Made by a program: the position numbers and the translations under genes | Notes under the pieces: generated by a model | What the model saw: the letters and a program-made list of their open reading frames with translations, nothing else | What the model was told of the DNA's origin: nothing | The model's database searches: none | Source of the DNA: Candidatus Geothermincolales bacterium | GTDB taxonomy: Bacteria > Actinomycetota > Geothermincolia > Geothermincolales > RBG-13-55-18 | DNA length: 56,777 nt | Assembly (NCBI GenBank): GCA_037478635.1 | Contig: JBBFMI010000001.1 | Span: 1 to 56,777, forward strand | Direction of reading: 5' to 3' | Part shown: positions 1 through 56,777 of the stretch, piece by piece | How the letters are laid out: the number at the start of each line of letters is the position of its first letter | Position numbering within the stretch: the first letter of the stretch is position 1

Positions 1-324
1 GTCGCCCTGGACGAGCTGTGGGAGGTGGGAGGCGACAAGGGCGACAAGGTTAGCCTGGTGGACACCCTGGAGGACACCAGGGTCAAGGACCCCTCCAAGA
101 CTTACGAGTTCGAGGAGATGAAGGAGATCCTGGCCGATGCCATCAACCGGTTGCCGGAGAGGGAGAAGATAGTCATAACCCTGTATTATTACGAGGGATT
201 GACCTTGAGGGAGATCGGGGAGGTCCTCGGGGTGACGGAGTCGAGGGTGTGCCAGATGCACACCAAGGCTATACTGCGTCTTAAGACCCGCCTGGCAAGC
301 CTCAAGGGAACGTTCGAGTTGTAA
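1..324 (+). CDS. fliA: RNA polymerase sigma factor, FliA/WhiG (sigma-28) family; 5' end outside the window (regions 3-4 only)
   Basis: Frame 1 is open from nt 1 ([13 protein letters not shown]...), so the listed ORF 25..324 is only the tail. Region 4.2 [32 protein letters not shown] is FliA/WhiG-like. It lies directly upstream of rpsB-tsf-pyrH, as whiG does in Streptomyces-type genomes. Confidence 0.8.
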
Positions 325-364
325 GACTGAAGGACCCATCGTTCCCGTGCCGCGTCTCGTTTCC

Positions 365-393
365 TTGTAGCCCTTTTCAGCCTGTGGTATATT
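365..393 (+). promoter_or_regulatory. Candidate sigma-70-type promoter of rpsB-tsf
   Basis: TTGTAG (365-370), 17-nt spacer, TGg + TATATT extended -10 (385-393); about 140 nt upstream of the rpsB ATG. Confidence 0.5.
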
Positions 394-533
394 GGTTGGT
401 CGATATTTCACCCGGGAGGGCGAGATATCGGAGGATGTGGTAGAGAACGCGCGCCCGTGGACTTTCCTCCGGGGTGCCCGTGGAGGTCGGAGGGAGGGAT
501 GAAGCGGGCGGAGGAAAAACCGGAGGTGATTCG

Positions 534-1331
534 ATGACCGTCGTATCCATGAAGCACCTGCTGGAGGCGGGGGTCCATTTCGGGCACCAGACCCGGCGAT
601 GGAACCCCAAGATGAAGAAGTATATCTACACCGAGAGGAACGGGATCTACATCATAGACCTCCAGCAGACCCTGAAACTCATCGAGGTGGCCTACAACTT
701 CATCCGCGACCTGGTCCGCGACGGGGGGACCATACTTTTCATCGGCACCAAGAAACAGGCGCAAGAAGCCATCCGGGAGAACGCTCGGCGTTGCGGCATG
801 CCCTACGTCGTCAACCGGTGGCTGGGAGGCACTTTGACCAACTGGGTCACCATCAGGTCGCGGATACAGAAGCTCCGGGAGCTCGAGGAAATGGAGGCCT
901 CCGGGGAAATAGACAGGATGCCCAAGAAGGAGGCGACCAGGGTCAGGCACAAGCTGGCCAAGCTCCGCCGTAATTTGGAGGGCCTCAGGGACATGGACAG
1001 GTTGCCCGACGCCGTGTTCATCATCGACCCTCGCAAGGAACATATCGCCCTCATGGAAGCCAGGAAGCTGGAGATCCCGGTGGTGGCGGTGGTGGACACC
1101 AACTGTGATCCTGACCTGGTGGACTACGTAATACCCGGGAACGACGACGCCATCAGGGCGGCGAACCTGATAAGCAAGATAATCTCCAACGCGGTACTGG
1201 AAGGAAAACATCTCCGCGAGATGATGCAGGCCTCCTTGAAGGACGAGGCCGATGAGGGGGTTACGGAAGAAGAGGAAATCGGATCGGAAGAGGAGAGCGG
1301 GACCGAGGAGGAGAGTCCCGTGGAGGCATAG
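534..1331 (+). CDS. rpsB: 30S ribosomal protein S2 (with acidic C-terminal tail)
   Basis: [23 protein letters not shown]2 signature. ATG at 534 is preceded by GGAGG (522-526); the ORF-track start at 474 is probably too far upstream. Confidence 0.95.
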
Positions 1332-1414
1332 GCTCGGGCTCGGCGGATAGAAGGTAGGGGGAGGCCTGCTGGACACCGGTTTTCTGCAGAGCGAAAAGAC
1401 GGAAGGAGGAATCG

Positions 1415-2026
1415 ATGAGGATAGACGCTGCCCAGGTAAAAGCGCTCAGGGAGGCCACTGGAGCAGGAGTGATGGACTGCAAAAAGGCCCTGGAAGAAGC
1501 TGGGGGTGACCAGGAGAAAGCCCTGCGCATCCTGCGCGAGAAGGGACTGGCGGGGGCCAAGAAGAAAGCGGGAAGGACGGCTACCGAAGGGGTGATCGAC
1601 GCATATATCCACATGAACAACCGGGTGGGCGTGTTGATAGAGGTGAACTGCGAGACCGATTTTGTTGCCCGGAACGAGATGTTCAGGAACCTGGTACACG
1701 ACCTGGCCATGCACATAGCAGCCTCCAGCCCGCTCTACGTCTCACCGGAGGACGTACCTCCAGAGGTGCTCGAGCAGGAGAAGGAGATACAACGCCAGAG
1801 AGCCTTGAACGAGGGCAAGCCAGAGAAAGTCATAGACAAGATAGTGGAGGGAAGGCTGAACAAGTTCTACGAGGAAGTGTGCCTCCTGAAGCAGCCTTTC
1901 GTGAGGGACCAGGAGCGCACGGTGGAAGAGGTCATACAACAGGCGATCGCCACGCTGGGAGAGAACATCGTGGTGAGGAGGTTCGTCAGGTATCAGCTCG
2001 GGGAGACCCAGGCGGAAGGGCAATAG
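1415..2026 (+). CDS. tsf: Translation elongation factor Ts (short form)
   Basis: N-terminal UBA-like [37 protein letters not shown]; immediately follows rpsB. Confidence 0.93.
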
Positions 2027-2056
2027 ATGGGTCGAAGCGGCGATCGAAGGGTCATC

Positions 2057-2083
2057 GGGCGCCTTTGTGGGCGCCCTTTTGTT
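2057..2083 (+). terminator. Rho-independent terminator after tsf
   Basis: GGGCGCC (2057-2063) / GGCGCCC (2070-2076) 7-bp GC stem, 6-nt loop, then TTTTGTT. Confidence 0.75.
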
Positions 2084-2204
2084 ATATTGGAAAGGGAAAA
2101 GGTGGCCTTCGGGGTGTTGGGCAGAAAAGGCCGAGAGGAAGGCGAACGCTTGGGTCTTGCGGGGTTAGGATCGGACATCGGTCGTGGATTGGGAGGTTGG
2201 CCCA

Positions 2205-2990
2205 GTGGGAGAAGAACAGGATCAGAGGGAGAGAAAGGCTAAGCCTCTTTACCGCAGGGTGTTGATAAAGTTGAGCGGCGAAGCCTTCATGGGGAAGAAG
2301 GAGTACGGGATCGATCCGGACACGGTCAACGCCATCGCCGACGAGCTGGCCGAAGTGCATTCCCTGGGAGTGCAGCTTGCCATCGTCGTGGGGGGAGGTA
2401 ACATCTTCCGGGGAATGGCAGCCAGCGCCAGGGGCATGGAGAGGGCGACCGCCGATTACATGGGAATGCTGGCGACCGTGATGAACAGCCTGGCCCTGCA
2501 AGACGCCCTGGAGAAGCGGGGGGTGGTGACCCGGGTACAGTCGGCCATAGAGATGCAGGCGGTGGCAGAACCGTATATAAGGCGCAGGGCCATAAGGCAC
2601 CTGGAGAAGGGCCGCGTGGTGATATTCGCCGCGGGCACCGGAAACCCGTATTTCACCACGGATACCACGGCGGCCTTGCGGGCATTGGAGATCAACGCGG
2701 AGGCCATCCTCAAGGCCACGATGGTGGATGGGGTGTACGATTCGGATCCCATGACCAACCCCGAGGCGGTGATGTATTCGTCGCTGAACTACATCGAAGT
2801 GTTGCAGCAGGGATTGAAGGTGATGGACGCCACCGCCGTTTCCCTCTGCATGGATAACTCCCTTCCCATCATCGTTTTCAACATGACGGTTCCTGGCAAT
2901 ATAAAGAAGGTGCTTTTCGGAGAGAAGATCGGCACCATAGTCGCCTCCGAGGCCAAGTGTCGTGGCGGCGGAGGTTCAGCTGACCGCTAA
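2205..2990 (+). CDS. pyrH: UMP kinase
   Basis: [11 protein letters not shown] and [10 protein letters not shown] motifs. I prefer GTG at 2205 (GGGAGG at 2191-2196); the ORF track starts at GTG 2184, so the start is uncertain. Confidence 0.9.
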
Positions 2991-3127
2991 GACCCGGAAG
3001 GGCATTGACCTGTTTTTGAAGAGGAAGGGAATTATTTGTTATCATCGAAAATTCCTGAAGCATGCACAGGGAGTGGAAGATCGCGGGAAAAGATATGCCG
3101 GGTCCATCTTAGGACGGGGAGGTAACC

Positions 3128-3685
3128 ATGATAGACGAGGTACTTGAAGACGCTGAGCGCAGGATGAAGAAGACCATAGAACACGTGAAGGAAGAATTCG
3201 CTTCAGTGCGTACCGGTAGGGCAAGTGCCTCTCTGGTCAACAAGATAATGGTGAATTACTATGGCCAACCGACGCCCCTCATGCAACTTGCCTCCATCGG
3301 GGTCCCGGAGCCCAACCTTTTGGTCATATCTCCCTACGACAAGAGCATACTGGGCGAGATCGAAAAGGCCATTCAGCAGTCCGACCTGGGGTTGAACCCC
3401 GTGAACGACGGCAACGTCATAAGGCTTCCCGTCCCGAAGCTCACCGAGGAGAGAAGAAGGGAACTGGTAAAACTGGTGAGGGCGAAAGCCGAGGAAGGCA
3501 GGGTCGCCATCAGGAACATCAGGCGGGATGCGATCGAGGACCTGCGAGCCTTCGAGAAGGAGGGAGAGATAACCAAGGACGACCTTCATCGCGGACAGGA
3601 GGAGATCCAGAAACTCACCGACCGTTACATAGCGGAGACCGACGAGATGCTGAAGAACAAGGAAAAGGAGCTGATGGAGGTCTGA
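3128..3685 (+). CDS. frr: Ribosome recycling factor
   Basis: 185 aa; typical RRF sequence ([10 protein letters not shown]..., [16 protein letters not shown]); pyrH-frr synteny. Confidence 0.95.
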
Positions 3686-3687
3686 AC

Positions 3688-4608
3688 GTGGCACCGGAAG
3701 CGGAGGGAACAGGAGGGGCGCCAGGGAGTCCCGGGTTCGAAGAGCCGGATAGCGTATGGAAGAGATTGGGACGGCGCTTTTCTGACCTTCTCGTTAGGGT
3801 CGTGAGCGCCGTGATCCTCGTCCTGATCGTCCTCCTGCTTCTCTGGTGGGGAGAACTCCCTTTCACCCTCGGCATCGCCATCATCTCCGTGTTCGGCATC
3901 AACGAGATATTCCGAGCCTTTTACGCGAGAGGTTTTAGGCCGGTGGCGATACCGTCGTTGGTGGCCGGAGGATCGTTGCCGATCGTTGCCTATTATTTCC
4001 AAGATAGGGATGATGGTTTCGCCTGGATTACCTTGGTCTTCGCGGTCTACCTTCCCATCCTTTTCCTGTGGGGTCTTTTGCGCAAGGACCACCGCCAGGT
4101 GGCCGAGGATCTGGGTCTATCCATGTTGGGCGTCACGATGGTGGGTTTCTGCCTCTCCCATTTCGTCCTCATGCTGGGACTGGACGCAGAGAAGTCCTGG
4201 AGTGCGCCCTTTTGCGTTATAGCCCTGGTTTGGGTTTTCGACGCGGTGGCCTATCTTACGGGGACAGCCTTCGGAAAGAGGAAGATAGTTCCATCGATAA
4301 GTCCTGGCAAGACCTGGGAAGGCACCCTCTGCGCGACTCTCGTAACCTTTGTAGCCGCCTATCTCTTATACGCATTTTTGGATAGGGACTGGCTGGGACT
4401 GGGAACTGCCATGGCCCTGGCCGCCATTACCTGCGTTTTGGCTTTCCTGGGGGACCTTTCGGAATCGCTGCTCAAGCGCGAGCTTGGCATAAAGGACATG
4501 GGGTCCCTCATCCCGGGTCACGGCGGGGTGATGGACAGGTTCGACAGCATGCTGATGACGGCGGCGGTTTCCTACTATTTCCTCCGCTTCCTGGTGTTCA
4601 AGATCTGA
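3688..4608 (+). CDS. cdsA: Phosphatidate cytidylyltransferase (CDP-diacylglycerol synthase)
   Basis: Multi-TM protein with C-terminal signature SESLLKRELGIKDMGSLIPGHGGVMDRFDS; GTG start 3 nt after the frr stop. Confidence 0.9.
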   Translation: MAPEAEGTGGAPGSPGFEEPDSVWKRLGRRFSDLLVRVVSAVILVLIVLLLLWWGELPFTLGIAIISVFGINEIFRAFYARGFRPVAIPSLVAGGSLPIVAYYFQDRDDGFAWITLVFAVYLPILFLWGLLRKDHRQVAEDLGLSMLGVTMVGFCLSHFVLMLGLDAEKSWSAPFCVIALVWVFDAVAYLTGTAFGKRKIVPSISPGKTWEGTLCATLVTFVAAYLLYAFLDRDWLGLGTAMALAAITCVLAFLGDLSESLLKRELGIKDMGSLIPGHGGVMDRFDSMLMTAAVSYYFLRFLVFKI

Positions 4609-4929
4609 CGGGCAACGCGCTTTTCCGACCACCGCCCTTAAACGATGTTCCCCGGCGGATCTTACCATGACCCGCAAAGGCCCACGTCGCCACGCTGAAG
4701 GCCGGCACGCCTCCTTTTCTCGCGGGGCCGGAAGAAATGCACGGGGGTTAACTCCTTCTGAAGATGCGCAGGTTGTCAGGAGCTTTGACCGGATAGGTGG
4801 TTGCAAAGCAATGAGCGTTTGGCTTGGACGGGACGTATGGACGCACCCCGAGATTCGATCAGGTGCCCGCAGCGTGCCTTGAACCTATATTTCGAGGTTG
4901 TCGGCTCTCCGCGACTTTATAATGTTTCT

Positions 4930-6129
4930 ATGACCGGGGACGTGGATCTGAAAGGAAGGATCTCCAGAGGAAGGATCGGGCTGGTTATCCTGGGCTCCAC
5001 CGGTTCCATCGGCAGGCAAGCCCTCGAGGTGGTCCGACTCCACCAAGACCGATTGCGGGTGGTGGCCTTGGTGGCCCGCGCCAACGTGGGACTGCTGGTG
5101 GAGCAGGCGCGGGAGTTCCGCCCCCTCATGGTGGGCCTGTTGGAGGAGGGCCCCGCGACGGAACTGAAAAGGGAACTGGACGGAACGGGCATCGAGGTAA
5201 GGGCGGGGCCCGATTGCCTGGTTGAGGCGGCAGCACACCCACTGGCCGATACAGTGCTCAACGCGGTGGTGAGCTCGGCCGGTCTGCCCGCCACCCTGGC
5301 CGCGCTGGGGGCGGGAAAGAGGTTGGCCTTGGCCAACAAGGAGAGCCTGGTAGCAGGAGGTGAACTGGTTCTCAAGGCTTTAGACTGCGGCGGGGAGCTC
5401 ATCCCGGTGGACTCGGAACACAGCGCCGTGTTCCATTGTCTCACCGGAGAGGACCCCGGTTCGGTGAAAAGGTTGATCCTGACCGCGTCGGGCGGGCCAT
5501 TCCGAGGACGGAGGAGGGAGGAGCTGGAGAGGGTTACCCCGGAAGAGGCGCTCCGGCATCCTACCTGGAAGATGGGGTCGAGGATCACCGTCGACTCAGC
5601 CACCCTGATGAACAAGGGACTGGAGGTGATCGAGGCCCATTACCTCTTCGGGATCCCCTACGAGCACATCGACGTGGTGGTACATCCCCAGAGCATCGTC
5701 CATTCCATGGTGGAGTTTCGGGATGGTAGTTTCGCCGCTCAGCTGAGCGTGCCCGACATGAGGATTCCCATAGCCCTGGCCCTGTCCTATCCCGAGAGGT
5801 GGGAAACCCCGGCACGACGCACCACCTTGGACGACCTGAGGGAACTCACCTTTGAGGAGGTGGACCGCGAGACCTTCCGATGCCTCGAGCTGGCTTACCG
5901 GGCGGGGATGATTGGAGGAACCGCCACCGCGGTTCTCAATGCCGCCGACGAGGTGGCGGTGGAGATGTTTTTGCGAGGAGAGATCGGGTTTTTGGATATT
6001 GAAAGGATGGTGGGAGCGGTCCTCGACGACCATCAGCCCGGAAAGGTGGAAACCTTGGATGACGTGATGGCGGCCGAGGAATGGGCGAGGGCAAAGGCCA
6101 TGGAATGGTGGGAGGAGACCCGTAGATGA
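4930..6129 (+). CDS. dxr: 1-deoxy-D-xylulose-5-phosphate reductoisomerase
   Basis: LGSTGSIGRQALEV NADPH motif, LANKESLV, DSEHSA. ATG at 4930 gives a normal-length DXR; the ORF-track start at 4801 adds a non-homologous extension. Confidence 0.93.
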   Translation: MTGDVDLKGRISRGRIGLVILGSTGSIGRQALEVVRLHQDRLRVVALVARANVGLLVEQAREFRPLMVGLLEEGPATELKRELDGTGIEVRAGPDCLVEAAAHPLADTVLNAVVSSAGLPATLAALGAGKRLALANKESLVAGGELVLKALDCGGELIPVDSEHSAVFHCLTGEDPGSVKRLILTASGGPFRGRRREELERVTPEEALRHPTWKMGSRITVDSATLMNKGLEVIEAHYLFGIPYEHIDVVVHPQSIVHSMVEFRDGSFAAQLSVPDMRIPIALALSYPERWETPARRTTLDDLRELTFEEVDRETFRCLELAYRAGMIGGTATAVLNAADEVAVEMFLRGEIGFLDIERMVGAVLDDHQPGKVETLDDVMAAEEWARAKAMEWWEETRR

Positions 6130-7232
6130 GCTTCATCTTGTACCTGCTGGCGGTGCTCGCCTCGGTTGTGGTGCTGGTGATGGTGCACGAGCTGGGCCAT
6201 TACCTTGCAGCTCGTGCGGTGGGGGTCAAGGCTACCGAGTTCTTCGTGGGATTCGGGCCTCGGATCTGGAGTTTCCGCCGGGGAGATACGGAATACGGTT
6301 TGAAGTGGATACTGGTGGGAGGATACGTGAAGATCCTGGGGATGAATCCCGACGAGGAGGTGAGCCCCGAGGACTGGCCTCGGTCTTACCGGGGAGTTCC
6401 CCACTGGAAGAGGTTGTGCATCATCCTCGCCGGCTCTTTGTTCCACGTGATCTTGGCCCTCGTGCTTTCTTTTTCCGCCATCTATTTCGTGGGGGTGCCC
6501 AATCCCGACCGTCCCACCACCGTCATCGCCGAGGTGGGGAGGTATATGGAGGACGGGGTCGAGGAGACCCCCGCCTGGAAGGCCGGGTTGAAGGAGGGCG
6601 ACCGGATCCTGGCCATTGACGGCGAAGAGGTCGCGGATTGGTGGGGGGTGCGGGAGTACATCCGGCAGAATCCCGGCAAGGAGATCACCCTGACGGTGAA
6701 AAGGGGAAAGGAGACCCTCGACATAACGGTGGTCCTGGCGACCAGGGAAGACGGTGGAGGGTACCTCGGCGTGAGCCCCCTGGAGGACAGGGACCGATAC
6801 GGGATAGGTGGCGCGCTGGTCCAGACCGGCAAGTGGTTCCTGCAGGCATCTTATGGCGTTTTTTACGGGATATACCGGATGTTTAGCTGGAGCACCTTCA
6901 AGCAACTGCTGGGGATATCGGAACCCACGCCGGAAAGACCGGTGACCGTGGTGGGGGCTTCACGGCTGGCGGGAAAGGTCGCGAGTTACGGCGCCTTTTA
7001 TTTCCTCAACTTCCTGTCGTTCATCCTCCTTTTCCTGGCCTACGTGAACCTGCTTCCCCTCCCGCCCCTGGACGGCGGCCACCTCCTGGTCGTGCTGGTG
7101 GAGAAGGTGACTGGCCGTGATGTGGACCTCAGGAAGCTCTACCCGGTGGCGGTGGTGGTGATCGCGTTTTTCGTGACCATGTTCGTCCTGACTTTGAGGT
7201 TGGACATCCTGAACCCCATCCAGCTCCCGTGA
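6126..7232 (+). CDS. rseP: Site-2 (M50) zinc metalloprotease RseP/Rip1-like with PDZ domain
   Basis: HELGHYLAAR (HExxH), PDZ-like GLKEGDRILAIDGEEV, NLLPLPPLDGGHL; ATGA overlap with the dxr stop. Confidence 0.9.
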   Translation: MSFILYLLAVLASVVVLVMVHELGHYLAARAVGVKATEFFVGFGPRIWSFRRGDTEYGLKWILVGGYVKILGMNPDEEVSPEDWPRSYRGVPHWKRLCIILAGSLFHVILALVLSFSAIYFVGVPNPDRPTTVIAEVGRYMEDGVEETPAWKAGLKEGDRILAIDGEEVADWWGVREYIRQNPGKEITLTVKRGKETLDITVVLATREDGGGYLGVSPLEDRDRYGIGGALVQTGKWFLQASYGVFYGIYRMFSWSTFKQLLGISEPTPERPVTVVGASRLAGKVASYGAFYFLNFLSFILLFLAYVNLLPLPPLDGGHLLVVLVEKVTGRDVDLRKLYPVAVVVIAFFVTMFVLTLRLDILNPIQLP

Positions 7233-7238
7233 GGAGGC

Positions 7239-8315
7239 GTGGCGTTGGAGAGGAGAAGAAGCAGGAAGATCATGCTGGGATGGATACCGGTGGGGGGCGA
7301 TGCCCCCATCACGGTTCAATCCATGACCAACACGCCCACGGAGGATGTAAGTGCCACCCTCCGCCAGATAGAGAGGATGCACGCTGCCGGCTGCGACATC
7401 GTCCGGGTGGCCCTTCCCGACCTGGATAGCTGTGAGGCACTGAGAAAGATCGTGAAGGCGTCGCCCGTGCCGGTGGTGGCCGACGTTCACTTCGATCACC
7501 GGATTGCCCTGGAGGCGCTGAAGGCGGGGGCCCACGGCCTGCGCATAAACCCGGGCAATATCGGCGATGATAGGAAGGTGAGGGAGGTAGCCAGGGCGGC
7601 GAGAGAGGCGGGGGTTCCGGTCAGGGTGGGGGCCAACGCCGGCTCACTGCCCCGTGACCTCCTGGAAAGATATGGGAGTCCAACCCCGGAGGCTTTGGTC
7701 GAGAGCGCTTTGCGGGAAGTGGCCATGCTGGAAAGGGAGGGGTTTGACCTCATCAAGATATCCGTGAAGGCCAGTACCGTGACGGCCACCATAGAGGCCA
7801 ATCGTATAATAGCGGATAAAGTGGATTATCCCCTGCATCTGGGTATCAGCGAGGCGGGTCCCGTCTGGTCGGGCACCATCAAGTCGGCGGTGGGCATCGG
7901 GGCCCTGCTGGCCCAGGGCATCGGCGATACCATCCGCGTGTCCCTGGCGGGTGACCCAGTGGAGGAGGTGAGGGTGGGACGCGCCATCCTCCGGAGCCTG
8001 GGACTTTCCGAGGTGGGCCCGGATATCGTCGCCTGCCCCACTTGTGCCCGGGCCCGCATCGATGTGGCCGCCCTGGCGGAGGAACTGGAGAGGAGGTTGA
8101 AGGATAGCCGCGTGTCGTTGCGCATCGCAGTGATGGGTTGCTCGGTCAATGGGCCGGGAGAGGCCCGGGAGGCAGACATAGGGATAGCGGGGGGGAAGAC
8201 CAGGGGTCTTTTGTTCCGCGGTGGAGAACCGGTGGGCTGGTTTCCCAAGGAAGAACTATTGGAAGTGCTGTTGAGGGAGGTGGAGAGGGTCTCCCGCGAG
8301 GGTTCCTCGGGGTGA
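7239..8315 (+). CDS. ispG: 4-hydroxy-3-methylbut-2-enyl diphosphate synthase
   Basis: GGDAPITVQSMTNT, C-terminal CPTCAR...GCSVNGPGEA Fe-S motifs. Start could be GTG 7239 or TTG 7245. Confidence 0.93.
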   Translation: MALERRRSRKIMLGWIPVGGDAPITVQSMTNTPTEDVSATLRQIERMHAAGCDIVRVALPDLDSCEALRKIVKASPVPVVADVHFDHRIALEALKAGAHGLRINPGNIGDDRKVREVARAAREAGVPVRVGANAGSLPRDLLERYGSPTPEALVESALREVAMLEREGFDLIKISVKASTVTATIEANRIIADKVDYPLHLGISEAGPVWSGTIKSAVGIGALLAQGIGDTIRVSLAGDPVEEVRVGRAILRSLGLSEVGPDIVACPTCARARIDVAALAEELERRLKDSRVSLRIAVMGCSVNGPGEAREADIGIAGGKTRGLLFRGGEPVGWFPKEELLEVLLREVERVSREGSSG

Positions 8316-8463
8316 TGCGTTCGAGGATGCGATGAACCTTGCCGCCTGGGACATGAACCGTGAAATCGCGAAAATGCCCGAGCGGGAGGTTTTCACGAGG
8401 ATTATCGCTAACCTTTGAGGAAGCCACTACTCGAGGGCCTATGAAGATGAAACGGAGGAGGAG

Positions 8464-10161
8464 ATGAGGCAGAGCAGGCTATTCGCTCCCACGCTGAAGG
8501 AGTCGCCGGCGGACGCCGAGATCGCCAGCCACAGGCTGTTGGTGCGAGGCGGCTTTTTACGGCGGGTGGCCTCCGGCATATACGACTTCCTTCCCCTGGG
8601 CGTCCGGGTGGTCAGGAAGATCGAGAGGATAATCCGGGAGGAGATGAACCGGGAGGGGGCGCAGGAGGTCATCCTCCCCATCCTTCAGCCCCGGGAGCTC
8701 TGGGAGGAAAGCGGGCGCTGGTCGCGTTACGGCGAGGAGATGATGCGACTTAGGGACCGGGCGGGGAGGGATTTCGGCCTCGGGCCGACCCACGAGGAGG
8801 TCATCACCGCCCTGGTGCGAGACAACATCAGTTCCTACCGGGATCTGCCCCTCAATCTCTACCAGATAGGCGCCAAGTTCAGGGACGAGGTGCGCCCGCG
8901 CTTCGGCCTTCTCCGCGCCAGGGAGTTCATAATGAAGGACGCTTACAGCTTCGACCGGGATGAGGAGGGCATGCGGGAGAGCTACAGGTCCATGTACCGG
9001 GCCTATTCCCGCATCTTCGATCGCTGTGGGCTGAGGTGGATGGCGGTGGAGGCCGATACCGGGCTCATCGGGGGCGACGTCAGCCACGAGTTCATGGTCC
9101 TGGCGGCGGTAGGGGAAGACAGGATCGTTCACTGCGAGAACTGTGGATATGCCGCCAACATAAACCTGGCGGAATTTAAAAGGGAGACAGTGTCCGGACC
9201 CGAGCGACCACTAGAGAAAGTGAGTACCCCGGGACAGAGGACGGTGGAGGAAGTCAGCGGGTTTTTAGGGGTAAAGCCCCACCAGCTCATAAAATGCCTG
9301 ATGTACCTGGTGGAGGGAAAACCGGTTGCCGTGCTGGTGCCCGGGGACAGGGAGGCGGGAGAGGTAAAGCTGGAAAGGGCGTTCGGCACGTCGGAGTTCC
9401 GGTTGTTCAACCAGGCCGATTGGGATAATTTTCCACAGTACATCCAGGGTTTCGTCGGGCCGGTGGGGCTCGACGGGGCCGAGATCCTGGCGGACCTTTC
9501 CCTCGAGGGCGCTCGAGGGATGGTCTGCGGTTCGAACCAGGAGGACCATCACCTGGTGGGGGTAGAGGTCGGCAGGGATTTCCAACCGTCTCGTTTCCTC
9601 GACGTCGCCCTGGCCAGGGATGGCGACCCTTGCCCGAGGTGTGGAAAAGGGCTCAAGGTGGCAGCAGGCATCGAGGTGGGCCAGATATTCCAACTGGGCC
9701 TCAAGTACTCTCATTCCATGAAGTGCACTTACACCGATGAGAGGGGAGAGGAAAGGCCGGTTTACATGGGTTGCTACGGCATAGGGGTGACCCGCTTGAT
9801 GGCCGCCATAGTGGAGCAGCATCACGACGACAGGGGCATCATGTGGCCGTTGGAGGTGGCCCCCGCCCACGTACACATCTTGCCCCTCAATTACGAGAGG
9901 GAAGAGCGTAGGCGGGGAGCAGAGGAGATCTACCGAAGGCTCGTGGACGAGGGTTTCGAGGTGCTCCTGGACGACAGGGAGGAAAGCGCGGGGGTGAAGT
10001 TCGCCGACGCCGATCTTTTCGGCATCCCGTTCCGGTTGGTGCTGGGCCGGACCTACGAAGAATCCGGGAAAATCGAGATCCAGGCCAGGGCCACGGGGGA
10101 GAAGGTCATGGTGGACCAGGGGGAGGCAGTGGCCTGGGTGCGCGAGGCGGTATCCCGGTGA
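8464..10161 (+). CDS. proS: Proline--tRNA ligase (bacterial type with editing insertion)
   Basis: MRQSRLFAPTLKESPADAEIASHRLLVRGGF..., class II motifs; GGAGGAGG RBS before the ATG. Confidence 0.95.
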   Translation: MRQSRLFAPTLKESPADAEIASHRLLVRGGFLRRVASGIYDFLPLGVRVVRKIERIIREEMNREGAQEVILPILQPRELWEESGRWSRYGEEMMRLRDRAGRDFGLGPTHEEVITALVRDNISSYRDLPLNLYQIGAKFRDEVRPRFGLLRAREFIMKDAYSFDRDEEGMRESYRSMYRAYSRIFDRCGLRWMAVEADTGLIGGDVSHEFMVLAAVGEDRIVHCENCGYAANINLAEFKRETVSGPERPLEKVSTPGQRTVEEVSGFLGVKPHQLIKCLMYLVEGKPVAVLVPGDREAGEVKLERAFGTSEFRLFNQADWDNFPQYIQGFVGPVGLDGAEILADLSLEGARGMVCGSNQEDHHLVGVEVGRDFQPSRFLDVALARDGDPCPRCGKGLKVAAGIEVGQIFQLGLKYSHSMKCTYTDERGEERPVYMGCYGIGVTRLMAAIVEQHHDDRGIMWPLEVAPAHVHILPLNYEREERRRGAEEIYRRLVDEGFEVLLDDREESAGVKFADADLFGIPFRLVLGRTYEESGKIEIQARATGEKVMVDQGEAVAWVREAVSR

Positions 10162-10314
10162 ACCTCGTGGCGATGGGGCTGGCCGCTGGCGATGCAGTAT
10201 ATGGTAGAGGGGAGATTCTCCGGGAGCCAAGGGCATGAGAGAAGGTGATTCTCCGGCAGGCAACTCAAGGATTGATCCAGGTGACCATGAGTGCCGGGAA
10301 AGGAGGATAGGGCG

Positions 10315-10974
10315 TTGAGGGAGCGGGAGGAGCTCTGGAACGTAGACCGGGGTTTGCGGCGTTTCGCCGCCGCGGCATTCCATCCCCTGGGATGGGGGCT
10401 TGCCCAGCTGATGAGCCCCAATTCCATAACCCTTCTCTCCGCGGCCCTTTCAGCGGCAACAGGTTATTTCTTCGCCGTTGGACGGTTTTTCCTGGGAGCC
10501 TGGCTCATGCTGGCCGCCGGACTCCTGGACATATGGGACGGTCAAGTGGCCAAGCTTACTGGGAGGGTCTCGCTCCTGGGGGCATTTCTCGATTCCACCG
10601 TGGACCGGGTCAGCGACATGTTCTATTCCTTCGGGGCTCTGTACTTCTTCGTCGCCGATGGCGTCCACGACGTGGCGTTGATGATTGCCGGTTATATATT
10701 CCTGTCCACCATGATCAGTTACGTCAAGGCGAGGGCGGAAGGCCTGGGACTTGCCTGCTCCGGTGGGTTGCTGGCACGTCCGCTGCGGATGCTCCTGTTC
10801 GGCTTTCCGCTGTATATATTCGGGGTGGTGGGAAATCTCTGGGTCTTCCGCGGAGCGCTCATACTCTGTCTCGTGCTCGGGATGGAAACTTTTGTAAGAA
10901 GGCTTCTCATGGTGGTGAGGGACGCGAGCAGAAAGGACTTGTCCCCATCAGAGCCGCTGGAGATCGGCGGGTGA
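10315..10974 (+). CDS. CDP-alcohol phosphatidyltransferase, PgsA1-like (candidate phosphatidylinositol-phosphate synthase)
   Basis: DIWDGQVAKLTGRVSLLGAFLDSTVDRVSD fits the D-G-x2-A-R/K-x8-G-x3-D-x3-D motif. Followed by an HtrB-like acyltransferase, as in the mycobacterial pgsA1 operon. TTG 10315 has an AAGGAGG RBS; the ORF track starts at GTG 10291. Confidence 0.8.
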   Translation: MREREELWNVDRGLRRFAAAAFHPLGWGLAQLMSPNSITLLSAALSAATGYFFAVGRFFLGAWLMLAAGLLDIWDGQVAKLTGRVSLLGAFLDSTVDRVSDMFYSFGALYFFVADGVHDVALMIAGYIFLSTMISYVKARAEGLGLACSGGLLARPLRMLLFGFPLYIFGVVGNLWVFRGALILCLVLGMETFVRRLLMVVRDASRKDLSPSEPLEIGG

Positions 10975-11040
10975 TCCCATGACGACTGATTTATAGCGAG
11001 GTTGGGGTTCGACGACCTGCAAGGACTTTGGGGGAGGGAG

Positions 11041-11958
11041 ATGGAAGAAAAAGGAAGTCTCCGGGGCACCCTTTCCGGTTACCTCAATTACTTCGGCCTC
11101 AGGTTATTCTGTTTTCTCGCCGGCGTCATCGATCCGGAAAAAGCCCATAGGATAGCGTCAAGGTTAGGGGATGTCGCCTATTTCCTGTCGAGGAAAAAGA
11201 GGGCCGTGGTGAAGGAGAACCTACGGAGGGTGTGCCCCGGGGCGGGCGAGCGAGAACTGGATTCGATGACCAGGAAGAGCTTCCAGAACTATGCCCGCTA
11301 CTGGCTGGATTTCCTCCGGTGCTGGCACCTCACGTTCGAGGAGATATATCGGATGGTCGTTCCCCACGGAGTGGAATGGATAGACCGTTGCCTGGAGAAG
11401 GGCAAGGGGGTGATATTTGCCCTGCCCCATTTTGGGAGCTGGGATATGCTCGGTGGCTGGGTCGGCCTCCAGTACCCGAGCATGTGGGCGGTGGCCGAAC
11501 AGCTCAAGCCACGAGCGCTCTTCGAGTTCCATACCGAGCTCAGGAGGAGGATGGGGATCAAGATCATCCCCCTGGGGGAAAACACCGCCGAAAGGGTCAT
11601 AAAGGCTTGCATGGACAACGGCATAGTATGCCTGCTTTCCGACCGGGTGGTGGCCGGGAGTGGCGTGGAGGTGGAGTTCTTCGGGGAGAGAGTCCTCTTC
11701 CCGGTTGGCCCGGCACTGCTGGCGGTCAAGCTCGGCACCCCCATACTTCCCTGCCTCACCATCCGGGAGGGCGGGATGTACCACGGCTACGTGGGGCCAC
11801 CCTTGGAGGTGGAGGTCACCGGCGATACCCGGCGGGACGTCCAGGTGAACATGCAGAAGCTGGCGAGGGTCTTCGAGGATTTCATCAGGCGCGACCCCAC
11901 CCAGTGGCACATTTTCCAGCCCATCTTCGCTAAAACGAAGCGAGATGGTGGTCGATAG
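11041..11958 (+). CDS. Lysophospholipid/lipid A-type (HtrB/LpxL family) acyltransferase, PatA-like
   Basis: HFGSWD (HX4D acyltransferase motif) with family-typical length. ATG 11041 follows GGGAGGGAG. Position after the PI synthase gene matches the mycobacterial PIM acyltransferase. Confidence 0.75.
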   Translation: MEEKGSLRGTLSGYLNYFGLRLFCFLAGVIDPEKAHRIASRLGDVAYFLSRKKRAVVKENLRRVCPGAGERELDSMTRKSFQNYARYWLDFLRCWHLTFEEIYRMVVPHGVEWIDRCLEKGKGVIFALPHFGSWDMLGGWVGLQYPSMWAVAEQLKPRALFEFHTELRRRMGIKIIPLGENTAERVIKACMDNGIVCLLSDRVVAGSGVEVEFFGERVLFPVGPALLAVKLGTPILPCLTIREGGMYHGYVGPPLEVEVTGDTRRDVQVNMQKLARVFEDFIRRDPTQWHIFQPIFAKTKRDGGR

Positions 11959-12086
11959 TTGGGGCGAAGACGTTCATCCGAGCCTGGTGTCGACCGATAA
12001 GTGGGGACCGAAAGGGAATAAGGCGGGATTCCGTCGTGTGGAGTACGGGTTGGGTGGTTTTTCATAGGCCATCGGATAGACGGGGG

Positions 12087-13058
12087 GTGGCCGAGCTGGA
12101 GAAGTTCAGCAAACTCTGGAGGATCATCAAGCTCTTCACCTTGATCGAGGGCAACCCGGGCGTTAAGGCGAAGGACCTGGCAGAACGCTGCGAGGTCTCG
12201 ATTCGTACCATATACCGGGATATCCAGCTGATGAAGCTGGCCGGTATCCCCCTTTATTACGACGACGGTTACCGAATCGCGGAGGGCTTTTTCCTGCCCC
12301 CGCTGCAACTCGACCTCATGGAGACCCTTTCTCTCCTCATGGGCGCGGAACTTCTTGCCCGCCAGAAGGGAACCCCTTTCCAGAGGGGCATCGAGAGCGC
12401 GGTCCAGAAGATATACGCCTCCTTGCCCGCGGGATTGAGAGAGGAGGCCCGCCGGGAATCAGCGAGGTTCAGCCCCGCGTGGCAACCGGCGGTGGATTAC
12501 CAGCGACGCCTGTCCATCCTGGAGGTACTGGAAGAGGCCATCGAGGAAAAGAGGTCAGTGCGCATCGATTACCGGGCCATGTCCACCGGCGAGTGTACCG
12601 AGCGGCTGGTGGATCCCTACGGCTTCCTTTTCCGGAGCAACGGTTGGTATCTCGTGGCCCATTGCCATCTCAGGGGAGAGATAAAGATATTCAAGGTGGA
12701 CCGCATCCTCGATGCCGTCATCACGGGGGACAGGTTCGAGGTCCCGGAGGACTTCAACATCAGGGAGTACATGGGCGAGGCCTGGCAGTTGATGAGGGGA
12801 GAACGGGTGTACCAGGTGGCAATACAGTTCCCTCCCCACGTGGCCCCCTTTGTAACCGAGTGCATATGGCATTTCTCCCAGACCTGTGAGCCTCGGGAAG
12901 ACGGCAGCGTCATCCTGAGGTTCCGGGTAAGCGGGTTGGAGGAGCTGGCCAACTGGCTGTTGGGGTTTGGCGGTGACGCCCGGGTCCAGGAGCCACGGGA
13001 ACTGGAGGATCTCCTGGTGGAGAAGGCATCCCGGGTTCTCCAGGTATATAGAAGGTGA
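12087..13058 (+). CDS. HTH + WYL-domain transcriptional regulator (PafBC/BrxR-type architecture)
   Basis: N-terminal wHTH LWRIIKLFTLIEGNPGVKAKDLAERCEVSIRTIYRDIQLM; WYL core VRIDYRAMSTGECTERLVDPYGFLFRSNGWYLVAHCHLRGEIKIFKVDRI. Start uncertain (GTG 12087, or 12036 in the ORF track). Confidence 0.8.
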   Translation: MAELEKFSKLWRIIKLFTLIEGNPGVKAKDLAERCEVSIRTIYRDIQLMKLAGIPLYYDDGYRIAEGFFLPPLQLDLMETLSLLMGAELLARQKGTPFQRGIESAVQKIYASLPAGLREEARRESARFSPAWQPAVDYQRRLSILEVLEEAIEEKRSVRIDYRAMSTGECTERLVDPYGFLFRSNGWYLVAHCHLRGEIKIFKVDRILDAVITGDRFEVPEDFNIREYMGEAWQLMRGERVYQVAIQFPPHVAPFVTECIWHFSQTCEPREDGSVILRFRVSGLEELANWLLGFGGDARVQEPRELEDLLVEKASRVLQVYRR

Positions 13059-13424
13059 GGAGTCCCAGTGCCTGATCGATCGATGGCGTTTTAAGAATAA
13101 ACGCTGAAATCGCCCTATTAGATTTGCGGGACTGTTCCGTTTTTCACGCAGAACCCTCATCCGTTCATCGATCTTGGTTTCCCGTTGATGGGAAATCGAG
13201 GTAACCGAGCCATCCCGTCTGGTTTTATCGGCTATCCTTTCCGCCAGCGCGCCGTGACCGTCAGCCTACGCCTCTCACGGGGGGTTGATAATGGCAGAAT
13301 ACGGGGTTAAGCATTTGCTTGATTCAGAAAAGCGCCCCGTGGTTAATCCGATGATTCCCCCCCGTCTTCGCAGCTCATATGCCAAGGGAGACGATATACG
13401 ATGCCGAAACCGGTTCAAGAGAAA

Positions 13425-13446
13425 GGCGCCGCCTCGCGGCGACGCC
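13425..13446 (-). terminator. GC-rich hairpin, probable terminator of the acyl-CoA ligase gene (possibly bidirectional)
   Basis: GGCGCCGCC / GGCGACGCC arms (one C-A mismatch) with a 4-nt loop. Followed by TTTCTCTT on the minus strand and CTTCTCTTC on the plus strand; 37 nt beyond the minus-strand stop. Confidence 0.45.
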
Positions 13447-13482
13447 CTTCTCTTCGTCAAGTTCTAGCGCGCAGCGGCGGTA

Positions 13483-15048
13483 TCAGCTACCGGAAGACGG
13501 GGAATACATGGCCCGCAGTTCCTTCTTGAGGATCTTGCCGGTGGCGGTGCGGGGCAGGGCCTCGGCGAAGACCACCTTCTTGGGGATCTTGTATTTTGCC
13601 AGCTTTCCCTGGCAGAAGTTGATCACTTCCTCCTCGGTGATCTCGACTCCCGGCTTGGGGACCACGACTGCCAGGCCCACCTCGCCCCACTTCTCGTCGG
13701 GTATTCCGATGACCCCCACGTCGGCCACCTTCTCGAAGCCCATGATCACGTCCTCCACCTCCGCCGGGTACACGTTCTCGCCACCGCTGATGTACATGTC
13801 CTTCTTCCTGTCCACCAGGTAGAGGTAGCCCTCCTCGTCGATGTAACCCATGTCCCCGGTGTGCAACCAGCCATCGGTGATGGATTCGGCGGTAGCCTGC
13901 GGAAGCCTCCAGTATTCCCGGATCACGTTGGGCCCCCTGACCCATACCTCCCCCATCTCGCCCCGGGGAAGCTCGTTGCCCTCCCCGTCGACCACCTTTA
14001 TGTCGGTGTGGAACACCGGCTTTCCACAGGAGCCTATCTTGCGGAGGGCATCCTCCCTTCGCAGGGCGGTGATGGCGGTGGCCGTCTCGGTCATGCCGTA
14101 TCCTTGGTTGAAGGTGACGCCCTTTTTGAGCCATGTCTCGATCAGGGGCCGTGGACAGGGGGCTCCACCGGCGATGAAGAAGCGCACGCTGGAATAGTCG
14201 GTGGTCTCGAACTCCGGCACCTGGGTCATGAGCAGGAACATGACCGGGATGCCGAACATGAAGGTGATCCTCTCCTTCTCGATGAGCTGCAGGGTCTCCG
14301 AGGGATTGAAGAACCGCTGTATGACCACTCTTGATCCCACGTACATGGCGGGGAAGGCCGATACCGCCAGTCCCCCGATGTGGAACAGGGGAGCGCAGGC
14401 GATGCTCGAGTCGCTGCTGTCGAAGGCGTACATGTGGATCGAGTTGATGGCGTTCCACTGGGTATTGCCGTGAAGGATGCAGGCGCCCTTGGGTTTTCCA
14501 GTGGTCCCCGACGTGTACATGAGGATGTGGATGTCGTCCAGGGTGACCGGGGCATCCGGGACCGGCTCGTCGTCGGGCATGTCCGTGATCACGTCTTCGT
14601 AAAGGGGGTCGGCGGGATTTCCGCCCTCCTTTTCCGCGATGAAATTGGCGATGCTGGGGACCTTACCGCGAAGGGCGTCCGCGGATACGGTGAACTCCGG
14701 GCTGTAGATGAGGGCGATGGGCTCCGAGTCGTTGAGGATGTACTCCAGTTCGGGGGGAGCCAGGCGGAAGTTCAGGGGCACGATAATGCCGCCCAGCTTG
14801 TTAAGGGCGAAGAGGATCTCGAGGAAGCGATGGCAGTTGGCCATGAGGACCGAAACCCGTGTCCCCTTCCTCACCCCCATCCGTTGCAGGGCGTGGGCGG
14901 CCTTGTTCACCCTTCGGTTGAACTCGCCCTTGGTGAGCTCCAGGTCGCCGCACTTTATGTACGGTTCGTCGGGATAACGGTGGGCCCACCGGGTTGGCCA
15001 TTCGCCCACGTTCAGGTTTTTCCATTCACCGGCTATCATTCGTGGCAC
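13483..15048 (-). CDS. AMP-dependent acyl-CoA synthetase/ligase (FadD-like)
   Basis: YTSGTTGKPKGA (A3 motif), GYGMTE, TGDMGYIDEEGYLYLVDRKKD, C-terminal PRTATGKILK. Confidence 0.9.
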   Translation of the reverse strand: MPRMIAGEWKNLNVGEWPTRWAHRYPDEPYIKCGDLELTKGEFNRRVNKAAHALQRMGVRKGTRVSVLMANCHRFLEILFALNKLGGIIVPLNFRLAPPELEYILNDSEPIALIYSPEFTVSADALRGKVPSIANFIAEKEGGNPADPLYEDVITDMPDDEPVPDAPVTLDDIHILMYTSGTTGKPKGACILHGNTQWNAINSIHMYAFDSSDSSIACAPLFHIGGLAVSAFPAMYVGSRVVIQRFFNPSETLQLIEKERITFMFGIPVMFLLMTQVPEFETTDYSSVRFFIAGGAPCPRPLIETWLKKGVTFNQGYGMTETATAITALRREDALRKIGSCGKPVFHTDIKVVDGEGNELPRGEMGEVWVRGPNVIREYWRLPQATAESITDGWLHTGDMGYIDEEGYLYLVDRKKDMYISGGENVYPAEVEDVIMGFEKVADVGVIGIPDEKWGEVGLAVVVPKPGVEITEEEVINFCQGKLAKYKIPKKVVFAEALPRTATGKILKKELRAMYSPSSGS

Positions 15049-15078
15049 CTCCCTCCTTCGTGGACCTGGGTTTCCCCT

Positions 15079-15099
15079 CCGGAGAAGTCAGATCTCCGG
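15079..15099. promoter_or_regulatory. Perfect 7-bp inverted repeat (CCGGAGA-n7-TCTCCGG) upstream of the acyl-CoA ligase gene; possible operator or 5'-UTR hairpin
   Basis: Read directly from the sequence; lies 31-51 nt upstream of the minus-strand start codon at 15048. Confidence 0.3.
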
Positions 15100-15461
15100 A
15101 CAATTAGCTCTCTTTTCCGAGAAAACGGGAAAGGATGGAAGCATGCCAGGAATCGGTCATCACCCCCTCGCGTTTCTGCTTTCCGTGCGAAATCTCCCCC
15201 GCGCTCGTCCTCCCCTCGTCGTTTTTGCCGACCTGTCCGAGACAGCCCAATTCAATTTATTGCCTGTTCTGGTCCCGTTTAAACCCGGCCTGCAGCGTGA
15301 ACGGGCAGAGAGGTTACTGGCATAGGATCCATCCATGTGCCTCCGCGATTCCACGTGTGGACTGATTTTGGAATCGGGTTTTCCCAGACTGCCAGATTAG
15401 CTGTCAGCCCACCCGGAGGAGGATCTTAAGTGAATAAGAGAACCGGAGGAGGTGGGTACTG

Positions 15462-16616
15462 ATGGTCGGGATGAACCGGATAAGGGGAGAGCGTCAATCT
15501 TGGGCGGCTTATCTGCTGTGGCTGACCTTCGTCGGGCATCGTTGGTATCTGGGAAAGCCTTCCATCCTTTACCTGCTGACCTGCGGCTATTTTCTGCTCG
15601 GCTGGCTTTTCGACCTTTTCCGCATACCAGGTTGGGTCAGGGAGTATAACTCCTTCGTCTACCAAAGGGAGATGGCCCGGAGGATGATGGCGAGGTCGGT
15701 CTACGCGCCGGGAAAAGTGACGGTGACCTCCGGGGAATCGGGTTCCCCGGCGGAGGGGGAAGGCGTCCCCGGAAAGGAGATCGGGTTCGCCGGCTCGGAT
15801 CTACCCTTAAGCCCTGCCGGGAGAGGGGGAATGGTGGCCAGGCTCACCGATTGGGCGAAAGAGAGTCCGGCACGCCTGGCCATCCTCGGCGCGGTGGGCC
15901 TGGTGGTCACGGTCTCCATAATAATTGCGGCCATATCCGGTGGAAGTGAAAAGGCGGACAAGGATTCCTTGACACACGGTGATGGCGTCCGCGGGTCGGG
16001 GGTCGGGCAGGAAAGCGAGTTGCCCATGGAGATACTGGAACCTCGGGGCGAGGTCGTCCAGTCGCCCACCGTTAACCTGGTGGGAAGGACCGAGCCGGGG
16101 GCAAGGGTCGAGGTAAGCAGCGGGTGGGGAGAGAAAAAGGAGGTCTTTGCCGGGGAAGACGGTATCTTCACCTGCCAGGTGGGATTGAGAGAGGGGTACA
16201 ACCTCCTGGTCATTCTGGCAGAGACAGGGGGCAAGAGCACGAAAAAGGAGAAGGCGATCCAGTACCAGGTCGACGAGGCTACTTACAAGGCCCAGTGCAA
16301 GGTGATCGACTACCGGGAACTAAAGAAGAACCCCGATGCCTTCAAGGGCGTGAGGTACGTGGCCGAGGGGAACGTGGTCCAGATCATGGAGTCCGGCGGT
16401 CAGACGGACATGAGGGTGAAGGTGGCCGGCAGCGAATGGGATGTCCTGGAAGGCATCGTGTACGTGATATACGCGGGATCGGTGCCCGCTTACGAGGACT
16501 CTCGGGTCAGGTTCTGGGGCGAGATCGAGGGATCCCATACCTACACCTCGGTGGCCGGGTGGAAAGTCACCTTGCCGCTGGTGGAGGCAAGGTACGTGGA
16601 AGTGGTGAAAAGGTGA
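15462..16616 (+). CDS. TM2-domain membrane protein with extracytoplasmic Ig-like/beta-rich C-terminal region
   Basis: TM2 signature AAYLLWLTFVGHRWYLGKPSILYLLTCGYFLLGWLFDLFRIPGWV; a second TM segment, then beta-rich domains. GGAGGAGG RBS. Confidence 0.7.
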   Translation: MVGMNRIRGERQSWAAYLLWLTFVGHRWYLGKPSILYLLTCGYFLLGWLFDLFRIPGWVREYNSFVYQREMARRMMARSVYAPGKVTVTSGESGSPAEGEGVPGKEIGFAGSDLPLSPAGRGGMVARLTDWAKESPARLAILGAVGLVVTVSIIIAAISGGSEKADKDSLTHGDGVRGSGVGQESELPMEILEPRGEVVQSPTVNLVGRTEPGARVEVSSGWGEKKEVFAGEDGIFTCQVGLREGYNLLVILAETGGKSTKKEKAIQYQVDEATYKAQCKVIDYRELKKNPDAFKGVRYVAEGNVVQIMESGGQTDMRVKVAGSEWDVLEGIVYVIYAGSVPAYEDSRVRFWGEIEGSHTYTSVAGWKVTLPLVEARYVEVVKR

Positions 16617-16761
16617 AGCGCGGCAGGATGCTCGAAGCGCGAAAGGAAGCGGCGAACCGGGATTTTTTTATACTGCGGGAGGGCGTGAGGGCGGTTTGGG
16701 CCACGGGATCTCCTGGTCTTTCAAGGGGGCAGCCCGGGGGCGCTCTGTCCTCGCTTCCCCC

Positions 16762-18267
16762 TTAGCGCGGGCGGGTGAATTTCTCCCATTTCTCCCGGAT
16801 CATCGATGCTAAGGGAAATACCGCCAGGGGCAGCAACATGGAGACGCTCCCGGCGAAGGGTATCCAGGGGGTGTTAAGCGAGAAGGGCTGGCCGGCCTTG
16901 GAACACCACCAGAGAGATAGCCCCAGGGAAAGGCCGAGGGAGCATGTAACCCCGGAGATGAGGGAGGCCCAGGCGCCGGTGGCGTCGGCCCTTTTCCAGA
17001 ACAAGCCGTAAAGATACGGGGCTATGAAGGCGCCGGTCAGGGTTCCCCAGGAGATGGACATCATGTTGACGATGAAGGACCAAGGCTTCAGGGCAATGAG
17101 AAGGGAGAGGCCCACGAAGATGGCGCACAAGATCCTCATGAGGAGGGTGCTGCCCCTCGCCCCCAACCTCCTCTCGCCCCCCATCAGGTCCACCACTACC
17201 GAGGAGCTGGAGATGAGGACCAGGGAGGATAAGGTGGACATGGAGGCGCTCAGTACCACCAGCATGATGATTATGGCGAGCCCCTGGGGCAGGTATTGAT
17301 TGACCAGGGTGGGCATGAGGTTATCCGCGCCCAGCTCTTTTACCTGCTCAGCGGTGAAGAAGACCCGGGTGAAAGCCCCGGAGAAATAGGCGCCGAAAGT
17401 GCAGATGGTCGCGAAGACGGTGGAGACCACCATGGCGCGGCGGGCGGCATCAGCGCTCCTTATGGAATAGAACTTCTGGACCATCTGGGGCAGGCCCATG
17501 GGCCCAAGGGAGGTCAGCACCACCAGGGAAAGGAGCCCTAACCAGGCGGGCGGGGAATGGGACGCCTGTTGAACGGAGACGCTACTTACCATCCGAAGGG
17601 TCTCGCCGATGGCACTCCCCGTGTGGGTGGACGCTCGAGAGACCACGAATATGACCAGGAGAAGAGAGCCGGCAACCATGATCAATCCCTGCAGGAAATC
17701 GACCATGGCTATGGCGAGGTATCCCCCAAACACGAGGTAAAAGCCGGTAAGGATGGCCATGAGGGTCAGGGCAAGGGAGTAGTCTATTCCCAGCACCTTT
17801 TCGAAGAGATAGGAAAGCCCCATGTAGACGGAGGCTGAATAGGGGAGCAGGAACAGGAAGGTTATCACCGCGGCTACCTTTAGCAGGACTTCGCTACCGT
17901 AAAGGGATCGGAACAGCTCGGGCATGGTCATCGCACCCAGGCGGGTGGTTAATTCCCGGGTGGGAGCCGCCAGCAGCAGCCAGGGAAGCAGGGTGCCCAC
18001 CAGCGCGTTCCCTACGACGATCCAGAGTCCGCCCAGGCCATAGCTCCAGCCTATCCTGCCCGCGTAACCCACGAAGAGCACGGCGGAAAAGTAAGTCGTG
18101 CCATAGGCAAGGGCGGATACCCAGGGACCGATGGAACGGTTGGCGAGGAGGAAATCGGATATGTTCCTGGTCCGCCTGGAGGAATACAGGGCTATGGCCA
18201 CCAGGGCTGCGATGTAGGCCGCCAGGGCTATGATCCTTGCCGCGTTCATGGGGACCTGCCTGTCCAA
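16762..18267 (-). CDS. Sodium:solute symporter (SSF) family transporter
   Basis: 501-aa polytopic membrane protein with SSF-like N-terminus (FLLANRSIGPWVSALAYGTTYFSAVLFVGYAG). Substrate not assignable. Start is TTG 18267 or ATG 18249. Confidence 0.8.
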   Translation of the reverse strand: MDRQVPMNAARIIALAAYIAALVAIALYSSRRTRNISDFLLANRSIGPWVSALAYGTTYFSAVLFVGYAGRIGWSYGLGGLWIVVGNALVGTLLPWLLLAAPTRELTTRLGAMTMPELFRSLYGSEVLLKVAAVITFLFLLPYSASVYMGLSYLFEKVLGIDYSLALTLMAILTGFYLVFGGYLAIAMVDFLQGLIMVAGSLLLVIFVVSRASTHTGSAIGETLRMVSSVSVQQASHSPPAWLGLLSLVVLTSLGPMGLPQMVQKFYSIRSADAARRAMVVSTVFATICTFGAYFSGAFTRVFFTAEQVKELGADNLMPTLVNQYLPQGLAIIIMLVVLSASMSTLSSLVLISSSSVVVDLMGGERRLGARGSTLLMRILCAIFVGLSLLIALKPWSFIVNMMSISWGTLTGAFIAPYLYGLFWKRADATGAWASLISGVTCSLGLSLGLSLWWCSKAGQPFSLNTPWIPFAGSVSMLLPLAVFPLASMIREKWEKFTRPR

Positions 18268-18556
18268 AAGACCGGCCTATTTTAACATGGACGAACTTTT
18301 GCGGGAACGAAAGGGCTTCCAGTTCGCGGGAGCTTCACTTGGGCGGGTCGACACCCAATCCTCCTTTCAACCCCCACCGTTCCTGGCCACCTCTCAAGCG
18401 GTCATGCTCGGTCTACGGTGGAGATGGTTTTTCAATGCGGCAGATTGACTCGTATTTCAGCCCTTTCCATGAACTGAAGACGGATTTTCCCTGAGGGGCC
18501 GATACGAAAAAAACGAGACTGAACAGGTATTGGATTGATTTGGAATCCCCTTGGAC

Positions 18557-19639
18557 TCACCGCTCCTTTATTTCCAGCTCCATCACCGGTCCGTCCAGAG
18601 ACCAACTGGCCACCGAGGACGGAAGCCCGAAGAGCACCTCGTAATACCCCTGGAGAAGTCCCACCATCAGGAGGTGGAGGGCCGGGTTTATCAGTCGCAT
18701 GAAAAGGCCGTCGGGTTTTACCTGGAATTCCTCGAGGTAGCCCAGCCCCCTTACCGCTAACAACCGCCTGAATTCGTCGAGGGTACCGATATCGCTGGGG
18801 GAGTAGATCCCGCCCTCCTTCACGAATTGACGTTGGGCTTCCACTATGGTCCTGGGGATCTCCTCCCCGAGTTCCCTCTCCATTTCGCCGAAGACGGCCT
18901 CCAGGTAAGCTGGCCCCACCATGCAGACACGCCGCCCGGTGTTTTTGTCCCTGATGGTGCCCCCTTTCGTTTCCCAGGAAAACCAGGACAGCTCGGCGGG
19001 TCCTCCACATCCTTCGCAGGTCTCCAATGCATAATCCACCTCTCGGTAGGGGAATTTCTTGGTCTGGAGTCTTTCCCTGAACTGTGGCGGGTGCTCGGAG
19101 GGGAAGACTTTGATCCATACCCTGTCTTCCGCCAACGACCTGTACACCACGTCGTTATCCCGGGAGGTCACCGATTCCACTGCCCCCGTCATGTCCCCGC
19201 ACCACAGGGGCACCGAGTAGGGATTGATGACCACCTGGGCAAGATGGTCTTCGTCGTCGTACTCCAGGCGGTAGCCCTCCAGGACCGGTTTGCCGTAGCC
19301 CATGACCACGGATATGGCGTTGTTGGCCTGGATAAGGGGCTCCACCGGGATCTCCTTCTTCCTAACGCCCTCTTTCACCTCCGGCGGGGTCAGCCGGTCG
19401 ATGTAATCCCGGGTGGCCCTCCTCTTCGTCTCTATGATGATCCTCTCTATGGGGACCGTGAGTAGATCCTCGATCTTTCTGAACAGAAGGTCCAGGTTGT
19501 CTACCTCTATCAGCACCATTCGATGGTCGGGATCGAGGCTCTGCACCGTGACGCCCCCCTTCATCCAGCGATGGTTGCTCACGAAGAGCAGGGGAGCGCC
19601 ACAGGATGGGCAGAATTCGAAGGCGTTCTCTTCGTTCAT
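18557..19639 (-). CDS. Hypothetical protein; two tandem modules, each CxxCG + V4R-like region
   Basis: Module 1: FCPSCGAP ... INPYSVPLWCGDMTGAVESV. Module 2: TCEGCGGP ... INPALHLLMVGLLQGYYEVL. GGTGGAG RBS. The V4R assignment rests on pattern resemblance only. Confidence 0.55.
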   Translation of the reverse strand: MNEENAFEFCPSCGAPLLFVSNHRWMKGGVTVQSLDPDHRMVLIEVDNLDLLFRKIEDLLTVPIERIIIETKRRATRDYIDRLTPPEVKEGVRKKEIPVEPLIQANNAISVVMGYGKPVLEGYRLEYDDEDHLAQVVINPYSVPLWCGDMTGAVESVTSRDNDVVYRSLAEDRVWIKVFPSEHPPQFRERLQTKKFPYREVDYALETCEGCGGPAELSWFSWETKGGTIRDKNTGRRVCMVGPAYLEAVFGEMERELGEEIPRTIVEAQRQFVKEGGIYSPSDIGTLDEFRRLLAVRGLGYLEEFQVKPDGLFMRLINPALHLLMVGLLQGYYEVLFGLPSSVASWSLDGPVMELEIKER

Positions 19640-19752
19640 GTCTCCACCCCTCGCGATTCGTCCTTTTTCGCACCTGATTTCCTGATTAAGCGCATTTTAA
19701 AGATTGATGGTGAAAGTTTTGCCACCTCGATTCAAGAGTAATGGTTATCGCT

Positions 19753-19781
19753 GTGAAACCCGACGGCTTTTTCATTAGAAT
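19753..19781 (+). promoter_or_regulatory. Candidate promoter giving a leaderless pimA transcript
   Basis: GTGAAA (19753-19758), 17-nt spacer, TAGAAT (19776-19781). The pimA ATG begins 7 nt after the -10 hexamer and has no Shine-Dalgarno. Confidence 0.4.
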
Positions 19782-19787
19782 ACCCGC

Positions 19788-20864
19788 ATGAAGGTACTCA
19801 TGATATCGCCGTATTCGTGGGGCGTCCCGGGAGGCGTGAACCGGCACGTGGAAGGCCTTTCCAACGCCCTCCGGAAGAGGGGACACCTGGTGTCGGTCAT
19901 GGCCCCGGATGGCGACAGGAGGGGGGAGATAATCTCGGCGGGAAGGTCGGTGCCGGTCCCCTTCAACCGTTCCGTGGCCAGGGTCGCCCTTGATCCCCGG
20001 GCCATCCGGACGGTGATCTCTATCCGCGGATCCGGGTTCGACCTGGCCCACATCCACGAACCCCTGGTCCCCTTGCCTTCATTGCTCTCCCTGGCGCTGT
20101 TGCCCGCCCCGCTGGTGGCGACCTTCCACGCCGCCCGGGAGGAGGGCAGCGTGGTCTACGCAGTGGGCAAGGGGATTTTCAGGCCTTTACTCGAACGACT
20201 CGAGGCCCGGATAGCGGTAAGCCCCGCAGCCCTCGATTTTGTGTCCAGGTATTTTCCCGGAAGCTACCGTGTTATCCCCAACGGGGTGGATACGGAGAGG
20301 TTCTCCCCGGGAGGAATCAACCTTAGAGAGAGGTTGGGCTTGAGGGACGACGATTTTGTGTTCCTCTTCGTGGGCCGGAACGAACCCCGCAAGGGACTCG
20401 GCCTGGCGGTGGAGGCATTTCGCCGGGTGAGGGAGCGCCGGGCCGAGGCGAGGCTCTTGGTGGTGGGGGCGAGGGATGTCCCGCGGGAACGAGGCGTGAT
20501 ATCGCTGGGGATGGTGGACGAGGAAAGTCTTCCCGCCGCGTACCGCACTGCCGACGTCCTGCTCGCGCCGTCCCTCGGCGGGGAGAGCTTCGGCATGGTC
20601 CTGGTGGAGGCCATGGCCTGCGGGGTTCCCGTGATCGCCTCCGATATCCCGGGATACAGGTACGTCCTGCAGGGGGGCACGGGAGGAAGGCTTACGCCGG
20701 TGGGAAGTGTCGTTGCCCTGGAAGAGGCCATGATGGAGATCCTGGAGGAACCGAGTCTTAGGGAAAGGTTGGCTGTTGAGGCCAGGAGGAGGGCCGAGGA
20801 GTTCTCCTGGGAACGGGTCGCCCTACAGGTGGAGGAAGTGTACCGGCAGGTAGTTGACACCTGA
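19788..20864 (+). CDS. pimA: GT4 glycosyltransferase, PimA-like phosphatidylinositol alpha-mannosyltransferase
   Basis: N-terminus MKVLMISPYSWGVPGGVNRHVEGLSNALRKRGHLVSVMAP closely resembles my recollection of mycobacterial PimA. GT4 motif ESFGMVLVEAMACGVPVIASD. Confidence 0.8.
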   Translation: MKVLMISPYSWGVPGGVNRHVEGLSNALRKRGHLVSVMAPDGDRRGEIISAGRSVPVPFNRSVARVALDPRAIRTVISIRGSGFDLAHIHEPLVPLPSLLSLALLPAPLVATFHAAREEGSVVYAVGKGIFRPLLERLEARIAVSPAALDFVSRYFPGSYRVIPNGVDTERFSPGGINLRERLGLRDDDFVFLFVGRNEPRKGLGLAVEAFRRVRERRAEARLLVVGARDVPRERGVISLGMVDEESLPAAYRTADVLLAPSLGGESFGMVLVEAMACGVPVIASDIPGYRYVLQGGTGGRLTPVGSVVALEEAMMEILEEPSLRERLAVEARRRAEEFSWERVALQVEEVYRQVVDT

Positions 20865-20991
20865 GCGGATCGTGCCCGGCGGTATCAAACCGAAGTGCGC
20901 TTTCGGGTAGCGGTGATGGATATGGGACGCGTCTTCCATGGATCGGGAGAACCATCGGATAGGTGGATGTGGAGGAAGGAAGGGAAACGCC

Positions 20992-21954
20992 ATGGACATT
21001 GACGGGGTCCGCGACTTCTGCCTCGAGCTGGCGGAGGAGGTAAGGGGGGTGGTACGCCCTTACCTGGGGAAACCGGAGGCCCGCCACATGGTGGGCAGGG
21101 GAAGCAGCGGCGATTCCACCTTCTCCATCGACGAGTACGCGGAGAAAGTCGTGGAAAGCCGGGTGGGAGAAGAGGCGGAGCTGGCATACTTCTCTGAAGA
21201 CCGGGGCCTGGTGAGCGAGGGAGGAGAGAAGTGGGTGTTAGTGGTGGACCCCATCGATGGGACCAGGCCCGCGGCGGCGGGCCTCGAGGCCTGCTGCGTT
21301 TCCATCGCGGTGGCCTCGCTGGAAGGCAGGGAGCCCACCTCGCTTACCTTGGGAGACGTGGCCTATGGCTTGATCAGGGAGATCAAGAACAACGCCCTCT
21401 TCGAGGCCGTAAGAGGAGAAGGGGCTGAATACCGGGTGGAGGGCAGGCGGGTGGAGATAAACCCCCTCCCTCACGAGGATATATCCACCCTTTTCTGGAC
21501 CATCGGTTTCCGGGGAAGGCCCGCGCTTCCCCTTGTCATCGCCCTGGAAGAGCTCATCGACGCCTCCAGCGTGGACGGGGGCCTTTTCGATTTGGGAAGC
21601 GCGACCTATTGCATCACCCGCCTCCTGACCGGCCAGATGGACGCCTACGTGGACATCGGGGACCGCATGCTGCGGGAGATCCCAGCTCTAGGCGAGCACT
21701 TCACCAGGATAGGTCACGGGCATGTGCTCAACAACACCTCTTATGACCTGGCCGCGGCTCACCTTGTGGCCCGGGAGGCGGGGATAGCGATATCGGACGC
21801 CTTCGGGAGGGAACTCGATCGGTACCCCCTACTGGCGTCGGGCAGGGAGGGCCAGCTTTCGTGTATAGCGGCGGTGTCCCAGGGCCTTCTGAAAAAGCTG
21901 GTGGAGATGGTGGACAGGGGCATCGAGAGGCTGAGAGGCTATTACCGGCTTTGA
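20992..21954 (+). CDS. Inositol monophosphatase / FBPase family phosphatase
   Basis: VVDPIDGTRPAAAG metal-binding motif and YDLAAAHLVAREAG (WD-x-AAG-like). ATG 20992 follows GGAGGAAGGAAGGG; the ORF track starts at 20938. Confidence 0.8.
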   Translation: MDIDGVRDFCLELAEEVRGVVRPYLGKPEARHMVGRGSSGDSTFSIDEYAEKVVESRVGEEAELAYFSEDRGLVSEGGEKWVLVVDPIDGTRPAAAGLEACCVSIAVASLEGREPTSLTLGDVAYGLIREIKNNALFEAVRGEGAEYRVEGRRVEINPLPHEDISTLFWTIGFRGRPALPLVIALEELIDASSVDGGLFDLGSATYCITRLLTGQMDAYVDIGDRMLREIPALGEHFTRIGHGHVLNNTSYDLAAAHLVAREAGIAISDAFGRELDRYPLLASGREGQLSCIAAVSQGLLKKLVEMVDRGIERLRGYYRL

Positions 21955-22002
21955 GTTTGCCTCGCTTGAGGCTGGCTTATCGAGCAGGGAGAGTGGTAGG
22001 GC

Positions 22003-22638
22003 TTGAGCCTCGTCAGTATCTTCGTCATCGCTTTCGCGGTCGGGCTGTCCGGGGCCCTCTCGCCTGGTCCCCTGCTGACGGCAACGGTGGGCGAATCTTA
22101 CAGGAGGGGGTTCATCGCCGGGCCACTGCTGGTGGCAGGCCATGCCACTCTCGAGGCACTGCTATTATTGGCGCTCCTGCTGGGACTGGGGAGGCTCTTC
22201 TCCCACACCACCTTTTTCGCCGTGACCGCTCTGGCCGGAGGCGCCTTTCTTATCTGGATGGGATGCGGTATGGCGCTGGAAGCGCGACGGATAACGTCGC
22301 AGGATCCAGATGATTCCTCCCCTCTGTTAAGGTGGGGCCCCTTCGGTACCGGGTTTCTGGTAAGCCTTTCCAATCCTTATTGGATCTTGTGGTGGGCCAC
22401 CTTCGGCTTGAGTTATCTCACCCGCTCCATGGAGAGGGGGACGGCGGGGGTGATCTCCTTCTACTTCGGCCATATATCCGCCGACGCCGCCTGGTACCTG
22501 TCGGTAGCCTTCCTTGTGGCCACCGGGAGGAGATTCCTCCCGGATCGCTTTTACCGGGCGGTGGTGGTGGGTTGTGCCCTTTTCCTGGTGATACTCGGTG
22601 GGCGCTTCCTGGCCGACGGGCTCTCCCACTTCACCTGA
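22003..22638 (+). CDS. LysE/RhtB family amino-acid exporter
   Basis: About 210 aa, 6 TM, N-terminal AVGLSGALSPGPLL family motif; TTG start. Confidence 0.7.
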   Translation: MSLVSIFVIAFAVGLSGALSPGPLLTATVGESYRRGFIAGPLLVAGHATLEALLLLALLLGLGRLFSHTTFFAVTALAGGAFLIWMGCGMALEARRITSQDPDDSSPLLRWGPFGTGFLVSLSNPYWILWWATFGLSYLTRSMERGTAGVISFYFGHISADAAWYLSVAFLVATGRRFLPDRFYRAVVVGCALFLVILGGRFLADGLSHFT

Positions 22639-23008
22639 TTTCCGGTGCCAAGAGGCCCCTGGGGATGGAGAGTCACGGTCATGCGCACCGAGGTCTTGCC
22701 GGTGGCCCCAGGGATGGCGTCAGACCCCGGGACATCAACCCTGCCGTATCTTGTGGAGCCCTCGCTGGGGATGTCGGCAATGTCTGAGACCACAAGAAAA
22801 AGGAAACCAGATTGACGAGAAAGTGGTTATATACGCTCATACGTCCATGTGGCAAATTTAAGAAAACGAGCATCCAGCCCATGTGTGGGGTCTGGGCGTC
22901 ATTGGAACAGCGAGGTGGAGCGCAGTGTCTTATCTTTATGCTATGGTTTTCACGTTGACCCGGTTTAACGGGCCGTGAGGTGGAATCTCGAGGGAAAGGA
23001 GCGGCGCC

Positions 23009-23569
23009 ATGGTTGCCCTGATAGTGGTCCTGGCGGTTCTGGGTCTGGTCATCCTCTACGTCATCTTCTATTACAACAAGCTGATCCGCTTGAGGAACCA
23101 GGTGGACAATGCCTGGCACCAGATAGACGTGCAGCTGAAGAGGAGGTATGACCTCATCCCAAACCTGGTGGAGACGGTGAGGGGATACGCTGCCCACGAG
23201 AAGGAGGTCCTGGAGCGGGTGGTACAGGCCAGGGCTATGGGCATTGGGGCGCAAACGGTCGGAGAGCAGGCCCAGGCGGAGAACGCCATCACCCAAGCGC
23301 TCAAAACCCTTTTCGCCGTGGCGGAGAACTATCCCGATCTCAAGGCTAACCAGAACTTTCTCATGCTCCAGGAAGAACTCGCGGGCACGGAGTCGAAGAT
23401 AGCCTATGCCCGGCAGTTCTACAACGACATGGTGATGACCTACGACACGGCCCGCCAGAGGTTCCCCGGGAACCTCATAGCCTCCATGTTCTCCGGGGTT
23501 TTCACGCCCAGGGAGTACTTCGAGATAGAGCTGGCCGCGGAAAGGGAGGTCCCAAAGGTCTCCTTTTAA
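23009..23569 (+). CDS. LemA family protein
   Basis: N-terminal TM then [50 protein letters not shown], typical of LemA. Confidence 0.88.
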
Positions 23570-23665
23570 CGAGAAAAAGGGAGGTGGTTCCCGGCAGCGC
23601 CGGGAGCGCTTGGTTTATGCGCAGGTGTCGACGGGCTACCTGCTGGTCCGGAGGTGTGACTGTGT

Positions 23666-24634
23666 ATGGCCATGACCACTTTTTATGAGGAGATCCGCAA
23701 GAACAAGCTGAAATCGGCGTTTCTGGTGTCGGGATTTATCGCCGTTGTCCTCTTGCTGGGGTATTTCGTGGGGCTCATATGGGGCAGGGATTACGCCATG
23801 TTCGGCCTCTTGGTGGCGACGTTGATCGCCATCGTCATGTCCCTGGTCAGTTATTATCACAGCGACAAGATCGCCCTTGCCTCGGTGGGCGCTCGCCCGG
23901 TGACCAGGGAGGAATATCCTTACTACGTCAACACGGTGGAAGGGTTGGCCCTGGCTGCAGGCATTCCCATGCCCAGGACTTACATCATAGAGACCCCCGC
24001 CATGAACGCCTTCGCCACCGGTAGGGATCCGGAACACGCTGCCATCGCCGTAACCACCGGGTTGCTGGAAAGGTGTAACCGCCTGGAGCTGGAGGGGGTG
24101 ATAGCCCACGAGATATCTCACATCAAGAACTACGATATCCGCCTCATGTCCATGGTGGTGGTGTTGGTGGGCCTGGTGGTCATCTTCTCGGAGATCATGT
24201 TGCGCTCGCTGTTTTTTGGAGGGGGAAGGAGAAGGAGCGAGGGCGAGGGCCAAGGCGAAGGCGTCGTGTATCTCGTCCTGATGCTCCTCGGATTGGCTTT
24301 CCTGATAATATCCCCCATTTTGGCACAACTCCTGCAGCTTGCCATATCCCGCAGGCGGGAATTCCTCGCGGACGCAAGTGCCGCCATGCTGACCCGCTAT
24401 CCCGAGGGCTTGGCCAGCGCCCTGGAGAAGCTGACGGTGGAAGCCAAGCCCTTCCCTCAGGCGAGCAACGCGGTGGCCCACCTGTTCATCGTCCAGCCAT
24501 TCCGGGCGAGGGTTAAGCCGGGAAAGAGATATAAGACCAGCATCTGGGATACCCATCCACCGGTGGAGGAGAGGATCCGGCGATTGAGAGCCATGGCGGG
24601 CCTGGAGGGGATGAGGGGTCCCGAGCAGGGATGA
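23666..24634 (+). CDS. M48 family zinc metalloprotease (HtpX-like)
   Basis: HEISHIKNYD (HExxH), 4 TM segments, downstream EFLADASAAMLT glutamate ligand region; paired with LemA. Confidence 0.85.
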   Translation: MAMTTFYEEIRKNKLKSAFLVSGFIAVVLLLGYFVGLIWGRDYAMFGLLVATLIAIVMSLVSYYHSDKIALASVGARPVTREEYPYYVNTVEGLALAAGIPMPRTYIIETPAMNAFATGRDPEHAAIAVTTGLLERCNRLELEGVIAHEISHIKNYDIRLMSMVVVLVGLVVIFSEIMLRSLFFGGGRRRSEGEGQGEGVVYLVLMLLGLAFLIISPILAQLLQLAISRRREFLADASAAMLTRYPEGLASALEKLTVEAKPFPQASNAVAHLFIVQPFRARVKPGKRYKTSIWDTHPPVEERIRRLRAMAGLEGMRGPEQG

Positions 24635-25116
24635 GAGCGTGGTAGGGGCAAGCGTGCCCATATGGAAGCAGCCGGCCTGGCGGCTACCCGGATCCGGACC
24701 GGGATCAAGGATTGGTGTGTGCAATACCGGGATTCCTCGCTTTACATCATTAGCTTTGGGCAAGACCGGTCTTCTCAGCGCGGTTCTGGGCTTTACATGG
24801 TACTGAGGTCGTCGAAGGACGCCCCTTCATCTCGGCGGAAGGTCGTCAGCGGCGGGCTCGCTCTGGCGACCGTACGTGCCCATACATGGAAGGCGAGATA
24901 CTGTTGCAGTTGAGATAAGACCCCTGATTGTGCGGTCTTCCTCGATTGAAGCCCGACTGTTGGTTGAGCTAAACTAAGATTAGCCCGAGAGGGCTTTATT
25001 AATTAGCGAGAAATGCCATCCGGTTGTTTGCGATGTTCCTCCTCGCTCCCGGTTCAAGGCGGGATGGTGGATCCGAATCGATAGATGGATAATCCTGTTG
25101 TCGGAGGTAGATAGAG

Positions 25117-26001
25117 ATGGAGGAGACGGGAACCCTGAGGGTGAAGGCCGGCCTGGCCGAGATGCTCAAGGGCGGGGTGATAATGGACGTCACCACGCCC
25201 GAGCAGGCGATGATAGCCGAAGAGGCAGGTGCCGTGGCCGTCATGGCGCTGGAAAGGGTCCCCGCCGATATCAGGGCGGCGGGTGGAGTGGCCCGAATGG
25301 CCGATCCGGAGATAATCGAGGCCATCATGGAAAAGGTGTCCATACCGGTCATGGCCAAGGTGAGGATCGGGCATTTCGTAGAGGCCCAGATCCTGGAGGC
25401 CATCGGAGTGGACTACATCGATGAGAGCGAGGTGCTGACTCCCGCCGACGAGAAGAACCACATAAACAAGTGGGATTTCAAGGTGCCCTTCGTGTGCGGC
25501 GCCATAAACCTGGGAGAGGCGCTCCGGCGGATAGCCGAGGGGGCGGCCATGATACGGACCAAGGGAGAGGCCGGGACCGGCAACGTGGTGGAGGCCGTCC
25601 GCCACATGCGGACCATCCAGGGCGAGATAAAGAGGCTCACCGTGATGGAAGAGGAGGAATTGATGGCTGCCGCCAAGGAGATGGGGGCTCCCTACGAACT
25701 CGTGAGATGGGTGGCCGAGCACGGGAAGCTCCCGGTGGTCAATTTCTCCGCCGGTGGTATCGCTACCCCGGCCGATGCCGCCCTGATGATGCAGCTGGGG
25801 GCGGATGGCATTTTCGTTGGGTCGGGGATCTTCAAGTCTGAGGACCCGGTGGCCCGTGCCCGCGCCATCGTCAGGGCCACCACCCATTACGACGACCCGA
25901 AGATACTGGCGGAGGTATCCCGGGGACTGGGCAAGGCGATGGTCGGCCGGGATATCGCCGAGATAGGAAGGGAGAACCTGATACAGTTCAGGGGTTGGTG
26001 A
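25117..26001 (+). CDS. pdxS: Pyridoxal 5'-phosphate synthase, lyase subunit
   Basis: [37 protein letters not shown] and [15 protein letters not shown]; near-canonical PdxS. Confidence 0.96.
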
Positions 26002-26081
26002 CACGGGGTCCTTCCCGCTACCGGGAAGGACGAACTCGGTCTGTGCCAGGAGCGATTTGGCCATTTAAGCGGGTGGAGATC

Positions 26082-26753
26082 ATGCTGCAGAGCAAGAAAC
26101 CGACGGTGGGAGTGCTGGCCCTGCAGGGGGCGGTGAGGGAGCATATCCGTTCCCTGGAGGACTGTGGAGCTCGGGGGGTGGCCGTGAAATATCCCTCCGA
26201 GCTTTGTTTATGCGAAGGGTTTGTGATTCCCGGGGGCGAGAGCACCACCATAGGTCGGTTGATGAGGGAATACGGCTTCATCGAGGAGATAAAACGCCTG
26301 GCCGGTGAGGGGATGCCCATATACGGCACCTGCGCCGGGCTCATACTCATGGCCCAAAGGCTCACGGAGGGGGAACAGCCTCTTTTGGGGCTGATGGACA
26401 TCACCGTTCGCAGGAACGCCTACGGACGGCAGGTGGACAGTTTCGAGACCGACCTCCGGGTCAAGGGGATACAGGACGAGGAGAGGCCTTTCCGCGCCGT
26501 TTTCATCCGGGCACCGTGGATAGAGGAGGTGGGCAAAGAGGTAGAAGTGCTGGCGGTGCACCGGGGAAAGGTGGTGGCCGCAAAGCAAGAAAATCTCCTG
26601 GTGACCGCATTCCACCCCGAGCTTACTTCGGACGGGCGTGTCCACATGCTCTTCCTGCGCATGGTCATGGAAGGAGGACCGCCATCCAGGCACAAGGACC
26701 CGGATGCGATCCGGGAAGAGATATCCTCCGTTGAGGGGGGGATTAAGAGGTAA
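26082..26753 (+). CDS. pdxT: Pyridoxal 5'-phosphate synthase, glutaminase subunit (short C-terminal extension)
   Basis: VGVLALQGAVREH, IPGGESTT, GTCAGLILM catalytic Cys. ATG 26082 follows GGTGGAG; the ORF track starts at 25995. Confidence 0.92.
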   Translation: MLQSKKPTVGVLALQGAVREHIRSLEDCGARGVAVKYPSELCLCEGFVIPGGESTTIGRLMREYGFIEEIKRLAGEGMPIYGTCAGLILMAQRLTEGEQPLLGLMDITVRRNAYGRQVDSFETDLRVKGIQDEERPFRAVFIRAPWIEEVGKEVEVLAVHRGKVVAAKQENLLVTAFHPELTSDGRVHMLFLRMVMEGGPPSRHKDPDAIREEISSVEGGIKR

Positions 26754-26795
26754 AGGGATGAGGGACGAAGAAGTCGTAGTTGACGGGAGGTAGAG

Positions 26796-27557
26796 ATGTC
26801 GGGTCATTCCAAGTGGGCGAACATAAAACACCGCAAGGCGGCCGAGGACGCCAAGAGAGGGAGGTTGTTCAGCAAGCTCTCGCGCGCCATCATCATCGCC
26901 GCGCGGGAAGGCGGCGGAAACCCCGAGACCAACCTGGCCCTCGCCCATGCCATAGAGAAGGCCAAGAGCTATTCCATGCCCAAGGAGAACATTGAGAGGG
27001 CCATCAAGAGGGGCACCGGCGAACTCTCCGGGAGCAGTTTCGAGAAGATCACGTACGAGGGATACGCGGCCAACGGGGTGGCCATAATGGTCGACGTCAT
27101 GACCGATAACCGGAACCGGGCCGCGGCGGACATCCGCCACATCTTCTCCCGGGCCGGGGGCAGGCTCGGGGATACCGGGTGCGTCAGCTGGATGTTCGAG
27201 AAAAAGGGGATAATCATCGTCAACAAGGATAGCGGTGCCGACGAGGACGTGCTGCTGGAAGCCGCACTGGAAGCCGGGGCGGAGGATATGAAGACCGAGG
27301 ATGACCACTGGGAGATAATCACCGATGCCTCTTCTTTCAAGCAGGTCCTCGATACTCTGAAGGAGCAGGGAGTGGAAGTCGCCTCGGCCGAGGTGACCAT
27401 GTTGCCCAAGGATACGGTAAAGCTGGACAAGGATTCAGCGCGCAAGGTTCTGAAACTGGTGGACGCGCTGGAGGATTACGACGACGTGCAGGAGGTCTAC
27501 GCCAATTTCGACATACCCGACGAGATCTTGCAGGAACTGGCGGAAGAGGGGATATGA
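26796..27557 (+). CDS. yebC: YebC/PmpR family DNA-binding transcriptional regulator
   Basis: MSGHSKWANIKHRKAAEDAKRG signature N-terminus; precedes ruvCAB. Confidence 0.93.
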   Translation: MSGHSKWANIKHRKAAEDAKRGRLFSKLSRAIIIAAREGGGNPETNLALAHAIEKAKSYSMPKENIERAIKRGTGELSGSSFEKITYEGYAANGVAIMVDVMTDNRNRAAADIRHIFSRAGGRLGDTGCVSWMFEKKGIIIVNKDSGADEDVLLEAALEAGAEDMKTEDDHWEIITDASSFKQVLDTLKEQGVEVASAEVTMLPKDTVKLDKDSARKVLKLVDALEDYDDVQEVYANFDIPDEILQELAEEGI

Positions 27558-27558
27558 G

Positions 27559-28065
27559 ATGATCGTGATGGGCGTGGACCCAGGTCTGTCCTCTACGGGC
27601 TACGGGGTGCTGGAAGCATGCGAGTCCCGCCTGAAGGCGTTGGGCTTCGGCCAGATAAACACCCCGCCCGGCAAACCCATGTCGGAGCGCCTGGCTATCA
27701 TCTATGGAGGGATAAAGGAGCTGATCCTTTCCTACCGGCCGGAGCTGGTGGTGGTGGAGGAGATCTTCTGGGGCTCCAACGCCAAGAGCGCCATGGCGGT
27801 GGGACATAGCAGGGGAGCCGTGCTCCTGGCCGCTGCCCACTGTGGGGTGGGAGTGGAAGAGTACACCCCGTTGCAAGTGAAATATGCCCTGGTGGGCAAC
27901 GGTAGAGCGGAGAAGAGACAGGTCCTTTACATGGTCAAAGCCCTCCTGGGGCTGGAGGAAGAGATAGGGTCCTCGCACGCGGGGGATGCCCTGGCTTTGG
28001 CCATATGTCACGTCCACCATTCGGGACCAGGGGCGGGCAGGATGGCCCGGGCCGGGCGAGCTTGA
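27559..28065 (+). CDS. ruvC: Crossover junction endodeoxyribonuclease RuvC
   Basis: IVMGVDPGLSSTGYGV, catalytic-site region VVVEEIFWG, GDALALAICH. Confidence 0.92.
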   Translation: MIVMGVDPGLSSTGYGVLEACESRLKALGFGQINTPPGKPMSERLAIIYGGIKELILSYRPELVVVEEIFWGSNAKSAMAVGHSRGAVLLAAAHCGVGVEEYTPLQVKYALVGNGRAEKRQVLYMVKALLGLEEEIGSSHAGDALALAICHVHHSGPGAGRMARAGRA

Positions 28066-28137
28066 AGCGGGGCGTCACCAGCAGTATTTGTCCCATAACG
28101 AAACGAGAACGGGGAGAGAGGTCCACGAGGAGGCACT

Positions 28138-28755
28138 TTGCTCGAGTTCTTGGAAGGACGGGTGGAGGAGAAGAGGGCGGATGGGGCCGTGATAAGGGTG
28201 GGGGGTATCGGTTTTTTCGTCCATCTCTCCTCCCAGTCCCTTAAAGCCCTGCCCTCCCGGGGAGAAATGGCCCGGGTGTTCTTACACTTGCTGTTGAGGG
28301 AAGACGGGGCCACGCTGTACGGCTTCACCACGCCGCTGGAAAGGGAGATGTTCCAGCATCTCCTTTCGGTCAACGGGGTGGGGCCCCGGGTTGCCATGGG
28401 CATTCTATCCGCCTACAGGCCGGAGCAGCTTCTCAGGATCGTCGCATCGGGTGACGTGGAGTCCTTGACCGCGGTCTCCGGCGTGGGGAAGAAGTATGCC
28501 CAGAGGATCGTCCTGGAGCTGAAGGACAGGATGGCTGGCATGGTATCGGGAGCGGAGATGCCCCGTGGCGGGGAGGGTACGGATCTTCTGCGGGAGGTCG
28601 CCGAGGCCCTGCGTCAGCTCGGATATACACCCGGGGAGGTTGCCGAGGCGCTGAACAAAGTTCCCGTTGCATCGGAAGAGGAGGGGACGATCACCGTGGA
28701 GGAGGTCCTGAAATCGGCCCTGCGCGTTTTGGGCAAAGGGTCCAACCGAGGGTAG
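28138..28755 (+). CDS. ruvA: Holliday junction branch migration complex subunit RuvA
   Basis: TTG start; MLEFLEGRV..., HhH region LLSVNGVGPRVAMGIL and LTAVSGVGKKYAQRIVLELK. Confidence 0.92.
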   Translation: MLEFLEGRVEEKRADGAVIRVGGIGFFVHLSSQSLKALPSRGEMARVFLHLLLREDGATLYGFTTPLEREMFQHLLSVNGVGPRVAMGILSAYRPEQLLRIVASGDVESLTAVSGVGKKYAQRIVLELKDRMAGMVSGAEMPRGGEGTDLLREVAEALRQLGYTPGEVAEALNKVPVASEEEGTITVEEVLKSALRVLGKGSNRG

Positions 28756-28843
28756 AACGAGGTGGAGGGAAAGTATCCAAGGTAGTCACGGCGGGGCGTG
28801 TAGAGGGGTCGATAGCGAAGGGAGCGGATGATCGGCAAGGACC

Positions 28844-29872
28844 ATGGGAAAGGATAGGAGTGACGAAAGGCTGCTGGACCCGGTGGTGAGGGAAGAGGAA
28901 AGGGAATACGACCTCACCCTGCGTCCCCGTTTCATAAGGGAGTTCATAGGACAGGACAGGATCCGGGAGCATCTCGAGATCTTCATCCGGGCCGCCCGGG
29001 AACGGGGTGAACCATTAGACCACGTACTTCTGTCCGGTCCACCGGGCCTGGGCAAGACCACCCTGGCCAGCATCATCGCCAACGAGCTCGGGGTTTCGCT
29101 GAGGCAGACATCGGGCCCCGCCCTGGAGAGAGCGGGAGACCTGGCCTCCATCCTCACCAACCTCGAGCCCGGGGACGTCCTGTTCATCGACGAGATCCAC
29201 CGGCTGAACCGGGCGGTCGAGGAGGTCCTCTACCCCGCCATGGAGGATTACCAGTTGGACATCGTCATAGGCAAGGGGCCGGCAGCCCGCTCCATCCGCC
29301 TTGACCTCCCTCCCTTTACCTTGGTAGGAGCGACCACGAGGAGCGGTCTTCTCACCTCGCCCCTGCGGGACCGCTTCGGGGTTCACTGCCGCCTGGATTA
29401 CTACCGCCCAGATGAGTTGAAGGCCATAGTGATGAGGTCGGCCCGGATCCTGGGAGTGGATATGGAGGAGGAAGGCGCAGAGGAACTGGCTCGCCGCTCC
29501 CGGGGGACCCCCCGCATCGCCAATCGGTTGCTGCGGAGGGTCAGGGATTTCGCCCAGGTGAAAGCGGAGGGAAGGATAACCCGGGAGGTGGCCTGCGAGG
29601 CCCTGGCCCTGTTCGAGGTAGACGAGATGGGGCTTGACAAGGTGGACAAGCTGATCCTCACCACCATCATAGAGAAGTTCGGAGGAGGCCCGGTGGGCGT
29701 GAACACCCTGGCGGTTTCGGTGGGCGAGGAGATCGATACCCTGGAGGAGGTTTACGAACCCTATCTCCTTCAGATCGGTTTCCTCCAGCGGACCCCCAGG
29801 GGAAGGGTGGCCACCGAGAGAGCTTACTGCCACCTGGGATACGGTTTGAAAAAAGAGGGCACGTTGTTCTGA
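28844..29872 (+). CDS. ruvB: Holliday junction branch migration DNA helicase RuvB
   Basis: [13 protein letters not shown], Walker [12 protein letters not shown], Walker [26 protein letters not shown]. Confidence 0.96.
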
Positions 29873-29900
29873 ACCGTACCTTTTCCACCGTGCGGCAAGA

Positions 29901-30470
29901 ATGAAAAGGGAATTACTCGTTGATGCTTGTTGCGGTCCATGCGCTATGGCCGCATTGCGATGCCTGGAAAAGGACCCCAGGGGGATGTTCTTTGTCTTCT
30001 ATAACCCGAACATCCATCCGTACACGGAATATGCCCGGAGGCGGGAAGCCTTCCTGCGGGTCATGGAGTTGGAGGGAGCTGAGTTCGAGATAATGGATTA
30101 CCGGCCAGAAGAATGGATCAGGGCGGTGGCGTTCCGGGAGGAAAGCCGCTGCGAGATGTGCTACCGCCTGAGGCTGAGGCTGGCGGCGGATAAGGCCTCG
30201 GAAAAGGGATTTGGGTCGTTCACCACCACTCTCTTCTCCAGTCCCTATCAGGATCACGAGATCATCGGAAAGATAGGAGAGACCCTGGCGAAAGAGAAAG
30301 GCCTCCACTTCCTCCGGTGGGATGGAAGGGACATATATAGGAAGGTGCTCCAGGAAGCCAGGGATAAAGGAATCTACACGCAGCCGTATTGCGGCTGCAT
30401 CCTCAGCGAGAGGGAGAGGTATGATCCCATGTCGCGAAGGAAGGGAAGCGGGTCAAAGCTTCATGGATGA
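29901..30470 (+). CDS. queH: Epoxyqueuosine reductase QueH (DUF208)
   Basis: DACCGPC, FYNPNIHPYTEYARR, TTTLFSSPYQDHEII, YTQPYCGCILSE. This conserved cysteine pattern is what I recall for DUF208/QueH. Confidence 0.82.
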   Translation: MKRELLVDACCGPCAMAALRCLEKDPRGMFFVFYNPNIHPYTEYARRREAFLRVMELEGAEFEIMDYRPEEWIRAVAFREESRCEMCYRLRLRLAADKASEKGFGSFTTTLFSSPYQDHEIIGKIGETLAKEKGLHFLRWDGRDIYRKVLQEARDKGIYTQPYCGCILSERERYDPMSRRKGSGSKLHG

Positions 30471-30515
30471 GATAAGACCCAACCGTCGCGGAAAGTGGGC
30501 CTGCGGGAATCCGTC

Positions 30516-31580
30516 ATGAAAAAGGAACTCTTCCGCTATGACCTCCCCCCGGAGCTCATCGCCCAGGAACCCCTGGAGGACAGGACGGCGAGCAGGCTCC
30601 TGGTGGTAGATTGCGAGGGCAAGAAGTGGGAACACAGGCGGTTTACCGACCTGGTGGAGTATCTGAGGTCGGGCGATGTCCTTGTTTTCAACCGGAGCCG
30701 GGTCAGGAAGGCCAGGCTCAGGGGTCACAAGCGGGAAAGCGGCGGAAGGGTAGAGGTCCTCCTCCTGGGGGAAAAGGGCGAGGGCGTGTGGGAAGCCCTG
30801 GCGCGACCTGCCCGCCGTCTTCCCGAGGGGACCGTCCTCCTCCTGGGTAAAAGCGGTTTGGAGGCGGAAGTGGTCTCCCGCCTGGGAGAGGGGAGGATCT
30901 TGGTCTCGTTTAAGGGAATGAAAACACACGAGGTAGAGAAGTTCCTGGAAGAGGAGGGGGAGGTGCCCCTTCCGCCCTATATCCGGAGGGAATTGAGGGA
31001 TCAGGATAGGTATCAAACGGTATACGCCAGGGAAACCGGTTCGGCTGCAGCTCCCACCGCCGGCCTTCATTTCGACCAGGCCATCCTCGAGCGCCTGGGA
31101 TCGATGGGGGTGAGGACCGTCTTCCTCAGGTTGGACATAGGCATCGACACTTTCCGTCCCATCGCCGAGGAGGAGGTGGAAAGACATCGGATACACCGGG
31201 AATGGGTTTCGGTGGAAGAGGGAGTGTGCCGGGAAGTGAACGAGGCGCGCCGTAGGGGGAACAGGGTTATCGCGGTGGGGACCACCAGCGTCAGGGCCCT
31301 GGAGACGGCCGCGAAGTTTTCCGAGGGCGAGCTCAGGCCCTATTCGGGTTACACGGACCTCTACATTTACCCGCCCTACAGGTTCCGGGCGGTGGACGGG
31401 ATCATCACTAATTTCCACCTGCCGGAATCAAGCCTCCTGGTGATGATATGTGCCTTCGCCGGCAGGAAGCTGGTACTTTCCGCCTACGAGGAGGCGGTCA
31501 GGGAGAAGTACAGGTTCCTGAGCTTTGGCGATTCTTCGTTCTTTATCTATCCGAATGGCTGGAGGATGCCCAGGGATTGA
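30516..31580 (+). CDS. queA: S-adenosylmethionine:tRNA ribosyltransferase-isomerase
   Basis: FRYDLPPELIAQEPLEDR, AAPTAGLHF, VGTTSVRALE. ATG at 30516; the ORF track starts at 30495. Confidence 0.93.
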   Translation: MKKELFRYDLPPELIAQEPLEDRTASRLLVVDCEGKKWEHRRFTDLVEYLRSGDVLVFNRSRVRKARLRGHKRESGGRVEVLLLGEKGEGVWEALARPARRLPEGTVLLLGKSGLEAEVVSRLGEGRILVSFKGMKTHEVEKFLEEEGEVPLPPYIRRELRDQDRYQTVYARETGSAAAPTAGLHFDQAILERLGSMGVRTVFLRLDIGIDTFRPIAEEEVERHRIHREWVSVEEGVCREVNEARRRGNRVIAVGTTSVRALETAAKFSEGELRPYSGYTDLYIYPPYRFRAVDGIITNFHLPESSLLVMICAFAGRKLVLSAYEEAVREKYRFLSFGDSSFFIYPNGWRMPRD

Positions 31581-31692
31581 ATGGCGACAGGTAATCCCAG
31601 GTCCTGATCGGGTGACCGCGAGCGCATGCGGTAGCCCGGAGGCTTAGCGATAAAAAGGTCACCTCGCGTGCACTTCCCTTTTTCGCTTCCCT

Positions 31693-31698
31693 TATAAT
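31693..31698 (+). promoter_or_regulatory. Perfect TATAAT -10 hexamer upstream of tgt (no convincing -35)
   Basis: TATAAT at 31693-31698, 94 nt upstream of the tgt ATG, inside a 211-nt queA-tgt gap. Confidence 0.3.
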
Positions 31699-31791
31699 GC
31701 TCTTGGTCTCCGGGAGTATCGGACTCGGACGGGGCGGATAGGCGTTGTAAGAAGTTCAAGGAACGCTGCACTCGATCGTTGTCTCGGGAAG

Positions 31792-32940
31792 ATGGAGTTC
31801 ACGATATTGAGTAGGGACATGGGTTCCAGGGCCCGCCTGGGGCTTATCAAGACGTCCCGGGGAGAGGTCAGGACGCCCGCCTTCCTTCCCGTGGGAACCA
31901 GGGGTACGGTGAAGGCCATGGCTCCCTGGGAGCTGGAAGAACTCGGGTACGAGATGGTCCTTTCCAATCTCTACCATCTTTACCTAAGGCCGGGAATAGA
32001 GACCATTAAGGAGGCCGGTGGACTTCACCGGTTTGTTGGCTGGGATAGGCCGATTCTCACCGACAGCGGCGGTTTCCAGGTCTTCTCCCTATCGAGGATC
32101 CTCGAGGTGGAAGATGAGGGGGTGAGATTCCGCTCGGTTTACGACGGTAGCGAGGTGTTCATGACCCCTGAAGAAGCGTTGAGGGCCCAGGAGGCGCTTG
32201 GCTCCGACATAGCGGTGGTCCTGGATTACTGCGTGGGATATCCCGCGCCGGTGGAAGAAGCGGAGAAGGGCGTGGAGCTCACCCGGAGGTGGGCCCTGCG
32301 GTCTCTGGCTGCGCGTTCCTCCTCGAATGAACAGGCCGTGTTCGGCGTGGTGCAGGGCGGCACTTACCCGGAATTGCGCCGCAGGAGCGCCGAAGAGCTG
32401 GCCCAGATGGATTTCGACGGTTACGGGATAGGAGGGCTCTCGGTGGGTGAGCCGAGAGAACTGATGGTGGAATGCGTGAAGATCCAGACCTCGATCCTCC
32501 CGGAGGATAAACCCCGCCACCTCTTGGGCGTGGGGGACCCCCTGGGAGTGGTTATGGCGGTATCGCTGGGGGTGGATCTCTTCGATTGCGTGCTCCCCAC
32601 CCGCATGGCCAGGACAGGGGTGGCCCTGACCCGTGACGGTCGATTAAACCTCAGGAATTCCAGGTTCGCCAGGGATCACGGTCCCCTGGAGGAGGATTGC
32701 CCTTGCCCCGCCTGCCGACGGTTCAGTCGTGCCTACTTGCGTCACCTCCACAAAGTGGGCGAAATGCTTGCTCATCGGCTTCTCACCTGGCACAACCTGC
32801 AGTTCATGCAGCGACTCATGCTGGATTGCAGGGAAGCGATCGCTGCTGGTAGAATGAACGAGTTAATCGGGCGCTGGAAGGAGTGGGAAGAAAGGGAGCG
32901 GTCAAAAAGGGTTGACATTGCGGGAGAAAGGGACGGGTAA
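31792..32940 (+). CDS. tgt: Queuine tRNA-ribosyltransferase
   Basis: ILTDSGGFQVFS, LLGVGDP, zinc site CPCPACRRFSRAYLRHL. Confidence 0.95.
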   Translation: MEFTILSRDMGSRARLGLIKTSRGEVRTPAFLPVGTRGTVKAMAPWELEELGYEMVLSNLYHLYLRPGIETIKEAGGLHRFVGWDRPILTDSGGFQVFSLSRILEVEDEGVRFRSVYDGSEVFMTPEEALRAQEALGSDIAVVLDYCVGYPAPVEEAEKGVELTRRWALRSLAARSSSNEQAVFGVVQGGTYPELRRRSAEELAQMDFDGYGIGGLSVGEPRELMVECVKIQTSILPEDKPRHLLGVGDPLGVVMAVSLGVDLFDCVLPTRMARTGVALTRDGRLNLRNSRFARDHGPLEEDCPCPACRRFSRAYLRHLHKVGEMLAHRLLTWHNLQFMQRLMLDCREAIAAGRMNELIGRWKEWEERERSKRVDIAGERDG

Positions 32941-32943
32941 AAG

Positions 32944-33249
32944 ATGTCCGAAAACGTTATGTCCATCGTTCTCATCCTGGTACTCCTTGCCATCTTTTAT
33001 TTCCTCCTCATAAGGCCGCAACAGAAGAGGATGCGGCAGCAGATGGAGCTGATCCGCAACCTGAAGGTCGGCGACGAGGTGATGACATCAGCGGGCATCT
33101 TCGGTACCGTGCATCAACTGGAAGAGGACACCGTCCTCCTGGAGGTGGCGGAGGACGTGGTGATAAGGGTGGCCAAGAACTCCATCGTGAGGAACTTCAC
33201 CTCCGAGGGCTCGCAGCAAAGCCAGGAGGATGAAGGGGAAAAGGATTGA
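32944..33249 (+). CDS. yajC: Preprotein translocase subunit YajC
   Basis: LILVLLAIFYFLLIRPQQKRMRQ, then GDEVMTSAGIFGTV. Confidence 0.9.
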   Translation: MSENVMSIVLILVLLAIFYFLLIRPQQKRMRQQMELIRNLKVGDEVMTSAGIFGTVHQLEEDTVLLEVAEDVVIRVAKNSIVRNFTSEGSQQSQEDEGEKD

Positions 33250-33393
33250 ACGGGTAGACTGAGAACCTTCCGGGACGGGCCACCGGGAATTAATAAGGTA
33301 AAGTGCCGCCGCTTCCCGCCGATTGATTCCCGATAGCATCCTTTAACCGATCTCGCTTGGGAAGCGCTTGATTTCAGGTGTAGCGAGAGTTCC

Positions 33394-34800
33394 GTGATGG
33401 GGGTGGAACTAGTGAAGAGCAGAAGGCCCTATTTATGGTTGACGGCGCTGATAGTGATCCTCCTTGCCATATACATCCCCGTGGCGGTCGGACGCTGGAC
33501 GCCGCGCCTGGGATTGGATCTCCAGGGGGGGATAAGCGTAACCCTTAAAGCACTGGGAAACGTCGGCGCCGATCAGATCGAGAAGGCGGCCGACATCATC
33601 CGCCGCAGGGTTAACGCCCTGGGCCTGACCGAGCCAGTGGTGGCCCCTCAGGGCAACAACCGCATACTGGTCCAGATACCAGGAGAGCAGGACCCGGACC
33701 GGGTACTCTCCATCATCGGGAGTACCGCCCAGCTGCAGTTCCGGGAGGTGCTCGAGATAATATCGCCCACCGACGAAAAGTACGAGTCCACGCCCCTCAC
33801 CGAGATTGATCCTACCGACCTGGAAAAATACCAGGCCCTCAAGGACCAGGAGATCGTGCTCCCTTATAAGGGAAAGGGCGACGAAGAGATAAAGCTGCGC
33901 CTGGCTAAAACGGAGCTCACCGGCGACATAATAAAAGACGCCCAGGCGGCGGTGGATGACCGGCATGGAGGTTACAAGATCCTGTTCGAGCTCACGCCCG
34001 AGGCTTCCAAGCAATTCGCGGACCTCACCACCCGCTTGGTGGGCAAGCACCTGGCCATCGTGATGGACTACAACGTGGAATCCTTCCCCACCGTCAACGA
34101 GGCCATTACCGATGGCAGGGGGGAGATAACCGGCGATTTCACCCGCGAGGAAGCCCGGGATCTGGCTATGGTGCTCCGCATGGGCGCGTTGCCCGTGGAG
34201 TTCGAACCCAACCCGCTGGTGGAAAACGTGAGCGCGTCACTGGGAAGGGATTCCCTGCGCCAGGGACTTATAGCGGGCCTGGTGGGCCTGGCACTGGTTC
34301 TGATCTTCATGCTGGCGGTCTACCGGCTCTTAGGGATCGTAACGGCAATGGCCCTTTTGCTCTTCGGCCTGTTCATGTACGGGGTGATAGTGCTGCTCGG
34401 CCACTTCATCGATTGGTCGCTCACCCTGGCCGCCATCGCCGGCGTGGTGGTATCCGTGGGGATATCGGCGGATTCCAGCGTGGTCTTCTTCGAGAGGCTC
34501 AAAGAGGAAGTCAGGGAGGGCAAGAAGGTACGCTCGTCGGTGGACCGGGCTTATCGTTCCGCCTTTCGCACCATCATCGCCGCCGACGCCGCGACCTTCA
34601 TAGCCGCCCTGATCCTTTGGCTTCTGGCCATGGGACCGGTGAAGGGTTTCGCCTTCACGCTCGGGCTCTCCACCGTGTTCGACGTGTTCATATCCTACGC
34701 CTTTACCCGCAACGCGGTAAGCCTTCTTTCCCGGTTGGAGGCTTACAACAGGCCGCGGAACGTGGGCGTGGGGAGAGAGTACCTGGGGAGTGAGGCGTGA
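33394..34800 (+). CDS. secD: Protein translocase subunit SecD
   Basis: LGLDLQGGISVTL, large periplasmic domain, C-terminal RND-like TM bundle; 1-nt TGATG overlap with secF. Confidence 0.93.
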   Translation: MMGVELVKSRRPYLWLTALIVILLAIYIPVAVGRWTPRLGLDLQGGISVTLKALGNVGADQIEKAADIIRRRVNALGLTEPVVAPQGNNRILVQIPGEQDPDRVLSIIGSTAQLQFREVLEIISPTDEKYESTPLTEIDPTDLEKYQALKDQEIVLPYKGKGDEEIKLRLAKTELTGDIIKDAQAAVDDRHGGYKILFELTPEASKQFADLTTRLVGKHLAIVMDYNVESFPTVNEAITDGRGEITGDFTREEARDLAMVLRMGALPVEFEPNPLVENVSASLGRDSLRQGLIAGLVGLALVLIFMLAVYRLLGIVTAMALLLFGLFMYGVIVLLGHFIDWSLTLAAIAGVVVSVGISADSSVVFFERLKEEVREGKKVRSSVDRAYRSAFRTIIAADAATFIAALILWLLAMGPVKGFAFTLGLSTVFDVFISYAFTRNAVSLLSRLEAYNRPRNVGVGREYLGSEA

Positions 34801-35999
34801 TGTATATAAAGGGCAAGGAATACAAGTTCAGGATAGTAGGGGACTCCCCTTTAAGGCCACCTAACCTCTATTGGTTCGGCTTTTCAGCCTTCCTCATCGT
34901 GGTGAGCGTGGTGGCCCTTTTGACCCTGGGCATAAACTGGGGGATCGAGTTCAAGGGGGGATATCTCCTCAAGGCTCGCCTGGGGATGCCCGCGGACGTG
35001 GGAGAGGTGAGGTCGATACTGGCGGGATTCCAGGAGCCAGGCCTGGAGAAGAGCATTATCCAGACCTCAGACGAAGGGCTCGTTCTGAGCCTGCGCATGC
35101 CCTATATCGAGAACGCAAACCGGAGAAAGGAGGTAATCGACGGCATAAAGGGGGAACTCGAAAAGAGTTACGGACTCGCCGAGCTCCTCCAGGAAGAACA
35201 GGTGGGATCCGAATGGGGCGTGGAAGTCAGCCGGAAGGCGATAATCGCGCTGTTGGTCTTCCTGCTGGTGATCCTGGTCTATATTACTTTCCGGCTGGAG
35301 TTCAAGATGGCCGTGGCCGCCATTCTGGCCTTGATCCATGACACCTTGATAACCGTCGGCATATATTCCCTGTCGAGGAGGATGGTAAGTCCGGCCACGG
35401 TGATCGCTTTCCTCACCATCCTCGGTTATTCCCTCTACGATACCATCGTGGTGTTCGACAGGGTGGAGGAAAACACCAATCTTTATGCCAAATCGCGGAT
35501 GGCCTTCAGCGATATAGTGAACGAGAGCGTGAACCAGACCCTCATGCGTTCCATCGGCACCTCTGTCACCACCCTGCTGCCGATCGTTACCATATTGATC
35601 TTCGGAGGAGAGACGCTGAAGGATTTTGCCTTCGCCCTTTTCCTGGGGGTCCTTCTCGGGGGGTACTCGTCCATTTTCATAGCTTCGCCGGTTCTTGCCA
35701 TGTGGAAGGAGAGGGAACCCCGTTACGCTGCCCTTAGGGAAAGGGCACAACCATCCGTAAGGGCGAAAGACCTGATATTGAAGCCTGATTCGAGGAAACC
35801 TGCCACGGTCGAAGGCCTCAAGGGGACCGAGGAACCTATTCCACCATCGGAGGAGGCGAGACCGACTCCCGCTGGCGCGTCGGGGGGAGCGAGAGCGAGG
35901 ACTGGCGCGAAGAACTCGAGCGGGCCCGCAGCCGGGAAAAAGAAGGCGACCACCAAGGGGCCAGGTGGAGGAAAGAAGAAGCGCAAAAAGAAGAAGTAA
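34800..35999 (+). CDS. secF: Protein translocase subunit SecF with about 80-aa basic low-complexity C-terminal tail
   Basis: GIEFKGGYLL and a SecF TM bundle. Tail ends ...AGKKKATTKGPGGGKKKRKKKK. ATG 34800 (the ORF track lists GTG 34797). Confidence 0.92.
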   Translation: MYIKGKEYKFRIVGDSPLRPPNLYWFGFSAFLIVVSVVALLTLGINWGIEFKGGYLLKARLGMPADVGEVRSILAGFQEPGLEKSIIQTSDEGLVLSLRMPYIENANRRKEVIDGIKGELEKSYGLAELLQEEQVGSEWGVEVSRKAIIALLVFLLVILVYITFRLEFKMAVAAILALIHDTLITVGIYSLSRRMVSPATVIAFLTILGYSLYDTIVVFDRVEENTNLYAKSRMAFSDIVNESVNQTLMRSIGTSVTTLLPIVTILIFGGETLKDFAFALFLGVLLGGYSSIFIASPVLAMWKEREPRYAALRERAQPSVRAKDLILKPDSRKPATVEGLKGTEEPIPPSEEARPTPAGASGGARARTGAKNSSGPAAGKKKATTKGPGGGKKKRKKKK

Positions 36000-36069
36000 G
36001 AAAAGAAGAAGTAAGCCATCGCCAAGGGAATCTGTTATAGGCTTGAAGCGGTTTGTGAAAAGCGGGGGC

Positions 36070-36100
36070 GCTCCGGACGATTCCGGAGCCCTTTTCTTTC
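36070..36100 (+). terminator. Rho-independent terminator after secF
   Basis: GCTCCGGA / TCCGGAGC 8-bp stem, CGAT loop, followed by CCTTTTCTTTC. Confidence 0.7.
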
Positions 36101-36425
36101 TACATGTTGAGGAAGCAGAGACCCGTCAGTCGGGACTAGGAGAACCCACGGTTGTAAAAGCGTCGGCCACCGTCACACTAGGGATACCAGGTTGGCCCGA
36201 TGTACCAAATGATCAAGAGACATTTTCATGACGCGGGTCAGTTGGAAGGAGACGCATCTCGTGGGCGGGATGGAGCTCGGGCGACTTGCGCGAGAGGTCC
36301 CCGTCGTGAGGTTGTGAGAAAACTGTCCACGTTCCCACGGGCTCGTTAAAACGGGGGCCAGGATGTCATAAAATCAAATCAGGAAACCGGTGGTTCTTAA
36401 CTGACCTTACCTGGAGGAAAAGCAT

Positions 36426-38609
36426 TTGGTGAACCAGACCTTCGAGGGACTGCTGGAGAAGGTCACCGCTTATCAGGGAAGAGGCGATCTGGCCTTGCTC
36501 AAGAAGGCCTATGAATTCGCCTGTGCCCATCACGCCGACCAATACCGCAAGAGCGGCGAGGAGTTCATCCTCCACCCCCTGGGAGTAGCCCACATCCTCG
36601 CCGACATGCAGATGGACGAAGTAACCCTGGCATCAGCGCTCCTCCACGACGTGGTGGAGGACACGGACATCACGCTGGACGAACTGAGGAGCGAGTTCGG
36701 AGACGAGATCGCCGATATAGTCGACGGGGTCACGAAATTAGACCGAATGTCCTTCTCCAGCCGGGAGGAGGCCCAGGCGGAGAACTTCCGCAAGATGTTC
36801 GTGGCCATGGCCAGGGACATGAGGGTGATCATCATAAAACTCGCGGACCGCCTGGACAACATGAGGACCATAGGTTATCTCCCGGAACAGAAACAACGGG
36901 AGAAAGCCCAGGAGACCCTCGAGATATACGCTCCTTTAGCCCACCGGCTTGGCATATCCCAGCTCAAGTGGCAACTGGAAGACATCGCCTTTGCCACTCT
37001 CTATCCCCTCCACTTCAACGAGCTGGTCCACATGATGGATCAGCGCCGCCCGGAGAGGGAGGCCTACATAGACAGTGTCAGGAAGATTCTGGAAGAAGAA
37101 CTCGATAAGGCCGGGATAGAGGGACGGGTGGAGGGAAGGGTAAAGCACTACTACAGCATTTTCATGAAGATGAAGGAGGCGGGGAAGCAGTTCGACGAGA
37201 TATACGACATCTTCGCGGTACGAGTGCTGGTGAAGAACAAGGAGGACTGTTACAAGACCCTGGGGTTGGTGCACACCCTGTGGCATCCCCTGCCGGGAAG
37301 GATCAAGGACTATATCTCCAGGCCAAAGTTCGGCATTTATCAGAGCCTGCACACCACGGTGATAGGGCCTGAGGGTCGTCCCCTGGAGATCCAGATCAGG
37401 ACCTACGAGATGCACCAGGTGGCGGAATACGGGGTGGCCGCCCACTGGCGATACAAGGAATACCAGAAGAGCAGGGGAAAGCCGAAGGACCAGGCGGCGT
37501 GGATGAAAAGGGTCCTGGAATGGCAGAGGGACCTTTCGGATCCCGGGGAGTTCATGGATGGCTTGAGGATCGACCTCTTCCAGGACGAGGTCTTCGTGTT
37601 CACCCCCAAGGGCGATATAGTGGACCTACCGAGGGGATCCACGCCTATAGACTTCGCTTACGCCATCCATACCGACGTAGGTCACCGATGCGTGGGCGCA
37701 AAGGTGAACGGCAAGCTGGTCCCCCTCCATTACGAACTGCGGAACGGCGACATCGTCTACATAATCACGTCCAACACCTCCCCGGGACCTTCCAAGGATT
37801 GGCTGCAGATGGTTAAGACCCCCAGGGCAAGGGCGAAGATAAGGCAATGGTTCTCCCGGGAGAGGAAGGAGGAAGACGCCCAGCTCGGGAAGGACATCCT
37901 TTTGAAAGCCATGCGTAAAGCCGGTCTTCCGGTGAAAAAGATCCAAGCCTCGGGCCTCTTGGAGACAGTGGCCCAGGAGGACTTCGCATTCGTCTCCCTG
38001 GAAGACCTGTACGCGAGCATCGGGGCGGGCAAGACCTCGCAGCACAACGTCATCACGCGGCTGACGGCAAGGCTCTCCCCCGAGGACAAGCCCAAGGAGC
38101 CGGAGAGGAAGACCAGGCGACGGAGGAAACCGCCCTCTTACACTCGGGGCGTGAAGGTGGATGGGGTGGAGAATGTCCTGGTGAGGATCGCCCACTGCTG
38201 CAACCCGGTTCCTTACGATCGGATAATGGGATTCGTCACCCGGGGAAGGGGTATATCCGTGCATCGGGCGGATTGCCCCAATGCCATTCACATGCTGAAA
38301 CAGGGATACCGGCGGATCGAGGTATCCTGGGACACCAGCCAGCCCACCAGTTACCAGGTGGAGATATGCGTGGAGGCCCTGGATCGACCCAAGCTGCTCC
38401 GCGATATAACCACCGTTATGGGCGAGTACCACGTCAACATCCTTTCGGCGACCCTCAACATCACCAAGGACAACGTGGCCGTGAGCAGGTTCATTTTCGA
38501 GCTGGGAGACATATCCTGCCTGGAGGACATGTTGAGGAACATCCGACGCCTCGACTCGGTCTTCAACGCCTACCGGGTGCTTCCCAGCACCGCTGTCCCA
38601 GAGGCCTGA
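36426..38609 (+). CDS. relA: Bifunctional (p)ppGpp synthetase/hydrolase Rel (HD-synthetase-TGS-ACT)
   Basis: HD domain HPLGVAHILADM...LHDVVEDT, RelA/SpoT synthetase region (DIFAVRVLV, YKTLGLVHTLW), TGS (VFVFTPKGDIVDLPRGSTPIDFAY), C-terminal ACT; TTG/GTG start. Confidence 0.95.
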   Translation: MVNQTFEGLLEKVTAYQGRGDLALLKKAYEFACAHHADQYRKSGEEFILHPLGVAHILADMQMDEVTLASALLHDVVEDTDITLDELRSEFGDEIADIVDGVTKLDRMSFSSREEAQAENFRKMFVAMARDMRVIIIKLADRLDNMRTIGYLPEQKQREKAQETLEIYAPLAHRLGISQLKWQLEDIAFATLYPLHFNELVHMMDQRRPEREAYIDSVRKILEEELDKAGIEGRVEGRVKHYYSIFMKMKEAGKQFDEIYDIFAVRVLVKNKEDCYKTLGLVHTLWHPLPGRIKDYISRPKFGIYQSLHTTVIGPEGRPLEIQIRTYEMHQVAEYGVAAHWRYKEYQKSRGKPKDQAAWMKRVLEWQRDLSDPGEFMDGLRIDLFQDEVFVFTPKGDIVDLPRGSTPIDFAYAIHTDVGHRCVGAKVNGKLVPLHYELRNGDIVYIITSNTSPGPSKDWLQMVKTPRARAKIRQWFSRERKEEDAQLGKDILLKAMRKAGLPVKKIQASGLLETVAQEDFAFVSLEDLYASIGAGKTSQHNVITRLTARLSPEDKPKEPERKTRRRRKPPSYTRGVKVDGVENVLVRIAHCCNPVPYDRIMGFVTRGRGISVHRADCPNAIHMLKQGYRRIEVSWDTSQPTSYQVEICVEALDRPKLLRDITTVMGEYHVNILSATLNITKDNVAVSRFIFELGDISCLEDMLRNIRRLDSVFNAYRVLPSTAVPEA

Positions 38610-38748
38610 GGGTAGCCCTGCGATATCGGCGATGCGAAGAGAGTTTTCCTGAAAGGGCATCGTCGCGCTCCGGGTCAGCTGGCAAAGCGAGGACAAGTGC
38701 TCTTAGGGCACGATCTGCGGATGGAGAAACGGAGGAGGGATTCCCGGC

Positions 38749-39189
38749 ATGAAGGCCTTAATCCAGAGGGTGGCGAGGTGCGCGGTTAGGGTTGGTGGAA
38801 GGGAGGTGTCCTCCATCGGCCGGGGCGTGTTGGTGCTCCTGGGGATCTCGGTGGAGGACGGGGAGGAAGATGCGAGATACCTGGCCGATAAGGTGGTGAA
38901 CCTGAGGATATTCGAGGATGACCGGGGCAAGATGAACCTTTCCTTGAAGGATATCGGCGGCGAGGTCATGGTGGTATCTCAGTTCACGTTATACGGGGAC
39001 GCTCGAAAGGGCAGAAGGCCCAGCTACACCCGGGCTGCCCCACCCGAAAAGGCGGATCCCCTCTATCGATATTTCTGCGAGCAGGTGGAGTCGCTTGGCT
39101 TTCCGGTCCGAAGAGGTGTATTCGGTGCCCACATGGAAGTCGAACTGGTAAACGACGGTCCCGTCACCCTGCTCCTGGAAAGCCGGTGA
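38749..39189 (+). CDS. dtd: D-aminoacyl-tRNA deacylase
   Basis: MKALIQRV..., VSQFTLYGDARKGRRPS, GAHMEVELVNDGPVT. Confidence 0.93.
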   Translation: MKALIQRVARCAVRVGGREVSSIGRGVLVLLGISVEDGEEDARYLADKVVNLRIFEDDRGKMNLSLKDIGGEVMVVSQFTLYGDARKGRRPSYTRAAPPEKADPLYRYFCEQVESLGFPVRRGVFGAHMEVELVNDGPVTLLLESR

Positions 39190-39376
39190 TGATGTCCTCG
39201 CCGCCATATCCAACGGCGAGGTGAAGTTGAGCGGGCGAGGAGAAGTCCTCGCTCTTGTAAAGGGCCGGCAAGCGGTCCAAAGAATGCCTCTGGGTCGGGT
39301 TTCCTGGCTCCAGGTGATGGGGGAATGTATAATTTCATGGACGCCTACGGGATCTACGTTTCTGGAGGTAGCGTGG

Positions 39377-40009
39377 ATGCTGCTGGAAACCCTGGTTCTT
39401 GGCATGTTGGCCACGAACTGCTACGTGGTGGCCGAAGGCGAGAAGGGACGGGCCGCGGTCATCGACCCTGCCGGAGAGATCCGGAGGATAGTGTCCGTTC
39501 TTCACCGTCATGAACTGGAATGTGTTGCCATCCTGTGTACTCACGGACACGTCGACCATGTCGCGGGGGCAGGACCCCTGAGCGACGCCACCGAGGCCCC
39601 GGTGTTCATCCATTCGCTCGACGCCGATTCCCTGGCCAGCCCCCGCACAAGACTGCTCGGGATGGCAGGGGGGATGATATCGACTCGGCCGCGCAGCGTG
39701 ATCACGCTGGAAGACGGCGATGAGATCGAAGTGGGAACCCTCAGGTTCAAGGTCCTGCATACTCCGGGACACACGCGGGGCGGGGTAAGCTTCTACCTTC
39801 CCGGGGCCCTTTTCTGCGGCGACCTCATCTTCCAGGGATCGATCGGGAGGACCGATCTCAAGGGTGGTTCGCTGCAGACCCTGCTTAAATCGGTGAGAGA
39901 AAAGGTCTGGCCTCTTCCGGATGACACGGTGATATATCCCGGGCATGGCCCGGTGACAACCCTGGGGGCGGAAAAGAAGTCCAACCCGTTTTTGTTGGGT
40001 CTCGAATGA
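39377..40009 (+). CDS. MBL-fold metallo-hydrolase (glyoxalase II-like)
   Basis: CTHGHVDHVAG (HxHxDH), HTPGHTRGG, YPGHGP. ATG 39377 follows GGAGGT; the ORF track starts at 39221. Confidence 0.85.
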   Translation: MLLETLVLGMLATNCYVVAEGEKGRAAVIDPAGEIRRIVSVLHRHELECVAILCTHGHVDHVAGAGPLSDATEAPVFIHSLDADSLASPRTRLLGMAGGMISTRPRSVITLEDGDEIEVGTLRFKVLHTPGHTRGGVSFYLPGALFCGDLIFQGSIGRTDLKGGSLQTLLKSVREKVWPLPDDTVIYPGHGPVTTLGAEKKSNPFLLGLE

Positions 40010-40200
40010 AGATAGGGCTTATGGAGCAGGGATGACGCCGCAGCTGGCGTACCGGGACTCGCTTAAGGCATATGTACGGAATGCAAGTTAGAATTTTTCG
40101 AAAACCCCGGGACCTCATGGTCGTGGATTCTGCGGATCATGGTGGTTTTCAACCGATACGCAGGGCAGTGTAAGTCAGGGAATGATGGTGGCGAGGAAAG

Positions 40201-41466
40201 ATGGCCAGGTATAGAGCGCCCCGGGGGATGGAGGATATCCTTCCTCCCAAGAGCGAGGCCATGAGGCGGTTGGAAGATATAGCCAGGAAGCTTCTGGCGG
40301 TATACGGCTACGAGGAGATAATACTCCCCGTGCTGGAGCAGTCGGAGCTTTATCTGAGAAGCATCGGGGAGGAGACCGACATAGTCCAGAAGGAGATGTT
40401 CCTCCTGGAAGACAAGGGCGGAAGGACGCTCGCGTTAAGGCCCGAGGCGACTGCCGGGGTGGCCCGCGCATTCGTGGAACACGGCCTTGACCGCAGGGGA
40501 CTACCGCTCAAGCTCTTCTACGTAGGGCCCATGTTCAGGCACGAGAGGCCGCAGGCGGGAAGATACCGCCAGTTCCATCAGTTGGGCGTGGAGCTCATAG
40601 GGTCCCCGGGTCCGGAGGCCGATGCCGAGGCCATATCCTTGGCCCTGCACATATTGAGCGAGGCCGGTATCACGGTCGAGCTCAGGATCAACACGGTAGG
40701 AGACCCTTCGTGCAGGCCGCTCTACGTGAAAGAACTGGTGCGGTTCCTGAGGGCCAACGCCGATGGTCTTTGCGATGATTGCCGGCGGAGGATGGAGCGT
40801 AATCCCCTGCGGGTGTTGGATTGTAAAGAGGAGGGTTGCCGGGAGGTACTGGGCAAGGTCCCCGCGATCTACGAGTTTCTTTGCGAGGACTGCAGGGCTC
40901 ACTGGGAAGAACTGATGGAGATCCTCGACCGTATAGGTGTTCGGGCAGTGAGGGATCCACTGCTGGTCAGGGGCCTGGATTATTATACCCGCACGGTTTA
41001 CGAACTGATCTCGCCGGCCCTGGGGGCCAAGAACGCCGTGGCGGCGGGAGGCAGGTATGATGACCTCATCCAGGAGGTGGGTGGAAGGAAAACCCCGGCG
41101 GTGGGTTTCTCTCTCGGGATGGAGAGGGCCTTGCTCCTTATGCGAGGGGAGGAGAAGGGGAGGGATGGCGTGTACGTGGTTTCCCAGGCTGATTCGGCGA
41201 GGAGGGAGGCCTTCGCCCTGGGCATGGAGCTCAGAAGGAAAGGGATCAGGGCGGAAGTGGACGTGATGGGAAGGAGTTTCAGGGCCCAGTTGAGGGAAGC
41301 GGATCGAAGGCTTTGCCGGTATGTGGCGATCCTGGGAGAAGACGAGATGTCGGGAGGTTACCTCACCCTCAAGGACCTGGAAAGCGGCGACCAGCGAAAG
41401 GTATCTCGGGAAGAACTCCTGTCATGGAAGGTGGGCGAGGGCTGGGGTGACCCTGGAAAACAGTAA
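40201..41466 (+). CDS. hisS: Histidine--tRNA ligase
   Basis: APRGMEDILP, LRPEATAGVARA, FRHERPQAGRYRQFHQ, GGRYD. Confidence 0.95.
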   Translation: MARYRAPRGMEDILPPKSEAMRRLEDIARKLLAVYGYEEIILPVLEQSELYLRSIGEETDIVQKEMFLLEDKGGRTLALRPEATAGVARAFVEHGLDRRGLPLKLFYVGPMFRHERPQAGRYRQFHQLGVELIGSPGPEADAEAISLALHILSEAGITVELRINTVGDPSCRPLYVKELVRFLRANADGLCDDCRRRMERNPLRVLDCKEEGCREVLGKVPAIYEFLCEDCRAHWEELMEILDRIGVRAVRDPLLVRGLDYYTRTVYELISPALGAKNAVAAGGRYDDLIQEVGGRKTPAVGFSLGMERALLLMRGEEKGRDGVYVVSQADSARREAFALGMELRRKGIRAEVDVMGRSFRAQLREADRRLCRYVAILGEDEMSGGYLTLKDLESGDQRKVSREELLSWKVGEGWGDPGKQ

Positions 41467-41620
41467 GGTCTCGGTTTTTCCCGGGGAACGAGAGTGCCTG
41501 GGTCGGTATCATGTGGGATAAGGCAGGGGACAACCACGGATGAGCATGCCTTTCGCCAGAAGAACGTTCTGGGGAGAGCAGGACGTCTTGTCGATGGACA
41601 CGAGCTAAAAGGGAGAGGAG

Positions 41621-43390
41621 ATGACGGGAAAAGGTTGGGAGAAGAGGACCCATTACTGCGGGAAGCTGAGCAGGCGTGACGTGGGCACCCGGGTGGTGCT
41701 CAATGGCTGGGTCCAGCGGAGGAGGGACCACGGAGGGGTGGTCTTCATAGACCTTCGGGATATAAGTGGGCTGGTGCAGGTGGTCTTCAATCCCGAGGTG
41801 AGCCCGGATGCTCATGCGCTGGCCGGTGACCTGAGATCGGAGTACGTGATCAGTTGCGCGGGGGAGGTGAGGTTGCGGCCCGAGGAATCGGTTAATCCTA
41901 AACTTCCCACCGGCGAGGTAGAGGTGATGGCGGATGAGGTCACGGTTATCTCCACTTCCCTCACGCCTCCCTTCGAGATCTCGGACGGTCTGAAGGTGGA
42001 CGAAAACCTGCGCCTCAAGTACCGGTACCTGGACATGAGAAGGCCGGAGTTAAGGGAAGCGCTGCTTTTGCGGGCCAGGGTCACCTCGGAAATCAGGAAA
42101 TACTTGGAAGAAAGGGGTTTCATCGAGATCGAGACACCGATGCTCACCAAGAGCACGCCCGAGGGGGCCAGGGATTTCGTGGTCCCCTCCCGCTTGCAGC
42201 CGGGACGTTTTTACGCCCTCCCCCAATCTCCACAACTGTTCAAGCAGATCCTGATGGTGGCCGGGTTTGACAGGTATTACCAGATCGCCAGGTGTTTCCG
42301 GGACGAGGACCTCAGGGCGGACCGGCAGCCAGAGTTCACCCAGGTGGACATGGAGATGTCTTTCGTGGAGGCCTCTGACGTGATGGAGGTTACCGAGGGT
42401 TTGATACTCCACCTCTGCCGAGAGGTTTTCGAAGAGGTCCCTCCCCATCCGTTCCCCAGGCTCACCTACAGGGAGAGCATGGAGATCTACGGCACCGACA
42501 CGCCCGACCTCAGGATCGGGATGACCATCGCCGACTTCAGCGAGGTCTTCTCCGCCACCGAGTTCAAGGTCTTCAGAAAGGCGATGGAAGAAGGCGGGCG
42601 GATAAGGGGTTTCAAGGTTGAAGGCTTGAGGAAGCCTTCTCGAAGAGAGCTCGACCTCATGGTGGAGGAGGCCGTCAAGCTGGGCGCGGGGGGCCTTGTA
42701 TGGGCGGTGAAGGAAGGAGAGGCCCTGAAGTCGCCCGCGGCCAAGTTCTTCTCCCAGGAAGAGATAGCGGGGTTGACGGAGAAAGTCGGCCTGGAGGAGG
42801 GAGAAGTCCTTTTGCTGGCGGCGGGAGAGGATGCGCTCACCTCGGTCGTCCTCGACGGGCTTCGCCGCTTTTGCGCCGATAGGTACGGATCGAGGAAAGA
42901 AGGTCTCCATTTCGTTTGGGTCACCGATTTTCCCTTGCTGGAGTGGGACGAGGAAGAGAAGCGTTACAAGTCCAACCACCATCCCTTCACCAGTCCCTCC
43001 CCGGAATGGGTCGACCTGCTGGAGGAAAAACCCCTCGAGGTGACCTCTCAGTCCTATGACATAGTCCTGAACGGGGTGGAGATAGGAGGTGGAAGCATCC
43101 GTATCCACGACCCGGGACTTCAAGGGAGGATTTTCGCCCTCCTGGGTATATCCCAGGACGAGGCCGAGGAAAAGTTCGGATTCCTGCTCGAGGCGTTGAA
43201 GTACGGCGCCCCTCCCCATGGCGGCATAGCGCTGGGCCTGGACCGCCTGGTGATGTTGCTCGCGGGCAGGGAGAGCATCCGCGAGGTGATCGCCTTCCCC
43301 AAGACCCAATCCGGACACGATCCTCTCACGGGCGCTCCCGATCACCTTTACCCGGAGCAACTCAGGGAATTGCGTCTAAGGACCGTATGA
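41621..43390 (+). CDS. aspS: Aspartate--tRNA ligase (bacterial type with GAD insertion)
   Basis: [68 protein letters not shown]. Confidence 0.95.
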
Positions 43391-43905
43391 TCACTCCTTG
43401 ATCGGGGCGGGGGTGAACGGGGCTTTCCGCCCGTGATACGTCTGGTAGATGGGATTAGGGAGGGGCACTGATATCCCGGTCTGCAAGGTCAACGGTCGGT
43501 TTGGTCCATTTGTACGAGTCCTTTTCGGACGAATGGTCCTACAGGAATATGGCCATGACGTCGATAATCTATAATAGAAAAAGATCGAGAATTGATCGGG
43601 AATCGGTTGGCTGGCTCTGCCTTGTGCGAGGGCCGTCGAAGGTGTCCTTGAGCCAACACCACTTTTAAGGGAGCCGATTTCCGCGGATCGAAGTAACGCC
43701 CGGGAGGGGACTACGGAGGATCCAGCGGTAGGCGCCCACCTGCAGAGGACGCAGGTTCATGGATACGGCGGCAACGGCAAGGCGGGGCCTCGTTTTAAAT
43801 TCACTTATCTATTGACCTTTTTCTCTCCGACGTTCCCCAGATATCATCCGGTCTTGACCCTGGTTTATCCTTTAAAGGAGACGAGTGCGCTGATCGTTCG
43901 GGAAG

Positions 43906-45264
43906 GTGAAGATGGCGGACCTCTTCGATTACGCTCTCGGCGAATCCATGGAAAGGGAAGCACCTCTTGCCCTCCGGATGCGACCCCGTACCCTGGACGA
44001 GTTCGTGGGACAAGAGGAGGTGGTGGGCCAGGGGAGCTTCCTGAGAAGGTCCATAGAGGCGGACGATCTCAGGTCCGCCATATTCTGGGGGCCCCCCGGC
44101 TCGGGAAAGACCACCCTGGCGATGATCATCGCGGAGATGACCAGGTCCCATTTCGTCCAGGTCAAGGCGGTCAGCAGTGGAGTCCAGGAGCTAAGGAGGA
44201 TCATCGACGAGGCAATTGAAAGACGGGTTACCGAGGGAAGGGGGACGATCCTCTTCATCGACGAGATCCATCGTTTCAACAAGGCCCAGCAGGATGTGCT
44301 CCTGCCCCACGTGGAGGACGGCACGGTGACCCTGATAGGCGCCACCACCGAGAACCCGTATTTCGAGGTGAACTCTTCTCTGGTGTCCCGTTCGACCGTT
44401 TTCAAGTTGAGACCCCTCCGGGAGGAAGAGATAAAGACGATCTTGCTCAGGGCGCTGGAGAACGAGGAAAGGGGACTGGGGAGCATGCGGCTGAGGGTGG
44501 AGCCCGAGGCATTGGAGCACATGGCCAGGGTAGCGGGCGGGGATGCCCGGGTAGCCCTCAACGTGCTGGAGGCGGCGGCCCTGCTGGCGAGGGAAAGGGG
44601 AGGGATCATCGACCTTGGAACGGCCGAGAGGGCCGCCATGAGAAGGGCGCTCCTATACGACCGGGATGGCGACCTCCATTACGACGTGATATCGGCATTC
44701 ATAAAATCCCTGCGAGGTTCCGATCCCCACGCCGCCGTCTACTGGCTTTCCCGGATGCTGGAGGCTGGCGAGGATCCGCGTTTTATCGCCCGGAGGATGG
44801 TGATATTCGCCTCCGAGGACGTCGGGCTCGCGGATAGCAGGGCGCTCCAGGTCGCGGTCGCGGCAGCCCAGGCGGTGGAGTTCGTGGGGCTTCCAGAGGC
44901 GGCCCTCAACTTGGCCCACGCGGCACTCTACCTGTCCCTGGCGCCCAAGAGCAACTCGGTGCTTCGCGCTTTGGGAGAGGCCAGGAAGGCAGTGGAAGAG
45001 GGGGATCATGGAGGGGTCCCCGCCCATCTGCGGGATTCTCATCACCCGGCCCTCAAGAAGCATGGACACGGGGTGGGATACCTATATCCGCACGATTATC
45101 CAGGCGGATACGTCGAGCAGCGTTACCTGCCGGAAGGCCTGGAAGGAAGGGAGTTTTACCTTCCCGGCGGGGAAGGCGAGGAGCCGGGTATGGCGCAGAG
45201 ATGGAGGGAAAGGTTGATCAAGGGTTCGCGGCATGAGGAGCCAAAAAGGCGGAGCGGCGAGTGA
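43906..45264 (+). CDS. rarA: Replication-associated recombination protein A (RarA/MgsA AAA+ ATPase)
   Basis: [52 protein letters not shown]. Start is GTG 43906 or ATG 43912. Confidence 0.92.
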   Translation: MKMADLFDYALGESMEREAPLALRMRPRTLDEFVGQEEVVGQGSFLRRSIEADDLRSAIFWGPPGSGKTTLAMIIAEMTRSHFVQVKAVSSGVQELRRIIDEAIERRVTEGRGTILFIDEIHRFNKAQQDVLLPHVEDGTVTLIGATTENPYFEVNSSLVSRSTVFKLRPLREEEIKTILLRALENEERGLGSMRLRVEPEALEHMARVAGGDARVALNVLEAAALLARERGGIIDLGTAERAAMRRALLYDRDGDLHYDVISAFIKSLRGSDPHAAVYWLSRMLEAGEDPRFIARRMVIFASEDVGLADSRALQVAVAAAQAVEFVGLPEAALNLAHAALYLSLAPKSNSVLRALGEARKAVEEGDHGGVPAHLRDSHHPALKKHGHGVGYLYPHDYPGGYVEQRYLPEGLEGREFYLPGGEGEEPGMAQRWRERLIKGSRHEEPKRRSGE

Positions 45265-45388
45265 TCTGGCCGGCGTCGTCACCAAGTTGACACCCCATTT
45301 TGGCCGGTGCTATCCTCGAAAACGTTGGCCAGGGGAGGAAAACCGCCGGTAACGGCGGTTTTGGATTAAGGAAAGGAGAAATGTCGAA

Positions 45389-45778
45389 TTGTACAGCGAC
45401 ATAGTGGTGGAACATTTCCAGAACCCCCGCAACGTGGGGGAGATCGAGGACGCCGATGGGGTCGCGAGGGTAGGGAACCCCACCTGTGGCGACATGATGG
45501 AGGTTTACATAAAGGTCCGTGACGGCGTTCTCGTGGACGTGAAGTACAAGACCTTCGGATGCGGTGCCGCCGTGGCCTCCGGCAGCATGGGGACGGAGAT
45601 GGTGAAGGGAAAGACCATCGAGGAAGCGCTGAGACTCACCAGCGAGGAAGTGGCGGAAGCCCTGGGAGGACTTCCCCCTGCCAAGATGCACTGCTCCAAC
45701 CTGGCCGCGGATGGCATCAGGGCGGCGATCCAGGATTACCTTAGGCGGCAGGAGGGAAAGGGATCGGAGGGAGCCTGA
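45389..45778 (+). CDS. iscU: Iron-sulfur cluster assembly scaffold, IscU/NifU N-terminal type
   Basis: YSDIVVEHFQNPRNVG, GNPTCGDMM, FGCGAA, MHCSNLA (three ligand cysteines); TTG start. Confidence 0.88.
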   Translation: MYSDIVVEHFQNPRNVGEIEDADGVARVGNPTCGDMMEVYIKVRDGVLVDVKYKTFGCGAAVASGSMGTEMVKGKTIEEALRLTSEEVAEALGGLPPAKMHCSNLAADGIRAAIQDYLRRQEGKGSEGA

Positions 45779-46135
45779 ATGGGAGGCGTGGCAGCCCTGG
45801 TCTGCGCTATCTCTTTCGGAATATTGATGCTCGCCATCTCGCTGGTGACTTTAAAGATGGCCCGCACTCTGGGCATCACCAACGGTATCCTCAACGACCT
45901 CCGGCGTGAGCTCATACCCCTGGTACGTAAGCTCCAGGTCACCATGGACAGGGTTAACGGCGAGATGGAACACGTGGACCGGGTGCTGGACTCGGTGGAA
46001 AGCCTTGCCAGGCAGGCAAATTCTCTCACCAAGGTTGCCCAGCGGGTGGTCACCTCTCCCGTGGTTAAGTTGCTCACCCTGGGCTTGGGCGCCTGGAGGC
46101 CGGAGGAGCGAAAAGAAAGCGGCGAGGCCGGTTGA
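45779..46135 (+). CDS. DUF948-family membrane-anchored coiled-coil protein
   Basis: N-terminal TM plus helical region; resembles the DUF948 genes found next to alaS in Gram-positive genomes. Start abuts the iscU stop. Confidence 0.6.
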   Translation: MGGVAALVCAISFGILMLAISLVTLKMARTLGITNGILNDLRRELIPLVRKLQVTMDRVNGEMEHVDRVLDSVESLARQANSLTKVAQRVVTSPVVKLLTLGLGAWRPEERKESGEAG

Positions 46136-46189
46136 TGAAGCCACGTCCGGCTCGGGAAGAGCTAACTCTGCGACCCAAGGGAGGCGGGT

Positions 46190-48829
46190 TTGAAAAGCGG
46201 CGAGATAAGGGAGAGTTTCCTCCGTTACTTCGAGGAAAGGGGTCACCGGAGGGTTAAAAGCTCCTCCTTGGTTCCCGATGACCCCACGTTGCTCTTGACC
46301 AATGCCGGGATGGTCCAGTTCAAACCCTATTTCCTCGGGACCGCAAAGCCCGAGTTCACCCGGGCCACTTCTTGCCAGAAATGCGTGAGGACGACCGACA
46401 TCGAGAAGGTGGGAAGGACCGCAAGGCACCTCACGTTCTTCGAGATGCTGGGCAACTTCAGCTTCGGCGATTATTACAAGGCCGAGGCGATACCCTGGGC
46501 CTGGGATTTCCTCACCCAGGTCATAGGCATCGACCCATCCCGCCTGTATTGCTCCGTTTTCAGGGAGGACGACGAGGCATACGAGGTATGGCGGGATGTG
46601 GTAGGGGTGCCCGAGGATAGGATCGTGCGGTTGGGCGAGGAGGACAATTTCTGGGATATGGGGACGACCGGCCCATGCGGTCCATGCTCCGAGATCATCT
46701 ACGACCAGGGAGAGGAGTTCGGCTGCGGCCGCCCGGACTGCCGGGTCGGTTGCGACTGCGACCGGTACCTCGAGCTGTGGAATCTCGTCTTCATGCAATA
46801 TAACCGGGATGAGAGGGGAGAGCTGCACCCCCTGCCGTCCAAGAACATAGACACCGGGTTGGGCCTCGAGCGGTTGGCCTCGGTGCTGCAGGGCGCGAGG
46901 ACGAACTTCGAAACCGATACGATCTATCCCATCATCCAGAGGTTGGTCGATATATCAGGCGTTCCCTATGGAAGGGACGAGAAGGCGGACGTTTCCCTGA
47001 AGTTGGTGGCCGACCATTCCCGGGCCTTCACCTTCTTGGTGGGCGATGGGGTCCTTCCCTCCAACGAGGACCGTGGCTACGTGCTGCGGAGGTTGATAAG
47101 AAGGGCAGTAAGGCATGCCAGGCTTCTGGGGATCGAGCGTCCCTTCCTCCGGGAAATGGTGGACGCGGTGGTGGAGACCCTGGGAGATGTGTATCCCGAA
47201 CTCAAGGAGAACCGGTCCTTCATCCACGCCATCGTGGGGAAGGAGGAGGAGAGGTTCTCCCAGACCCTCCGGGCCGGCCTGGCCTACTTCGAGGAGGCCG
47301 TGAACAAGACTATAGGAGAGGGAAGTAACGTTCTCCCCGGGGACGACGCCTTCCACCTCCACGATACCCTGGGTTTTCCCCTCGAGTTGACCGTGGAAAT
47401 GGCGTCCGAGAGGGGGCTGGAGGTGGACGTGGAAGGATTCGAGAGGCTCATGGAAGAGCAGAGGGAGCGAGCGAGGGCAGCCCGGGAAGACAAGGGTTAC
47501 GAGGAAGCATGGGCCGAGGTCTATACCGAGATACTGGAGAATTACGGGCCCTCCGACTTCACCGGTTATCAAACCACCTCGGACCGGGGCAAAGTGGCCG
47601 CCATCGTGAAGGATGGAAGGATCGTCCCCCGGGCCGCTACGGGAGATGTGGTGGAAGTGTTTCTGGACCGCACTCCCTTTTACGCCGAGAAAGGGGGCCA
47701 GGTAGGGGACCGGGGTGTCATGAGGTTCCCAGGTGGTAATGCCGTGGTAGAAGAGACCCGCTACGCGGCGGAAGACCTGATAGCCCACCGGGTCCGCATC
47801 CTTGAAGGGATGCTGGAGGTGGGTCACGAGGTAGAGGCGGAGGTGGATGTCGAGAGGAGATGGGCTATCCGCCGGAACCACACGGCCACCCACCTTCTCC
47901 ACTGGGCCTTGGGCCAGGTCCTCGGTGAGCACGCCAAGCAGGCGGGTTCCTTGGTGGATGAACGCCGGCTTCGATTCGATTTCACCCACTTCCAAGCCCT
48001 CACCCCGGAGGAAAAGGACAGGATCGAGGAACTCGTGAACGAGAAGATCCTGGAAAACCAGCCGGTGAGGGCTTACATCACCACCTTCGATTACGCCCGG
48101 GAGATAGGGGCGGTGGCCTTGTTCGGGGAGAAATATGGAGATTTCGTGCGGGTCGTGGAAGTCGGCGAAATAAGCCGGGAACTGTGTGGCGGTACCCACG
48201 TGAACAGGACCGGGGATATAGGACACTTCGTCCTCTTGAGCGAGTCGGGCATCGGGTCCAACCTGAGGAGGATTGAGGCCCTCACCGGCATGGAGGCGTT
48301 GAGGTATCGCCGAGAGCTGGAGAGGACCTTGAGCCAGGCCACCCGGATGCTCAAGACCGATCCCGCCCGGTTGCCGGAGAGGATCGAACGCTTGCTGGAA
48401 AGGGTAAAAGAGCTGGAAAGCGAGTTGAGGAAGAGGGAAAGTCGAGCGGTGGCCGAGATGGCTCGCCAGGATGCCGCCTGGAGGGAGGAAAAACTGGATG
48501 ACGGGAGAAAGGTCGCCGTCACCAGGCTGGATGGCCTGGAACCCAGGGAGTTGAGGGAGATGGCGGAACGCGCCCTGGCGGCCCGAGAGGCATGCGTGGT
48601 GGGGATCGCCTCCGTGAAAGGAGATAAAGCCAATCTGGTGGTGGCGGTGAGAAAGGAACTTTGTGGAACCGTGAACGCGGTGGAGCTCGTCAGGAGGGCC
48701 GCGGAAGCTTTAGGTGGCGGAGGCGGCGGGAGGCCGGACATGGCTGTGGGAGGCGGCTCCAGGCTGGAGGGGGTTGGTGAAGCCCTGGACATGGTCGCCC
48801 GGCTTTCCTTGAGCCTGCTCAAGGGCTGA
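46190..48829 (+). CDS. alaS: Alanine--tRNA ligase
   Basis: FFEMLGNFSFGDYYK, WNLVFMQY, editing domain HTATHLLH, C-terminal DHHA1-like domain; TTG start after GGGAGG. Confidence 0.96.
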   Translation: MKSGEIRESFLRYFEERGHRRVKSSSLVPDDPTLLLTNAGMVQFKPYFLGTAKPEFTRATSCQKCVRTTDIEKVGRTARHLTFFEMLGNFSFGDYYKAEAIPWAWDFLTQVIGIDPSRLYCSVFREDDEAYEVWRDVVGVPEDRIVRLGEEDNFWDMGTTGPCGPCSEIIYDQGEEFGCGRPDCRVGCDCDRYLELWNLVFMQYNRDERGELHPLPSKNIDTGLGLERLASVLQGARTNFETDTIYPIIQRLVDISGVPYGRDEKADVSLKLVADHSRAFTFLVGDGVLPSNEDRGYVLRRLIRRAVRHARLLGIERPFLREMVDAVVETLGDVYPELKENRSFIHAIVGKEEERFSQTLRAGLAYFEEAVNKTIGEGSNVLPGDDAFHLHDTLGFPLELTVEMASERGLEVDVEGFERLMEEQRERARAAREDKGYEEAWAEVYTEILENYGPSDFTGYQTTSDRGKVAAIVKDGRIVPRAATGDVVEVFLDRTPFYAEKGGQVGDRGVMRFPGGNAVVEETRYAAEDLIAHRVRILEGMLEVGHEVEAEVDVERRWAIRRNHTATHLLHWALGQVLGEHAKQAGSLVDERRLRFDFTHFQALTPEEKDRIEELVNEKILENQPVRAYITTFDYAREIGAVALFGEKYGDFVRVVEVGEISRELCGGTHVNRTGDIGHFVLLSESGIGSNLRRIEALTGMEALRYRRELERTLSQATRMLKTDPARLPERIERLLERVKELESELRKRESRAVAEMARQDAAWREEKLDDGRKVAVTRLDGLEPRELREMAERALAAREACVVGIASVKGDKANLVVAVRKELCGTVNAVELVRRAAEALGGGGGGRPDMAVGGGSRLEGVGEALDMVARLSLSLLKG

Positions 48830-48832
48830 GTC

Positions 48833-49297
48833 ATGGCCAGAGCGATGGGGCTGGACATCGGAGACCGCCATATCGGCGTGGCTGTCTCCGATCCGATGGG
48901 AATGATCGCGATTCCACGAGAGGTATTGGTCGGTTATACCCCGCCCGAACTTAAAGAATATGTCCTGCGACTCCTCCAGGAAGGGATAAGCGAGGTTGTA
49001 GTGGGATTTCCCCTCACCCTTTCAGGAAAGGAGGGGGAGCAGGCAAGGAAGACCCGGGAATTCGCCTCAGCGCTGGAGGAGATAGAGGGCCTGAAGGTCA
49101 TACTTTGGGACGAAAGGCTTTCCTCCCGGGAAGCTACCAGGCGGCTAAGGGAGGCGAATCGAAAACCGGAAGGAGACAGGATCGACGCCCAGGCGGCTGC
49201 GGTCATATTGCAGTCGTACCTCGACGCAAAGGCCGTGAGGTTAGATGTGGAAGAGTCACGAGAAAGACCGGAAGGAGAGGACTCTCACCATCTTTGA
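48833..49297 (+). CDS. ruvX: Putative pre-16S rRNA nuclease / Holliday junction resolvase-like YqgF
   Basis: MGLDIGDRHIGVAVSD, DERLSSREA, IDAQAAAVILQSYLD. Confidence 0.9.
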   Translation: MARAMGLDIGDRHIGVAVSDPMGMIAIPREVLVGYTPPELKEYVLRLLQEGISEVVVGFPLTLSGKEGEQARKTREFASALEEIEGLKVILWDERLSSREATRRLREANRKPEGDRIDAQAAAVILQSYLDAKAVRLDVEESRERPEGEDSHHL

Positions 49298-50297
49298 CCG
49301 GTTCCCGACCCCGAAGTGGAAGGTAATCACCATCGTCGCCTCCATACTGCTGGCCTCTGTCCTGGTCGCCCACCTCGTGAATCACTTTTTCTTCCCCGGC
49401 AAGAACGGCGAGAAAGTCCACGTGGTCATCGAGAAGGGAGAGGGATTGGGTGCCGTCGCTGAAAAGCTGCGCGAGGAGGGGATCATCAGGAGTTCGCTCC
49501 TGCTCCGTCTCTACGCGATGGTGAGAAGAGGCGATACGCTGGTTCTCCCTGGTCATTATCTGTTCGAAAGGGGGATGAGGTACGGGGAGGTCTTGGACCT
49601 GTTGGCGCAGGGCCCAAACTACCAGGTGAGAGTGACCGTTCCCGAGGGGCTCACCCTCCACCAGACAGCCGAGATATACTCTTCGGTCCTCGGTTTCACG
49701 GTCGAGGATTTCTTGGCGGAATGCAACTCGCGATTGCATCCCACCCCTTTCATCGGCGACAGGGATGTCACCTTGGAGGGGTTTCTCTTCCCCAAGACAT
49801 ACGATCTGCCACCGGACGCCACTCCGGGGACAGTGGTGGAGACGATGCTCAGGCAGTTCGAGAAGGAAGCCGCAGAACTGGATTGGGGCAAGGCGGAAAA
49901 ACGCGGTCTTACGCCATACGAGGTGGTAATCGTGGCCTCCATGATAGAGAAGGAGGCCATGCTCGACGATGAAAGGCCATTGGTGGCCGCGGTCATCTAT
50001 AATCGCCTCAGGTTGGGCATGCCCCTCCAGATAGACGCCACGGTGCAGTATGCCCTTCCCCGATGGAAACCTCGCCTAAGCTACCAGGATCTCCAGGTGG
50101 ATTCGCCGTATAACACCTATCGACATAAAGGGCTTCCTCCCGGTCCGATATGCAGCCCGGGCAGGAGCAGTCTCGAAGCAGCACTCGATCCCGCTTCGGT
50201 GGATTACCTTTATTATGTCGCCACCGGGGACGGCGGCCATTTCTTCACCTCCGACTACGGAGAGTTCCTCGAGGCGAAGAAGAGATATCAGCCTTGA
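49245..50297 (+). CDS. mltG: Endolytic murein transglycosylase MltG (YceG-like)
   Basis: N-terminal TM, LysM-like region, catalytic VASMIEKEA, SPYNTYRHKGLPPGPICSPG. The listed start overlaps ruvX by 53 nt, so the true start may be further downstream. Confidence 0.88.
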   Translation: MWKSHEKDRKERTLTIFDRFPTPKWKVITIVASILLASVLVAHLVNHFFFPGKNGEKVHVVIEKGEGLGAVAEKLREEGIIRSSLLLRLYAMVRRGDTLVLPGHYLFERGMRYGEVLDLLAQGPNYQVRVTVPEGLTLHQTAEIYSSVLGFTVEDFLAECNSRLHPTPFIGDRDVTLEGFLFPKTYDLPPDATPGTVVETMLRQFEKEAAELDWGKAEKRGLTPYEVVIVASMIEKEAMLDDERPLVAAVIYNRLRLGMPLQIDATVQYALPRWKPRLSYQDLQVDSPYNTYRHKGLPPGPICSPGRSSLEAALDPASVDYLYYVATGDGGHFFTSDYGEFLEAKKRYQP

Positions 50298-50444
50298 TCG
50301 AGAAAAACGGCCGGCCATAGTCGTTTTGCCTTTGGCCTTGTCAAAAGGATTTTTAAACATGACGGACTTTAATTTCCATCCGATGGAGTCGATGTTGAAG
50401 GAGTAAGGTGATCGCCCGTCAAAGTCACTAAGAGCCGGGCAGAT

Positions 50445-50450
50445 TAGAAT
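50445..50450 (+). promoter_or_regulatory. Candidate -10 element (ATTAGAAT context) ahead of the V4R/hydrogenase-like operon
   Basis: TAGAAT at 50445-50450 in the AT-richer 192-nt gap after mltG. The octamer ATTAGAAT is the same as at the putative pimA promoter. No good -35. Confidence 0.3.
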
Positions 50451-50489
50451 CGAAGAGTCCACTGGCAATGAACCCAGGAGAAAGAAGAC

Positions 50490-50978
50490 ATGGTCGGTAG
50501 CATGAACGGCGCATCAGGCAGGGGGATGTGGCTTGCGGAGACGCTGGCCGTCTTTGGGCTATCCGCTGAGATGGCGATAGGCCCGTCGACGCCCAGGGTC
50601 ATCTACTTCTCGGCCAAAGACCTAGGGGTTAGAGAGGGCAAGAGGTTCGATCACACGGATGACCTCGAACAGGCGCTACGCTGGATCCTGAGAACTGATG
50701 AAGGTCACTGGTCTGTCGTTTTCTGGAAGGATGTGGACGAGGAGGATTTCTGGGAGACGGATGGGAAATTCGCCTTCATCCGCCTGTTGATGAGAGATTG
50801 TCTCGTCAGGGACGCATGCTTGGCGACGGGTATCAGGGTTGGCGGGACCGTCTGCGAAGCCCTTCATGGCTACTGGGCAGGGCTTCTGGAGAGCATTTTC
50901 TCCCGGAGGGTGGACATCTTGACCGAGCACGCCGGTTTTGGGAGCTGCCTTTTGTGCTTGAGGACCACCTCCGGTTGA
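50490..50978 (+). CDS. Hypothetical protein with C-terminal V4R-like (4-vinyl reductase type) small-molecule-binding domain
   Basis: C-terminal VCEALHGYWAGLLESIFSRRVDILTEHAGFGSCLLCL resembles the V4R pattern C-x2-L-x-G-x2-AG ... V-x-V-x-E ... C-x-F. AGGAGAAAG RBS. Pattern resemblance only. Confidence 0.45.
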   Translation: MVGSMNGASGRGMWLAETLAVFGLSAEMAIGPSTPRVIYFSAKDLGVREGKRFDHTDDLEQALRWILRTDEGHWSVVFWKDVDEEDFWETDGKFAFIRLLMRDCLVRDACLATGIRVGGTVCEALHGYWAGLLESIFSRRVDILTEHAGFGSCLLCLRTTSG

Positions 50979-51005
50979 GTCGCCAAGAGGAAAAGGTGAA
51001 GAGTT

Positions 51006-51902
51006 ATGGATAGGTTGGCAATTATACAGCTCGGCTCCTGTGGAGGCTGCCAGCTCTCGCTACTGGATCTCGGGAAAGACTTCCTCGACATCATGGAAAT
51101 GTATTCCATTGAGCATTTTCCGATGATAAGGGAGGGAGAGGAATTCCCGGAGTCTGACCTCGTACTGGTGGAGGGCACGGTGAGACATGCCCGACACTTA
51201 GAGTCACTGAGAAAGGTTAGGGGCAGGGCGAGGACCCTAGTTGCCCTGGGGACATGCGCCGTGTTCGGGGGGGTCCAGGGCCTGGCGAACGTGAGCGGTG
51301 GTGGTAGGTGGGAGGAATCCATTTCCAGGGCTCGTGCGGGCGAGAGCGTCCCGCTATTCACCAGGAGGGTCCTACCACTCGACGCCTATGTGCCGGTGGA
51401 CGTGAGGTTACCCGGTTGTCCGGTGCCCGCCGGGCTTTTGGCATCCTTCCTCAAGGGATCGGCGGAAGGGGCGAGGCCTACCAGGGAATCTGCCACCGTG
51501 TGCGCGGAGTGCCCACTTAGAGGAGGTGGTGAGAAAGGAGGCCCGTTCCGCTTCACCGAGAGGAAAGCCGAATCGGGGATATGTTTTCTGGAGCAGGGTT
51601 TTCTCTGTATGGGGCCACTTACCCGGGACGGTTGCGGCGCCCTTTGCCCCGGATCTTCGGGATACCCCTGTCGGGGATGTCGCGGGCCTTCTGATGGGGC
51701 CTTGATCTTTCAGGAATTGGATCCCATGGTCGAGTCCATCAGGAGGCTTTCCCGCACTGCGAGCAATAAGGATGAACAGGTGGCGGGTTATTTCATGGAC
51801 AGGGCTCACGCGTTTTTCATGTTCTGCGCGGCAGAACCGACATTCCGAGACAGGAGGGTCGGGGGGACTTCTGGGATCGTGTACAGGTTGGGAGGTGAAT
51901 GA
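51006..51902 (+). CDS. [NiFe]-hydrogenase small subunit homologue, group-3 (MvhG/FrhG/HydD)-like, three predicted Fe-S clusters
   Basis: Proximal-cluster motifs GSCGGCQLS, GTCAVFGG, PGCPVP. Distal/medial region VCAECP ... ICFLEQGFLCMGPLTRDGCGALCPGSSGYPCRGCRGP. Confidence 0.8.
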   Translation: MDRLAIIQLGSCGGCQLSLLDLGKDFLDIMEMYSIEHFPMIREGEEFPESDLVLVEGTVRHARHLESLRKVRGRARTLVALGTCAVFGGVQGLANVSGGGRWEESISRARAGESVPLFTRRVLPLDAYVPVDVRLPGCPVPAGLLASFLKGSAEGARPTRESATVCAECPLRGGGEKGGPFRFTERKAESGICFLEQGFLCMGPLTRDGCGALCPGSSGYPCRGCRGPSDGALIFQELDPMVESIRRLSRTASNKDEQVAGYFMDRAHAFFMFCAAEPTFRDRRVGGTSGIVYRLGGE

Positions 51903-51963
51903 GCCCCTCGTTACACCGTGGCCGTGGTAGGCCACTGGGAGGCAGAAGAGGCGGTTGAGAGAT

Positions 51964-53271
51964 ATGGCTACATATGGTCTGGCCAGGGTTTTTGGTGAGG
52001 CCCACCTGAGGGTCGAGGTCGAGGAGGGAGGAAAACCCTCGGTTGGCTTGGCCTGCGAAGGTTACAGGGGTTACGGGATCATCGGCGCAGGATGCCACGG
52101 GGAATTCCTCCCCGACCTCTTATCCAGGCGCTGCGGGGTCGATTCCCTGTATCACAGGATGGCAGCCTGCCTGGCCATGGAAAAGGCCCTGGGAGTGGAA
52201 GTACCGGAAAGCGCCGGGAGGGTTAGGGAGTTGTTATTGGCCTGCCAGCTGTTCCGTCGGCATTCGCTGACCATGACCCTGCACGTACTTCCAGATCTCC
52301 TGTTCCCGGCCTCCGACCCAGGGGTTAGAAACCTGGTGGGACTCTTCCGGGTGGACAGGGACGTGGTGGGGAGGATGATGGCCCTTAACTCTTGGGGGGA
52401 GAGCGTCTTGAGGAATATCTCTGCCCGGGCCGTCCATCCGCTGACCCCGGTGCCGGGCGGACTCACCTTTATTCCGGGTGAGGAGGCCATCGATTGGTTG
52501 AGGAAATCGATCCCCGAGATGATGGGCCTTGCCAGGGAGACCTCGCGCTTGGTCAGGATGTTGTTAAGGCGTAATGAGGACCTGGTGGGAGAACTGGGGA
52601 TACAAGATGGTTCGCAGATGGTGGCGGAAACACCGCCGTTCGGAGGTTCGTGGGTTGGCGTGAATATAGCGGAGTTCACCGGCGAGAGGCGAAAGATCGG
52701 GGCCCTGGATTTGCTGGAGAGGGCTGAAAAGGTCAGCCTGTCCGACACCCTACTGGAGGGTTACCGCGTCTCCGGAGACGGTTACGGGATCCTTACCGGG
52801 CCCCTTTCCAGGATAAACGTGATGGGTTCTTACGGCACCGAGATGGCTGACTCGGAGCTGGAGGAGATCAAGAAGATATGGGGTTTCCCTTTCCGGGGAA
52901 TACTTCTATCCCATGCACTCCGCCTGGCAGAGATGATCATGGCTCTGGAGAAGATAACCGGGCTGATTTCCGAGGCCGATTCCTGGGGGAGGGGGGAGTC
53001 GAGGAACGAAGTCCCCAGGGGAAGTGGCGAAGGGGTCGTAGCCCTTGAGGGAGCGGAAGGCTTGCACCTTCTGAAGGTAAAAGTGGAAGAAGGCTACGTT
53101 TCCGGTACCGAATATGTCGCGCCGTTACAATGGAACCTCGTTGGTATGCTGGATATGCTGGAACGGGAAGGGCAGAAGGTGGGAGAAGACACGGGTGAGG
53201 CTCGATGGCTGAGCAGGTTAGAAGTGGCGGTGAGGGCCTATGCCCCCTGTTTCTTCTGCGCGGCTGGCTGA
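51964..53271 (+). CDS. [NiFe]-hydrogenase large-subunit homologue with degenerate active-site motifs (pseudo-hydrogenase or sensor candidate)
   Basis: Collinear with large-subunit motifs, but RIEGH is RVFGE, RxCGxCxxxH is RRCGVDSLYH, EAPRGxLxH is EVPRGSGEG, PTxWN is APLQWN, and DPCxxCxxH is APCFFCAAG followed by the stop. ATG 51964 (the ORF track lists TTG 51955). Confidence 0.72.
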   Translation: MATYGLARVFGEAHLRVEVEEGGKPSVGLACEGYRGYGIIGAGCHGEFLPDLLSRRCGVDSLYHRMAACLAMEKALGVEVPESAGRVRELLLACQLFRRHSLTMTLHVLPDLLFPASDPGVRNLVGLFRVDRDVVGRMMALNSWGESVLRNISARAVHPLTPVPGGLTFIPGEEAIDWLRKSIPEMMGLARETSRLVRMLLRRNEDLVGELGIQDGSQMVAETPPFGGSWVGVNIAEFTGERRKIGALDLLERAEKVSLSDTLLEGYRVSGDGYGILTGPLSRINVMGSYGTEMADSELEEIKKIWGFPFRGILLSHALRLAEMIMALEKITGLISEADSWGRGESRNEVPRGSGEGVVALEGAEGLHLLKVKVEEGYVSGTEYVAPLQWNLVGMLDMLEREGQKVGEDTGEARWLSRLEVAVRAYAPCFFCAAG

Positions 53272-53297
53272 AATGACGTGGAGGAGGCCTGGCAGTG

Positions 53298-53570
53298 ATG
53301 TCTGAAGCAAGGGTGGAGCTGGATCTTGCAAGATGCGTGGCTTGCCTGGAATGCTTGGAGGTCTGCCCGCGATCTTCCGGCATTGACCACCCCGTGTTCG
53401 ATAGGTCCGAGGAAGGTCTGCCCAAGGTAGCGTATCCGGGCAGTTGCATTTCCTGTCACGATTGTGCCGTGAGATGCAGGGCGATGGCCATACGGATCAA
53501 CGGGAAGTGTTTTCCCCCACCCCGAATGGTCGATCCGGTTCTTTCGAGCAGGATTCAGACCATATACTGA
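53298..53570 (+). CDS. 2x[4Fe-4S] ferredoxin-domain protein
   Basis: CVACLECLEVCP and CISCHDCAVRC (CxxCxxCxxxC twice); GGAGGAGG RBS. ATG 53298 (the ORF track lists GTG 53295). Confidence 0.85.
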   Translation: MSEARVELDLARCVACLECLEVCPRSSGIDHPVFDRSEEGLPKVAYPGSCISCHDCAVRCRAMAIRINGKCFPPPRMVDPVLSSRIQTIY

Positions 53571-53773
53571 TGACCGACGGTTTGAGCATGGATGTGAGTG
53601 ATGTCACCGGGAAGAGTCTACAGCCTCAAAACCTGGTAGCCAGGCTAAACAATTGGGCGGCTTTGACGATACAGTAATAAGCGTTGACCGTGTTATACAC
53701 GAGTAAACTTATGGTAAAAATGGCGTTTGACGAGATCGAGTAAGCATCGGGAATGGGCGGGAGGTGGTAGGTT

Positions 53774-54127
53774 TTGCCGGATCTGAGGAGAGTCCTGGAG
53801 GAACTTGTGGCCACCGGGGCGGTTAAGGCCTGCCTGGTGGTGGGCAGGGATGGTTTCATCATAGAGGCAGTGGGAAGCGATCCCTCCCAACTGGAAGCGG
53901 TGGGCGCTATCGCACCCAGTTCCCTGGGTGCGGCGGAGGTCATCGGACTCGAACTGGCCCAAGGTCCTATGAGCCAGGCCTTGTTCGAGTTCGAGAAGGG
54001 TGCCATCATGATGAGCGCAGTGGGTCCCGATGCCATCCTGGTGAGCATCCTTCCCTCGGGCGCTAACCTCGGGAAGGCCAGGTACGATATCCGGAAGTTC
54101 CTGCCTGCTATCGAGAAAGCCCTGTGA
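53774..54127 (+). CDS. Roadblock/LC7 (MglB-like) domain protein, paralogue 1
   Basis: About 117 aa; AVKACLVVGRDGFIIEAVGSD ... ALFEFEKGAIMMSAVGPDAILVSIL, a typical Robl/LC7 pattern. TTG start after GGAGGTGG. Confidence 0.8.
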   Translation: MPDLRRVLEELVATGAVKACLVVGRDGFIIEAVGSDPSQLEAVGAIAPSSLGAAEVIGLELAQGPMSQALFEFEKGAIMMSAVGPDAILVSILPSGANLGKARYDIRKFLPAIEKAL

Positions 54128-54164
54128 ACGTTGATCTTGTCGATGGTCCAGAGGTGGTGAAAGG

Positions 54165-54539
54165 GTGGCAACCGAGAGGCTGGAAAGGATCAACACGGTC
54201 CTTCGAGAGTTAAGGGCAAACCTTCCCGAGGTGGAAGCGGTGGTGTTGATAAGCAGCGATGCCATGGCCCTGGCTTCGGACATCTCTGACGATTCCGATG
54301 AGGAGATGATAAGTGCCCTGTCGAGTTCCGTGCTGAACATGGGGGAGAGGGCCGCCAGGGACCTCAGGCGAGGGGTGTTGGAGCAGGTGTTCATCAAGGG
54401 TGACCAGGGATCCCTTCTCCTCATGCATTGCGGTCCCCAAGCCCTGCTGTCGTTGATGGTCAAGCCAGAGGCCAAGCTGGGCGTGGTGCTCATGGAGGCT
54501 AAGAGAACGGTAGAGGAACTCTCCAGGCTCTTTGATTAG
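54165..54539 (+). CDS. Roadblock/LC7 (MglB-like) domain protein, paralogue 2
   Basis: LRELRANLPEVEAVVLISSDAMALAS ... QVFIKGDQGSLLLMHCGPQALLSLMV; GTG start after GAGGTGGTG. Confidence 0.8.
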   Translation: MATERLERINTVLRELRANLPEVEAVVLISSDAMALASDISDDSDEEMISALSSSVLNMGERAARDLRRGVLEQVFIKGDQGSLLLMHCGPQALLSLMVKPEAKLGVVLMEAKRTVEELSRLFD

Positions 54540-54590
54540 CCCCGACTCGGTATCCCATGGGATCTGGGAGGAAAAAAGGAGGTAAGATCC

Positions 54591-54989
54591 TTGTCGGAGT
54601 CGCGGGAAGAAAGGCTCAGGAAAGCCCTGCAGGAGCTTATATCGAAGTCAGCCGAGGTCGATGCAGCCGCTGTCGTCAGCATGGACGGATTGGTGATGGC
54701 CTCGGTCCTACCCAACACATTGGAGGAGGATAGGTTAGGGGCCATGTCCGCGGCTTTGCTCAGTCTGGGCGAGAGGACCTCCGAGGAGCTGGGTAGAGGA
54801 GAGCTGGCCCAGGTGTTCGTAGAGGGAAAGGAGGGTTACGTGTTCCTCATGGCCGCAGGACCCGATGCAGTCCTGACGGCCCTGGTCAGAAAGGGCAGCA
54901 AACTGGGATTGGTGTTATACGATGTCAAAGGGGCTGCAAAAAAGATAGCGGAGATAATCGCCTCGGAATTCAAGATTGAGTACGAATAA
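54591..54989 (+). CDS. Roadblock/LC7 (MglB-like) domain protein, paralogue 3
   Basis: LQELISKSAEVDAAAVVSMDGLVMAS ... QVFVEGKEGYVFLMAAGPDAVLTALV; TTG start after AAGGAGGT. Confidence 0.8.
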   Translation: MSESREERLRKALQELISKSAEVDAAAVVSMDGLVMASVLPNTLEEDRLGAMSAALLSLGERTSEELGRGELAQVFVEGKEGYVFLMAAGPDAVLTALVRKGSKLGLVLYDVKGAAKKIAEIIASEFKIEYE

Positions 54990-55093
54990 AACGACATATT
55001 TTATATGAGAATAAATTAGAGGGGTGGATCGACCATCGTCCGGAAGTTCCGCCGTCCTCTTTGGTTTAAAATAATAACAAGAGATGATGAGAG

Positions 55094-56777
55094 ATGGCTC
55101 TTAAGGGCAGTTTGAAGGACTTCAGCCTCCCCGATCTATTCCAGTTGCTGAACTTCAGCAAGAAAAACGGCACGCTTAACCTCGTGAGGGGGAATTCCAG
55201 GGGATATATCTGTTTCCGCAACGGGGAGGTCTTTTTCGCCACCACCAACTGGAAACGGCAATCCCTGGGCATGAAGCTCATGGCCGCGGGACTCATCACC
55301 AAGGAACAACTGGAAGAAGCGCTCGGGTTGCAGCGTACGGAGGCAAAGGGGCAGAGGCTGGGGCAGATCCTGGTGCGTCTGGGATACATAACCCAGGAGC
55401 AACTCGAGGTCTTCGTGGAGGAGCAGATACAGGATGCCGTTTTTGAGATGCTACGCTGGACCGATGGGGAATTCGATTTCCAGCCTGGGGTGGTGTTCCC
55501 GGAGGAGGATATTGGCCTCTCCATCAGCACCGAGGAGCTGATAATGGAAGGCTCCCGGCGTCTGGACGAGTGGAACCGCATCGAGAAGAAGATACCCCAC
55601 CTTGACGTGGTCTTCAGGATGAAGTCAATGCAGGGCAGGGAGGCTGCACAGATTAGCCTGACTCCAGAGGAATGGATGGTGCTCACCTACGTGGATGGCG
55701 AGAGGACGGTCCGCCAGATAGTGGAACTCACGGGGATGAGCACCCTCCAGACCTGCAAGATCCTCTACGGCCTGATCAGCTCCGGTTTGCTTGAAAACGT
55801 TACCCCTCAACCGGAGGAAATAGAAACGGAGAAGAGGTTGGAGGAGCTCGCCCAGGAGCTTGAGCGAGCGGAGCAGGAAGTGACCACCGAGGTTAAGGAA
55901 ACGGAGGTCACGGGAGAGAAGAGAGTCTATCCGGTTGAGGAAGAGATGGGCTTGACCGAGAGGGTGGAAAGCCTGCTCCGGGAGCTGGAAAGGCCGAAGG
56001 AGGAGCTCAGGGAGATCGGGGATACCGAGACCGGTCAGCATGAGGAGACCGTAAAAGAAGCGGAAGACCTTTTGAGGCAACTCGAGGAAGAACGAGAACG
56101 GGAGGTTTATCAGCAGCAGGTCACGGAAGGGTTTGCCGGGGAGATCTCAGAGGAAGAAACCCGATCTTCAACGAGAGCTGAGACGACGTTATCGGGGGAG
56201 ATCTCCCAAGAAGAAGAAGTGGTGGTGGGAGCGGAAGAAACCGAAGAGATCCTGGTGGTGGAAGAGGAGGAGGCCGGGGTCTCCGTGGAGGATGCTTCTG
56301 CCGGGGCGGGAGAGCTGGTCGAGGAGCCGGGGATATCAACCCTTGCCGGTAAGGCCGAGGAAGAACCTTCCGCGGGCATGGCGGTTGAGAGCGATAGACC
56401 AAAAGACCTCCTGAGAGAGAGCCTGGAAGAGGAGAGACGAAGGCTGGAGGAGCTGAAACGACAGACCCTAGCCGATGCACTGGAGGCATCTACAGAGATA
56501 GAGGTGGTAAAAGGCGGCGGAAGGTTGAATGTCCCCGAAGGGCTGATAGATGCTGACGAGACCGTGGAACTCAAACCGTCCCGTCACATCGGTACAGGCG
56601 AGAGAAAGCCCGTACAGGAAGGGGACTTGTTGCACGAAAGCGAGCAAGCCAGAAAGGCGAAGATGTCTTATCTGGCGAAGAAATACGGCATTGATTTTGA
56701 TGAATTGGAGCAAAGGAGAGAGGAAGAACCGAAAGATGCCATAGATACACCTCTTGAAGCAAAGGAGAAAGAGGGAG
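55094..56777 (+). CDS. PATAN/DUF4388-domain protein with helical MshEN/T2SSE_N-like insert and long acidic coiled-coil tail; 3' end outside the window
   Basis: Not in the supplied ORF track because it has no stop. I translated it codon by codon from ATG 55094 (two in-frame TGA codons just upstream) to nt 56777 and found no stop (more than 561 aa). N-terminus [30 protein letters not shown] is the DUF4388/PATAN signature. It continues ...[11 protein letters not shown] and a wHTH-like [30 protein letters not shown]. Confidence 0.8.

Follow-up and report, generated by a model that had tools for sequence, protein, structure and literature searches.

We propose, as somewhat likelier right than wrong, that the three tandem Roadblock/LC7 genes near the end of the window (the whole stretch analysed, 56,777 nucleotides, which is the entire contig C1 of its assembly) encode regulators of the Roadblock/MglB type that all act on one pilus-controlling GTPase of the MglA family, with the extra paralogues perhaps acting as redox or ligand adaptors. 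This hot-spring and subsurface lineage may carry a variant of a known trio switch in which the Roadblocks have gone from one to three, next to a hydrogenase-derived Fe-S neighbour that perhaps feeds in a redox signal. Ras-like GTPases and their Roadblock regulators are the core of Myxococcus polarity and the evolutionary root of the logic of eukaryotic Rag/Ragulator and TRAPP. To our knowledge, almost nothing has been tested beyond Group 1 MglA. The Actinomycetota are monoderm, and the regulation of their pili is largely unknown.

The three genes lie on the forward strand, and the description of the initial annotation, three tandem reading frames with strong ribosome-binding sites and TTG, GTG and TTG starts, holds to the nucleotide. 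Robl1 (53774..54127, 117 aa, TTG), Robl2 (54165..54539, 124 aa, GTG) and Robl3 (54591..54989, 132 aa, TTG) are separated by 37 and 51 nt, each start is preceded at 6-9 nt by a strong Shine-Dalgarno sequence (read as GGAGGTGG, GAGGTGG and AAGGAGGT, respectively), and the start residues are equivalent to those of the orthologues in relatives. Profile, sequence-to-PDB and structure-prediction results agree on the Roadblock/LC7 identity that had been proposed. In the Pfam profile search all three proteins exceed the 23-bit gathering cut-off of Robl_LC7 (PF03259), with 50 bits for Robl1 (E = 2.6e-13), 56.8 bits for Robl2 (E = 1.8e-15) and 67.1 bits for Robl3 (E = 1.1e-18), and they are the only Robl_LC7 genes of the genome. 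By sequence, all three match Asgard MK-D1 Roadblock3 (9JUE), Thor-RB (7F8M) and CvnB5 (3LEQ) in the PDB. Robl2 and Robl3 reach E-values of 1e-18 to 1e-21 against Roadblock structures, the match of Robl3 to CvnB5 (E = 1.6e-17) is among its best, and Robl1 additionally matches MglC (7CT3, E = 4e-6) and Thermus MglB (3T1S). LAMTOR/MP1-p14 and Asgard Roadblocks are also among the best structural matches of the three proteins. The one copy modelled with AF2 was Robl1, the most divergent; its model (pLDDT 90.7) has the element order H-E-E-H-E-E-E-H and superposes on 9JUE with a TM of 0.93 and on the MglB of M. xanthus and Thermus with a TM of 0.86-0.91. The Roadblock sandwich, alpha-beta-beta-alpha-beta-beta-beta(-alpha), is found in Robl1 by this model and indicated for Robl2 and Robl3 by their sequence matches to the same structures.

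The arrangement is not due to chance, since the same three genes stand in identical order in every Roadblock-positive genome of the order (27 relatives and the window's own); the three-Roadblock array is also present in 14 annotated loci. Across the order, the identities of Robl1 (about 85%), Robl2 (about 71%) and Robl3 (about 91%) are above that of AlaS (65%), which indicates that all three are under purifying selection. Robl3 can be followed furthest, with identities of 89-94% within the family and order, 64-72% within the class and 52-63% in Coriobacteriia and other Actinomycetota, whereas Robl2 ranges across the class Geothermincolia and Robl1 across the order. In the tree, Robl2 (35% identical to Robl3) is monophyletic (100/100) and nested among Robl3-type sequences, and Robl1 (32% identical to Robl3) forms a separate, very divergent clade on a very long stem. 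The Asp-Gly pair in strand beta2, conserved in the MglBs coupled to Group 2-5 MglA (PMC4316618), is present in the alignment in Robl1 (GRDGF) and Robl3 (SMDGL), while Robl2 (SSDAM) keeps the Asp and has Ala in place of Gly, a point against its acting as a regulator of the GTPase. Robl3 lies directly upstream of a PATAN gene wherever a locus covers that stretch. We assign Robl3 as the ancestral MglB-type partner of the GTPase, and the array as the product of a stepwise expansion, from one Roadblock to two in the Geothermincolia and to three in the Solincola/Geothermincola order.

The PATAN/DUF4388 protein encoded after Robl3 (55094..56777, forward strand; DUF4388, 131.5 bits) is longer than 561 aa and is cut by the contig end; in relatives of the same order its full length is 790-1465 aa. 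A c-di-GMP-binding motif of the tandem MshEN type is inserted in it (NCBIfam NF053729, 53.6 bits at a cut-off of 38, aa 58-111) and probably binds c-di-GMP; a long acidic tail is also present. The initial annotation had remarked that no GTPase is present in the window, and a motif scan, a Pfam Ras scan and tblastn with the relatives' GTPase all agree; the absence is explained by the end of the contig, which falls within the PATAN gene. The same tblastn query found no match in the rest of the assembly either. Another genomic GTPase as partner of the Roadblocks was considered and rejected, as the motif and Ras scans yield only Era, Der, LepA, IF-2 (these four confirmed by NCBIfam), HflX, Ffh/FtsY and MeaB-like proteins. 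In 38 of 41 relatives, a single-copy MglA-family GTPase gene (177-182 aa) follows right after PATAN and is itself followed by aroE-pilB-pilT, and contig C2 of the window's assembly opens 62 nt before aroE-pilB-pilT. A genome of the same genus (G002) has the order GTPase-aroE-pilB and matches C2 at the protein level (blastn gave no match, the genomes being too divergent at the DNA level). By synteny and by this same-genus genome, the GTPase gene is placed in the assembly gap between C1 and C2. The co-occurrence of Roadblock homologues with a GTPase, on which the initial annotation had staked its reading, is evident from these relatives; the gene is found two genes downstream of Robl3 wherever a locus covers the stretch, except in L062 and L108.

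The relatives' GTPase matches PF03029 with 61 bits and Ras with 27 bits; its best PDB matches include Thermus MglA. The motifs GxxxxGKTT, TTVAMDFG and GTPGQxRFxFMW are invariant, TTVAMDFG and GTPGQ in 68 orthologues with the exception of L056 (GTPGL). G3 reads GTPGQ and G2 has Thr (TT) in place of the Arg finger; the guanine-specificity motif G4 is degenerate, which speaks against the proposed switch. A GTPGQ switch II and the lack of an intrinsic Arg finger are the hallmarks of Group 2-5 MglA (PMC4316618), the type to which we assign this GTPase on its motifs.

Robl3, PATAN and the GTPase are, by comparison of 91 loci, the ancestral actinobacterial unit, and in these loci the trio adjoins or sits within type IV pilus clusters. 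In Coriobacteriia-type loci it stands between a PilB-like ATPase and PilB-PilT-PilC-pilin-PilD, in MAGs labelled Frankiales or Mycobacteriales the order is aroE-Robl-PATAN-GTPase-PilB-PilT, and in Geothermincolia, with mltG as the upstream neighbour, aroE alone lies between the trio and pilB-pilT-pilC. The window's own genome encodes PilB, PilT, PilC and PilD. In cyanobacteria the PATAN domain has been reported to bind the pilus motor proteins PilB1 and PilC and to act as the output domain (10.1101/2021.06.11.447907), and in M. xanthus MglA controls PilB localisation via SgmX (PMC11580455). A triple Roadblock array beside a redox enzyme was the feature that the initial annotation had singled out. 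The co-occurrence stands, and is class-wide, but the emphasis shifts: the genomic link that is both ancestral to the module and its strongest leads to type IV pilus genes and not to a redox enzyme, the hydrogenase-like genes being a lineage-specific addition, and in most Actinomycetota lineages the trio occurs without any of them. A role of the GTPase and Roadblocks in hydrogenase maturation was rejected for this last reason. In Geothermincolia, the alaS-ruvX-mltG...aroE region is a conserved housekeeping block, and the housekeeping gene aroE separates the GTPase gene from pilB; because of both, adjacency to the pilus genes could be partly historical.

Upstream of the Roadblocks, on the same strand, lies a set of four genes. 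The first (50490..50978, 162 aa) has no match in Pfam or NCBIfam and encodes a V4R/Bet3(TRAPPC3)-fold protein by Foldseek on its AF2 model (pLDDT 77.8), with the V4R sensor domains of MopR, PoxR and DmpR as best matches (TMq 0.61-0.64, E = 6e-5), followed by TRAPP Bet3, TPC6 and Thor-TRAPPC3 (TMq 0.5-0.6). Residues C104, C122, H126, H147 and C153 are invariant in 13 orthologues, and the protein is a possible ligand or metal sensor. The second gene (51006..51902) encodes HydS, a VhuG/MvhG-like Fe-S protein resembling [NiFe]-hydrogenase small subunits (Oxidored_q6, 88 bits; NCBIfam VhuG, 157 bits, far under the cut-off of 450), and the third (51955..53271) encodes HydL, a [NiFe]-hydrogenase large-subunit-like protein (NiFeSe_Hases, 32 bits; VhuA, 134 bits at a cut-off of 800) with altered metal-site motifs, the translation reading RRCGVDSLYH and ending in APCFFCAAG-stop. 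A 2x[4Fe-4S] ferredoxin, Fd (53295..53570), matching several Fer4 Pfam families, closes the set. The V4R-like gene is present in every locus that bears HydL. Because the HydL family diverges fast (56% identity within the genus, against 96% for Robl3), a wider word-indexed search retrieved only 19 proteins.

All 21 loci that carry the V4R-like, hydrogenase-like and ferredoxin genes also have extra Roadblocks, and none of the 66 loci that lack these genes does (87 informative loci; four apparent exceptions are truncated loci). In L056, L062 and L108, which Robl3 and AlaS place in the two-Roadblock clade, V4R-HydS-HydL-Fd and Robl2 are missing together, and their GTPase is either absent or devoid of the catalytic Gln. 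Adjacency of the two sets is kept class-wide, despite the divergence of the surrounding proteins to about 30% identity. The association of the array with hydrogenase-like genes, the other co-occurrence on which the initial annotation depended, is therefore found across the whole class. The 21-versus-66 link rests, however, on one to two evolutionary events in one class, and shared ancestry could account for most of the pattern.

The alternative that survives best, although we think it unlikely, is that the two sets are unrelated neighbours, an independent four-gene redox operon having landed by chance downstream of mltG, ahead of the GTPase module, in an ancestor of the Geothermincolia, with Robl1 and Robl2 as ordinary paralogues (e.g. 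an MglC-like adaptor and a co-GAP) that receive no redox input. The largest gap of the array falls exactly between Fd and Robl1 (53571..53773, forward strand, 203 nt; 116-643 nt in relatives) and is a probable boundary of two transcription units. In most family members it contains a conserved TATAAT-containing block, which suggests separate promoters for the two sets, although the promoter scanner does not call it. A scan of the window's own gap called no terminator or promoter, and an Rfam search of 50200-56777 gave one sub-threshold chance match only. The hydrogenase-like genes are probably transcribed separately from the Roadblocks. Rates of evolution also contrast across the order (HydL 38% identity, Robl3 91%): the hydrogenase-like proteins change far more rapidly than the Roadblocks, whereas proteins in tight physical contact would be expected to keep pace with each other. 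In addition, the trio works without hydrogenase-like genes in most Actinomycetota, and no Roadblock genes adjoin those of the closest outgroup hydrogenase family (about 25% identity). Several observations speak against mere proximity, namely the exact correspondence over the 87 loci, the joint absence of Robl2 and the four genes in three loci nested with the two-Roadblock clade, the common strand of all genes with no terminator-like site in the gap, and the adjacency retained across the class amid diverged surroundings.

A further alternative makes Robl1 and/or Robl2 subunits or assembly/regulatory factors of a hydrogenase-derived Fe-S complex and leaves regulation of the GTPase to Robl3 alone. 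Robl1 and Robl2 are found only with the hydrogenase-like genes, Robl1 is extremely divergent from Robl3, and Roadblock folds are general protein-protein platforms (dynein LC7 and Rv3364c are among the PDB matches). We nevertheless hold this to be quite improbable: the two genes are tightly linked to Robl3 and stand 203 nt away from Fd, their rates match those of signalling proteins and not those of the hydrogenase-like proteins, and Robl1 retains the Asp-Gly pair reported for GTPase-coupled MglBs (PMC4316618).

The likeness to Streptomyces conservons (CvnB), which the initial annotation had raised, was abandoned in favour of a Group 5-type MglB>PATAN>MglA trio: no kinase domain appears among the Pfam assignments of any gene in L034, L035 and L037 and the genes of the window are all accounted for, leaving no CvnA-type kinase, and neither the window's genome nor any of 20 relatives has a DUF742 (CvnC, PF05331) match above the cut-off, with 14 control genomes likewise negative and so no positive control. 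A conservon-like (CvnA-D) module, or a non-pilus output in cell-wall growth or division, development or transcription, is very improbable. In its favour are the strong matches of Robl3 and Robl1 to CvnB5, the match of the GTPase to PF03029 as in CvnD-type proteins, the actinobacterial lineage, mltG upstream in Geothermincolia and, after the PATAN domain, a weak wHTH-like segment (HTH_27, E = 0.004). Against it, no histidine kinase is found in the Pfam lists of any locus, PATAN stands in the place of the kinase and DUF742, and the trio sits among pilB, pilT, pilC, pilin and pilD in lineages where mltG is not adjacent.

In the preferred reading, with three Roadblocks acting on one pilus-controlling GTPase, Roadblock dimers would dock onto the GTPase at its switch regions and, through GAP or GEF activity, set its GTP/GDP state, and the GTP-bound form would act with the PATAN domain to turn pilus extension on or off, or to position it. 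Robl2 and Robl1 would dimerise as well, each with itself or with another paralogue, and the resulting dimers would compete with Robl3 or stack on it, comparable to MglC on MglB or to the LAMTOR dimers in Ragulator. The Roadblock expansion appears coincident with the arrival of the upstream V4R-like sensor, the hydrogenase-derived Fe-S pair and the ferredoxin, and from these one or two evolutionary events Robl1 and Robl2 may be adaptors through which the upstream module passes its redox or ligand state on to the GTPase cycle. A bolder version, which we regard as speculative and probably wrong in its full form, is a bacterial 'Ragulator-like' sensor-switch, in which the Fe-S module and the V4R/Bet3 sensor would report H2, redox state or a small molecule via Robl1/Robl2, remodel the Robl3-GTPase pair and steer the pili together with a c-di-GMP-binding PATAN scaffold. 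If true, anaerobic subsurface Actinomycetota would in effect move on surfaces or attach to them under the guidance of redox state or H2, and several non-identical Roadblock subunits would, in a prokaryote, jointly integrate a metabolic signal on one small GTPase.

In this locus the widespread MglB>PATAN>MglA trio, which across the Actinomycetota as a whole is associated with type IV pilus genes, proves open to stepwise expansion into a platform of three Roadblocks, and this expansion tracks the gain of a V4R sensor and of a catalytically remodelled hydrogenase. If the coupling is true, the array offers a natural system for multi-Roadblock integration of a metabolic signal on one G protein and hints at what a hydrogenase-derived protein without an obvious enzymatic role may do. 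If it is false, the three genes are still assigned and the 'missing' GTPase is still explained. We know of no experimental study of the Group 5 trio.

The closest known counterparts are the Group 5 MglB>PATAN>MglA trios listed in Table S2 of Wuichet and Sogaard-Andersen 2014 (PMC4316618), e.g. in Acidothermus cellulolyticus (Acel_1323), Aquifex (aq_1844), Hydrogenobacter, Persephonella and Roseiflexus, where they are tabulated only, with no function, pilus linkage or experiment given. Robl3-PATAN-GTPase shares with them the gene order Roadblock-PATAN-GTPase, a GTPase of about 175-195 aa with a GTPGQ switch II and no G2 Arg finger, and a Roadblock partner with the Asp-Gly pair; by gene order and motifs, as distinct from phylogeny, we classify it as a trio of this type. 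The Group 5 rows of that table have at most one MglB, whereas here there are three Roadblocks, preceded by V4R-like, hydrogenase-derived and ferredoxin genes, and the giant PATAN protein, of up to 1465 aa, has an acidic linker as well as a conserved helix at the C-terminus.

The polarity module of M. xanthus also includes RomR/RomX, RomY and the effector SgmX, which acts on PilB; no counterparts of RomR, RomX or SgmX were identified here. As in the MglA-MglB systems of M. xanthus and Thermus thermophilus, a small Ras-like GTPase is predicted to be under the control of a Roadblock dimer, and M. xanthus likewise has more than one Roadblock paralogue per system (MglB and MglC, the latter matched by Robl1). 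The M. xanthus output is type IV pilus extension via PilB (PMC11580455), and a pilus output is what we infer here. In contrast to both systems, the regulators are here encoded beside the pilus genes, and the PATAN protein is an obligate member. Where Group 1 MglA carries TVPGQ together with an intrinsic Arg finger, this GTPase has GTPGQ and TT in G2, so that its catalytic mechanism likely differs from that of Group 1 (PMC4316618).

The conservons of Streptomyces and Mycobacterium (CvnA-CvnB-CvnC-CvnD; MfpX/MfpB) are similar in joining an actinobacterial Roadblock to a Group 2-5-type GTPase that matches PF03029, and differ in having CvnA and CvnC/DUF742, while the module described here has PATAN, three Roadblocks per GTPase and a link to pili. 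Cyanobacterial PatA-type (PATAN-CheY) proteins, PixG, PixE and PilG, share a PATAN domain with a helical insert and a genomic link to pilB. The PATAN domain is sufficient in Synechocystis to bind PilB1, to localise to the membrane and to reverse phototaxis (10.1101/2021.06.11.447907). There is no CheY receiver here, and the input would come from the GTPase/Roadblock switch, possibly with c-di-GMP, instead of from phosphorylation.

The similarity to the eukaryotic/Asgard multi-Roadblock GTPase platforms, Ragulator (LAMTOR2/3 and 4/5 with the Rag GTPases) and TRAPP, is one of parts only. The context here is bacterial and pilus-linked, without a membrane-trafficking role, and the V4R-like protein matches the bacterial phenol-sensor V4R domains better than Bet3. 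Nevertheless, as in Ragulator and TRAPP, several distinct Roadblock-fold subunits accompany one GTPase system, and, as in the Bet3-family and longin core of TRAPP, a Rab GEF, a V4R/Bet3-fold protein is encoded in the same array; exactly this set of folds is treated in PMC10933270.

The three tandem genes at 53774-54127 (Robl1, 117 aa, TTG start), 54165-54539 (Robl2, 124 aa, GTG start) and 54591-54989 (Robl3, 132 aa, TTG start), all on the + strand, score 50, 56.8 and 67.1 bits, respectively, against the Pfam Robl_LC7 profile, whose gathering score is 23 bits. Reading of the frames and of the upstream sequence bears out the positions, non-ATG starts and strong ribosome-binding sites of the initial annotation, with strong Shine-Dalgarno sequences (GGAGGTGG, GAGGTGG and AAGGAGGT, respectively) a few bases 5' of the genes. 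The Roadblock/LC7 identity proposed there also holds, as judged by Pfam, by sequence matches to solved Roadblock structures (9JUE, Roadblock3 of the Asgard archaeon MK-D1; 7F8M, from Thorarchaeota; 3LEQ, Streptomyces CvnB5) and by an AlphaFold2 model of Robl1, the most divergent copy. This model (pLDDT 90.7) has the complete H-E-E-H-E-E-E-H topology and superimposes on 9JUE with a TM score of 0.93, on MglB with 0.86-0.91 and on LAMTOR/MP1-p14 with 0.82-0.87. In sequence searches of the PDB, Robl1 additionally matches Thermus MglB and M. xanthus MglC (7CT3), the latter in agreement with the role of MglC as a second Roadblock paralogue in the MglA/MglB module. The fold assignment as such is ordinary. 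The three are old paralogues: Robl2 and Robl3 share 35% identity, Robl1 and Robl3 share 32%, and Robl1 gives no BLAST hit to Robl2. The 2.24-Mb MAG has no further Robl_LC7 genes.

The next gene (55094 onwards, + strand) encodes a PATAN/DUF4388 protein (DUF4388, 131.5 bits) and runs off the end of the window, which comprises contig C1 in full. Its helical insert matches the NCBIfam MshE-related c-di-GMP-binding motif with 53.6 bits (cut-off 38), and in same-order relatives with longer contigs the protein has 790-1465 aa. Orthologues from all lineages (L028-L117, 363-1465 aa) carry a conserved C-terminal helix-like motif of ~20 residues (...V.K.l.lkiI.Gi.kL), preceded by a hypervariable acidic or proline-rich linker, which could be a peptide binding the membrane or a partner; the motif is not in the window, as the contig stops at 56777.

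The initial annotation stated that the window holds no GTPase, which is correct for the window, and tblastn finds no match to the gene in the window's own assembly, but the contig stops within the PATAN gene, and relatives carry an MglA-like GTPase directly after it. In relatives with longer contigs, PATAN is followed by a P-loop protein of 177-182 aa, aroE, a PilB-type ATPase with an MshEN domain, and PilT. The P-loop protein scores 61 bits with PF03029 and 27 bits with Ras, and its second-best PDB match is Thermus MglA. Its motifs GxxxxGKTT, TTVAMDFG and GTPGQxRFxFMW are essentially invariant among 68 orthologues, GTPGQ together with a Thr replacing the G2 arginine finger being the signature of MglA-family Groups 2-5 (Wuichet & Sogaard-Andersen, PMC4316618). 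The relatives have one such Group 2-5-type GTPase per genome (single-copy in 38 of 41). In the same 68 orthologues the guanine-specificity motif G4 (NKxD) is degenerate, with [NT][KR] kept and the Asp not fixed (e.g. L028, 14039-14572), so nucleotide specificity may be relaxed in this family.

Contig C2 of the window's assembly begins 62 nt ahead of aroE-pilB-pilT. In a genome of the same genus (G002), GTPase, aroE and pilB are contiguous and the GTPase gene is also cut by the contig end, while in five additional fragmented assemblies it starts 386-628 nt from the contig start. Assemblers therefore break off within the PATAN gene, where its acidic tail is repetitive. Era, Der, LepA and IF-2 account for the remaining Ras-like matches in the window's genome, and we conclude that the partner GTPase sits in the assembly gap between the window and C2.

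We used the cassette proteins to annotate 91 loci and counted the Roadblock genes anew with a profile made from every copy; more distant homologues come from Coriobacteriia and from MAGs labelled Frankiales or Mycobacteriales. The Robl3-PATAN-GTPase trio is found wherever the contig is long enough, except in L099, L103 and L116, which have no PATAN, and in L062 and L108, where the GTPase has been lost. The three loci without PATAN (GTPase-Robl3-like pairs in Thiotrichales-labelled MAGs and a lone Robl3-like gene in a Chloroflexi MAG) have Roadblocks that branch close to the Robl2 stem, a placement that may be relevant to how Robl2 arose or may be a long-branch effect.

The trio always lies within the alaS-ruvX-mltG...aroE-pil region in a fixed gene order, and its linkage to pilus genes holds across the phylum. 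Coriobacteriia-type loci read aroE, PilB', Robl, PATAN, GTPase, one unknown gene, PilB, PilT, PilC, pilin, PilD; the Frankiales- and Mycobacteriales-labelled MAGs have aroE, Robl, PATAN, GTPase, PilB, PilT; and most Geothermincolia (the class) have mltG, V4R-like, HydS-like, HydL-like, ferredoxin (Fd), Robl2, Robl3, PATAN, GTPase, aroE, PilB, PilT, PilC, to which the window's order adds Robl1 ahead of Robl2. In the window's genome, PilB, PilT and PilC are on C2 and a PilD-like gene is on contig C244. In Geothermincolia, the GTPase module and the hydrogenase-like genes sit together between mltG and aroE, splitting an apparently conserved housekeeping run, alaS-ruvX-mltG ... aroE (window 46190-50297; C2 63-3796), and the Coriobacteriia-type module lies after aroE. 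The latter loci also have a second PilB-like ATPase (MshEN + T2SSE) directly 5' of the Roadblock gene (L034 8022-9668; L035 8167-9846) and an unannotated protein of 422-616 aa between the GTPase and the main pilB (L034 13323-15173; L035 13061-14329).

Extra Roadblock genes follow the hydrogenase-like genes, a co-occurrence that the initial annotation had suggested analysing: all 21 loci with HydL-like carry more than one Roadblock (two in 7 loci, three in 14), and each of the 66 scored without it has one, four apparent exceptions being loci truncated immediately 5' of the Roadblocks. In a tree of the housekeeping protein AlaS, genomes with three Roadblocks make up one clade (100/99) and those with two another. 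Locus L056 has one Roadblock and no hydrogenase-like genes, yet occupies the derived mltG-aroE position, and its genome branches as sister of the two-Roadblock clade (100/100). The tree of the Roadblocks places Robl3 of L056, L062 and L108, on long branches, within the Geothermincolia Robl3 clade (96/96; subclade 99/100). In addition to the founding event, V4R-HydS-HydL-Fd-Robl2 has therefore been acquired or lost in one piece at least once, which supports functional coupling, through just one or two independent events. A rival reading makes Robl1 and Robl2 subunits of the Fe-S complex, not GTPase regulators, which we consider improbable. In these three Geothermincolia-related lineages, which lack the hydrogenase-like genes and Robl2, the switch decays as well: the L056 GTPase (14684-15223) has GTPGL, with the catalytic Gln lost, and in L062 (1726-5361) and L108 (3094-6694) PATAN is directly followed by aroE.

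Three observations count against tight coupling of the two gene sets. The gap between Fd and the Roadblocks is the largest of the array (203 nt, 53571-53773, versus 23-104 nt elsewhere within the two sets; 116-643 nt in relatives). Alignment of this gap with its equivalents in L039, L041, L043, L045, L047 and L048 reveals a block conserved in most family members, CCATTGGAG-17-TATAAT...AGCAACAG, ~150 nt 5' of Robl1, with a perfect TATAAT, which would imply a separate promoter and long leader for the Roadblock genes; neither the window nor its genus shows a recognisable copy, and a consensus promoter scanner makes no call on it. Finally, across the order the hydrogenase-like proteins are 38-46% identical to those of the window, compared with 65% for AlaS, 85% for Robl1, 71% for Robl2, 91% for Robl3 and 86% for the PATAN N-domain. 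The signalling parts are all under strong purifying selection, and the hydrogenase-like proteins drift far faster. Within the genus, the fast set (51006-53570) has 56% (HydL), 56% (Fd), 58% (V4R-like) and 69% (HydS) identity, and the signalling set (53774-55813) 95% (Robl1), 91% (Robl2), 96% (Robl3) and 94% (PATAN N-domain), with AlaS at 80%. These data suit two unrelated neighbouring operons, with Robl1 and Robl2 as ordinary expansions of the module, an explanation that faces the block gain or loss and that we regard as unlikely, although the strongest of the alternatives.

The first gene of the hydrogenase-like set (50490-50978, + strand) encodes the V4R-like protein of 162 aa, which has no Pfam hit. 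Its predicted fold (pLDDT 78) best matches the phenol-sensor domains of MopR/PoxR (TM ~0.64), followed by TRAPP Bet3/TPC6 (~0.5-0.6), and five invariant residues (C104, C122, H126, H147 and C153) possibly form a Zn or metal site resembling the one in PoxR/MopR.

MglB dimers cover the switch regions of MglA and serve as its GAP. In the mechanism we propose, Robl3 would be the cognate regulator of the GTPase, and the GTP-bound GTPase with PATAN, tuned by c-di-GMP, would gate or position the pilus extension motor. Robl2 and Robl1 would make further dimers that modulate Robl3/GTPase and relay what state the V4R/Fe-S module is in. Through SgmX, MglA determines where PilB localises (PMC11580455), and in cyanobacterial PatA-type regulators the PATAN domain suffices for output and binds both PilB1 and PilC (10.1101/2021.06.11.447907). 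Taken whole, we favour this mechanism by a little; its redox input is less likely than not.

A conservon-like or non-pilus function is the least probable reading. The array is not a conservon, the system whose CvnB the initial annotation had mentioned: no locus has a histidine kinase, and DUF742 is not above cut-off in the window's genome and 20 relatives, in a search that had no positive control. The boldest reading is a Ragulator-like integration of a redox or H2 signal by several Roadblocks onto a pilus-controlling G protein, which we consider unlikely. Three features are absent from the searchable literature: an array of three Roadblocks throughout the order, the strict tie of this array to a hydrogenase-derived Fe-S pair and a V4R-like protein, and the block gain or loss of V4R-HydS-HydL-Fd with Robl2. 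The trio as a gene order is already known: 'MglB>PATAN>MglA' is given for Group 5 MglA in Acidothermus, several Aquificae and Roseiflexus (PMC4316618 Table S2), in rows that state no function and never list more than one MglB. The order here is the same, with three Roadblocks in the window's order in contrast to the single MglB.
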